In this document: positions 1-7,004 of the stretch, piece after piece
Position numbering within the stretch: the first letter of the stretch is position 1
Layout of the letters: each line of letters begins with the position of its first letter
IMG/VR virus record: IMGVR_UViG_2713896784_000026
DNA from: a virus
Lineage: Duplodnaviria > Heunggongvirae > Uroviricota > Caudoviricetes
DNA length: 7,004 nt
Strand: one strand, 5' to 3'
The notes under the pieces: model-generated
What the model was told of the DNA's origin: nothing
What the model saw: only the letters and a program-made list of their open reading frames with translations
Databases searched by the model: none
Program-made: the position numbers and the translations under genes

Positions 1-1469
1 ATCCATTTCGGATCATTCGGGTCGCTAATCCCTTCAACAAATTCTCCGCGAGAGGCAGCCAGTAATTTGTCTGCATCGACAGGATTTTGGGGCGGAATGT
101 TTTTCCTGGCTTCATGGAGTTCTGCCCGCAGTTTCTGATATTTCGCATCAACAGAATTTATCTGTGGCTGAGCATCCATCGACTGCGTGTCCTGATTATG
201 TTCAGTTGTATCCGGTTCCACTGCTTCAGTCGTTGCCTGTTCATCTGCCATTGCGCCAGATGGCTGCGGTTTTTCTTCATCATCCTGTTTTCCTTCTTTT
301 GTTACACGCTGCGGCATTGGAGCAGAGGAGCGACCGCAGGCAATATCCACGATTTCTGGATCAGGGTTGGCATGGTCGGTTTCGGTCAGTACTTTGTTCA
401 GATATTCGGTAACACGGTGGGGAGTAGCCTCGATACCAATTGGTGCTTCTTTCACGGACGCAACCACTATCGCGCGGGAATAATCCAGGTGACCAGGCAT
501 GGCGATGAATTTGTCACGAAAAACAGAAAAGGGCGGCTTATTCTCTGAAACGATTTCTTCAATGCGTTTGGCGTGTGCCGGATGTGGATTGTAAATATCG
601 ATGTCCATTGAACGGGCCAGAACGCCAGCGGCAACGTCACGTTCTACTGACGCATCATCGTGGACAAAACCTTCACCGCGATCGGTAAGAATTCCTCCGC
701 CAGCATTAGCGCCGGATGGCGTGCGGCTGATGCGTAAAACACGATTTCCTTTCATCCACTCTTTTGTCAGCAGACCTCGATCGGTATAGTCAGCGTCCAG
801 GTATGCTTCGAAAAAAGCAGTCATTAACCCCAGACTGGAATTAACGGGATTAGGGAAAACTTTGTCTGTGTCGCGTACCAGTTTGTGAAGGTCGCGAATC
901 TCCAGCGGGTCGAGCAGCTTTGTGTTGTGGGAAATAGCCAGGGCAGTAACAGCAGGCAGTTCTTCAGCTCGTGCGATATGTAATGCCTGAAGTTCTTCCC
1001 GTGAAACGTGCGTTACCGGTTTTTCGCTGCCATGTTGCGCAAGCCAGCGAATGGGCAGTTCCTGACCGGAAATCGGCAGGAGCATATTATCCTCAATCTC
1101 AGCCATGTCTTCGCCATTGACGTTGGTATTGTCAGAGCTGGCTGGTTTGTCCTGAACTGAGGGGGAAGGCGCTATAAATATCATTGTGATGCCATCTTCC
1201 CCGCCTTTTTCATAGCGGTTGCAGAATTCAGTATCGAACACACCTTCAGGCGGCAGGTCATTAACAATGGGCAAATTCACGCGAACAGGTTTTTTGAAAT
1301 CCTCTTCGTCAAATCCAGCATCGTCCATTGCGACAACACCCCGTGATATTGCAACCGATAATTTTTTTGCTGTGCGCCAGTAAAAACCGCCTTTAATCCC
1401 AAGGCGTTTTCTGACTTTGTCATTTTTGGCTTCGTAATACAGTGCAATTTCTTCTTTATCAGTGCTCAT
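1..1469 (-). CDS. recE: Exodeoxyribonuclease VIII (RecE)-like protein, N-terminal ~489 codons; gene continues beyond the left edge of the window
   Basis: Minus-strand frame open from ATG at 1469..1467 to position 1; codon phase checked at both ends ([36 protein letters not shown]... and ...[20 protein letters not shown]). GAGG lies 7 nt upstream of the ATG. Stretches such as [40 protein letters not shown] match my memory of the dispensable N-terminal region of Rac RecE. Not listed in the ORF track, presumably because it is truncated by the window edge. The plus-strand ORFs at 87..789 are antisense to it. Confidence 0.65.
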
Positions 1470-1561
1470 TGATAAACCTCATAACTATTTTAAGGTTGTA
1501 CGAATCCCTGCCATTGCTGGCATGCTTAATCAACGGGTATGGCGTTAATACGGCTGGCGGG

Positions 1562-1750
1562 TTATCCAGCCGGTATTTCGTTATTCAGGTACAGCGATAC
1601 TTTGTTTAACGGGAGACATTCACCGGAAATTTTTTGCTCGTCTCTTGCCTGATGGCAGGATTCTTTACTGGCATAAATTCCGGTAATCACATTCTGTGGC
1701 TCACCTGTTATAAGAAAAACCGTCATCATCAGTGCAAACGCTGAACTCAC
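1562..1750 (-). CDS. Hypothetical small protein (62 aa as tracked; GTG start, or ~55 aa from the internal ATG pair)
   Basis: ORF-track entry. Its GTG at 1750..1748 overlaps the TGA of the upstream gene (GTGA), suggesting translational coupling. Same strand as recE and lying between recE and the other early-left genes. No recognisable motif. Confidence 0.4.
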   Translation of the reverse strand: MSSAFALMMTVFLITGEPQNVITGIYASKESCHQARDEQKISGECLPLNKVSLYLNNEIPAG

Positions 1751-1935
1751 TGCTGCCCTCCGAAAATGCCAAGTTCAAGAAGGGCAATTCTGGAGAGTAT
1801 GGAATTATCATTGAGAAGATAAGGCTCATATTTTCTCATCCTGATGGCGTCTTCAGTAAACTCCCGGTTACTGAGCAGAATACCAATATTAAAACACCCT
1901 TCAGACGTATTAACGTTTGGTAGTGACGTTTCCAT
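1747..1935 (-). CDS. Hypothetical small protein (62 aa)
   Basis: ATG at 1935..1933 preceded by GAGGA with an 8-nt spacer (minus-strand reading TTGAGGACGCGATAATG). The competing plus-strand ORF 1732..1923 is the exact antisense codon register and has a GTG start with no SD. No recognisable motif. Confidence 0.45.
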   Translation of the reverse strand: METSLPNVNTSEGCFNIGILLSNREFTEDAIRMRKYEPYLLNDNSILSRIALLELGIFGGQQ

Positions 1936-1952
1936 TATCGCGTCCTCAACAA

Positions 1953-2098
1953 TGAATTTTGTGATGTGGTGCCTGGTGCCTCCAGGTGACGTTAACCAGT
2001 TAACAATTAACGCCGGAATACAGAATCACCCATAACGCTGTTTTTAGCTTTAACTGTTCCGCGTGCGCTCAGCCGCATTCACCACATCACAAAATTCA
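1953..2098. repeat. Perfect 19-bp inverted repeat (1953..1971 tgaattttgtgatgtggtg / 2080..2098 caccacatcacaaaattca) flanking a 108-bp spacer
   Basis: Read directly; the arms are exact reverse complements and do not extend by even one base on either side. The spacer contains a nested hairpin CCTGG-tgcct-CCAGG (1972..1986) and GTTAAC-ca-GTTAAC (1991..2004). The left arm ends 5 nt upstream of the SD of gene 1747..1935 on the minus-strand transcript. Confidence 0.9.
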
Positions 2099-2146
2099 CT
2101 TTAAAAAGGGCGGCAGAGCAGTCACGGAGTAAAACTGATACCGCCA

Positions 2147-2200
2147 NNNNNNNNNNNNNNNNNNNNNNNNNNNNNNNNNNNNNNNNNNNNNNNNNNNNNN
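2147..2200. other. Run of 54 ambiguous bases (N); masked or unsequenced segment
   Basis: Read directly. Lies in the ORF-poor segment between 1936 and 2419. Confidence 1.
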
Positions 2201-2419
2201 TTGCCACAACCGGAAGCGCACGGTCGACGAAAATTTAACGACAGGCTATCTATGAACCAGCTACCTCGCCGTGCGCTTTCGCGTTATGGTCTGACTTTTC
2301 AGGGAAATATCCTTTCAGTAAACTGTCAGTGCCGTATGCTCACCCGTGTCCGGCGCACGCACTCCACCTCACCCGTGGAGAACTCCTTAATTACCAACCT
2401 TAGCTTCGTTGGTTAGCTA

Positions 2420-2638
2420 TTAACGCGGGTATGTAATCATTCTGGCAATGCTTAATGCCGCTGCTTTTTCCAGATTGGTGATATCCTGCTCCAGAGCGGA
2501 CAGATTTTCAGCCTGCTTAGCCCTGGCTTCATTGGCCCATTTCAGATCCTGCGCTGCATTAATTTTCTGGTGCATCCACTCATAAAGTTCATCATCGGTA
2601 TAGTCTGGCGCGATGATGACGGGTTCTCGTTTCTGCAT
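2420..2638 (-). CDS. Hypothetical 72-aa protein; by position (last small gene of the leftward operon before the immunity genes) possibly a Kil/KilR-like host-interaction protein
   Basis: ATG at 2638..2636 preceded by a strong SD (minus-strand reading ACAAGGAGCCGACATG). Codon usage looks strongly coding (CTG, GAA, CAG, AAA, ACC). Predicted helical protein MQKREPVIIAPDYTDDELYEWMHQKINAAQ... The kil-like assignment is by synteny only. Confidence 0.7.
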   Translation of the reverse strand: MQKREPVIIAPDYTDDELYEWMHQKINAAQDLKWANEARAKQAENLSALEQDITNLEKAAALSIARMITYPR

Positions 2639-2730
2639 GTCGGCTCCTTGTGGTTAGCGTTGCCTGCTTTTAACCACGTCAGGCGAGGTGGTATCCTCTG
2701 AGGGGTCTGTTACTCGAGAGGAAATTGGTT

Positions 2731-2931
2731 ATGAATACAATCAAGTTTTCTTGCCCAGAATGTGGTGGCGAAGTCTTTGACACATCCTTTAAGCCGCAGG
2801 GCTCTGACAGTTTCGCGGGAGCCATCTGCAAAAATTGTGGTCACCTTGTAACTGAAGATGAGTCCTCGCAGTTCGATGACGAAATCGTTGACAATATCTT
2901 CGGTGCACTCACCAGAGACTTTCTGAAGTAA
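2731..2931 (+). CDS. Small zinc-ribbon protein (66 aa), C-P-x-C-G ... C-x-x-C-G with an acidic C-terminal tail
   Basis: ATG at 2731 with GAGG 9 nt upstream (2718..2721). Two canonical zinc knuckles, CPECGG at residues 8-13 and CKNCGH at 33-38, then the acidic tail TEDESSQFDDEIVDNIF. The track ORF starts 6 nt earlier at TTG. The minus-strand ORF 2710..3066 is the exact antisense register, which is why it also looks open. Confidence 0.6.
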   Translation: MNTIKFSCPECGGEVFDTSFKPQGSDSFAGAICKNCGHLVTEDESSQFDDEIVDNIFGALTRDFLK

Positions 2932-2977
2932 AGGCGCATACCGCTTAGTTACCGCTCTGATAACTCTTACCTGTCCT

Positions 2978-3024
2978 GCAATGGCGCTGATGTCAATATA
3001 AAGCGCCATTGCTGCTTCTTTGCC
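2978..3024 (+). terminator. Hairpin (11-bp perfect stem 2978..2988 / 3002..3012, 13-nt loop) followed by TGCTTCTTTGCC; candidate terminator for the zinc-ribbon gene
   Basis: gcaatggcgct ... agcgccattgc are exact reverse complements, 47 nt downstream of the zinc-ribbon stop. The T-tract is only moderate and the loop is large, so this is a weak intrinsic-terminator call. Confidence 0.35.
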
Positions 3025-3243
3025 GATCCCGGGATGCCTTCCATTCTGATGTTTGACTTCGCCCACTGAGAAACCCTCTGTTTCCCCTTAACGCCGGGGT
3101 AGCGGAACAAAAAACTGCTGCATAGTTATTAAAGTTGAACCCTGCCGTCATGTTCATACGCCTCGGGCTGGCTACTTAACCCCTGACCACTGCCGGGTAA
3201 CTCGAAGTATTTCCCTGCGTTCTGTGGGGCGGGGTGGGTTGGT

Positions 3244-3290
3244 ATTTTTAGTTTAATAAACATTAAACTTAAGTCAAGTAAAAACTAAAC
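3244..3290 (-). promoter_or_regulatory. pL/oL-like leftward promoter with operator-like sites: -35 TTGACT (3277..3272), 16-bp spacer, -10 TAAACT (3255..3250)
   Basis: The 18-bp site GTTTAATAAACATTAAAC (3251..3268) has GTTTA/TAAAC inverted arms and closely resembles the sites in the 4226..4322 region. A partial second site lies at 3273..3290. Hexamers were read by eye; no TSS data. Confidence 0.4.
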
Positions 3291-3300
3291 CGCGGGACAT

Positions 3301-3339
3301 AACAAACACAACGCTTTTGATAAAGTCGTTGCGGTTGTT
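3301..3339 (-). terminator. Imperfect hairpin just downstream of the parE stop; possible weak terminator of the regulator-antitoxin-toxin operon
   Basis: Minus-strand RNA AACAACCGCAACG - 13-nt loop - CGUUGUGUUUGUU pairs at 12 of 13 positions (one G-U wobble, one mismatch). The U-tract is not immediately adjacent, hence low confidence. Confidence 0.25.
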
Positions 3340-3361
3340 ATGTTTCTATTGGTAGTGAAAG

Positions 3362-3640
3362 TTAGGGAAACTGGCGTCTTGCGTGGATCACGTTTACTAC
3401 TTCAACGCTTGATGTTGTTACGCGGTATAGAATTATATAGTTAGGGTGGGCTACAATCTCACGCAAGCCAGGTACTCTGTCGCTTGGTGGGTATAAATAC
3501 GGATGTTCGGATAACGGCAGCACACAACCCCTTAATCGCTGCCATAAGCGTTCAGCCGCATCTATGTCGAAACGAGCAATATAACTAGTTATATCATCTA
3601 GGTCGGTATCTGCGCTTTCAAGCCATAACACGGGTAACAT
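3362..3640 (-). CDS. parE2: ParE-family type II toxin (92 aa; ParE2-like)
   Basis: The translation from the internal ATG at 3640..3638 (MLPVLWLESADTDLDDITSYIARFDIDAAERLWQRL...YIILYRVTTSSVEVVNVIHARRQFP) has the RelE/ParE-fold pattern. That ATG lies 1 nt after the TAA of the upstream antitoxin gene, indicating coupling. The 124-aa track ORF from 3736 would overlap the antitoxin gene out of frame and is rejected. Confidence 0.85.
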   Translation of the reverse strand: MLPVLWLESADTDLDDITSYIARFDIDAAERLWQRLRGCVLPLSEHPYLYPPSDRVPGLREIVAHPNYIILYRVTTSSVEVVNVIHARRQFP

Positions 3641-3641
3641 T

Positions 3642-3833
3642 TTACTGCTTGCTCCGTTCCTTGCGCATCTTAGCAAAGCGTTCTGCCATTCTGCGCTCAA
3701 CTTCGTCATGGGGAATTGCTGGGCGCGGATCTGCAAGGCTCGTTGCTACTTTCGCACGCAGCCATTCGTTGTAACTGTTTTCTTGTTCAATGGTTTCAAA
3801 TTCAGAAACCATTGGTGAAAGGGCTCTATTCAT
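3642..3833 (-). CDS. paaA2: Small highly charged antitoxin (63 aa), PaaA2-like partner of ParE
   Basis: ATG at 3833..3831 preceded by a strong SD (minus-strand reading CCGGAGGAAACATG). The product MNRALSPMVSEFETIEQENSYNEWLRAKVATSLADPRPAIPHDEVERRMAERFAKMRKERSKQ is 63 aa, matching the length I recall for PaaA2. Sits immediately upstream of parE. The track's longer 81-aa form lacks an SD. Confidence 0.75.
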   Translation of the reverse strand: MNRALSPMVSEFETIEQENSYNEWLRAKVATSLADPRPAIPHDEVERRMAERFAKMRKERSKQ

Positions 3834-3853
3834 GTTTCCTCCGGTTTTATAAC

Positions 3854-4225
3854 TCAGGCGCGGCGGCATTTTTGCGCCGCAATCCATCTCGCTATGAGAT
3901 CTTCCATTGATTCTTTTTTCTGCTTTAACTCGCTGATTATCTGGCGTTGCTCATCCTCAGGGAAGGCTGAAAAAATCTGCAATAATTCCAGTTGATTAGA
4001 CGTTAACCCTGCATGTGGTGGAGAACCCCCCGGTTGTTCTGCGTATTCCGCATCCAGATACCCTTCCGGCATCCCGTATGTTTGCTCTATTCTTCTGGCA
4101 GCCTTTTCTCCAAACGAGGCTCTCCCACTCATTAGTTGAGATAGGTAGCTCTTCTCTTTGGGTGGCAGAGTTTTATCTTTAAACCACTCCTTGAGACGTA
4201 AACGGCGAATTTCTTTTTTTTGCAT
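3854..4225 (-). CDS. paaR2: HTH (Cro/CI-type) transcriptional regulator, PaaR2-like; occupies the prophage repressor (CI-equivalent) position and is first gene of the TA operon
   Basis: N-terminal HTH (KSYLSQLMSGRASFGEKAARRIEQTYGMPEGYLD). The C-terminal part resembles DicA-type repressors (SNQLELLQIFSAFPEDEQRQIISEL). Divergent from the Cro-like gene. Start placed at ATG 4225..4223 (123 aa): the GTG at 4288 used by the track would extend the protein across the operator region. There is no SD before 4225, consistent with a leaderless mRNA. Confidence 0.7.
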   Translation of the reverse strand: MQKKEIRRLRLKEWFKDKTLPPKEKSYLSQLMSGRASFGEKAARRIEQTYGMPEGYLDAEYAEQPGGSPPHAGLTSNQLELLQIFSAFPEDEQRQIISELKQKKESMEDLIARWIAAQKCRRA

Positions 4226-4322
4226 GTGGTAATTATCTTTAGTAATCACTAAACAAGCAAATACTTGACTTAATGGTTTATTAAACACTAAACTCGCAAA
4301 AAAACACTAAACCGAGGAAGGT
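4226..4322. promoter_or_regulatory. Divergent promoter/operator region between the repressor-like gene and the Cro-like gene
   Basis: Three 18-bp sites with conserved right half ...CACTAAAC: 4237..4254 CTTTAGTAATCACTAAAC, 4276..4293 GTTTATTAAACACTAAAC, 4295..4312 (right half only). Rightward promoter: -35 TTGACT 4265..4270, -10 TAAACT 4289..4294, then SD GAGGA 4314..4318 and ATG 4323. Leftward promoter: -35 TTGCTT (complement of 4255..4260), 17-bp spacer, -10 GATAAT (complement of 4232..4237), which puts the start about at the ATG at 4225. Confidence 0.55.
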
Positions 4323-4625
4323 ATGACATTAAAAGAGTTTATTAAATCATTAAGGGTTGGTGATGCTAAGAAATTCGCGGCCAGACTTGGTGTATCGCCA
4401 TCTTACTTATCGCAAATGGCGTCTGGACGAACAGCTATATCTCCAACCCGCGCCCTTATGATCGAATCTGCGACGGAAGGCCAAGTAAGTAGGGCGGAGC
4501 TACGACCCCATGATTGGGAGCTTATTTGGCCTGAGTATGCGAGCGGCATTCGTTTGGGGCAAACACATGTAGTTCATGCTGAAGGTGATTGTAGTGCATG
4601 CTTATCTGATGGAGTTGATTCATGA
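4323..4625 (+). CDS. ydaS: Cro-like HTH protein, YdaS family (100 aa)
   Basis: SD GAGGA 5 nt upstream of ATG 4323. HTH with recognition-helix motif SPSYLSQMASGR, close to that of the divergent regulator. Its TGA overlaps the next ATG (ATGA at 4622..4625). Confidence 0.8.
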   Translation: MTLKEFIKSLRVGDAKKFAARLGVSPSYLSQMASGRTAISPTRALMIESATEGQVSRAELRPHDWELIWPEYASGIRLGQTHVVHAEGDCSACLSDGVDS

Positions 4626-5014
4626 AAATCAAGCATGAACACATCCGCATGGCGATGAATGTCTGGGCGCATCCGGACGGCGAAAAAGTACCGGCTGCGA
4701 AAATTACCAAAGCGTATTTCGAGCNNNNNNNNNNNNNNNNNNNNNNNNNNNNNNNNNNNNNNNNNNNNNNNNNNGATAAAGACACCCCTGATGCTGTTGA
4801 AAAAATGCAGGCTCTGTTACCGGCGATCGAAAAGGCGATGCCGCCTTTGCTGGTGGCCCGTATGCGCAGCCACAGTTCTGAATATTACCGTGAGATCGTC
4901 GAACGGAGGGATCGGCTGGTGAAGGATGTCGATGATTTTGTTGCGTCAGCGGTTGTTTTGTATGACCAGATGAATCGCGGCGGCCCGGCAGGGAATGCTG
5001 TGGTGATGCACTAA
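4622..5014 (+). CDS. ydaT: YdaT-like protein (130 codons; proposed CII-like regulator / toxic when overexpressed); internal 50 bases are masked N
   Basis: MKIKHEHIRMAMNVWAHPDGEKVPAAKITKAYFE...; translationally coupled to the ydaS-like gene. The frame is continuous across the N run only if the masked length is true to the original. Confidence 0.65.
   Translation: MKIKHEHIRMAMNVWAHPDGEKVPAAKITKAYFEXXXXXXXXXXXXXXXXXDKDTPDAVEKMQALLPAIEKAMPPLLVARMRSHSSEYYREIVERRDRLVKDVDDFVASAVVLYDQMNRGGPAGNAVVMH
4725..4774. other. Run of 50 ambiguous bases (N) inside the ydaT-like gene
   Basis: Read directly. Confidence 1.
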
Positions 5015-5036
5015 AAGCACGGTGTTCGGGGGTTTT

Positions 5037-5999
5037 ATGAGCAGCAAGCTTCATGGTCTTGTCTGGGAAGGGTGCGCCTTCACCGGCATGATCTTATCCA
5101 GGGTGGCGGTTATGGCCCGTCTTGCAGACTACAGCAATGACGAGGGCGTGTCATGGCCTGCCATTGAAACTATCCGGCGTCAGATCGGTGCAAGAAGTGA
5201 ATCCACAGTGAAATCGGCTATTGCAGAACTGGCGAAAGAGGGCTGGCTGACGAAGGAAGAGCGTAAGGTCGGTGGGCGTAATGTAAGCAATATCTATCGG
5301 CTTAATGTGGAAAAACTCGAAGCAGCTGCTGCGGCGGCGCGTGAGTCATATAAACCGAAAAGAAAAATTAGCCCGGCAAAAAATGACCCGTTAACAGTTG
5401 CCCCGTCAAATATTGCCCCCTCAACGGTTGACCCGTCAAATTTTGATGGATCAACTGTTGATAACAAACTGCCGATTAGGGGGGCGATGATTGACCCCGA
5501 TCCGTCAGTATTAAAACCTGATCCGTCAGATAAAAGATCTTCTTGTCCGGACGCTTCGCAACCGGACCCGCAGACGGCTGAACAGAATTTTTTAACCCGA
5601 CACCCTGACGCGGTTGTGTTCAGTGCGAAAAAACGCCAGTGGGGAAGTCAGGAAGATTTGGTGTGCGCACAGTGGATCTGGGGACGAATCGTGAGTCTTT
5701 ACGAGCAGGCGGCCAGCGATGATGGCGAGATCACGAGACCGAAAGAACCCAACTGGACTGCATGGGCCAATGACGTGCGGACAATGCGGATGCTGGATGG
5801 CAGAACTCACAGACAAATTTGTGAAATGTTTGGGCGTCTCCAGCGGGATTCGTTCTGGGTAAAAAACATCATGAGTCCGGCAAAACTCCGGGAAAAATGG
5901 GATGAACTGGTTATCCGCCTGGGGCGTTCGCCCGCGCAGCGTTGCGTGAATCACATTTCTGAACCGGACACTGAAATACCGCCGGGATTCAGGGGGTGA
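5037..5999 (+). CDS. Phage replication initiation protein (lambda O-like): N-terminal wHTH DNA-binding domain, repetitive Pro/Ser linker, C-terminal domain
   Basis: ATG 5037 preceded by GGGGG with a 4-nt spacer; the track starts at GTG 5022. The N-terminus (RLADYSNDEGVSWPAIETIRRQIGARSESTVKSAIAELAKEGWL) is typical of replication-initiator HTH domains. It sits immediately upstream of the DnaC-like gene, as in lambdoid replication modules. Confidence 0.7.
   Translation: MSSKLHGLVWEGCAFTGMILSRVAVMARLADYSNDEGVSWPAIETIRRQIGARSESTVKSAIAELAKEGWLTKEERKVGGRNVSNIYRLNVEKLEAAAAAARESYKPKRKISPAKNDPLTVAPSNIAPSTVDPSNFDGSTVDNKLPIRGAMIDPDPSVLKPDPSDKRSSCPDASQPDPQTAEQNFLTRHPDAVVFSAKKRQWGSQEDLVCAQWIWGRIVSLYEQAASDDGEITRPKEPNWTAWANDVRTMRMLDGRTHRQICEMFGRLQRDSFWVKNIMSPAKLREKWDELVIRLGRSPAQRCVNHISEPDTEIPPGFRG
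5386..5460 (+). repeat. Five tandem imperfect 15-bp repeats (consensus about aCCCgTCAAnnnTTG) inside the O-like gene; candidate iterons or coding linker repeats
   Basis: acccgttaacagttg / ccccgtcaaatattg / ccccctcaacggttg / acccgtcaaattttg / atggatcaactgttg. They are followed by two copies of GATCCGTCAG (5499..5508 and 5520..5529) in a more AT-rich stretch. Confidence 0.7.
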
Positions 6000-6005
6000 C
6001 GTGTC

Positions 6006-6746
6006 ATGAAAAACATTGCGGCAGTTGGGGTTCTTGAACGTATTCGCAGACTTGCACCACAGGGGGCGGTTCCACCGTACCGGACGGTGGAGGAGTGGCG
6101 GGAATGGCAACTTGCTGAAGGACGAAAACGCAGCGAGGAGATTAACCGCCTGAATCATCAGGTGCGGGTTGAAAAAATCCTGAACCGTGCGGGCATCCAG
6201 CCGCTTCACAGGAAGTGCTCATTCGGGAACTACCGGGTGCAGAACGACGGTCAGCGCCATGCTCTGAGCCAGGCGAAATCCATTGCCGATGAATTGATGA
6301 CCGGATGTACAAACTTCGTGTTCAGCGGTAAACCTGGTACCGGTAAAAATCACCTGGCAGCAGCGATTGGCAATCGGCTGATGGCGAAGGGGAGAAGCGT
6401 GATTATCGTCACCGTGTCCGATGTCATGAGCGTGTTGCATGACGGCTACGACAACGGCCAGTCCGGGGAAAAATTTTTACAGGAGCTTTGTGGAGTTGAC
6501 CTTCTGGTCCTTGATGAAATTGGCATGCAGCGGGATACGCGCAACGAGCAGGTCACGCTGAACCAGATAGTCGACCGCAGAACGGCTTCGATGCGTAGTG
6601 TCGGAATGCTGACGAACCTGAATCACGCAGCGATGAGCACACTCCTCGGAGATCGGGTGATGGACCGTATGACCATGAATGGTGGTCGTTGGGTGAATTT
6701 TAACTGGGAGAGCTGGCGGTCAAACGTTGGACGTCAGGGTATGTGA
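6006..6746 (+). CDS. DnaC-like replicative helicase loader (IstB-like AAA+ ATPase), 246 aa
   Basis: Walker A GKPGTGKNHLAAAIG and Walker B LLVLDEIG. Begins 7 nt after the O-like stop. Same length and position as the Rac prophage ydaV gene as far as I recall. Confidence 0.85.
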   Translation: MKNIAAVGVLERIRRLAPQGAVPPYRTVEEWREWQLAEGRKRSEEINRLNHQVRVEKILNRAGIQPLHRKCSFGNYRVQNDGQRHALSQAKSIADELMTGCTNFVFSGKPGTGKNHLAAAIGNRLMAKGRSVIIVTVSDVMSVLHDGYDNGQSGEKFLQELCGVDLLVLDEIGMQRDTRNEQVTLNQIVDRRTASMRSVGMLTNLNHAAMSTLLGDRVMDRMTMNGGRWVNFNWESWRSNVGRQGM

Positions 6747-6771
6747 GAATTTTTGACGAGGTAAATTTTCG

Positions 6772-7004
6772 ATGGAAACTGTATTGCATGCACTGAAAGC
6801 GATGGGAAAAGCCAATTCTGTTGAACTGGCGGCGCGGCTTGATATCAGCCGTGAAGAAGTTCTTAACGAACTGTGGGAACTCAAAAAAATGGCGTTGTTG
6901 ATAAAACGGGTCACACCTGGTTTCTGGCTGTCGAAGGTGAAGCCGGGGTAACCGAAGGGCAGGCACTACAACCTGAAGCGCCGGATGTGGTAACCGAAGA
7001 GGTC
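6772..7004 (+). pseudogene. Winged-helix DNA-binding protein gene with reading frame broken at an A7 run (6883..6889); continues past the right edge
   Basis: From ATG 6772 the frame encodes a clean HTH ([39 protein letters not shown]) but continues with rare codons (TTG TTG ATA AAA CGG) to a stop at 6949. The -1 frame after the A-run has good codons and a plausible wing ([24 protein letters not shown]...) and stays open to 7004. Not in the ORF track (below its length cut-off or truncated). Confidence 0.45.

What the first reader, a model, noticed from the sequence alone, without database searches (positions are those of the whole stretch)
2731..3024. Oppositely oriented zinc-ribbon gene inserted in the leftward early operon (candidate moron / exclusion or anti-host factor)
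A 66-aa protein with two canonical zinc knuckles (CPECGG, CKNCGH) and an acidic tail is encoded on the plus strand, against the flow of the surrounding leftward genes. It has its own RBS and a downstream hairpin, and sits where Rac carries the oppositely oriented sieB gene (from memory). Small zinc-ribbon proteins with acidic tails at such positions are often inhibitors of host or competing-phage proteins. I do not recognise this sequence, so its function is unassigned.
Basis: partly seen in the sequence, partly recalled or inferred. Interest (0 to 1): 0.5.

Follow-up and report, generated by a model that had tools for sequence, protein, structure and literature searches.

The report
Two genes on opposite strands
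The small zinc-ribbon gene is real and sits where the phage exclusion gene sieB usually sits, but the same DNA read backwards also appears to encode a second, well-folded early phage protein, which would be a rare, deeply conserved pair of genes overlapping on opposite strands.

Summary
Window 2731-2931(+) encodes a 66-aa protein with CPECGG and CKNCGH knuckles, a Shine-Dalgarno site and a downstream 11-bp hairpin. The window is an E. coli O157:H7 CP-933P-type cryptic lambdoid prophage. NCBI already names the ORF "ECs_2282 family putative zinc-binding protein" (NF047912).

The zinc-ribbon frame is under strong purifying selection and belongs to a broad family of about 65-aa proteins.

That is wrong. 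The antisense ORF is open in all 164 related modules examined. Its N-terminal 26-30 residues lie outside the zinc-ribbon ORF, carry a conserved motif and show dN/dS of 0.35-0.44. It has its own SD and start codon in 11 of 12 deep lineages. It runs co-directionally with the surrounding operon in the four context types seen. AlphaFold2 folds it at mean pLDDT 90.6, with no structural relative found.

The best reading is a genuine, fully nested antisense gene pair. I infer that the zinc-ribbon protein is made from the repressed prophage and the antisense protein from pL early transcription. Neither function is known and no expression data were available.

The parts
2731..2931 (+). Zinc-ribbon gene: 66 aa plus stop, ECs_2282 family, knuckles CPECGG and CKNCGH
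   Evidence: ORF. NF047912, 57.3 bits against cut-off 37. PGAP annotation WP_001092153.1; sense dNN/dSN 0.23 and 0.17; reverse resampling z=26; 66 homologous clusters.
2716..2723 (+). Shine-Dalgarno site of the zinc-ribbon gene (GAGAGGAA), 7 nt before the ATG. It lies inside the 3' arm of the proximal leader hairpin.
   Evidence: An AAGGA-type SD 6-9 nt upstream of the ATG is present in all 12 deep representatives.
2662..2692 (.). Conserved interleaved inverted repeats of the leader: A GCCTG 2662-2666, B ACCAC 2673-2677, A' CAGGC 2680-2684, B' GTGGT 2688-2692. These could form a pseudoknot or alternative hairpins. The strand of action is unresolved. A possible extended -10 (TGGTATCCT, 2689-2697) follows.
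   Evidence: both pairings change on both sides across phages (GCCTG/CAGGC, GCCGGG/CCCGGC, GCCCGG/CCGGGC; ACCAC/GTGGT, CCACG/CGTGG, ACCACC/GGTGGT, CCACT/AGTGG). The same element precedes Rac sieB and other rightward genes. No Rfam family matches. MFE z-scores are weak.
2695..2721 (+). Proximal leader hairpin CCUCUGAG...CUCGAGAGG. Its 3' arm overlaps the zinc-ribbon SD. On the minus strand the same hairpin encloses the stop codon of the antisense ORF.
   Evidence: predicted on both strands. An equivalent stem with a C/A-rich loop directly before the SD occurs in other clades.
2710..3009 (-). Antisense gene, 99 aa plus stop (MALYIDISAIAGQ...). Its codons are exactly in register with the zinc-ribbon codons (sense position 1 = antisense position 3). 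Residues 1-26 lie outside the zinc-ribbon ORF. It matches phrog_21318.
   Evidence: ORF; phrog_21318, E 4e-67; frame open in all 164 modules; extension dN/dS 0.435 and 0.351. SD plus start codon in 11 of 12 deep representatives. AF2 pLDDT 90.6; stop avoidance and extra conservation inside the overlap.
3010..3066 (-). Possible upstream extension of the antisense gene: GTG start at 3066-3064 giving 118 aa, with SD AGAGGG (plus-strand 3074-3079) 7 nt upstream. Which start is used is not known.
   Evidence: Many gene callers report the 118-aa form. The ATG at 3009 has only a weak SD (AAGAAG) in the E. coli clade.
2978..3012 (.). 11-bp hairpin (GCAAUGGCGCU / AGCGCCAUUGC, 13-nt loop). It lies 47 nt downstream of the zinc-ribbon stop on the + strand. 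On the - strand it sequesters the AUG at 3009-3007.
   Evidence: z -2.3 on +, -2.75 on -. Not listed as a terminator.
3250..3277 (-). Candidate leftward early promoter (TTGACT-16-TAAACT) between parE2 and the antisense gene. Consensus match only.
   Evidence: In related phages the antisense gene is the first gene after cI/pL.

Best explanation
Window 2710-3066 is a dual-coding module in which two proteins are read from opposite strands of the same DNA, with codons in exact register.

The plus strand encodes a 66-aa zinc-ribbon protein (ECs_2282 family). It is a separate rightward gene with its own SD. Its conserved structured leader is of the same kind that precedes the superinfection-exclusion gene sieB in Rac and other lambdoid prophages.

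The minus strand encodes a 99-aa (or 118-aa) alpha/beta protein. It is the first gene of the leftward early (pL) operon, ahead of ydfC-dicF-dicB, and it fully contains the zinc-ribbon ORF.

Shown here: both frames are conserved, both have initiation signals, the zinc-ribbon frame dominates selection inside the overlap, and the antisense frame is selected at least in its non-overlapping N-terminus and folds confidently in silico.

Inferred: the two are expressed in alternate states. With pL repressed in the lysogen, the zinc-ribbon mRNA is made, as for sieB. On induction or infection, pL transcription reads through the locus. It makes the antisense protein and silences the zinc-ribbon gene by convergent transcription and RNA duplex formation.

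Inferred, weakly: the zinc-ribbon protein is a small partner-binding factor of the prophage state (exclusion, defence or regulation), and the overlap keeps the two genes inseparable in mosaic genomes.
For: Zinc-ribbon frame:
- NF047912 scores 57.3 bits against a cut-off of 37.
- The four Cys are invariant in 47 distinct proteins.
- The sense third codon position is the most variable (pos1/2/3: 0.117/0.056/0.167 and 0.118/0.076/0.241), and dNN/dSN is 0.23 and 0.17.
- If the antisense frame is assumed to be the only coding frame, the zinc-ribbon frame is 26 sd more conserved than synonymous resampling predicts.
- An exhaustive search finds 66 clusters, most of them stand-alone 60-80-aa relatives. 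Some sit co-directionally inside operons of unrelated elements.

Antisense frame:
- It is open across the whole overlap in all 164 modules.
- In 12 representatives sharing less than 75% identity, 0 of 40 Leu codons are TTA/CTA (7.3 expected) and 0 of 62 Ser codons are TCA (13.1 expected).
- In the 20 codons outside the zinc-ribbon ORF, dN/dS is 0.435 (CI 0.21-0.92) and 0.351 (0.18-0.58) with no stops. The alternative frames carry stops, from one to dozens per frame.
- The motif h-x-h-x-[IV]-D-x-[ST]-x-h-x-x-Q is conserved there across all clades.
- An SD plus ATG/GTG start is present in 11 of the 12 deep lineages. In L183 the start lies 4 nt after an N gene. In L190 a GTGA stop/start overlap couples it to an Xre-like gene.
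- It is co-directional with the surrounding operon in the four context types seen: pL, after N, pR, and the tail module.
- AF2 gives mean pLDDT 90.6 and pTM 0.75, and the N-terminal extension is part of the fold.
- Inside the overlap, 7 columns are more conserved in the antisense than in the sense frame (null 2.1 +/- 1.3). Three sense third positions are fixed (null 0.26). One example is an antisense Gly that is kept in 11 of 12 representatives while the sense residue changes among Ser/Ala/Pro/Thr.
- Antisense similarity between very deep clades gives z=5.1, against -1.5 to 1.2 for cI, cro and YfdP controls.
- Other genes driven by the same leader (a 66-aa ORF, a 147-aa ORF, SieB) have antisense frames full of stops.

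Shared leader with sieB.
Against: - No transcript, ribosome-profiling or proteomic data were available, so expression of either frame is unproven.
- The exactly aligned antisense frame is the one in which long 'shadow' ORFs arise most easily.
- The dNN/dNS test (0.39 and 0.585) is confounded, because second-position changes are compared with first-position changes.
- Less diverged control genes reached z=3-6 in the resampling test.
- Outgroup zinc-ribbon genes L188, L189 and L191 also have an open antisense frame but no start codon or extension. Stop avoidance alone is therefore weak evidence.
- The 12 'independent' lineages are not strictly independent.
- AF2 gave only pLDDT 54.7 for the zinc-ribbon protein, from a shallow 10-sequence alignment.
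- In the E. coli clade the ATG at 3009 has a poor SD and sits inside a hairpin.
- No promoter for the zinc-ribbon gene was demonstrated. The candidate extended -10 is absent from the HK639/Rac type of leader.
- The state-switch model and any exclusion function are inference only.
Confidence: 0.65

Rival explanations
1. Only the zinc-ribbon gene is real. The antisense ORF is a shadow of it, kept open by codon composition in the aligned antisense frame and mis-called by gene finders because it is the longer ORF.
For: PGAP annotates only the zinc-ribbon gene. The aligned antisense frame needs only TTA/CTA/TCA avoidance to stay open. Outgroups L188, L189 and L191 also have open antisense frames without any start codon. 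The dNN/dNS test is confounded. Some control genes reached z=3-6. The antisense protein has no Pfam, NCBIfam or PADLOC hit and no structural relative.
Against: The antisense ORF extends 26-30 codons beyond the zinc-ribbon stop. That extension carries a conserved motif and has dN/dS 0.35-0.44. An SD plus start codon is conserved in 11 of 12 deep lineages, with start/stop coupling to upstream genes in two loci. Its orientation matches the host operon in the four context types seen. AF2 gives pLDDT 90.6 with the extension integrated into the fold. Other genes behind the same leader lack open antisense frames. Some columns are conserved in the antisense frame while the sense residue varies.
Confidence: 0.15
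2. Only the antisense (pL-operon) gene is real. The zinc-ribbon ORF is a chance or shadow ORF that happens to look like a zinc ribbon.
For: Many phage annotations call only the minus-strand gene, for example HK639_45, phrog_21318 and phrog_29546. AF2 is confident for the antisense protein and poor for the zinc ribbon.
Against: All four Cys codons are kept as TGY in all 12 deep representatives. Under an antisense-only model these would be Ala/Thr codons that would have to stay GCA/ACA by chance. Sense third positions are the most variable inside the overlap, the opposite of what antisense-only coding predicts. The reverse resampling test gives z=26. There are 66 clusters of zinc-ribbon homologues, mostly stand-alone, including genes embedded co-directionally in operons with no antisense gene. 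The AAGGA SD is conserved. The leader is shared with sieB.
Confidence: 0.04
3. The antisense ORF is translated, but only as a spacer. Ribosomes covering the pL transcript across the oppositely oriented moron would prevent Rho-dependent polarity on ydfC-dicF-dicB. The product itself would have no function.
For: The ORF always lies in an operon upstream of further genes. The frame stays open while the amino-acid sequence inside the overlap is only moderately conserved.
Against: Other morons behind the same leader at the same position (SieB, the 66-aa and the 147-aa genes) have no such covering ORF. The N-terminal extension is conserved at the amino-acid level. AF2 predicts a compact fold at pLDDT 90.6. 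The module also occurs in a tail operon and after cro.
Confidence: 0.08

Closest known systems
NCBIfam NF047912, 'ECs_2282 family putative zinc-binding protein' (the PGAP name for this very ORF)
   Same: The window protein is a member: 57.3 bits against a cut-off of 37. It is identical to WP_001092153.1 in O157:H7 genomes.
   Different: The family entry names only a putative zinc-binding protein. The annotated records place no gene on the opposite strand, and no paper mentioning ECs_2282 was found.
sieB superinfection-exclusion moron of Rac, lambda and P22 (Pfam PF14163)
   Same: Same slot in the pL region, same orientation against the early operon, and a homologous leader (interleaved inverted repeats, hairpin, SD) in Rac and in an Enterobacter prophage.
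   Different: There is no sequence similarity to SieB and no PF14163 hit. The window protein is a soluble zinc ribbon, not a membrane protein. The antisense frame of sieB is not open.
P22 sieB/esc/sas: two products from one locus plus an antisense RNA (Ranade & Poteete 1993, as summarised in PMC12197685)
   Same: An exclusion-slot locus that yields two proteins and in which antisense transcription matters. It offers a logic of resident factor plus escape factor.
   Different: Esc is an in-frame internal product on the same strand, and sas is non-coding. Here the second product is read from the opposite strand. No functional link between the two proteins has been tested.
Reported antisense overlapping genes of E. 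coli O157:H7 (ano, asa, pop and others: PMC5960689, PMC6294744, PMC7103648, PMC9927249) and Pseudomonas olg1/olg2 (PMC8850804)
   Same: A protein-coding ORF embedded antisense in another gene. The same organism, EHEC, has been the main model.
   Different: As their titles and abstracts describe them, those cases are novel ORFs embedded in established genes and rest mainly on RNA-seq and Ribo-seq evidence; I did not read the full papers. Here the support is evolutionary: both frames are kept across clades whose zinc-ribbon proteins share only about 30% identity, each frame has its own SD, and the longer partner has a confident predicted fold. Expression data are lacking.

Membership tests
NCBIfam NF047912 (ECs_2282_CxxC) | HMM score at or above the curated cut-off of 37 bits | tested here: met
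   57.3 bits, E 1e-15, residues 4-59 on profile positions 1-56 of 60.
Zinc ribbon (generic fold) | Two CxxC knuckles about 20 residues apart, conserved across homologues | tested here: met
   CPEC and CKNC. C8, C11, C33 and C36 are invariant. Sub-threshold Pfam hits to several zinc-ribbon families.
Zinc ribbon (generic fold) | Folded beta-hairpin knuckles that bind a metal | tested here: inconclusive
   AF2 mean pLDDT is only 54.7, from a 10-sequence alignment. Metal binding cannot be tested here.
SieB (PF14163) | Sequence match to the family profile; membrane protein | tested here: not met
   No PF14163 hit at E up to 1. Only the position, the orientation and the leader are shared.
Lar-like restriction alleviation (PF14354 / phrog_6422) | Significant profile match | tested here: not met
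   phrog_6422 E 0.0098 with no stretch passing on its own. PF14354 E 0.03 for one homologue, well below the cut-off.
PADLOC candidate defence protein PDC-M14A | Full-length match and presence of the partner genes of the candidate system | tested here: inconclusive
   Partial match only: profile positions 21-90 of 152, E 6e-6 for the HK639 homologue and 0.0019 for the window protein. Partner genes were not examined. No literature found.
Antisense overlapping gene pair | Both ORFs intact across divergent relatives | tested here: met
   164 modules and 12 deep lineages all have both ORFs. L190 adds a further distant case.
Antisense overlapping gene pair | Purifying selection attributable to each frame separately | tested here: met
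   Zinc-ribbon frame: dNN/dSN 0.17-0.23 and z=26. Antisense frame: dN/dS 0.35-0.44 in the non-overlapping part. Inside the overlap the support is moderate (z=5.1; 7 columns against a null of 2.1) and the controls are imperfect.
Antisense overlapping gene pair | Independent translation-initiation signals for each ORF | tested here: met
   The zinc-ribbon ORF has an SD and ATG in all 12 representatives. The antisense ORF has an SD plus ATG/GTG in 11 of 12, with no start near the motif in L097, where it is the C-terminal part of a 155-aa ORF. The signal is weak for the 99-aa form in the E. coli clade, where a GTG start with an AGAGGG SD is an alternative.
Antisense overlapping gene pair | Both products detected (transcript, ribosome footprints, protein) | not testable with these tools
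   No expression data are accessible. Full-text searches found no paper mentioning this locus, and the one CP-933P paper checked does not discuss it.
Lambda N-type antiterminator (as an identity for the antisense protein, which sits first after pL) | N_peptide profile match / arginine-rich N-terminus | tested here: not met
   No Pfam hit. In L183 a separate N_peptide gene immediately precedes the antisense-family gene.
PHROG phrog_21318 / phrog_29546 (the antisense protein) | Profile match | tested here: met
   Window antisense protein against phrog_21318: E 4e-67. HK639, KP12 and phage 2b homologues against phrog_29546: E 3e-4 to 9e-61. Both families have unknown function.

The most novel reading that the evidence does not exclude
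The module is an ancient two-state genetic unit. The resident prophage makes the zinc-ribbon protein from the sieB-type leader, as an exclusion or regulatory factor. An induced or infecting phage of the same type makes the antisense alpha/beta protein as its very first pL product. That protein counteracts or replaces the zinc-ribbon protein, while pL transcription silences the zinc-ribbon gene. Coding both on the same nucleotides makes factor and counter-factor inseparable by recombination in mosaic lambdoid genomes. The antisense protein would then be a folded protein with no detectable relatives that arose by overprinting an older zinc-ribbon gene.
Probability: 0.25. Interest if true: 0.85.

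Novelty: new variant of a known kind. Interest (0 to 1): 0.72.

Why it matters
Whether bacteria and phages really keep long protein-coding genes on both strands of the same DNA is still disputed. Most proposed cases rest on ribosome profiling of ORFs without deep conservation. Here the argument comes from the other side. Both frames are kept across clades whose zinc-ribbon proteins share only about 30% identity, each has its own ribosome-binding site, and the longer one is predicted to fold with high confidence. The locus is present in 937 of 5,426 complete E. coli genomes and in cultivable phages such as HK639, so it can be tested directly with mutations that introduce a stop in one frame while staying synonymous in the other.

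It also has a practical side. Annotation pipelines currently report one strand or the other (PGAP the zinc ribbon, phage pipelines the antisense ORF), so each misses a probable gene.

The shared sieB-type leader is itself an undescribed conserved element. It may mark prophage-expressed genes in the pL region.

Tried and rejected
- The genome-contig scan with the zinc-ribbon alignment gave only two irrelevant weak hits.
- tblastn with the antisense protein found only close relatives. The distant modules were reached through the zinc-ribbon protein instead.
- A first OLGenie-style dNN/dNS estimate for the antisense frame was kept only as weak evidence, because it compares second-position with first-position changes.
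- Stop avoidance across '12 independent lineages' (P about 1e-10) was down-weighted after three outgroups without an antisense gene also showed open frames.
- The zinc-ribbon AF2 model was too poor to search with.
- Alignments of distant zinc-ribbon proteins were too diverse for the search for related loci. Single-protein scans of viral contigs found nothing.
- I considered the antisense protein as an N-like antiterminator and rejected it: no profile hit, and a separate N gene precedes it in L183.
- I considered the leader as an intrinsic terminator and rejected it: there is no U-run on either strand. I also considered a programmed-frameshift or readthrough pseudoknot for the antisense ORF and rejected it: its distance from the stop codon varies from 17 to about 85 nt, and the same element precedes sieB, where there is no such ORF.
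- A sigma-70 extended -10 promoter reading fits type I leaders only.
- Single-sequence folding could not decide the strand.
- Literature searches for ECs_2282, PDC-M14, HK639 gene 45 and CP-933P gave no functional information on this locus.
Full report
**Where the window comes from.** The 501 bases around the finding are 100% identical to E. coli O157:H7 chromosomes. They occur at 80% coverage or more in 937 of 5,426 complete E. coli genomes and in 14 phage records. The annotated neighbourhood and profile searches give this map, in window coordinates:
- ydfD 1562-1750(-)
- dicB 1747-1935(-)
- DicF sRNA 2108-2146(-), partly hidden by a run of N
- ydfC 2420-2638(-)
- the zinc-ribbon ORF 2731-2931(+)
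- parE2 / paaA2 / paaR2 3362-4288(-)
- ydaS and ydaT 4323-5014(+)
- replication genes

This is the immunity region of the CP-933P-type cryptic lambdoid prophage studied by Jurenas et al. (PMC8630535). That paper does not discuss the zinc-ribbon locus.

**Checking the observation.** There is an ATG at 2731, a TAA at 2929-2931, a 66-aa product with CPECGG and CKNCGH, an acidic stretch, and GAGAGGAA 7 nt upstream of the ATG. There is also an 11-bp hairpin at 2978-3012. PGAP already names the ORF 'ECs_2282 family putative zinc-binding protein'. The protein scores 57.3 bits against NF047912, whose cut-off is 37. No paper mentions it.

**The turn.** Some phage annotations therefore call the other strand. 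Its codons are exactly in register with those of the zinc-ribbon gene: sense position 1 is antisense position 3. This is the frame in which shadow ORFs arise most easily, so I treated it as an open question and collected diverged relatives.
- Protein searches found zinc-ribbon homologues down to 60% identity in Citrobacter, Klebsiella and Enterobacter.
- tblastn found homologues at 29-36% identity in HK639, ENT1, KP12 and several Klebsiella phages.
- In every one of these loci a minus-strand ORF of 93-174 aa covers the zinc-ribbon ORF, and it is often the only one annotated, for example HK639_45.
- A regular-expression sweep over all fetched loci gave 164 modules with 47 distinct zinc-ribbon proteins. 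An earlier, stricter sweep had given 159 modules with 103 unique DNA sequences. The antisense frame is open in all of them.
- Searching with an alignment of the antisense proteins returned 70 more family members. The six new loci fetched for four of them all carry an intact zinc-ribbon ORF on the opposite strand.

**The zinc-ribbon frame is selected.**
- Inside the overlap the sense third position is the most variable. Diversity at positions 1/2/3 is 0.117/0.056/0.167 in the window clade and 0.118/0.076/0.241 in the HK639 clade.
- Changes that are non-synonymous in both frames are 4-6 times rarer than changes synonymous in the sense frame: dNN/dSN is 0.23 (CI 0.13-0.36) and 0.17 (0.11-0.26).
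- I then assumed that the antisense frame alone codes and redrew its synonymous codons. The zinc-ribbon frame is 26 sd more conserved between deep clades than that model predicts.
- All four Cys codons stay TGY in all 12 deep representatives.
- An exhaustive HMM search of 1.84 billion representatives found 66 clusters. Most are stand-alone 60-80-aa proteins with the pattern FxCPxCG...GAxCxxCGHxxTEDDI followed by an amphipathic helix.
- In two 62%-GC metagenome contigs the gene sits co-directionally in an operon, just upstream of what looks to me like the start of a TrwC-type relaxase. That identification is from memory and untested.

The plus-strand gene is therefore real, and the 'only the antisense is real' reading can be set aside.

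**The antisense frame is also selected.** The cleanest evidence lies outside the overlap.
- The minus-strand ORF starts 26-30 codons beyond the zinc-ribbon stop. In the 20 codons around its conserved motif (h-x-h-x-[IV]-D-x-[ST]-x-h-x-x-Q), dN/dS is 0.435 (CI 0.21-0.92) in the window clade and 0.351 (0.18-0.58) in the HK639 clade, with no stops. The alternative frames carry stops, from one to dozens per frame.
- The most conserved residues of the whole antisense alignment (L3, D6, S8, and the invariant Q13) lie in this non-overlapping part.
- In 11 of the 12 deep representatives the ORF has a purine-rich SD 5-9 nt before an ATG or GTG. In the twelfth, L097, it is the C-terminal part of a longer ORF. 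In L183 it starts 4 nt after the stop of an N gene. In the distant locus L190 its GTG overlaps the stop of an Xre-like gene (GTGA), with GGAGG 7 nt upstream.
- Its direction matches the surrounding operon in the four context types seen: first gene after cI/pL (the window, Citrobacter, Enterobacter, HK639, L180-L185), after N (L183), after cro (L088, L089), and after the tape-measure gene in Klebsiella phage 2b (L097).
- AlphaFold2, given a 31-sequence alignment, predicts a compact beta-alpha-alpha-beta-beta-alpha protein at mean pLDDT 90.6 and pTM 0.75. The N-terminal extension supplies strand 1 and helix 1.

**Inside the overlap the evidence is moderate.**
- No Leu codon out of 40 is TTA/CTA (7.3 expected) and no Ser codon out of 62 is TCA (13.1 expected) in the 12 representatives.
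- Antisense similarity between very deep clades exceeds the sense-only null: 0.528 against 0.249 +/- 0.054, z=5.1.
- Seven columns are more conserved in the antisense frame than in the sense frame (null 2.1 +/- 1.3). Three sense third positions are fixed (null 0.26). One example is an antisense Gly kept in 11 of 12 representatives while the sense residue moves among Ser/Ala/Pro/Thr.
- Controls at similar depth (cI, cro, YfdP) gave z from -1.5 to 1.2. Less diverged controls reached z of 3-6.
- Three outgroup zinc-ribbon genes with no antisense start codon also have open antisense frames.

I therefore do not lean on stop avoidance or on the dNN/dNS ratios.

**A useful negative control.** Other rightward genes driven by the same leader at the same position are a 66-aa ORF, a 147-aa ORF and SieB. 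All of them have antisense frames full of stops. An open covering frame is therefore not a general property of this slot.

**The leader.** Upstream of the zinc-ribbon ATG is a conserved cassette:
- interleaved inverted repeats A GCCTG (2662-2666), B ACCAC (2673-2677), A' CAGGC (2680-2684) and B' GTGGT (2688-2692);
- a hairpin (2695-2721) whose 3' arm holds the SD.

Both pairings change on both sides between phages. The same cassette precedes sieB in K-12 Rac, SieB in an Enterobacter prophage, two unrelated ORFs in Citrobacter prophages, and an unannotated membrane ORF in phage HannyBb. Rfam has no matching family.

I could not decide the strand or the role of the cassette. On the minus strand the loop lengths suit an H-type pseudoknot with an A-rich third loop. 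On the plus strand the repeats could form alternative hairpins in a 5' UTR. Type I leaders also fit an extended -10 promoter. Single-sequence folding is uninformative. The P22 sas antisense RNA of sieB (PMC12197685) is an untested lead.

**What the two proteins do.**
- The zinc-ribbon protein has only generic sub-threshold zinc-ribbon hits, a match to the N-terminal part of phrog_4852, and a partial match to the PADLOC candidate PDC-M14A (E 6e-6 for the HK639 homologue).
- The mechanism I commit to is therefore architectural. Two convergent, fully overlapping genes sit under promoters that are active in opposite states. The sieB-type leader would express the zinc-ribbon protein while pL is repressed. 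pL read-through would express the antisense protein and silence the zinc-ribbon gene. These steps are inferred from anatomy and from what is established for sieB and pL. None of them is shown here.

**Origin.** The zinc-ribbon family is broader than the pair. Of the four outgroup loci examined, only L190 also carries the antisense gene. That fits an older zinc-ribbon gene overprinted by a new antisense gene. With so few outgroups this remains a suggestion.

**Verdict.** The finding as written is ordinary: a real, already-named small gene of unknown function. The locus itself is not ordinary. The evidence favours a conserved antisense gene pair, which current annotation splits between pipelines.
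- Both frames code: about 0.7.
- The state-switch reading: about 0.4.
- An exclusion or counter-factor relationship between the two proteins: about 0.25.

Noticed in passing
window 2662-2721; also L187 (K-12 Rac) about 3066-3172, L186 (HannyBb) 2501-2575, L084 4005-4061, L091 about 4215-4322: A conserved leader cassette (interleaved inverted repeats with changes on both sides of each pairing, a hairpin, then an SD) precedes several unrelated rightward genes in the pL region of lambdoid prophages, including sieB of Rac. No Rfam family matches. Strand and function are undecided; it could be a promoter, a 5' UTR structure, or a pseudoknot on the leftward transcript.
   Followed up: partly
window 2147-2200 and a second run around 4724-4774: Runs of N mask part of the sequence. 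The first hides the 5' part of the DicF sRNA gene, so Rfam matches only model positions 14-52. The second lies inside ydaT.
   Followed up: no
window 1903-2110 (-): A sub-threshold Rfam match to STnc100 (39.8 bits against a gathering score of 47) lies between dicB and DicF, directly adjoining the DicF match.
   Followed up: no
L186 (Escherichia phage HannyBb) about 2575-2895 (+): An unannotated plus-strand ORF of about 107 aa with hydrophobic segments follows the sieB-type leader. The record instead annotates a 205-aa minus-strand CDS over it, which may be the wrong strand.
   Followed up: partly
L097 (Klebsiella phage 2b LV-2017) 3483-3953: The module also occurs in a tail-gene cluster, right after the tape-measure gene. 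There the antisense protein is the C-terminal part of a 155-aa ORF (phrog_21096 plus phrog_29546), and the sieB-type leader is absent.
   Followed up: partly
L084-L087 (Citrobacter freundii prophages) 4005-5201: Two sieB-type leaders sit in tandem on the same strand, each driving a different small gene (a 66-aa or 147-aa ORF, then the zinc-ribbon gene). In these loci the antisense ORF is a 174-aa in-frame run joining phrog_23433 and phrog_21318, and it may really be two genes.
   Followed up: partly
L188 and L189 (62%-GC metagenome contigs): A distant zinc-ribbon homologue lies co-directionally inside an operon, immediately upstream of an ORF whose N-terminus resembles TrwC-type relaxases. That resemblance is from memory and untested. 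It suggests the family also lives on conjugative or mobilisable elements.
   Followed up: no
window 3362-4288 (-) and 4323-5014 (+): The known three-component paaR2-paaA2-parE2 toxin-antitoxin and immunity cassette, and the ydaS/ydaT (Cro/CII-like) genes of CP-933P. Already described in PMC8630535.
   Followed up: yes

Follow-up and report, generated by a model that had tools for sequence, protein, structure and literature searches.

Shared operator sites on both sides of the paaR2 operon in the immunity region of the cryptic prophage CP-933P/Sp12

Why does the same 18-bp sequence recur in two places about 1 kb apart, each time lying across a promoter, in a stretch of prophage DNA that encodes two divergently oriented regulators? 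The first-pass annotation of the window (the whole stretch of DNA analysed here, 7,004 nucleotides) had taken the two places for an oL/oR-like pair at which a CI-like and a Cro-like protein act on the same sites. A large part of the answer lies in the identity of the DNA. Positions 2940-4640 of the window are 100% identical to the genome of E. coli O157:H7 Sakai (NC_002695.2) and to many other O157:H7 genomes. The Sakai record annotates the stretch as 'prophage Sp12, lambda-like phage', with 3854-4225 as CI and 4323-4625 as Cro. It is the immunity region belonging to a cryptic prophage of lambdoid type, called CP-933P in EDL933 and Sp12 in Sakai, which carries the three-component paaR2-paaA2-parE2 locus. 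The genes and related elements of the region are the following:

1747-1935: DicB (Pfam)
2108-2146: DicF RNA (Rfam)
3362..3640, minus strand: parE2, toxin (Pfam ParE_toxin, E = 1.9e-16; Sakai ECs_2281)
3642..3833, minus strand: paaA2, antitoxin (Pfam PaaA2, E = 1.7e-19; Sakai ECs_2280)
3854..4225, minus strand: paaR2, CI-analogue repressor of 123 aa, start MQKKE, leaderless mRNA (published primer F-1-PaaR2 maps to 4198-4225)
4323..4625, plus strand: ydaS, Cro analogue of 100 aa (Pfam YdaS_toxin and HTH_3; PDB 8C7K; published EMSA and footprint)
4615-4632: YdaT box, TTGATT-N6-AATCAA, the site of Prolic-Kalinsek et al. 2023 (PMC9986795)
4622..5014, plus strand: ydaT, CII analogue, partly masked by a run of N
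Right of ydaS-ydaT: HTH_36 replication protein and IstB/DnaC-like ATPase (Pfam)

For exactly this DNA, protein binding, footprints and promoter repression were published in 2021 (Jurenas et al., mBio, PMC8630535), and 19 of the 19 primers of that study that we tested map exactly onto the window. The repeated 18-bp sites are genuine repressor-binding sites of the CP-933P/Sp12 immunity switch and were already known from that work. Reading the sequence by itself is a rediscovery of the published system, with the same DNA, the same proteins, the same operators IR1 to IR4, the promoters PR933P, PRM933P and PL933P and the YdaT box. It brings no new biology, all features of the switch being in the literature already. 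What it did achieve was to recover an experimentally verified operator system, including the very fragment used in the mobility shift assays. The binding assays and DNase I footprints on 4226-4322 and the promoter fusions that the first-pass annotation had called for were in print, both proteins being found to bind (PMC8630535). By primer mapping, the published fragments correspond to these positions:

4226-4322: EMSA fragment, the 97-bp intergenic region
4176-4364: DNase I footprint fragment
4225-4298: PR/PRM fragment
3244-3361: PL933P reporter fragment

The sites had been described as three copies of GTTTA-N8-TAAAC plus two half-sites. The match is exact at one position in the left region (OL) and at one in the right region (OR), while the third copy reads CTTTA and departs by one mismatch. 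The half-site at 4295-4312 indeed consists of the right half only. The other one, at 3273-3290, proved to be more than a half-site, since on the minus strand it reads GTTTA-N8-TTGAC and is a conserved second OL site that includes the -35 element of PL. From left to right the sites are:

3251..3268, both strands: main OL site, exact GTTTA-N8-TAAAC, GTTTAATAAACATTAAAC, covering the spacer and -10 of PL933P, inside the published PL fragment
3273..3290, minus strand: second OL site, GTTTAGTTTTTACTTGAC on the minus strand, its right half being the PL933P -35; the plus strand (GTCAAGTAAAAACTAAAC) retains the right half alone, ACTAAAC
4237..4254, both strands: operator IR1, CTTTAGTAATCACTAAAC, with CTTTA one mismatch from GTTTA-N8-TAAAC, filling the PRM spacer; published IR1
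4257..4274, both strands: IR2, weak, with a recognisable right half only, overlapping the PR -35; coordinates inferred from the published equal spacing
4276..4293, both strands: operator IR3, exact GTTTA-N8-TAAAC, GTTTATTAAACACTAAAC, covering the spacer and -10 of PR933P; published IR3
4295..4312, both strands: IR4, weak, right half only, CGCAAAAAAACACTAAAC, with the half ACTAAAC, CACTAAAC; published IR4

Allowing up to one mismatch, the window contains GTTTA-N8-TAAAC three times; dinucleotide shuffles of its sequence (n=200) give an expectation of 0.20, and none of them reaches three (0/200). The half-site form AYTAAAC occurs seven times where 1.6 copies are expected, and every copy falls within the OL or the OR region. 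Both regions are AT-rich (31-32% GC), and a stricter control consists in shuffling the OR or the OL region by itself. With this local composition the two matches in OR (4226-4322) have a P of 0.00035. The single match in OL (3240-3361) has a P of 0.057, which is marginal by in-window statistics, so that the left site needs evidence from outside the window. A possible fifth operator within ydaS (4337-4354) was rejected; it has two mismatches, its equivalent position is not conserved in homologues, and it is probably due to chance or codon-driven. No convincing candidate for a third OL site was seen at a spacing of 19-22 bp on either side of 3251-3290; the published description of OL includes a third site (PMC8630535).

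Two TTGACT...TAAACT promoters, one leftward and one rightward, had been proposed on the first pass, and both are recovered by a promoter scan. In both, the operator overlies the spacer and the -10, and an operator half supplies the TAAACT hexamer, so that the proposal of a TAAAC half-site doubling as -10 element holds for PR as well as PL. At PL, both hexamers are embedded in operator half-sites. A third promoter had been missed, the leaderless PRM, which has the site at 4237-4254 in its spacer.

3250..3277, minus strand: PL933P, -35 TTGACT at 3277..3272, 16-nt spacer, -10 TAAACT at 3255..3250, leftward to dicF/dicB and the recE-like exonuclease (promoter scan)
3297..3343, minus strand: strong hairpin, dG -25.1 kcal/mol, z -4.6, between the parE2 stop and PL
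4225..4260, minus strand: PRM933P, -35 TTGCTT at 4260..4255, 17-nt spacer, -10 GATAAT at 4237..4232, start at the A of the ATG at 4225 (hexamers read here; start from published 5'RACE)
4265..4294, plus strand: PR933P, TTGACT, 18-nt spacer, TAAACT, rightward into ydaS-ydaT and the replication genes (promoter scan; published 5'RACE and gfp fusion)

The hairpin at 3297-3343 may be the terminator of the paaR2 (immunity) operon ahead of PL. A put- or nut-like structured RNA was looked for downstream of PL in 2932-3244 on the minus strand, where the fold is no better than that of shuffled sequences (z = 0.07) and an Rfam search gave no match.

The two regulators share the recognition-helix motif noted on the first pass, SYLSQLMSGR in the translation of paaR2 and SYLSQMASGR in that of ydaS, and they align at 35% identity over 46 aa (E = 3e-4). 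PaaR2 matches no Pfam family at E <= 0.01, helix-turn-helix families included. Its assignment as a helix-turn-helix protein rests on the similarity to YdaS, which matches HTH_3, on the names of PDB entries and on the literature; its N-terminal domain is present in the PDB as 7NKV/8C3K/8C3L under the name 'Phage repressor protein CI'. The protein also lacks a Pfam match to the C-terminal S24 autocleavage domain, in keeping with the reported absence of a peptidase motif and of SOS inducibility (PMC8630535). Peptidase_S24 is, however, present in longer homologues that share the PaaR2 head (64-76% identity over residues 1-58). With neither a Pfam match nor an S24 domain, PaaR2 is no sequence member of the CI/LexA family, although the switch as a whole operates in the manner of CI/Cro in lambda. 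A locus type considered as the O157:H7 paralogue PaaR1 (L081) was discarded, as it occurs only in 19 non-O157:H7 genomes.

The published experiments speak directly to the function of the sites. Both PaaR2 and YdaS shift the 97-bp intergenic region, and in DNase I footprints PaaR2 protects about 78 bp and YdaS 27 + 32 bp (PMC8630535). Four evenly spaced palindromes of 18 bp with the half-site GTTTAGTAA were described at OR, IR1 being placed on PRM and IR3 on PR while IR2 and IR4 are without the left half (PMC8630535). Transcription starts of PR and PRM were mapped by 5'RACE, and the leaderless paaR2 mRNA begins at the ATG, position 4225 of the window (PMC8630535). In gfp fusions, either protein represses PR and PRM by as much as 45-fold, and PL933P, which has the same -35 and -10 as PR together with OL sites, is repressed about 100-fold by PaaR2 or by YdaS (PMC8630535). 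PRM is stimulated by low and repressed by high PaaR2, whereas YdaS favours the PRM side; in solution PaaR2 forms an octamer, in which it was likened to CI (PMC8630535). Binding in vitro required more than 1 uM protein, and the authors, who also saw direct or pseudosymmetric repeats, leave the exact binding sequences open (PMC8630535).

We consider it almost certain that the region of CP-933P/Sp12 is a bipartite OL/OR operator system of a lysis-lysogeny-type switch, with PaaR2 as the CI analogue and YdaS as the Cro analogue. The two proteins have similar helix-turn-helix recognition helices, and both bind the 18-bp palindromes, of consensus GTTTAGTAA|TTACTAAAC. At OR (4237-4312) the sites overlap two divergent promoters, PRM for the leaderless paaR2-paaA2-parE2 transcript and PR for ydaS-ydaT and the replication genes. 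At OL (3251-3290) the -10 and the -35 of PL lie within two sites, and PL is directed toward dicF/dicB and the recE-like exonuclease. According to the published work, occupancy of the sites blocks RNA polymerase at PR and PL, and PRM responds to the dose of PaaR2, from stimulation to repression, with YdaS favouring the PRM side (PMC8630535). A dimer of PaaR2 probably occupies each 18-bp palindrome, the half-site centres lying about one helical turn apart, and RNA polymerase is likely to be occluded because operator halves themselves form the -10 elements of both PR and PL and also the PL -35. By analogy with lambda, a PaaR2 octamer might also bridge OL and OR, 1025 bp apart here, in a loop. What the switch governs, in a major pathogen, is the expression of the ParE2 toxin-antitoxin pair, of the division inhibitors DicF/DicB and of recombination genes of the RecE type; bistable expression states also arise from it.

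Absence or lack of conservation of the motif in related prophages had been named on the first pass as the outcome that would count against the operators; what we found is the motif at fixed positions in diverged homologues. Searching with PaaR2 revealed 27 genomic loci, with 43-76% identity, and 80 viral contigs. The genomic loci come from Photorhabdus, Xenorhabdus, Arsenophonus, Morganella, Raoultella, Enterobacter, Yersinia, Erwinia, Winslowiella and Acerihabitans and, among beta-proteobacteria, from Mycoavidus, Glomeribacter and Massilia. The motif lies, in nearly all homologous loci, at -67/-68 (the position of IR3) and -29 (that of IR1) from the repressor ATG, and one more copy, between +445 and +2293, is seen downstream of the operon. 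The comparative motif set covers 126 kb from 21 diverged lineages that range from relatives of E. coli to phages of Burkholderia; 53 of its 60 motif matches are located at OR (36) or at a PL-like promoter (17), three of the seven elsewhere adjoining a PL site. The PL-like site is kept in 17/21 lineages although what separates it from the repressor, DNA and cargo alike, differs. The downstream PL-like sites have TTGAC or TTTAC before them and a T after them that completes TAAACT, and in most homologues a second site, GTTTA-N8-TT(G/T)AC, precedes the main PL site at a distance of 22-23 nt. The comparison thus points to the second OL site built into the PL -35 as a conserved element.

In an alignment of 18 sequences (A1), IR3 with AGTTTA (the complement of the PR -10 TAAACT), AGTCAA (the PR -35), TTGCTT (the PRM -35), IR1 and the PRM -10 are all invariant or nearly so, and the PRM -10 stays 6-7 nt from the ATG, the spacing of a leaderless transcript. 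The flanking intergenic DNA has diverged; there is no conservation on the ydaS side, and IR4, which lies there, is not kept beyond the E. coli lineage. Along with the DNA motif, all repressors retain KEKSYLSQL, and their Cro-like partners, encoded divergently, retain S(Y/F)LSQ(M/L). The same triad of sites is found in Klebsiella phage 5 LV-2017 and in Burkholderia phage vB_E177, so that the OL/OR arrangement flanking the repressor operon is kept across the 21-lineage set and these two deposited phages. The region is also present, at 98% identity, in Escherichia phage Evi, and at least 120 IMG/VR contigs contain the 20-nt core GTCAAGTATTTGCTTGTTTA. That the promoter-operator core is invariant across distant hosts is a modest extension of the published work; a literature check, which was not exhaustive, found no paper on this conservation of the operators across hosts.

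These comparisons also bear on what the proteins actually recognise. The unit could be a direct repeat of the ACTAAAC type, or one of the published pseudosymmetric 'operators', bound head-to-tail, instead of an 18-bp palindrome. Five copies of a 14-nt unit ending in ACTAAAC lie in the same orientation at 3255, 3277, 4241, 4280 and 4299 (repeat family D1), IR2 and IR4 have the right half alone, and both readings were left open by the earlier study (PMC8630535). In the diverged homologues, however, GTTTA and TAAAC are both conserved at IR3, IR1 and the PL site, and the consensus, GTTTAKTAATTACTAAAC, is a true palindrome that agrees with the published half-site; this conservation of both halves favours the palindrome, and IR4 as a half-only copy is the one not kept outside E. 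coli. For helix-turn-helix repressors of this type, binding as symmetric dimers is the norm. We consider this alternative to the palindrome quite improbable. We give next to no credence to a further reading in which the two regions resemble each other only as AT-rich promoter DNA or through a recent inverted duplication of a promoter, the left site having no operator function. In its favour are the marginal P value of OL in local shuffles and the fact that the OL and OR promoter modules are inverted copies of each other (24 nt at 79%). Both versions are contradicted by the roughly 100-fold repression of the PL fusion by PaaR2 and YdaS (PMC8630535) and by the persistence of the PL-like site where the intervening DNA and cargo have changed.

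Whether the two operators also communicate is a separate matter. Local repression at each promoter, without a long-range PaaR2 loop, would be enough to account for the PL, PR and PRM fusions, each of which is repressed on a separate small fragment without the other operator (PMC8630535), and it would sit easily with an OL-OR distance that, among homologues, ranges between about 0.5 and 2.4 kb. On the other hand, PaaR2 forms octamers in solution as lambda CI does (PMC8630535). Paired sites are conserved at both loci among homologues, and a variable distance is compatible with looping. Lambda itself tolerates variation in the OL-OR distance. We take the possibility of two independent operators seriously but consider it rather unlikely.

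Starting from the preferred reading, a palindromic operator shared by PaaR2 and YdaS at OL and OR, the comparison suggests a wider one, which we put forward tentatively and which falls somewhat short of probable. The PaaR2/YdaS head and its operator would constitute one immunity specificity with a near-invariant core that extends far beyond E. coli, the same head being mounted either on an SOS-cleavable S24 body or on a short tail shared with regulators of paaA-parE loci, while the slot between repressor and PL swaps its cargo. The hosts may include Photorhabdus, Xenorhabdus, Yersinia, Erwinia, Klebsiella phages, Burkholderia phages and the endosymbionts Mycoavidus and Glomeribacter, and the cargo may consist of toxin-antitoxin pairs, the candidate defence gene PDC-S42 and others. 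If this were true, PaaR2 would be a chimera that puts a toxin-antitoxin pair under prophage immunity control, and prophages of very different hosts would be mutually immune.

Among known switches, DicA/DicC of Qin resembles the present one in that the repressor of a cryptic prophage controls a leftward operon with dicF and dicB, both of which lie left of PL here; by description, it is set apart by another repressor family and other operators. The RacR-YdaS-YdaT module of the Rac prophage of E. coli K-12 (PMC9638921, PMC11879457) has an analogous layout, and its YdaS and YdaT families are homologous to those of CP-933P at 26-31% identity (PMC8630535). It differs in that one RacR operator overlaps the racR coding sequence. 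The repressor of the present switch is PaaR2, not RacR. RacR recognises (T/A)TAGGC-N3-GCCTA(T/A) (PMC9638921), and despite the ydaS/ydaT names Rac-type operators are absent from the window, where TAGGC-N3-GCCTA has 0 matches with up to 2 mismatches.

In organisation, the switch parallels CI/Cro of lambda. The order of PL, accessory genes, repressor, PRM/PR, cro, cII and replication genes is the same, with rexAB of lambda and paaA2-parE2 of CP-933P as the accessory genes between repressor and PL; the repressor mRNA is leaderless in both, the palindromic operators at two loci serve repressor and Cro in common, and the repressor octamerises. In contrast, no sequence relationship of PaaR2 and YdaS to CI or Cro of lambda is detectable, and PaaR2, without an S24 autocleavage domain, is not SOS-inducible. 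OL and OR are about 1.0 kb apart in CP-933P, compared with about 2.3 kb in lambda. There are four equally spaced 18-bp sites at OR in CP-933P (PMC8630535) as against three of 17 bp in lambda, and in CP-933P the operator half-site itself provides the -10 (TAAACT) of both lytic promoters.

PaaR2, the CI-analogue repressor (window 3854-4225), looks modular in build when its sequence is compared along its length. The head (residues 1-58) shares 64-76% identity with S24-peptidase repressors from Yersinia, Erwinia and Burkholderia phages, and the tail (residues 74-119) is 54% identical (E = 4e-17) to that of an HTH_3 regulator found in another E. coli prophage (locus L081, 3392-3850), where the regulator is encoded immediately upstream of a PaaA/ParE pair. 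Since the two parts match S24 repressors on one side and a PaaA/ParE-linked regulator on the other, a chimeric origin of PaaR2 is suggested, one that would link the toxin-antitoxin pair to prophage immunity.

Comparison of the homologous loci showed that the slot bounded by the PaaR2-type repressor gene on one side and by the PL-like operator, the 18-bp motif downstream of the repressor operon, on the other carries cargo that differs by lineage, and that this slot is empty in several other lineages.

Cargo between the repressor gene and the PL-like operator
CP-933P, window 3362-3833: PaaA2-ParE2
L081, 3392-4301: an additional HTH_3 regulator and a PaaA/ParE pair
Yersinia pekkanenii prophage: PADLOC candidate defence gene PDC-S42 (E = 1e-91)
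Mycoavidus: a DUF4236 protein
Massilia: an Arc-like protein
Coordinates in loci other than CP-933P and L081: L019, 3086-4009; L021, 4191-5012; L028, 3676-3936; L109, 3185-3832

The position of OR, the operator region at the divergent promoters, also varies. In the Photorhabdus and Xenorhabdus loci (L002-L008 and L014) its conserved core does not adjoin the repressor ATG but lies 75-375 nt ahead of it (upstream of position 3001), and in L014 tandem repeats are inserted between the two. The leaderless arrangement seems to have been lost in these loci. A further operator-like site with two mismatches, GTTTATTAAATCATTAAG, is present at 4337-4354 within codons 5-11 of ydaS, the gene of the Cro analogue, and forms with 4269-4289 a 21-nt inverted repeat (86%). 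No conservation of this site was found at the equivalent position in homologues, and its resemblance to the operator is probably due to chance.

The approximately 300 nt directly downstream of the leftward promoter PL (2940-3236) are found with 94% identity in many otherwise dissimilar E. coli phages, in which their annotation is inconsistent or absent; among these phages are PPompW, Stx2a-converting phages and several vB_Eco phages. The predicted RNA structure of this segment did not rise above that of shuffled sequences. Two small ORFs follow, the first of which runs opposite to PL transcription. For the region downstream of PL, Jurenas et al. (2021) were likewise unable to assign functions.

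Small ORFs downstream of PL
2725-2931 (+): zinc-ribbon-like, 68 aa, two CxxC pairs, Pfam matches sub-threshold only
2420-2638 (-): 72 aa, without Pfam family

Compared with the Sakai annotation, the two N-runs of the window each represent more bases than their own length, ~138 bases being replaced by 54 N at 2147-2200 and ~83 bases by 50 N at 4725-4774. Therefore DicF and ydaT, the CII-analogue gene, are truncated in the window and its coordinates are offset from those of the genome. The DicF match (2108-2146; Rfam, 51.8 bits) covers only model positions 14-52.

The interval that separates the parE2 stop codon (3362) from the PL -35 element (3277) contains a hairpin at 3297-3343 (-) with a 22-bp stem (∆G of −25.1 kcal/mol, z −4.6), after which comes CCCGCGGUUUAGUUUUU. 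As the U-run does not begin until 8 nt past the stem, the hairpin differs from a canonical intrinsic terminator. It may be a terminator that closes the paaR2-paaA2-parE2 operon in the manner of lambda t_imm. The cargo slot itself, lying between the repressor gene and PL, corresponds to the accessory-gene position that is occupied by rexAB in lambda.

What the first reader, a model, noticed from the sequence alone, without database searches (positions are those of the whole stretch)
3362..4322. Three-component ParE toxin-antitoxin operon sits in the prophage repressor slot
The minus-strand operon is an HTH regulator (123 aa), then a 63-aa charged antitoxin, then a 92-aa ParE toxin, with 20-nt and 1-nt intergenic spacings. 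It matches what I recall of paaR2-paaA2-parE2 from E. coli O157:H7 prophages. The regulator is divergent from the Cro-like gene, the position lambda gives to cI. If it is the lysogenic repressor, every repressor transcript also carries the addiction module, coupling prophage maintenance to post-segregational killing. Whether it acts as the immunity repressor is the open question.
Basis: partly seen in the sequence, partly recalled or inferred. Interest (0 to 1): 0.6.

Follow-up and report, generated by a model that had tools for sequence, protein, structure and literature searches.

The report
Known PaaR2-PaaA2-ParE2 prophage immunity operon
This is the paaR2-paaA2-parE2 operon of E. coli O157:H7-type lambdoid prophages, a repressor gene co-transcribed with a toxin-antitoxin pair, and a 2021 study of this same sequence already showed that the regulator behaves like the lambda CI repressor, so the finding is correct but not new.

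Summary
On the minus strand lie paaR2 (3854-4225, 123 aa), paaA2 (3642-3833, 63 aa) and parE2 (3362-3640, 92 aa), separated by 20 nt and 1 nt. ParE2 and PaaA2 are 100% identical to solved structures 5CW7 and 3ZBE. PaaR2 residues 1-66 are identical to 7NKV, which was deposited as "Phage repressor protein CI". Bases 2201-4724 are 100% identical to E. coli O157:H7 chromosomes.

PaaR2 is a CI analogue translated from a leaderless PRM-type transcript. It represses PR and PL, competes with YdaS (Cro analogue), and is boosted by YdaT (CII analogue) through a PRE-type promoter. The switch is bistable and the locus is addictive. I mapped all of these elements onto the window.

My small additions:
- A plaque-forming temperate coliphage, Evi, carries the same cassette.
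- A Klebsiella phage has a PaaR2 homologue without the toxin-antitoxin pair.
- A Burkholderia phage fuses the PaaR2 DNA-binding domain to an S24 peptidase.
- The cassette moves between prophages as one mosaic block.

True superinfection immunity and induction in a viable phage remain untested. Verdict: already known, low interest.

The parts
3854..4225 (-). paaR2: 123-aa CI-analogue repressor. It has an N-terminal HTH DNA-binding domain and a C-terminal helical oligomerisation domain, and it has no S24 peptidase domain.
   Evidence: Residues 1-66 are identical to PDB 7NKV/8C3K, deposited as 'Phage repressor protein CI'. PHROG 5736 'transcriptional regulator' matches at 6.9e-39. The C-terminus (residues 72-119) resembles the DicA C-terminus, but below the curated cut-off. 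The paper confirmed the N-terminus MQKKE by protein sequencing. Pfam has no hit, hence no Peptidase_S24.
3642..3833 (-). paaA2: 63-aa antitoxin without a DNA-binding domain.
   Evidence: Residues 2-63 are 100% identical to the PaaA2 chain of PDB 3ZBE/5CW7. Pfam PaaA2 PF21217 matches at 1e-19. A GGAGG ribosome-binding site lies in the 20-nt gap upstream.
3362..3640 (-). parE2: 92-aa ParE-family toxin.
   Evidence: 100% identical over all 92 residues to PDB 5CW7 chain B. Pfam ParE_toxin PF05016 matches at 1.9e-16.
4226..4322 (.). 97-bp OR-type control region. It holds the leftward leaderless PRM933P (-35 at 4260-4255, -10 at 4237-4232, start at 4225), the rightward PR933P (4265-4294) and repeated operators of half-site GTTTAGTAA.
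   Evidence: The length is exactly the 97 bp of the paper. PR-like TTGACT-18-TAAACT was found. The half-site with at most 1 mismatch gives 7 hits in the window against 1.0 expected, 0 of 200 shuffles reaching 7; four of the hits lie at 4237-4286. Direct repeat D1 lies at 4238-4261 and 4277-4300. The PRM hexamer positions are my inference from the published start site.
3247..3295 (-). PL933P/OL-type region downstream of parE2: a leftward promoter (3277-3250) with the same hexamers as PR, plus operator repeats.
   Evidence: TTGACT-16-TAAACT lies on the minus strand. Half-site hits lie at 3251-3261. The segment 3251-3280 is an inverted copy of 4262-4286 (I1 and I3). The paper shows that PaaR2 and YdaS repress PL933P about 100-fold.
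3297..3343 (-). Hairpin between the parE2 stop codon and PL/OL. It is the likely end of the operon transcript, in the position of lambda t_imm. This is an inference.
   Evidence: Two 22-nt arms with a 3-nt loop (I2). The RNA folds at -24 kcal/mol, z = -4.67, and 0 of 200 shuffles fold as well. The U tract is interrupted, so its function as a terminator is not shown.
4323..4625 (+). ydaS: 100-aa Cro analogue, divergent from paaR2.
   Evidence: Pfam YdaS_toxin at 3.3e-12 and HTH_3 at 6e-07. PHROG 35 'transcriptional repressor' matches. The paper gives footprinting and reporter data.
4615..4632 (.). YdaT main operator OM (TTGATTCATGAAAATCAA) at the ydaS/ydaT junction. It is associated with PRE933P, the second promoter that feeds the paaR2-paaA2-parE2 operon.
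   Evidence: An exact match to TTGATTN6AATCAA, and the only hit in the window even when 2 mismatches are allowed. DNase footprinting is reported in PMC9986795. YdaT-dependent PRE activity is reported in PMC8630535.
4622..5014 (+). ydaT: CII analogue. It reads as 130 aa here only because a masked N run (4725-4774) replaces 83 nt; relatives have 141 aa.
   Evidence: Relatives carry 83 nt across the N run. RefSeq annotates the 426-nt gene in O157:H7 as 'toxin YdaT family protein'.

Best explanation
The region is the immunity module of a CP-933P/Sp12-type lambdoid prophage. PaaR2 is the CI-analogue repressor. Its gene is transcribed leftward as a leaderless mRNA from a weak PRM-type promoter in the 97-bp OR region, and the same transcript continues through paaA2 and parE2, which occupy the place that rexA-rexB hold in lambda. 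PaaR2 binds repeated operators at OR and at a second OL/PL site just beyond parE2. At low levels it represses the rightward promoter PR (ydaS-ydaT and the replication genes) and the leftward promoter PL (toward dicB/DicF-type genes) and stimulates its own promoter; at high levels it represses its own promoter too. YdaS (Cro analogue) competes for the same operators, which gives two heritable states. YdaT (CII analogue) binds at the ydaS/ydaT junction and switches on a PRE-type promoter that also reads into the operon, so the toxin-antitoxin pair is transcribed in both states. PaaA2 is labile (degraded by ClpAP/ClpXP) and ParE2 is stable, so any cell that loses the cassette, by excision, deletion or replacement of the immunity region, is poisoned by ParE2. 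Shown in the literature for this exact sequence: operon structure, leaderless start, operator binding, repression and activation, bistability, plasmid stabilisation. Inferred: the hairpin at 3297-3343 as the end of the transcript, and that the pair protects the immunity region of a live phage.
For: Identity of the parts: matches to solved PaaR2, PaaA2 and ParE2 structures; Pfam; 100% DNA identity to O157:H7 chromosomes. Regulatory anatomy in the window:
- The intergenic region is exactly 97 bp.
- PR and PL share the hexamers TTGACT/TAAACT.
- Operator half-sites are enriched 7 against 1.0 expected and lie at or beside OR and OL.
- The OL segment is an inverted copy of the OR segment.
- The YdaT operator matches exactly at 4615-4632.
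- The scan found no promoter-like or terminator-like site between paaR2 and paaA2.
Experiments on the same sequence: PMC8630535 and PMC9986795.
Comparative support obtained here:
- Temperate, plaque-forming phage Evi carries the cassette at 98.3% identity with all three genes intact.
- Among 45 IMG/VR prophage contigs fetched by the paaR2 5' end, 43 hold a full-length parE2 (one with a premature stop) directly downstream of paaA2; the rest are cut short by the end of the stored DNA.
- Klebsiella phage 5 LV-2017 has a 45%-identical PaaR2 homologue divergent from YdaS/YdaT homologues, and no PaaA2 or ParE2 match was found in the stretch examined.
- A Burkholderia phage fuses a 66%-identical PaaR2 N-domain to Peptidase_S24, the classic CI architecture.
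Against: CP-933P is defective, so superinfection immunity and induction after loss of PaaR2 have never been measured. PaaR2 has no S24 domain and is reported not to respond to mitomycin C, so how or whether the switch is flipped in nature is unknown. In the plasmid reporter most exponentially growing cells were in the ydaST-on state rather than the repressor-on state. No ParE2 activity was detected in either state, so the benefit of the pair is shown only by plasmid-loss assays. My -35/-10 assignment for PRM and the terminator role of the hairpin are inferences from sequence.
Confidence: 0.93

Rival explanations
1. PaaR2 is only the dedicated regulator of a three-component toxin-antitoxin system, in effect a 'split antitoxin' whose DNA-binding half became a separate gene. 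On this view its position next to a Cro-like gene is incidental and it has no role in prophage control.
For: This was the original 2010 framing, as cited. PaaA2 has no DNA-binding domain. The authors themselves raise the 'split antitoxin' idea. PaaR2 lacks the S24 domain of classic CI repressors.
Against: PaaR2 represses PR933P and a distant PL933P that drive non-toxin-antitoxin genes, and it competes with YdaS for shared operators. OL- and OR-type operator sets flank the operon in the window. A full-length PaaR2 homologue sits in the same slot of a Klebsiella phage with no PaaA2 or ParE2 match in the stretch examined. The PaaR2 N-domain occurs fused to Peptidase_S24 in a Burkholderia phage. 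The regulator family therefore exists independently of the toxin-antitoxin pair.
Confidence: 0.04
2. The toxin-antitoxin pair in the rexAB slot works mainly as a phage-exclusion or abortive-infection module that protects the lysogen against other phages, as RexAB does in lambda, rather than as an addiction module for the prophage.
For: It occupies the same position as rexA-rexB, as PMC9986795 states. It is expressed constitutively from the repressor transcript in both states. From general knowledge rather than a test here, several type II toxin-antitoxin systems have been shown to act in phage defence.
Against: None of the three proteins matches any PADLOC defence model. No exclusion phenotype is reported in the papers read. 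The one phenotype that has been demonstrated is stabilisation by post-segregational killing.
Confidence: 0.03

Closest known systems
paaR2-paaA2-parE2 of cryptic prophage CP-933P (E. coli O157:H7 EDL933) and Sp12 (Sakai): Hallez et al. 2010 Mol Microbiol 76:719; Jurenas et al. 2021 mBio, PMC8630535
   Same: It is the same locus. ParE2 and PaaA2 are identical to the solved proteins, PaaR2 is identical over its crystallised domain, and the 97-bp control region, PL/OL region, ydaS and the YdaT operator are identical. Bases 2201-4724 are 100% identical to O157:H7 chromosomes.
   Different: The flanks differ. The right arm is 97.9% identical to O157:H7 strain TR01, and most of the left arm (the exonuclease, dicB and DicF side) is a different mosaic. 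The window therefore comes from another lambdoid prophage that carries the same immunity cassette.
Bacteriophage lambda immunity region (cI-rexA-rexB between OR and OL, with cro and cII)
   Same: The layout is the same. A leftward repressor gene with a leaderless PRM transcript is co-transcribed with two accessory genes, lies between two operator/promoter sets, and is divergent from cro- and cII-type genes followed by replication genes. The repressor is reported to form octamers and the switch is bistable.
   Different: There is no detectable sequence similarity to lambda CI. PaaR2 has no S24 autocleavage domain, so no RecA/SOS-triggered induction is expected. The paper describes four inverted repeats and three pseudosymmetrical operators at OR, rather than lambda's three operators. 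The cII analogue is a POU-type tetramer, YdaT. The accessory genes are a toxin-antitoxin pair rather than RexAB.
paaR1-paaA1-parE1 type trio (CP-933M type), seen here in IMG/VR loci L010, L012 and L020
   Same: The three-gene order is the same. PaaA is 73-77% and ParE 67-68% identical, and the regulator shares the C-terminal domain.
   Different: The regulator has a different XRE-type N-terminal DNA-binding domain, and only its C-terminal part aligns with PaaR2 (42% identity over residues 28-123). The Cro partner also differs. This points to a different operator specificity (heteroimmunity). Assigning these loci to CP-933M is my inference from the paper's statement that a homologue lies there.
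DicA (Qin) and RacR (Rac) cryptic-prophage repressors of E. coli K-12
   Same: They occupy the same slot, divergent from ydaS/dicC-type Cro genes and upstream of dicB/kil-type genes. PaaR2 residues 72-119 weakly match the DicA C-terminus (NCBIfam NF007257, 28 bits). Weak tblastn hits to dicA genes in phage records give 27% identity.
   Different: The match is far below the DicA family cut-off of 101 bits. The N-terminal domains are unrelated in sequence. DicA and RacR are not followed by a toxin-antitoxin pair.

Membership tests
PaaR2-PaaA2-ParE2 three-component toxin-antitoxin system | ParE-fold toxin of about 90 aa encoded as the last gene | tested here: met
   100% identical over 92 residues to PDB 5CW7_B. 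Pfam ParE_toxin matches at 60.9 bits against a cut-off of 23.
PaaR2-PaaA2-ParE2 three-component toxin-antitoxin system | Small PaaA2-type antitoxin without a DNA-binding domain, encoded immediately upstream of the toxin | tested here: met
   Residues 2-63 are 100% identical to PDB 3ZBE/5CW7. Pfam PaaA2 PF21217 matches at 70.7 bits against a cut-off of 27, and no HTH or RHH family matches. The gap to parE2 is 1 nt.
PaaR2-PaaA2-ParE2 three-component toxin-antitoxin system | Separate HTH regulator gene (PaaR2) as the first gene of the same transcription unit | tested here: met
   Residues 1-66 are identical to PDB 7NKV. It lies on the same strand 20 nt upstream of paaA2, and the scan found no promoter-like or terminator-like site between them.
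PaaR2-PaaA2-ParE2 three-component toxin-antitoxin system | Co-transcription, toxicity of ParE2, neutralisation by PaaA2, and post-segregational killing | not testable with these tools
   These were shown experimentally for this same sequence (the solved proteins are identical): Hallez 2010 as cited in PMC8630535, and Fig. S5 there.
Lambdoid immunity region (CI/Cro/CII switch) | Repressor gene divergent from a cro-type gene, with overlapping divergent promoters and repeated operators in between | tested here: met
   A 97-bp region holds the PR-like promoter, the inferred PRM hexamers and repeated half-sites enriched 7 against 1.0 expected. ydaS has YdaS/HTH_3 domains and a sub-threshold P22_Cro match.
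Lambdoid immunity region (CI/Cro/CII switch) | A second operator/promoter set (OL/PL) on the far side of the repressor operon | tested here: met
   The minus-strand promoter at 3277-3250 has hexamers identical to PR. The segment 3251-3280 is an inverted copy of 4262-4286. Repression of PL933P is shown in the paper.
Lambdoid immunity region (CI/Cro/CII switch) | A CII-type activator with a PRE-type promoter reading back into the repressor gene | tested here: met
   The published YdaT operator occurs exactly at 4615-4632. Binding and activation are shown in PMC9986795 and PMC8630535.
Lambdoid immunity region (CI/Cro/CII switch) | LexA/CI-type S24 autocleavage domain that gives SOS-inducible derepression | tested here: not met
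   Pfam finds no domain in the 123-aa PaaR2. The paper states that it lacks the peptidase motif and is not reactive to mitomycin C. A Burkholderia phage relative of the N-domain does carry Peptidase_S24 at 2.2e-15.
Lambdoid immunity region (CI/Cro/CII switch) | The repressor confers superinfection immunity, and its loss induces the prophage | not testable with these tools
   This is not reported in the papers read, because CP-933P is defective. Phage Evi, a plaque-forming temperate phage with the same cassette, would allow the test.
DicA/RacR cryptic-prophage repressors | Sequence membership of the DicA family (NCBIfam NF007257) | tested here: not met
   Only the C-terminal 48 residues match, at 28.1 bits against a cut-off of 101. 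PaaR2 shares a position and a C-terminal domain with DicA but is not a family member.

The most novel reading that the evidence does not exclude
The cassette is active in live temperate phages and not only in the defective CP-933P; Evi is a candidate. PaaR2 has no RecA-cleavable domain, so such phages would use an SOS-independent route out of lysogeny, for example growth-phase-dependent switching between PaaR2 and YdaS, or an antirepressor. In that setting the co-transcribed ParE2 pair would police the immunity region, killing recombinants that swap in a heteroimmune region. The cassette travels as one block with a recurrent left breakpoint at about 3081, and heteroimmune variants exist that keep the same toxin-antitoxin pair (L015). 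Both observations are compatible with this reading but do not prove it.
Probability: 0.25. Interest if true: 0.45.

Novelty: already known. Interest (0 to 1): 0.1.

Why it matters
The locus shows that a toxin-antitoxin pair can be wired into a phage lysis-lysogeny switch instead of regulating itself, and that an accessory 'moron' slot in the repressor operon can hold an addiction module. That point has been published with experiments on this exact sequence (mBio 2021), and structures exist for all components. Re-finding it here adds nothing fundamental. The practical value of this check is modest. It confirms that the annotation should read PaaR2/PaaA2/ParE2 with YdaS as Cro analogue and YdaT as CII analogue; RefSeq still labels them 'hypothetical protein', 'RelB family antitoxin' and 'toxin YdaT'. 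It also points to phage Evi as a viable system in which true immunity and induction could finally be tested.

Tried and rejected
1. I looked for a promoter or terminator between paaR2 and paaA2 that would break the operon. The scan found none. The only internal minus-strand promoter-like site lies inside parE2 (3621-3593) and scores a weak 9 of 12.
2. I tested for a phage-defence annotation. PADLOC has no match for any of the three proteins.
3. Only a sub-threshold match to the C-terminal domain was found, so membership is rejected. RacR was not tested.
4. I tried to find the exact source of the window. No complete E. coli genome holds the whole window; the best covers 88% at 92.6% identity. 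A 42-mer from the left arm had no exact match in the species-representative genome collection. It did match 18 IMG/VR prophage contigs, but none of the fetched loci matches the whole window at about 100%. The window is one more mosaic.
5. I considered whether the longer alternative ORFs are the real genes (GTG 144 aa, ATG 81 aa, TTG 124 aa). I rejected this because N-terminal sequencing gave MQKKE for PaaR2 and the solved proteins start at the short forms.
6. I did not use the large protein-database searches or structure prediction. Identity to solved structures made them unnecessary.
Full report
**The observation**

- paaR2: 3854-4225, 123 aa.
- paaA2: 3642-3833, 63 aa.
- parE2: 3362-3640, 92 aa.

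A 20-nt gap containing a GGAGG ribosome-binding site precedes paaA2, and a single base separates paaA2 from parE2. The stretch 4226-4322 is a 97-bp intergenic region up to a divergent 100-aa HTH gene at 4323-4625 (+).

**Identity of the proteins**

ParE2 is 100% identical over all 92 residues to PDB 5CW7 chain B. PaaA2 residues 2-63 are 100% identical to the PaaA2 chain of 3ZBE/5CW7. PaaR2 residues 1-66 are identical to 7NKV/8C3K, a construct of the N-terminal domain deposited as "Phage repressor protein CI".

Pfam gives PaaA2 (PF21217, 1e-19) and ParE_toxin (PF05016, 1.9e-16). It assigns the divergent gene to YdaS/HTH_3, with a sub-threshold P22_Cro match. The DNA of 3200-4700 is 100% identical to many E. 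coli O157:H7 chromosomes, and 583 of 5426 complete E. coli genomes carry at least 80% of it.

In O157:H7 strain TR01 the neighbours are, on one side, a Zn-ribbon gene, ydfC, dicB, ydfD and an exonuclease gene, and on the other side ydaS, ydaT, an O-like HTH replication gene and a DnaC-like ATPase gene. This is the immunity and early region of a lambdoid prophage.

**What is already published on this exact sequence**

Jurenas et al. (mBio 2021, PMC8630535) studied the CP-933P locus and showed the following.
- 5'-RACE places the leftward start site on the paaR2 ATG. The mRNA is leaderless like lambda cI, and the protein N-terminus MQKKE was confirmed by sequencing.
- PaaR2 and YdaS footprint overlapping parts of the 97-bp region, which contains four 18-bp inverted repeats (half-site consensus GTTTAGTAA) and three pseudosymmetrical operators.
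- Both proteins repress PRM933P and PR933P. Low PaaR2 activates PRM and represses PR.
- A PL933P promoter with OL operators lies beyond parE2 and is repressed about 100-fold.
- YdaT activates a PRE933P promoter between ydaS and ydaT.
- A dual reporter is bistable and the state is inherited.
- The whole locus stabilises a mini-F plasmid as well as ccdAB does.
- PaaR2 lacks the peptidase motif and does not respond to mitomycin C.

Prolic-Kalinsek et al. (PMC9986795) solved the YdaT structure and mapped its main operator, TTGATTN6AATCAA. They state that paaA2-parE2 replace rexA-rexB and that PaaR2 replaces CI.

**Mapping those elements onto the window**

- The intergenic region is exactly 97 bp.
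- PR933P is TTGACT-18-TAAACT at 4265-4294 (+). PL933P has the same hexamers at 3277-3250 (-).
- From the published start site at 4225, I place the PRM -10 (GATAAT) at 4237-4232 and a weak -35 (TTGCTT) at 4260-4255, with a palindromic operator filling the spacer.
- GTTTAGTAA with at most 1 mismatch occurs 7 times against 1.0 expected, and none of 200 shuffles reached 7. Four hits lie at 4237-4286 (OR), two at 3251-3261 (OL) and one at 4337-4345, just inside ydaS.
- The OL segment 3251-3280 is an inverted copy of the OR segment 4262-4286.
- The YdaT operator is present exactly once, at 4615-4632, across the ydaS stop and ydaT start codons.
- A strong hairpin at 3297-3343 lies between the parE2 stop and PL (-24 kcal/mol, z = -4.67). 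It is where lambda has t_imm, but its function is inferred only.
- The scan found no promoter-like or terminator-like site between paaR2 and paaA2.

**Mechanism**

The repressor transcript, whether it starts at PRM or at PRE, carries paaA2 and parE2, so the pair is made whenever the immunity region is present. The paper found it transcribed in both states of the switch. PaaA2 is reported to be degraded by ClpAP/ClpXP. Loss of the cassette therefore frees ParE2 and kills or arrests the cell. The authors propose that this stabilises the prophage and its immunity region against rearrangement or replacement.

**What I could add**

1. The window is not CP-933P itself. Only 2201-4724 is 100% identical to O157:H7. 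The right arm is 97.9% identical and most of the left arm differs. No complete E. coli genome matches the whole window.
2. Among 45 IMG/VR prophage contigs that contain the paaR2 5' end, 26 share a left homology breakpoint at window 3078-3083. The cassette from OL/PL through parE2, paaA2, paaR2 and OR to ydaS therefore moves as one mosaic block.
3. In those contigs paaA2 and parE2 follow paaR2 wherever the stored DNA reaches far enough. One contig (L062) has a W33stop in ParE2. These contigs were retrieved by an exact 42-mer, so they are close relatives and not independent samples.
4. [quoted passage not shown] It has full structural, lysis and replication modules. It carries the cassette at 98.3% identity, with PaaR2 differing at 2 residues, PaaA2 at 1 and ParE2 at none. 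The module therefore exists in a viable phage.
5. Klebsiella phage 5 LV-2017 has a full-length PaaR2 homologue (45% identity) divergent from YdaS and YdaT homologues. No PaaA2 or ParE2 match was found in the stretch examined, and the conserved Zn-ribbon gene lies about 300 bp downstream of the repressor gene on the opposite strand.
6. Burkholderia phage vB_E177 has a 66%-identical PaaR2 N-domain fused to a Peptidase_S24 domain, next to a YdaS homologue.
7. Points 5 and 6 show that PaaR2 belongs to a genuine phage-repressor lineage that exists without the toxin-antitoxin pair. The pair is thus an accessory insertion, and the 'split antitoxin' view is unlikely.
8. The PaaR2 C-terminal domain weakly resembles that of DicA (28 bits against a cut-off of 101). 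It is shared with the PaaR1-type regulators, which have a different N-domain.

**Limits**

True superinfection immunity and induction on loss of PaaR2 have not been measured, because CP-933P is defective. PaaR2 has no autocleavage domain, so the natural trigger of the switch is unknown. No ParE2 activity was detected in either transcriptional state. PADLOC gives no defence-system match.

**Verdict**

Interest is low. The remaining open point, real immunity and induction in a live phage, could be tested with phage Evi.

Noticed in passing
window 2147-2200 and 4725-4774: There are two masked N runs of 54 and 50 bases. In all close relatives the corresponding stretches are about 136 and 83 nt long, so the masks do not preserve length. 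ydaT reads as 130 aa here but is 141 aa in relatives.
   Followed up: partly
window 2108-2146 (-): A DicF small RNA (Rfam RF00039, 51.8 bits, above the gathering score) matches from model positions 14-52 of 52. Its 5' end falls in the adjacent N run. dicB-like (1747-1935, -) and ydfD-like (1562-1750, -) ORFs follow on the same strand, downstream of PL.
   Followed up: partly
window 2710-3066: The annotations conflict. RefSeq calls a + strand Zn-ribbon gene here ('ECs_2282 family putative zinc-binding protein', ORF at 2725-2931), convergent with parE2 and antisense to any PL transcript. The Evi record instead annotates the overlapping minus-strand ORF (the 118-aa ORF at 2710-3066 in the window). 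The Zn-ribbon ORF is conserved next to the PaaR2 homologue in Klebsiella phage 5 LV-2017 (76 aa), which favours the + strand gene.
   Followed up: partly
L015 3543-5227 (IMGVR_UViG_3300037678_000004): This is a variant cassette. PaaR2 is only 74% and YdaS 75% identical, while PaaA2 is 94% and ParE2 91% identical. A second regulator ORF, with an XRE-type N-domain and the same C-terminal domain as PaaR2, lies between paaR2 and paaA2 and overlaps the paaA2 start. It may be a heteroimmune recombinant or a fusion of PaaR1- and PaaR2-type units.
   Followed up: no
L062 3631-3909 (IMGVR_UViG_2648501841_000011): This ParE2 allele has a premature stop at codon 33 (W33stop), while PaaR2 and PaaA2 are intact. 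It is a natural toxin-null version of the cassette.
   Followed up: no
window about 3078-3083: There is a recurrent homology breakpoint. In 26 of 45 related prophage contigs, similarity to the window begins here, about 170 bp beyond the PL -10 hexamer, with different left arms. It marks the left edge of the exchangeable immunity cassette.
   Followed up: partly
L004 2501-3163 (Burkholderia phage vB_E177) and L003 2501-2857 (Klebsiella phage 5 LV-2017): The PaaR2 N-terminal DNA-binding domain (66% identity over 58 aa) occurs fused to a Peptidase_S24 domain in a Burkholderia phage. A full-length 45%-identical homologue occurs without any PaaA2 or ParE2 match in a Klebsiella phage.
   Followed up: yes
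window 1-1466 (-): A long minus-strand ORF starts at 1466 and runs off the left end of the window. It is a RecE-like (exonuclease VIII-like) gene, to judge from the annotation of similar DNA. It is a different allele from the IS-disrupted exonuclease pseudogenes of O157:H7 strain TR01.
   Followed up: no

Follow-up and report, generated by a model that had tools for sequence, protein, structure and literature searches.

The closest described system is the immunity region of CP-933P, a cryptic lambdoid prophage of E. coli O157:H7 that corresponds to Sp12 in strain Sakai. Its repressor gene paaR2 and the maintenance promoter PRM933P have been characterized by Jurenas et al. (mBio 2021, PMC8630535). 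In that work the transcription start of PRM933P was determined by 5' RACE on EDL933 RNA (TAP-treated, five clones) and was found to be the predicted translation start of paaR2. The intergenic region between paaR2 and ydaS measures 97 bp and, according to the authors, contains four evenly spaced 18-bp palindromes with the half-site GTTTAGTAA as well as overlapping direct repeats. IR1 lies over PRM933P and IR3 over PR933P, and the left half of IR4 is poorly conserved (PMC8630535). DNase I footprints of PaaR2 and YdaS extend over approximately 78 bp and 65 bp of the 97-bp region, respectively, and cover both promoters. It was observed that PRM933P is activated about 4-fold at low PaaR2, that induced PaaR2 or YdaS represses both promoters (up to 45-fold), and that YdaS occupies PRM933P first (PMC8630535). 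The same study reported the activity and the 5' RACE start of PR933P, the octamerisation of PaaR2, a PL-type promoter to the left with similar operators that is repressed by PaaR2 and YdaS, and a PRE-type promoter between ydaS and ydaT that is switched on by YdaT. PaaR2 was described as a protein without a peptidase motif, and the authors suggested that the toxin-antitoxin pair of the operon had been inserted into a pre-existing switch (PMC8630535).

The stretch of DNA analysed here (the window, 7,004 nucleotides) represents the CP-933P/Sp12 immunity region of E. coli O157:H7. Many chromosomes of this serotype match positions 3600..4700 with 100% identity, and all 20 primers tested from Table S3 of PMC8630535 match the window exactly. 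Primers FL1 and FL2 bound 4226..4322, a 97-bp intergenic region in agreement with the published value, and the PRM933P-gfp reporter fragment of the same paper corresponds to 4225..4298. The paaR2/PRM933P sequence is the same as that described for CP-933P, and nothing differs in the region discussed here. The gene order places the locus in the paaR2-paaA2-parE2 type, as the regulator gene is followed in the same orientation by genes for a PaaA2-type antitoxin and a ParE-type toxin and stands beside the divergent ydaS-ydaT pair. Pfam searches identified PaaA2 (PF21217, E = 1.7e-19), ParE_toxin (PF05016, E = 4.8e-16), and YdaS (PF15943, 3.3e-12) in the window. The RefSeq context consists of a 123-aa hypothetical protein, a RelB-type antitoxin, and a RelE/ParE toxin, with a transcriptional regulator and a YdaT-family protein on the opposite strand. 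The features are as follows.

3244..3361, minus strand: PL933P fragment, located with the F-PL and R-PL primers, with OL-type operators at 3251..3268 and 3273..3290.
3362..3640, minus strand: parE2 toxin gene, third in the operon (Pfam ParE_toxin; RefSeq CDS).
3642..3833, minus strand: paaA2 antitoxin gene, second in the operon (Pfam PaaA2 PF21217; RefSeq CDS).
3854..4225, minus strand: paaR2 coding sequence for a CI-like repressor (123 aa plus stop), an open reading frame with the same start as RefSeq WP_001169686.1.
4232..4237, minus strand: -10 element of PRM933P, GATAAT, ending 6 nt before the ATG; the aligned block reads CA(A/C)AAT in 17 relatives.
4237..4254, no strand assigned: operator CTTTAGTAATCACTAAAC, an 18-bp palindrome that extends over the entire PRM933P spacer into the first base of the -10 element and fits IR1.
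4255..4260, minus strand: -35 element of PRM933P, TTGCTT, three of six matches to TTGACA, with a 17-nt spacer; nearly all of the 18 aligned sequences have TTGCTT or TTGATT.
4265..4294, plus strand: PR933P, consisting of TTGACT, 18 nt, and TAAACT (9/12 consensus).
4276..4293, no strand assigned: second, well-conserved palindrome GTTTATTAAACACTAAAC, which overlaps the PR933P spacer and -10 element and fits IR3.
4302..4312, no strand assigned: AAACACTAAAC, a further (third) copy of the half-site, close to where PR933P transcription is expected to begin.
4323..4625, plus strand: ydaS, the Cro analogue (Pfam YdaS_toxin and HTH_3), divergent and 97 bp from the paaR2 ATG.
4531..4650, minus strand: fragment carrying the YdaT-activated leftward promoter PRE933P, to which the F-PRE and R-PRE primers map.
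4622..5014, plus strand: ydaT, the CII analogue (RefSeq 'toxin YdaT family protein'), with the R-YdaT primer at 5014..4997 and an N run at 4725..4774 inside the gene.

The N runs at 2147..2200 and 4725..4774 are masks that do not keep the true length, with 54 and 50 N in place of 136 and 83 bases in NZ_AP018488.1. Coordinates and ORF lengths that span a mask are therefore not real; ydaT, for example, has 130 codons in the window and 141 in RefSeq. The left part of the window encodes a DicB homologue (1747..1935, minus strand), an ECs_2282-family zinc-binding protein (2725..2931, plus strand), and the DicF antisense RNA (2108..2146, minus strand; Rfam RF00039, 51.8 bits, model positions 14-52 of 52), the 5' part of which falls in the adjoining N run. 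Window 25-mers taken at positions 100, 1000, and 1700 had no exact match in a 9.1-kb stretch of strain PV15-279 (L001), whose record shows a truncated exonuclease and an IS3 transposase in the corresponding part. Up to about position 2100, the left arm of the window may thus differ among O157 strains, or it may run past the 9.1-kb stretch compared.

Read on the minus strand, the maintenance promoter consists of TTGCTT (4260..4255), the 17-nt spacer GTTTAGTGATTACTAAA (4254..4238), GATAAT (4237..4232), and TACCAC (4231..4226), which directly precedes the ATG (4225..4223). The sequence-only reading of this DNA had proposed a TTGCTT-17-GATAAT promoter ending 6 nt before ATG 4225, and direct reading confirmed all of its coordinates and sequences. 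The usual transcription start, about 7 nt after the last base of the -10 element, falls on the A of ATG 4225. None of the motifs GGAG, GAGG, AGGA, and AAGG occurs in the 20 nt before this ATG, and the absence of a Shine-Dalgarno sequence, also claimed earlier, is thereby confirmed. The further claim that transcription begins at about the A of the start codon is borne out by the published 5' RACE start, which makes 4225 both the first base of paaR2 and the mapped +1 (PMC8630535). This promoter was identified with the PRM933P of the paper by means of the +1, the primers, and the published description.

As a promoter sequence, PRM933P is not outstanding. It scores 8/12 against the consensus and was not called in a consensus scan that required at least 4/6 matches per hexamer because its -35 element matches at only three of six positions; it was therefore re-scored with relaxed thresholds. 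With these, 40 sites of the same quality were found on both strands of the window (about one per 350 nt per strand). Since such sites are common, a promoter match by itself is weak evidence. Among the 250 ATGs of the window, ATG 4225 is the sole one with a -10 element of this kind ending 5-7 nt upstream, and the informative part of the evidence is the position of the promoter relative to the ATG. The 5' end of the paaR2 mRNA is A-rich and unstructured. Its first 35 nt are unpaired in the minimum-energy structure (-3.4 kcal/mol, z = +1.49), and 194 of 200 shuffled sequences folded at least as well.

The protein data point to the same start codon. The frame that follows the ATG reads MQKKEIRRLRLKEWF... 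and ends with the stop at 3854, and residues 1-66 of PaaR2 are identical to the structures 7nkv, 8c3k, and 8c3l of the PDB ('Phage repressor protein CI'). The 123-aa product of the ORF from ATG 4225 with a His6 tag has a computed mass of 15,081.0 Da, and the version from GTG 4288 has a mass of 17,531.9 Da. The published intact mass of PaaR2-His is 15,081 Da and its N-terminus was determined by Edman degradation as MQKKE (PMC8630535). The equality of computed and published mass links the PaaR2 of the paper to this window, and the measured value fits the ATG start and not the GTG form. Start mapping and N-terminal sequencing, which the sequence-only reading had named as checks, are thus already published for this exact sequence, with the +1 at the ATG. 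The protein used for N-terminal sequencing and mass determination was expressed from a pBAD construct designed so that its transcript starts at the ATG (PMC8630535). For this purpose, primer F-1-PaaR2, which begins with ATGCAAAAAAAAG and corresponds to 4225..4198 of the minus strand, sets the mapped +1 at the transcription start of araBAD. On Western blots, PaaR2 made from the native promoter gave a band of similar size to that of the ATG-started protein (PMC8630535). The evidence from the native promoter therefore consists of the 5' RACE on five clones and this band of similar size. The in-frame start codons upstream are GTG 4288 (144 aa) and GTG 4249 (131 aa), the latter of which is absent from the earlier reading; both were rejected as paaR2 starts on the basis of the mass and of upstream stops in the relatives.

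No Pfam family matched PaaR2 at E <= 0.01, including any S24/LexA-type autocleavage domain. The C-terminus resembles DicA (NCBIfam) below the threshold, with 28 bits against a cut-off of 101. Given the lack of a Pfam domain and the sub-threshold DicA match, PaaR2 can be placed in no sequence family but its own. PaaR2 is thus a CI in function that stands outside the CI/LexA (S24 peptidase) protein family.

The operator at 4237..4254 differs from the palindrome GTTTAGTN4ACTAAAC at one position. Allowing up to three mismatches, four sites were found in the window against 0.28 expected, and none of 200 shuffled sequences reached four. These sites form two clusters, at 4237..4293 and at 3251..3290. 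The half-site copy at 4302..4312 is probably the IR4 of the paper. The claim that an operator lies exactly in the promoter's spacer can be confirmed, with the addition that it also takes in the first base of the -10 element. The autoregulation suggested from this position has likewise been demonstrated, by the PaaR2 footprint on PRM933P and by the activation at low and repression at higher PaaR2 summarized above (PMC8630535). Relative to the PRM933P start, the spacer palindrome sits at about -13 to -30. We infer from this position, and from YdaS binding PRM933P first, that the site would behave like OR3 of lambda, a repression site, and activation of PRM933P would presumably proceed via sites farther upstream. 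The -35 elements of PR933P and PRM933P are arranged back to back, 4 bp apart. The palindromes of PL933P are separated from the OR cluster by about 1 kb; since PaaR2 is reported to form octamers, a lambda-like looping between OL and OR could occur. In PMC9986795, the YdaT recognition site is given as TTGATTN6AATCAA. An exact copy, TTGATTCATGAAAATCAA, is found within the PRE933P fragment at 4615..4632, where it extends across the stop codon of ydaS and the start codon of ydaT. A search with up to two mismatches gave one match in the window, and as at least one match also arose in 82 of 200 shuffled sequences, the site is not rare by chance and its support comes from its position.

These observations are very probably explained as follows: paaR2 encodes the CI-like repressor of CP-933P, is expressed as a leaderless mRNA from PRM933P, and is autoregulated through the operator in the spacer. 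As the first gene of the paaR2-paaA2-parE2 operon, it is transcribed from the A of ATG 4225, and its mRNA thus carries neither a 5' untranslated region nor a Shine-Dalgarno sequence. Ribosomes would then initiate on the 5'-terminal AUG, presumably by the 70S/5'-AUG pathway, as for cI of lambda from PRM; this direct initiation is proposed by analogy with lambda cI and fits the AUG start and the unstructured, A-rich 5' end. PaaR2 and YdaS bind to the repeated sites of the GTTTAGTAA type across the 97-bp divergent region. When the palindrome at 4237..4254 is occupied, RNA polymerase would be blocked at PRM933P and paaR2 would be switched off, so that the operator in the spacer would mediate negative autoregulation at high PaaR2 as well as repression by YdaS. 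At low concentration, PaaR2 bound farther upstream would repress PR933P and stimulate PRM933P. A transcript from PRE933P would provide a second, leadered paaR2 mRNA, and the leaderless mRNA is thus not the only possible source of PaaR2.

The last point can be taken further by assuming that most PaaR2 comes from the leadered PRE933P transcript, as cI of lambda does from PRE at establishment, and that PRM933P is a minor source. PRE933P is a real promoter, YdaT raises it to about the basal level of PRM933P (PMC8630535), and an exact YdaT site lies at 4615..4632. However, PRE933P is undetectable without YdaT, and since PaaR2 represses ydaS-ydaT, PRM933P would be the active source in the PaaR2-on state. 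Furthermore, the 5' RACE on EDL933 RNA recovered the end that coincides with the ATG (PMC8630535), and on a PRE transcript the same ATG would lack a Shine-Dalgarno sequence as well, so that translation there is not obviously better. The PRE route adds to the leaderless route and does not replace it, and a dominant contribution of PRE933P is considered improbable.

A different start codon would also change the picture. If paaR2 were translated from GTG 4288 or GTG 4249 on a leadered mRNA, the promoter match at the ATG would be coincidental, and the open frame up to GTG 4288, a weak GAG 4 nt before this codon, and the frequency of promoter sites that score 8/12 (about one per 350 nt per strand) could be cited in its favour. 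This is very improbable in view of the 5' RACE start at the ATG, the size of the native-promoter protein, which is similar to that of the ATG-started protein (PMC8630535), and the mass of 17,532 Da expected for a His-tagged 144-aa form, compared with the 15,081 Da found. The N-terminal extension would moreover be encoded by operator and PR promoter DNA, it is not conserved as a protein (relatives often have in-frame stops 1-8 codons upstream and no alternative start), and RefSeq also places the start at the ATG. That promoter, operator, and ATG are a chance juxtaposition without function is the least probable explanation and hardly credible. The weak -35 element, the failure of the scanner to call PRM933P, and the number of promoter-like sites called in 3800..4700 (two, close to the shuffle mean of 1.8) would be compatible with it, but it is refuted by the published reporter data, in which fragment 4225..4298 drove gfp leftward and responded to PaaR2 and YdaS (PMC8630535). 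It is also at odds with the strong over-representation of operator palindromes and with the conservation of the hexamers and of their distance from the ATG in at least 12 genera, in which the 6 nt between them vary.

This conservation became apparent when the locus was compared with its relatives. A scan of one genome per species yielded 27 loci (L002-L028) encoding PaaR2 relatives with 43-76% protein identity, and the upstream regions of 17 of these were aligned with the window (18 sequences from at least 12 genera). The mean column identity of the upstream region is 77%. Among the conserved elements are the PR -35 (AGTCAA, this strand), the PRM -35, the operator GTTTAG...ACTAA, the -10 element (CAAAAT, CACAAT, or GATAAT), and the ATG. 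The leaderless layout (-35, 17 nt, -10, 5-7 nt, and an invariant ATG) was counted in 18 of the 27 relatives, the aligned set itself comprising the window and 17 relatives. Between the -10 element and the ATG, the sequence differs nearly everywhere and the length is 6 nt in 16 of the 18 sequences (L023 has 5 nt and L028 has 7 nt). A spacer that is fixed in length but free in sequence, and that has no room for a ribosome binding site, is as expected from selection for a transcription start at the A of the AUG. Purine-rich runs are present in L018, L020, and L025, where they abut the ATG with a spacing of 0-1 nt. In L012 (Raoultella terrigena NBRC 14941), L016, L017 (Yersinia aleksiciae 159), L019, L023, and L024, an in-frame stop lies 1-8 codons upstream of the ATG and no alternative start is available. 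As judged from these alignments, the relatives agree independently with ATG 4225 as the paaR2 start. The layout was found in Yersinia, Erwinia, Raoultella, Enterobacter, Morganella, and Arsenophonus, among others, and also in assemblies labelled as Betaproteobacteria (Massilia, Mycoavidus, and Glomeribacter). On balance, the evidence leans towards the leaderless layout being conserved and constrained in length in a widespread immunity switch of the PaaR2/YdaS type, and not specific to CP-933P.

A variant layout was observed in eight Photorhabdus/Xenorhabdus loci (L002-L008 and L015). They keep TTGCTT-17-CA(A/C)AAT, and their ATG lies about 50-85 nt farther downstream, behind an AT-rich stretch without a well-placed Shine-Dalgarno sequence. 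Here, a repressor mRNA with a leader of roughly 50 nt or more is expected, provided that no second promoter stands directly at the ATG (in Photorhabdus, a TATAAA ends 4 nt before it), and the arrangement looks like a leaderless-to-leadered conversion. Since the same promoter is followed by a more distant ATG in these loci, the family does not strictly require the leaderless layout. In the ninth Photorhabdus/Xenorhabdus locus (L014), the switch was not found within the 160 nt examined upstream, and this region contains tandem copies of a roughly 23-nt unit. The switch is also absent from a Neisseriaceae assembly (L027).

A divergent ydaS-like gene accompanies the repressor gene in 22 of the 27 relatives, and paaA2/parE2 was found within 1.5 kb of the repressor in none of them. 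The absence of paaA2/parE2 alongside a common ydaS supports the authors' suggestion of a toxin-antitoxin insertion into a pre-existing switch; from these gene neighbourhoods, the pair looks like cargo acquired in the E. coli/O157 lineage by a PaaR2/YdaS switch that is itself widespread. Within E. coli, the switch (4120..4330) was present in 613 of 5,426 complete genomes, in 586 of the 613 with at least 99% identity, and since it is near-invariant, a comparison within the species carries no signal. Its carriers include non-O157 lineages such as ST131, O121, and O80:H26. The phage collection contained one full-length relative, Escherichia phage Evi, which at 98.5% identity is too close to inform.

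In comparison with phage lambda, the claim that paaR2 is arranged like cI behind pRM holds true, as the locus functions as a PRM/PR switch of the lambda type whose repressor gene is leaderless. Like in lambda, the repressor gene points leftward and its transcript begins at the A of the AUG. A weak, repressor-stimulated maintenance promoter stands back to back with a stronger rightward promoter, and the maintenance promoter contains an operator that the Cro analogue occupies first and through which negative autoregulation is exerted. Both systems also have further operators at PL, a CII-type activator acting on a PRE-type promoter, and a repressor that forms octamers. On the other hand, PaaR2, with its 123 aa, has neither a Pfam hit nor an S24/LexA-type domain and is not SOS-inducible; the three operators OR1-OR3 are replaced by the paper's four 18-bp palindromes and overlapping direct repeats; and the paaR2 operon carries a ParE-type toxin-antitoxin pair at the place of rexAB. 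The DicA/DicC pair of the Qin prophage of E. coli K-12 occupies the same position in a defective lambdoid prophage, and, like in Qin, genes of the dicB, DicF, and ydfC type are located to the left. DicA shows weak C-terminal similarity to PaaR2, the N-terminal DNA-binding domain of which is not recognisably DicA-like by sequence.

The leaderless expression of paaR2 is thus correct and is already known in every particular proposed, having been published in 2021. The point that a second lambdoid repressor gene with this layout makes leaderless expression a recurring design of maintenance promoters was likewise made then, with experiments. The present analysis illustrates that a real, experimentally verified leaderless gene can be recovered from sequence alone, and its increment lies in the conservation of the geometry across genera and in the apparently leadered variant of Photorhabdus and Xenorhabdus. 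If correct, the leaderless arrangement poses a further question, namely how ribosomes read the AUG on the PRE-derived leadered transcript, which offers no Shine-Dalgarno sequence. The geometry kept over many genera argues for selection on the distance between the -10 element and the AUG, and if the starts of the relatives are as predicted, the family would represent a natural series for the interconversion of leaderless and leadered forms of one gene.

Follow-up and report, generated by a model that had tools for sequence, protein, structure and literature searches.

A probable lambda-type replication origin within the initiator gene of prophage CP-933P/Sp12 of Escherichia coli O157:H7

The stretch of DNA analyzed here (7,004 nucleotides, hereafter the window) is part of CP-933P/Sp12, a cryptic lambdoid prophage of E. 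coli O157:H7 whose integrase is a pseudogene. Its replication module consists of two adjacent genes on the forward strand. The first, at 5037..5999, is an open reading frame of 320 codons encoding an O-like initiator, recognized by a Pfam HTH_36 match, by the domains in an AlphaFold2 model and by a full-length match to PHROG 391, "replication initiation O-like" (E 3.6e-114); RefSeq names the product only as "helix-turn-helix domain-containing protein." A match to this gene is present in roughly 2,200 of 5,426 complete E. coli genomes. The second gene, at 6006..6746, follows directly and encodes a DnaC-type helicase loader, as judged by matches to Pfam IstB_IS21, to PHROG 50 "DnaC-like helicase loader" (E 1e-81) and to NCBIfam PRK12377, which is close to DnaC. 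Sp12 has previously been listed among the prophages with DnaC-type loaders (PMC2669165).

The initiator is built, in order, of a winged-helix N-domain, a disordered linker, a lambda-O-like C-domain and a DnaT-like tail. The N-domain (aa 1-104; 5037..5348) carries the HTH_36 match (PF13730) on aa 25-71 and was modeled confidently by AlphaFold2 as a helix-turn-helix with a beta-wing; a Foldseek search with the initiator model returned weak matches (E at least 2.7e-3) to winged-helix dimers of the ArsR, MarR and PadR types, and we presume that this domain is the repeat binder. The linker, aa 109-168, has pLDDT values below 50 and is predicted to be disordered. The C-domain (aa 178-297; 5568..5927), also modeled with confidence, is homologous by BLASTP to those of lambda O (34% identity, E 2e-25) and phi80 gp15 (36% identity, E 4e-26). 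The initial annotation had called the protein O-like, which is borne out for the C-domain but not for the N-domain, which belongs to HTH_36 rather than to the family of the lambda O N-domain. The protein ends in the tail AQRCVNHISEPDTEIPPGFRG (5934..5996), nearly the same as the final 21 residues of E. coli DnaT. A search of the PDB by sequence retrieved 2ru8, 6aep and 9zbt_D, and in sequence searches for solved structures of either domain, the DnaT tail alone was matched. Since the same tail is found on Rac YdaU and on Sp10 ECs_1944, each of which is followed by a DnaC-like gene, it is possibly a docking peptide for the DnaC-type loader.

The part of the gene between the two folded domains (aa 112-178) encodes an array of repeats followed by a conserved box. 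Tandem Repeats Finder reported an array with periods of 15 bp and 30 bp at 5372-5461 and no second array in the window. The array comprises six head-to-tail 15-bp units (5372..5461, starting at 5372, 5387, 5402, 5417, 5432 and 5447) with the consensus SSSS-TCAA-NNN-TTGA, and it stays in register across seven lineages. The first unit (5372-5386) is weak, reading GCAAAAAATGA. A seventh, degenerate unit, GGGG-GCGA-TGA-TTGA, is found at 5480..5494 when rows are kept in register and codons are aligned with those of relatives; the relatives from Edwardsiella and Erwinia have it in perfect form (GGGG-TCAA-TGG-TTGA). Several units of the Sp12 copy deviate from the consensus, with TTGC at 5398-5401 and again at 5413-5416, and with GCGA in unit seven; the Sakai allele has A at 5401. 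Five 15-bp repeats had been described earlier at 5386..5460; these are real and correspond to the five best units, but their register was one base off, and the sixth (5372-5386) and seventh (5480-5494) units had been missed, as had the internal palindrome TCAAnnnTTGA that is present in every unit. At a lag of 15, the array region gives 50 matches out of 75, against 20.9 ± 4.7 for all 90-bp segments of the window and a maximum of 37 elsewhere, and none of 300 codon shuffles of the initiator gene reached its periodicity. Among homologues, the copy number of the repeat differs in steps of 15 bp.

Two copies of the 10-mer GATCCGTCAG lie to the right of the array, at 5499..5508 and 5520..5529, that is, 21 bp apart from start to start, as the initial annotation had stated for its two GATC-containing 10-mers. 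The first copy, which includes a Dam site (GATC), is kept at the DNA level as GAT CCG TCA in 20 diverged relatives. The second copy, together with the preceding T, reads TGATCCGTCA and resembles the junction between array units, TGA-N4-TCA. Although the pair is real, it does not stand alone as a motif; both copies sit in a larger conserved box, at about 5493-5576, that is common to relatives with different repeats. The stretch after the repeats had also been described as AT-rich, and in base composition the effect is modest (38% GC at 5499-5540 vs. 52% for the gene). Nearest-neighbor calculations nevertheless identified 5505..5544 as the 40-bp segment of lowest stability in the replication region, with a duplex stability of -46.9 kcal/mol compared to a mean of -56.8 ± 3.4 kcal/mol (rank 1 of 2189 positions in 4775-7004), and we propose it as the unwinding element. 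GATC sites cluster here at 5499, 5520 and 5536, the third (5536-5539) falling inside the 40 bp. The motif AAAAGATC within this segment extends as AAAAGATCTTCTTGTCCG up to 5549. Further right lies a short inverted repeat, GTCCGG-N11-CCGGAC (5545..5567), which is kept in most relatives, adjoins the junction point seen in relatives and also encodes a conserved peptide, CPDASQPD.

We also searched for binding sites of host proteins. One exact DnaA box (5306-5314, minus strand) lies outside the array and is missing in phage LLS, the relative checked, and one box with a single mismatch lies at 5456-5464 (minus strand); across the window, DnaA boxes were not in excess over chance (14 vs. 13.8 expected). 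The IHF consensus did not occur anywhere in the window. In iteron plasmid origins of the P1 oriR and oriC-like kind, DnaA boxes flank the iterons and a methylation-sensitive GATC cluster is present; the window resembles these in having its GATC sites grouped in the proposed unwinding region.

Constraint on the DNA was measured against 19 diverged relatives from Escherichia, Citrobacter, Edwardsiella, Erwinia, Morganella, Pantoea and Providencia. In the comparison of synonymous with nonsynonymous conservation that the initial annotation had suggested, protein identity across relatives was lowest in the linker (0.25-0.63), whereas synonymous-codon identity at identical residues was highest there, at 0.78-0.93 in aa 111-180 vs. 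0.30-0.52 in the domains. We take this zone of synonymous-site constraint, 5367..5576, as the proposed extent of the origin. Within the box, third-position identity was 0.80-0.96 for relatives with an identity of 53% or more to the window protein, compared to about 0.3-0.5 in the domains, and it fell to 0.44-0.54 in the four most distant relatives. The repeats preserve their DNA pattern even where the encoded residues differ; for example, serine becomes proline when TCA is replaced by CCA and leucine when it is replaced by TTA, and aspartate gives way to glutamate or glycine. A logo of 40 repeat units, whose information is inflated at the TCAA and TTGA positions by the pre-selection of units with at least 6 of 8 matches to them, has A7, A8 and T13 invariant or nearly so, two of these being third codon positions, and positions 9-11 free; the conserved bases form a dyad pattern (xCAAnnnTTGx) and not a codon periodicity. 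Codon choice follows the same lines. Serine is encoded by TCA in 54% and TCT in 29% of cases in the linker vs. 16% and 6% in the domains, and the aspartate codon of the box is GAT in 39 of 40 motifs, which keeps GATC, while just upstream GAC (62) outnumbers GAT (37). From these sequence comparisons, we conclude that the peptide repeat is shaped by a DNA signal and not by the needs of the protein. An antisense open reading frame at 5294-5467 was considered as a source of the constraint and rejected; in our view it is a side effect of the palindromes in the units, and the box, the most conserved part, lies outside it.

The type of repeat tracks the type of N-domain, type A being TCAAnnnTTGA and type B TCAAAATCTGAC. 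One relative with an unrelated N-domain and the same C-domain has five 23-bp palindromic repeats at the equivalent place. The reverse combination, in which the HTH_36 N-domain, the 15-bp repeats and the box go with another C-domain, is found in phage LLS, for which E. coli K-12 was the isolation host; LLS is a viable relative, as are SfII and SfIV. The box sits at the breakpoints of this mosaic, with matches starting at query position 478 or 511, and the joins to different N-domains or C-domains in relatives fall close to 5545-5567 (junctions in L167 and L168).

The site is placed and built much like the origins of lambda and phi80. The lambda origin likewise lies inside the initiator gene, O, in the stretch coding for the inter-domain linker, and it likewise combines direct repeats, each an internal dyad, with a readily melting region on their downstream side; the palindrome that comes next in lambda may have a counterpart in the short inverted repeat at 5545-5567 (lambda is annotated with iterons at 39034-39118, an AT-rich region and a palindrome; NC_001416). 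The phi80 origin, inside gene 15 with four annotated gp15 binding sites (JX871397), has the same architecture, and the repeats of the window occupy the position of the annotated iterons in both phages (NC_001416, JX871397). To the right of the iterons, AAAAGATCTTCTTGTCCG aligns with AAAAGATCTTCGTCCG of phi80, to which it is nearly identical, and with AAAAGATTATTCGTCAG of lambda; all three share AAAAGAT(C/T).

There are also clear differences. The window has six or seven contiguous 15-bp units, whereas lambda has four 18-bp iterons spaced 20-24 bp apart; the head-to-tail spacing of 15 bp falls short of the 20-24 bp seen in lambda and phi80 and does not match the helical repeat. The twin GATCCGTCAG box with its three Dam sites, the DnaT-like tail and the DnaC-type loader in place of lambda P further distinguish the window from lambda. 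Its N-domain is HTH_36, whereas that of lambda O is Phage_rep_O (PF04492); because both are winged-helix folds, although of different families, the same mode of action is still possible. Phi80 differs from the window in its Phage_rep_O N-domain, an iteron spacing of about 21 bp, another iteron sequence and a P-like loader (gene 14). Upstream in phi80, the cII analogue is a YdaT homologue (PMC8630535).

Comparable arrangements occur in other lambdoid phages. Lambda, P22 and L each have their own iterons within gene O or 18, and for phage L, six imprecise 11-bp repeats were inferred to be the origin by similar reasoning (PMC8022706). P22 and L resemble the window in having initiator-specific repeats within the coding region of the initiator itself; unlike the window, they have a DnaB-type helicase partner (gene 12), and their repeat sequences are unrelated to those described here. 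The Rac module (ydaU-ydaV) shares the gene order of the window, namely repressor, ydaS, ydaT, initiator and DnaC-like loader, and Rac has a functional origin, oriJ (PMC3945230). Rac YdaU, however, shares with the window initiator only its last 19 residues (...IPPGFRG), and it differs in its DUF1376 N-domain (Pfam), its unrelated middle part and its lack of the 15-bp array. We considered YdaU and ECs_1944 of Sakai Sp10 as close relatives that could link the window to active origins and rejected both, since only the C-terminal tail is common and neither has the array. The open-access literature, which may lack earlier studies of oriJ or P22, yielded no experimentally mapped origin and no binding or replication data for this type of initiator.

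The anatomy of the site, its homology to known systems, the constraint on its DNA, the co-variation of repeat and N-domain and the low stability of the box are all established by the present analysis. We consider it likely, on the strength of sequence comparison, that about 5367-5576 is the replication origin of the CP-933P/Sp12 type of lambdoid prophage and that, as in lambda and phi80, it lies within the initiator gene itself, where the linker is encoded. The initial annotation had placed an origin of lambda architecture inside the initiator gene, and that placement is now supported by the C-domain homology, the position of the iterons, the synonymous constraint and the co-variation of repeat and N-domain; each computational test run here spoke for it over the linker-only alternative. 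Most likely, the candidate is an origin of the lambda type with a different DNA-binding domain and repeats of its own, which is the expected kind of element. Points that weigh against this reading are the modest AT-richness, the short spacing of the repeats, the departures of several units from the consensus, the pre-selection of units for the logo and the cryptic state of the prophage.

We infer the binding, unwinding and loader recruitment that such an origin would involve, and any present firing of the Sp12 copy, along the following lines. Dimers of the winged-helix N-domain would bind the six or seven 15-bp units through their TCAAnnnTTGA palindromes, and may also bind the two TGA-N4-TCA-like GATCCGTCAG sites. 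The bound initiators would assemble a complex like the O-some, which would strain and open the adjacent box at 5505-5544, the least stable stretch, with its three GATC sites. The lambda-O-like C-domain and the DnaT-like tail would then recruit the DnaC-type loader (6006-6746) together with the host DnaB that it carries. Transcription running rightward from the ydaS promoter would pass over the site, much as transcription from pR passes over the lambda origin. A further reading, which we put forward only tentatively and regard as rather doubtful, is that the twin GATCCGTCAG / AAAAGATCT box is a separate functional element common to all HTH_36-type O-like initiators, regardless of which iterons they recognize. 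In this reading the box would be where unwinding takes place, its firing would be controlled through Dam methylation and SeqA as at oriC and P1 oriR, and it might also offer the initiator two extra sites of low specificity (TGA-N4-TCA).

The constraint could instead reflect another function in cis, such as operators by which the initiator would repress its own gene or those downstream, a titration or incompatibility locus, or a joint conserved by frequent recombination among phage modules, with the true origin elsewhere. Plasmid iterons also act in autoregulation and copy control, the box falls exactly on the mosaic breakpoints, and the exact DnaA box at 5306-5314 lies outside the array. We nevertheless find this explanation improbable. 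The site is homologous in position to the origins that experiments have defined in lambda and phi80, with a common motif in the right arm, and the DNA of lowest stability in the region overlaps with its box; the window offers no other repeat array. No promoter-like or terminator-like sites were found in 5000-6100, and no Rfam families at E ≤ 1 in 4300-7004. Recent recombination alone would be expected to conserve all codon positions equally, not third positions or GAT in 39 of 40 motifs. The proposed roles would, in any case, be compatible with origin function.

Still less probable is the alternative, raised in the initial annotation, that the repeats only encode a flexible, repetitive Pro/Ser-rich linker and that their likeness at the DNA level results from recent slippage or duplication, with no role in cis. 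The 5-aa repeats are indeed encoded in the part predicted to be disordered, and the differences in copy number amount to whole units, as expected from slippage. Across genera, however, it is the DNA pattern that is kept while the peptide changes, and the folded domains are less conserved at synonymous sites than the linker is. The symmetry of the information profile is that of a dyad, with no 3-nt periodicity, and synonymous codons are fixed in a position-specific manner (TCA and TCT; GAT in the box vs. GAC upstream). Nor can recent slippage account for conservation among Edwardsiella, Erwinia, Morganella and E. coli. The synonymous constraint, the codon choice and the dyad logo thus largely refute this alternative. 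That the repeats are sites for the neighboring regulator YdaT, the CII analogue, and not for the initiator is the least credible proposal of all: YdaT of CP-933P/Sp12 binds the inverted repeat TTGATTN6AATCAA, whose half-sites TTGA and TCAA also occur in the repeats (PMC9986795), but the repeat type co-varies with the initiator N-domain, and the sole match in the window at up to 3 mismatches is the published OM operator site at 4615-4632.

In a published survey, circularization, replication and packaging of Sp12 all went unseen after mitomycin C treatment (PMC2669165). This silence reveals little about the competence of the origin because the repressor is not expected to answer the SOS response and excision is impossible for the element.

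The general picture of lambdoid replication is unchanged by the candidate origin. What is gained, for a replication module whose initiator gene has matches in about 2,200 complete E. coli genomes, is a candidate origin for which the iteron consensus, the conserved GATC box and the limits of a minimal replicon are specified, and the odd peptide repeat in the initiator is explained by an underlying DNA signal. If the box is indeed an element shared among these initiators, it would serve as the joint of the mosaic, so that the origin would stay intact when replication modules are exchanged; if it is gated by methylation, firing of the prophage origin would depend on the methylation state of the host. 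The candidate should be of use in annotating origins in lambdoid prophages and in predicting incompatibility or cross-activation between co-resident O157 prophages.

The initiator gene (5037-5999, plus strand) contains an array of 15-bp repeats with a 30-bp super-period at 5372-5461, as detected by Tandem Repeats Finder. Identity at a lag of 15 was 50/75 in the array, compared with 20.9 +/- 4.7 for all 90-bp windows and a next-highest value of 37 elsewhere, and shuffling the codons of the gene 300 times never gave an equal periodicity. The initial annotation had described tandem 15-bp repeats at 5386..5460 and a pair of GATC-containing 10-mers; both are present, the latter as GATCCGTCAG at 5499-5508 and 5520-5529, but the coordinates proposed were too narrow, the feature being slightly longer on both sides. 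Read in register, the six units are CCCGGCAAAAAATGA, CCCGTTAACAGTTGC, CCCGTCAAATATTGC, CCCCTCAACGGTTGA, CCCGTCAAATTTTGA, and TGGATCAACTGTTGA, each built around the palindromic pattern TCAAnnnTTGA. Further along, 5480-5494 holds a degenerate seventh unit (GGGG-GCGA-TGA-TTGA), which is a perfect GGGG-TCAA-TGG-TTGA in Edwardsiella and Erwinia relatives. The minus strand carries a 57-aa ORF across the repeats (5294-5467) whose product has a comparable peptide repeat, STVDPSKFDGSTVEG; this antisense frame most likely results from the palindromic nature of the units. An exact DnaA-box consensus, TTTTCCACA, is found on the minus strand at 5306-5314, 58 bp upstream of the array, and a box with one mismatch at 5456-5464 (minus strand); DnaA boxes occur at chance level across the window, and the exact one is absent in phage LLS.

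The stretch containing the initiator gene (5022-5999) is 100% identical at the nucleotide level to Escherichia coli O157:H7 strain 17B6-2, and the gene order is that of the cryptic lambdoid prophage beside ynfA. From left to right, a three-gene toxin-antitoxin module (ParE2, PaaA2, and PaaR2; 3362-4288, minus strand) in place of a cI repressor is followed by a YdaS-like Cro (4323-4625), YdaT (4622-5014), the 320-aa HTH_36 initiator, and a DnaC/IstB-type ATPase (6006-6746, plus strand). PaaR2 itself (3854-4288, minus strand) had no Pfam match. Runs of N mask the sequence at 2147-2200 and 4725-4774, the second within ydaT. At 5997-6006 a perfect palindrome of the form TGA-N4-TCA, TGACGTGTCA, runs across the stop codon of the initiator and ends on the first base of the DnaC-like start codon. 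The YdaT operator OM, TTGATTCATGAAAATCAA, occurs as one exact copy, at 4615-4632 at the ydaS/ydaT junction; since this is the published operator of prophage CP-933P, TTGATTN6AATCAA (PMC9986795), we identify the window as CP-933P/Sp12. In strain Sakai the counterpart is prophage Sp12, with ECs_2276 as the initiator and ECs_2275 as the DnaC-type protein. Across 4775-7004, Sakai and the window differ by one base, at position 5401 (A in Sakai, C in the window), where a repeat unit ends; the window base turns TTGA into TTGC and Asp into Ala. Because of this change and other off-consensus units, the window copy of the array may be weakened.

The initiator matches PHROG 391, "replication initiation O-like," over its whole length (E 3.6e-114); its N-terminus matches Pfam HTH_36, and homology to lambda O (34% identity, E 2e-25) and phi80 gp15 (36% identity, E 4e-26) covers its C-terminal half. 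An AlphaFold2 model built from a 66-sequence alignment gave a confident winged-helix N-domain (aa 1-104) and a confident helical C-domain (aa 178-297), with a disordered tail and a linker (aa 109-168) with pLDDT below 50; the repeats and the GATC box thus encode this predicted disordered linker. Foldseek searches with the N-domain returned ArsR, MarR, and PadR winged-helix dimers with weak E-values. The initiator ends in 21 residues, AQRCVNHISEPDTEIPPGFRG (5934-5996), that match the very C-terminus of E. coli DnaT almost exactly, and this tail also terminates Rac YdaU and Sakai Sp10 ECs_1944, which show no other relationship to the window protein and are each followed by a DnaC-like gene. The tail may serve as a peptide that docks loaders of the DnaC type. 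The DnaT C-terminal motif on HTH_36 proteins was noted earlier by Brezellec et al. (PMC5509034); dnaT and dnaC share one E. coli operon, and how DnaT recruits DnaB/DnaC was left open (PMC13377028).

The phi80 record annotates four gp15 binding sites within gene 15 and the lambda record four iterons within O, in both cases just upstream of the stretch encoding the C-domain; the window array occupies the equivalent place, although its contiguous 15-bp spacing differs from that of lambda. To the right of the repeats, all three have one motif in common (AAAAGATCTTCTTGTCCG in the window, AAAAGATCTTCGTCCG in phi80, and AAAAGATTATTCGTCAG in lambda). Rac ydaU of E. coli K-12 (locus L002, 3608-3640) holds GATAAAGATCTAAAAACAGATCCCCCCC, reminiscent of GATAAAAGATCT and the GATCC box of the window, which may help to locate oriJ in the sequence.

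The region may have a cis-role other than replication, such as autoregulation, titration, or service as a recombination joint; such roles would coexist with an origin and do not argue against one. The alternative raised in the initial annotation, that the repeats merely encode a Pro/Ser linker, is contradicted by comparison of homologous loci drawn from one-genome-per-species bacterial contigs and from viral contigs, which yielded 73 distinct coding sequences for codon alignment. Among 19 diverged representatives, protein identity reached its minimum in aa 101-180 (0.25-0.63), whereas codon identity at same-amino-acid positions was 0.78-0.93 in aa 111-180 versus 0.30-0.52 in both folded domains; the proposed comparison of synonymous and nonsynonymous conservation thus found codon identity highest where protein identity is lowest. 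Third-codon-position identity to the window in aa 153-178 was 0.80-0.96 for relatives whose protein shares 53% identity or more with that of the window, falling to 0.44-0.54 in the four most remote ones, with ~0.3-0.5 in the domains against distant relatives. The DNA pattern outlasts amino-acid changes (Ser to Pro via TCA to CCA, Ser to Leu via TCA to TTA, and Asp to Glu or Gly). In a logo of 40 units from seven lineages, pre-selected for at least 6/8 matches to TCAA/TTGA, A7 and A8 never varied and T13 hardly did, two of the three being third codon positions, while positions 9-11 were free; conservation follows the dyad xCAAnnnTTGx, not a 3-nt periodicity. Serine codons in the linker were 54% TCA and 29% TCT (16% and 6% in the domains), and the Asp codon of the two box motifs was GAT, creating GATC, in 39/40 cases, compared with 62 GAC and 37 GAT just upstream. 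A purely protein-level repeat predicts neither the codon identity, nor the dyad, nor these codon choices. An identity of the repeats as YdaT binding sites is excluded, the sole operator match lying outside the array, and we found no support for an RNA element, promoter, or terminator in the region.

The segment at ~5493-5576 is the most conserved DNA of the initiator gene and is the same whatever the repeat type. This box holds three GATC sites, two in the GATCCGTCAG copies and a third at 5536, and a terminal short inverted repeat, GTCCGG-N11-CCGGAC; it overlaps the least stable 40-bp duplex within 4775-7004 (5505-5544). The more AT-rich stretch noted initially is real but only modest (38% GC in 5499-5540 versus 52% for the gene). 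Taken with the base before it, the second box element becomes TGATCCGTCA and resembles the unit-unit junction TGA-N4-TCA (e.g., TGACCCGTCA at 5429), suggesting that the two box copies may be extra initiator sites. In our reading, the box is where the candidate origin would unwind and be loaded; Dam and SeqA might conceivably act there. Among the E. coli alleles P0023, P0013, and P0016 of the initiator, some (265 aa) lack everything between a repeat "DPS" and the box "DPS," and others (308 and 303 aa) lack one box copy; these look like deletions between repeated CCGTCA motifs.

Homologue lengths vary in multiples of 5 aa, or whole units, and the unit consensus differs between N-domain types. 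Type A N-domains (MSSKLHGLVWEGCAF...; recognition helix S-T-V-K/S-S/A-A-I) accompany the unit TCAAnnnTTGA-CCCn, and type B (MSTKLTGYVWDGCAA...; S-T-V-R-T-A-I) the unit TCAAAATCTGAC-nCn. Locus L167 of E. coli MSB1_9D has the C-domain of the window (87% nucleotide identity from TTTCGTCCGG onward) with an unrelated N-domain lacking a Pfam match, and the equivalent place (1346-1461) is occupied by 23-bp palindromic repeats, CATCGGGTCAAAATGGCCCGATG, in five copies, with three AT-rich repeats of 12 bp after them; the initiator gene is not followed by a DnaC-like gene, and a gene for retron Ec67 reverse transcriptase is close by. In phage LLS, which was isolated on E. coli K-12, an HTH_36 N-domain of type B, four 15-bp units, and a GATCCGTCAG...GATCCATCAG box are combined with a different C-domain (Phg_2220_C), with no DnaC gene after the initiator. 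From these patterns we infer that N-domain, repeats, and box travel together, with the C-domain joint at or just after the box. Such type-specific pairing of initiator and iterons is the classical lambdoid pattern, and the phage L paper reaches the same conclusion for lambda, P22, and L (PMC8022706).

The O homology, the linker position, the DNA-level constraint, and the co-variation together support the lambda-type origin first suggested for this region. Winged-helix dimers would coat the repeats, the box would open, and the O-like C-domain and tail would recruit the DnaC-type loader with DnaB. In the open-access literature we found no experiment on binding or replication with an initiator of this type. 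Against the origin reading stand the modest AT-richness, the contiguous 15-bp spacing, and the off-consensus units, and in published work (PMC2669165) mitomycin C did not make Sp12 circularise, replicate, or be packaged; however, the integrase of Sp12 is a pseudogene, and we would not expect the PaaR2 repressor to respond to SOS. The region is probably an intragenic origin of the lambda type in which the winged-helix domain has been exchanged, with its own 15-bp iterons, a conserved GATC-bearing putative unwinding box, and a DnaC-type loader; origins of this kind are already known.

Follow-up and report, generated by a model that had tools for sequence, protein, structure and literature searches.

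YdaW is treated in the literature as a predicted prophage transcription factor, and its length differs among strains (PMC9308461). When overexpressed in a screen, ydaW of Escherichia coli K-12 blocked a retron toxin (bioRxiv 10.1101/2020.06.22.160242). Intact genes of this DUF1627/YdaW family are carried by Rac-like and lambdoid prophages (for example WP_000450876.1 and YdaW of phage Rac-SA53), where they follow O/P- or DnaC-type replication genes and precede DUF977/LygF. The stretch of DNA analysed here (the window, 7,004 nucleotides from the virus record IMGVR_UViG_2713896784_000026) ends inside a gene that occupies this same position. On its 5' side lie a RelE/RelB pair, a cI-like gene, a Cro-like gene, a YdaT-family gene, an O-like replication gene and a gene for a DnaC-like loader; on its 3' side are a DUF977 (LygF-like) gene, a DUF551 gene and hokD. 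The gene thus stands after prophage replication genes and before a DUF977/LygF gene, as the intact members of the family do.

Many E. coli O157:H7 chromosomes contain the last 305 bases of the window (6700-7004) with 100% identity, and the Sakai annotation assigns the locus to 'prophage Sp12, lambda-like phage'. Both the integrase and the repressor of Sp12 are disrupted in Sakai; the prophage also has several morphogenesis defects, and its excision, replication and packaging were not seen (PMC2669165). An intact DUF1627/YdaW paralogue is present in another prophage of the same O157:H7 genome. In RefSeq, the locus appears in EDL933 and TR01 as a 770-nt CDS for a DUF1627 domain-containing protein, classed as a pseudogene with the note 'frameshifted' (locus tags EDL933_RS12290 and EEL45_RS11115). 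The Sakai record annotates the downstream frame only, as ECs_2274, a protein of 222 aa starting at the GTG at 6873 (CDS 1602-2270 of the Sakai segment). The frameshifted state is therefore already flagged in public annotation; a literature search (Sp12 frameshift; ECs2274) found no paper on this frameshift.

Several other features of the window were recorded. The RelE/ParE-RelB toxin-antitoxin pair (3362-3887 and 3854-4288, both on the minus strand) adjoins the cI-like repressor gene, which PGAP calls a 123-aa hypothetical protein; a disrupted repressor is reported for Sp12 (PMC2669165). On the minus strand at 2108-2146 there is a match to the Rfam DicF RNA (RF00039; 51.8 bits for a gathering threshold of 48). 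It covers positions 14-52 of the 52-position model, and the 5' portion of the RNA would fall under the adjoining N run at 2147-2200 (54 bases). The second N run of the window, at 4725-4774 (50 bases), corresponds to a segment of about 83 nt in EDL933, PV15-279 and DEC5B, and because of this 33-nt alignment offset window coordinates 5' of it are not collinear with public records. Within the O-like gene (5022-5999), position 5401 is a C in the window and an A in Sakai, EDL933, PV15-279, DEC5B and O103:H2, a single substitution. In the O55:H7 strain DEC5B, the orthologous DnaC-like loader gene is itself a pseudogene with an 'internal stop' (segment 2664-3404, corresponding to window 6006-6746), an independent decay event in the same prophage.

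Reading frames and the intact protein

An earlier note on this DNA had proposed that a helix-turn-helix frame opening at ATG 6772 is broken at a run of seven A (A7) at 6883-6889, and both the translation and the sequence bear this out (Table 1). The zero frame from ATG 6772 comprises 59 codons and stops at TAA 6949-6951. The product of its codons 1-39 is identical to residues 1-39 of the intact orthologues. The -1 frame contains stops 5' of the A7 run and is open from the run to the end of the window; this ancestral frame extends for a further 538 nt beyond the window, to the DUF1627 domain, and stays open for 217 codons after the break. Codon usage was scored against weights that we computed from ten prophage genes nearby. 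Codons ahead of the A run scored 0.78, the zero-frame tail, which contains ATA and CGG, 0.60, and the -1 frame across the tail stretch 0.86. Control windows of 20 codons gave 0.75 +/- 0.07 in frame and 0.68 +/- 0.08 for stop-free off-frame stretches. The description of rare codons past the run in one frame and good codons in the other was thus qualitatively right. The A7 run alone is not unusual, five such runs being observed in the window for 3.8 expected. The 59-aa product had no match in Pfam, and a scan of 6500-7004 for promoters and terminators found none.

Table 1. Features of the split DUF1627/YdaW-family gene (window coordinates).
Feature	Position	Strand	Remarks
Shine-Dalgarno-like GAGG	6758..6761	+	putative ribosome binding site, from sequence reading, 10 nt before the ATG
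DUF1627/YdaW-family codons 1-39, original frame	6772..6888	+	encode helices H1-H3 of the N-terminal winged helix
GTG in the downstream frame	6873..6875	+	where the Sakai annotation begins ECs_2274 (222 aa)
A7 run	6883..6889	+	site of the one-base deletion relative to A8 of intact orthologues
Continuation of the ancestral frame (-1 relative to the ATG)	6888..7004	+	wing hairpin and acidic linker, from translation
Out-of-frame tail	6889..6951	+	20 codons and stop TAA 6949-6951, from translation
Direct repeat GGTAACCGAAG, copy 1	6947..6957	+	11 bp, codes for VTE in the linker
Direct repeat GGTAACCGAAG, copy 2	6989..6999	+	11 bp, 42 nt 3' of copy 1

Thirteen orthologous copies were compared across the A run. 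Six of them carry CTCAAAAAAAATGGC, that is eight A (A8), within one 771-nt ORF, and carriers of this intact form include O103:H2, RM14516, phage PhiR5_2 and phiSTEC1589. A7 was found in the O157:H7 copies only, and the remaining non-O157:H7 copies, which read AAAAGAAAT, AAAAGAAAA or AAAAAGGCT at the run, each still have a single ORF. More distant orthologues, in which the run is interrupted, keep the fused protein ELK[KR][NKA]G[VF]VDK, and in the fused frame of 20 family members residues N32-K38, G41 and V43-K45 are invariant at the junction. Since the fused protein is kept though the run varies, selection acted on the protein and not on the A run. Counting the As in orthologues from related prophages, a check suggested in the earlier note, therefore gave A8 or an interrupted run with one ORF, and A7 in O157:H7 only. 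The prediction that one added A would restore a single ORF is shown directly by the A8 orthologues (771 nt, 256 aa).

In the intact A8 orthologue, which is 256 aa long, residues 91-245 match Pfam PF07789 (DUF1627) with 327 bits for a cut-off of 28.1. The downstream frame taken from EDL933 matches the same family with 332 bits, the domain itself lying beyond the end of the window. About 2,240 clusters at 90% identity match the intact protein, and among the 120 listed most are 251-256 aa long. In PHROGs the intact protein falls in phrog_630, with no function assigned there. Searching the PDB by sequence with the intact protein returned insignificant matches only (best E = 0.029), and in Pfam residues 3-52 gave HTH_11, DeoR and Crp-type matches, all of them sub-threshold.

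The fold was examined with an AlphaFold2 model of a 98%-identical orthologue, based on a 20-sequence alignment. The model as a whole has a mean pLDDT of 51 and a pTM of 0.26 and is confident for residues 1-52 only (pLDDT about 85), where it places helices at 4-11, 16-23 and 27-39 and strands at 13-15, 43-46 and 49-52. This predicted structure supports a winged-helix topology for the N-terminal part and backs the proposal of a wing-like hairpin after the A run, strands 43-46 and 49-52 forming the wing. Comparison with the PDB by Foldseek gave rmsd values of 0.9-2.2 A across about 50 residues with many winged-helix domains, its neighbours being Z-alpha, ArsR-type AntR, IclR, Csa3 and FeoC. The E-values were weak (at least 0.05) because the confident domain is short, so that the winged-helix assignment rests on topology and rmsd. 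The layout that we propose for the intact protein begins with the winged helix, continues through an acidic linker into a second helix-turn-helix-like module and closes with a helical C-terminus. On the predicted fold, the frame breaks behind Lys39, where the recognition helix H3 ends and ahead of the wing. A single polypeptide of about 253-256 aa combining winged helix, linker and DUF1627 is found in the orthologues and not in the window copy, which is by descent a pseudogene member of the DUF1627/YdaW family and not an intact one. A further copy of the gene, with 82.5% DNA identity, is present in PP818812.1 (10084-10796), named 'Actinobacillus phage vB_Apl-pPE4', a host that is unexpected for a Rac/lambdoid module.

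The 11-bp direct repeat GGTAACCGAAG reported downstream of the run is real, with 0 matches expected in shuffles, and its copies encode V-T-E in an acidic, proline-rich linker between the two helix-turn-helix-like modules. The repetitive C-terminal region that it was taken to hint at is not supported. There are two copies only; Tandem Repeats Finder detected no array in the whole gene, and a repeat search of the gene returned only short two-copy matches. Within the alignment this linker varies most, and it is modelled with low confidence (pLDDT about 30).

Polarity and fixation of the deletion

O55:H7 DEC5B and O157:H7 PV15-279 both carry this prophage with an intact gene, which encodes WP_000450876.1. 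The prophage was recognized as the same because its RelE, RelB, repressor fragment, Cro-like protein, DUF977, DUF551 and HokD have identical accessions. Over the whole gene (771 nt), the O157:H7 pseudogene differs from either strain by one missing A only, and this one-base indel lies at the break; both strains thus provide a close orthologue with an uninterrupted ORF. The 2.1 kb located 5' of the gene contain one substitution relative to DEC5B and four relative to PV15-279. In the stepwise model of O157:H7 emergence, O55:H7 corresponds to CC A1, and beta-glucuronidase-positive O157:H7, to which PV15-279 belongs, corresponds to CC A5, from which typical O157:H7 (CC A6) arose (PMC6256406). As A8 is present in CC A1 and CC A5 strains, the deletion dates to the A5-to-A6 branch.

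We then determined the length of the run in 5,426 complete E. coli genomes, using exact flanks of 40 nt and 30 nt (a 77-mer in the case of A7). A7 was found in 287 genomes, coming from many laboratories and including Sakai and EDL933, and A8 in 164, among them O26, O103:H2, O121:H19 and O55:H7 strains. A9 occurred in a single genome (strain MBT-5) and A6 in none of the 5,426. When 26 of the A7 genomes were sampled, every one whose record names a serotype was O157:H7. The A7 copies examined in full (EDL933, Sakai and TR01) are identical, and 330 records were listed at 99% identity or above. The presence of A7 in 287 assemblies and of A8 in strains of the ancestral type fits the phylogeny and indicates a genuine allele. 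A phase-variable (contingency) locus would show polymorphism of the tract within a clonal lineage; such polymorphism was not observed, since the sampled A7 genomes with a serotype were all O157:H7 and A8 was found in other lineages or in other prophages. Judging from these sequences, A7 is one inherited mutation and not a flickering tract. Strain MBT-5 has three copies of the gene, and the one with A9 (segment 830-1601) is annotated 'frameshifted'; its ninth A stems either from a separate insertion at this hotspot or from an error in the assembly.

We consider it very probable that the window carries an ordinary frameshift pseudogene, produced by an A8-to-A7 deletion that is fixed in typical O157:H7 and inherited clonally. 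Among the options listed in the earlier note, a genuine pseudogene is the one that agrees with the intact A8 orthologues, with the restriction of the change to one lineage and with the 'frameshifted' flag in RefSeq. The ancestral A8 read CTC AAA AAA AAT GGC (L K K N G). One A was lost, most likely through replication slippage, on the branch leading from beta-glucuronidase-positive to typical O157:H7, and A7 has been transmitted by clonal inheritance since then. Translation from ATG 6772 now leaves the frame after Lys39, adds 20 unrelated residues and terminates at 6949-6951. This removes the wing and all of the other 217 codons, those of the DUF1627 domain among them, and with them, presumably, the function of the gene. 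A frameshift in an accessory gene of the multiply defective Sp12 is the outcome that neutral decay predicts.

Alternative readings of the split gene

The A7 allele could be rescued adventitiously, in the manner of a 'pseudo-pseudogene', if RNA polymerase inserted an additional A or if tRNA-Lys slipped by -1 on A_AAA, and if the small amount of full-length protein so produced still mattered. Either event would restore exactly the orthologous ...ELKKNGVVDK. In E. coli, A/T runs are sites of transcriptional insertion, the frequency of which grows exponentially as the run gets longer (PMC5574713), and the rescue of frameshifted genes at A runs is on record (PMC1088944). However, Baranov et al. regard 8 A as non-slippery and 9 A as slippage-prone (PMC1088944), and the run here has only 7. 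As to the ribosome, in E. coli, Z_ZZN tetramers deprived of a stimulator are close to background (0.147% vs 0.112%), and A_AA.A is the weakest of six pseudoknot-responsive tetramers (PMC4066793). Folding of the 101 nt from the run onward was no better than that of shuffles (z -0.63), and a trace product is redundant beside the intact paralogue or paralogues of the same genome. We therefore regard a meaningful rescue as improbable; a trace of full-length protein is physically possible, and nothing points to its selection or significance.

A related view is that the A7 allele is not fully dead, rare +1A transcripts, -1 slips or the 59-aa three-helix fragment providing a low-dose or altered YdaW-type activity. 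We see only a slim chance of this. If it were true, the residual activity might modulate host defence, as the result obtained with K-12 ydaW in the retron-toxin screen would allow, and selection might have tolerated or even favoured it as the lineage arose.

The split could also reflect evolved programmed recoding, in which a -1 frameshift or programmed slippage controls how much short helix-turn-helix protein is made relative to the full-length one. An A-rich slippery stretch decoded by tRNA-Lys coincides with the point where the frame changes, and 217 codons of the downstream frame are still open. Against this, the split ORFs are restricted to one clonal lineage, the sister prophages having A8 or an interrupted run and one ORF; the homologues thus share neither a conserved slippery motif nor a two-ORF organization. 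The slippery sequence A_AAA_AAT that had been put forward is not a heptamer in the zero frame, which is phased CTC_AAA_AAA_ATG. This phasing offers C_AAA_AAA or A_AAA_ATG and no canonical X_XXZ_ZZN heptamer, so that a -1 slip would have nothing but the tetramer A_AAA to work on. The search for a stimulatory structure was negative: the segment 6880-6980 folds at -27.6 kcal/mol (z -0.63 vs shuffles, pseudoknots left out) and the nearest downstream stem has 4 pairs. A strong Shine-Dalgarno-like sequence was not seen 10-14 nt before the run. As for programmed slippage, which uses about 9 A/T of conserved length (PMC1088944), the run has 7 A here and 8, or an interruption, elsewhere. Programmed frameshifting or slippage was consequently rejected for lack of conservation, wrong phasing, lack of downstream structure and a run that falls short of published thresholds (PMC4066793, PMC1088944), and the suggestion of a slippage site in the earlier note is not supported; we give programmed recoding very little credit.

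Equally hard to sustain is the idea of two functional products, the 59-aa fragment acting alone and the DUF1627 part being translated from GTG 6873 or from internal ATGs. The Sakai annotation does contain a 222-aa protein starting at this GTG, and PHROGs holds separate profiles for an N-terminal piece of 59 positions and for C-terminal pieces. However, neither GTG 6873 nor the internal ATG ATG is preceded by a Shine-Dalgarno-like sequence at a usable distance. The wing is missing from the 59-aa product, whose last 20 residues are out of frame and encoded by poor codons. Moreover, the 59-position profile, phrog_16668, covers the frameshift product end to end. This profile scores 138 bits with the frameshift product and 98.8 bits with the intact protein (positions 1-54), which suggests that it was built from a truncated out-of-frame annotation and not from a natural short protein.

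Lastly, a sequencing or assembly error at the homopolymer of the source record, which the earlier note had envisaged and for which one may invoke the frequent misreading of homopolymer length by some chemistries and the lone A9 record of MBT-5 as a possible instance, is refuted to near certainty by the exact A7 77-mer of 287 complete genomes from many laboratories (Sakai and EDL933 included), by the scarcity of neighbouring lengths (A6 absent, A9 in one genome) and by a run state that tracks phylogeny, with A8 in O55:H7 and beta-glucuronidase-positive O157:H7.

Significance and comparison with described systems

As an ordinary frameshift pseudogene, the locus has little importance beyond annotation hygiene and brings no new recoding biology. 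It offers a clean and datable example of decay by homopolymer indel in the defective prophage pool of O157:H7, and the A7/A8 state is usable as a minor lineage marker. The break also propagates into databases, in the form of the 222-aa GTG-start protein of Sakai and, apparently, of one PHROG profile.

With the programmed -1 frameshift sites of E. coli dnaX and IS911/IS3 (A_AAA_AAG with stimulators), the locus shares A-rich lysine codons and a downstream frame in -1. It differs from them in that it has no canonical heptamer, no detected Shine-Dalgarno or stem-loop/pseudoknot stimulator (pseudoknots being left out of the folding) and a split that is not conserved (PMC4066793). The 9A/9T pseudo-pseudogenes rescued by transcriptional slippage (Baranov et al. 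2005, PMC1088944) also result from a one-base indel in an A run, their ORF is intact in another strain, and an indel in the run at the mRNA level would restore the ORF. The direction of the change is opposite, however, since the pseudo-pseudogenes lengthened from 8A to the slippage-prone 9A, whereas the window gene shortened from 8A to 7A, below the length for efficient slippage.

Once one A is restored, the window gene encodes the same protein as the intact DUF1627/YdaW genes of Rac-like and lambdoid prophages (PF07789, 327-332 bits), which differ from it by an A8 or interrupted run and a single ORF of 253-256 aa. EDL933_RS12290, EEL45_RS11115 and ECs_2274 are the same locus as that of the window, 770 nt long with A7. 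What differs among them is the annotation, the downstream frame only in Sakai and a frameshifted pseudogene in PGAP.
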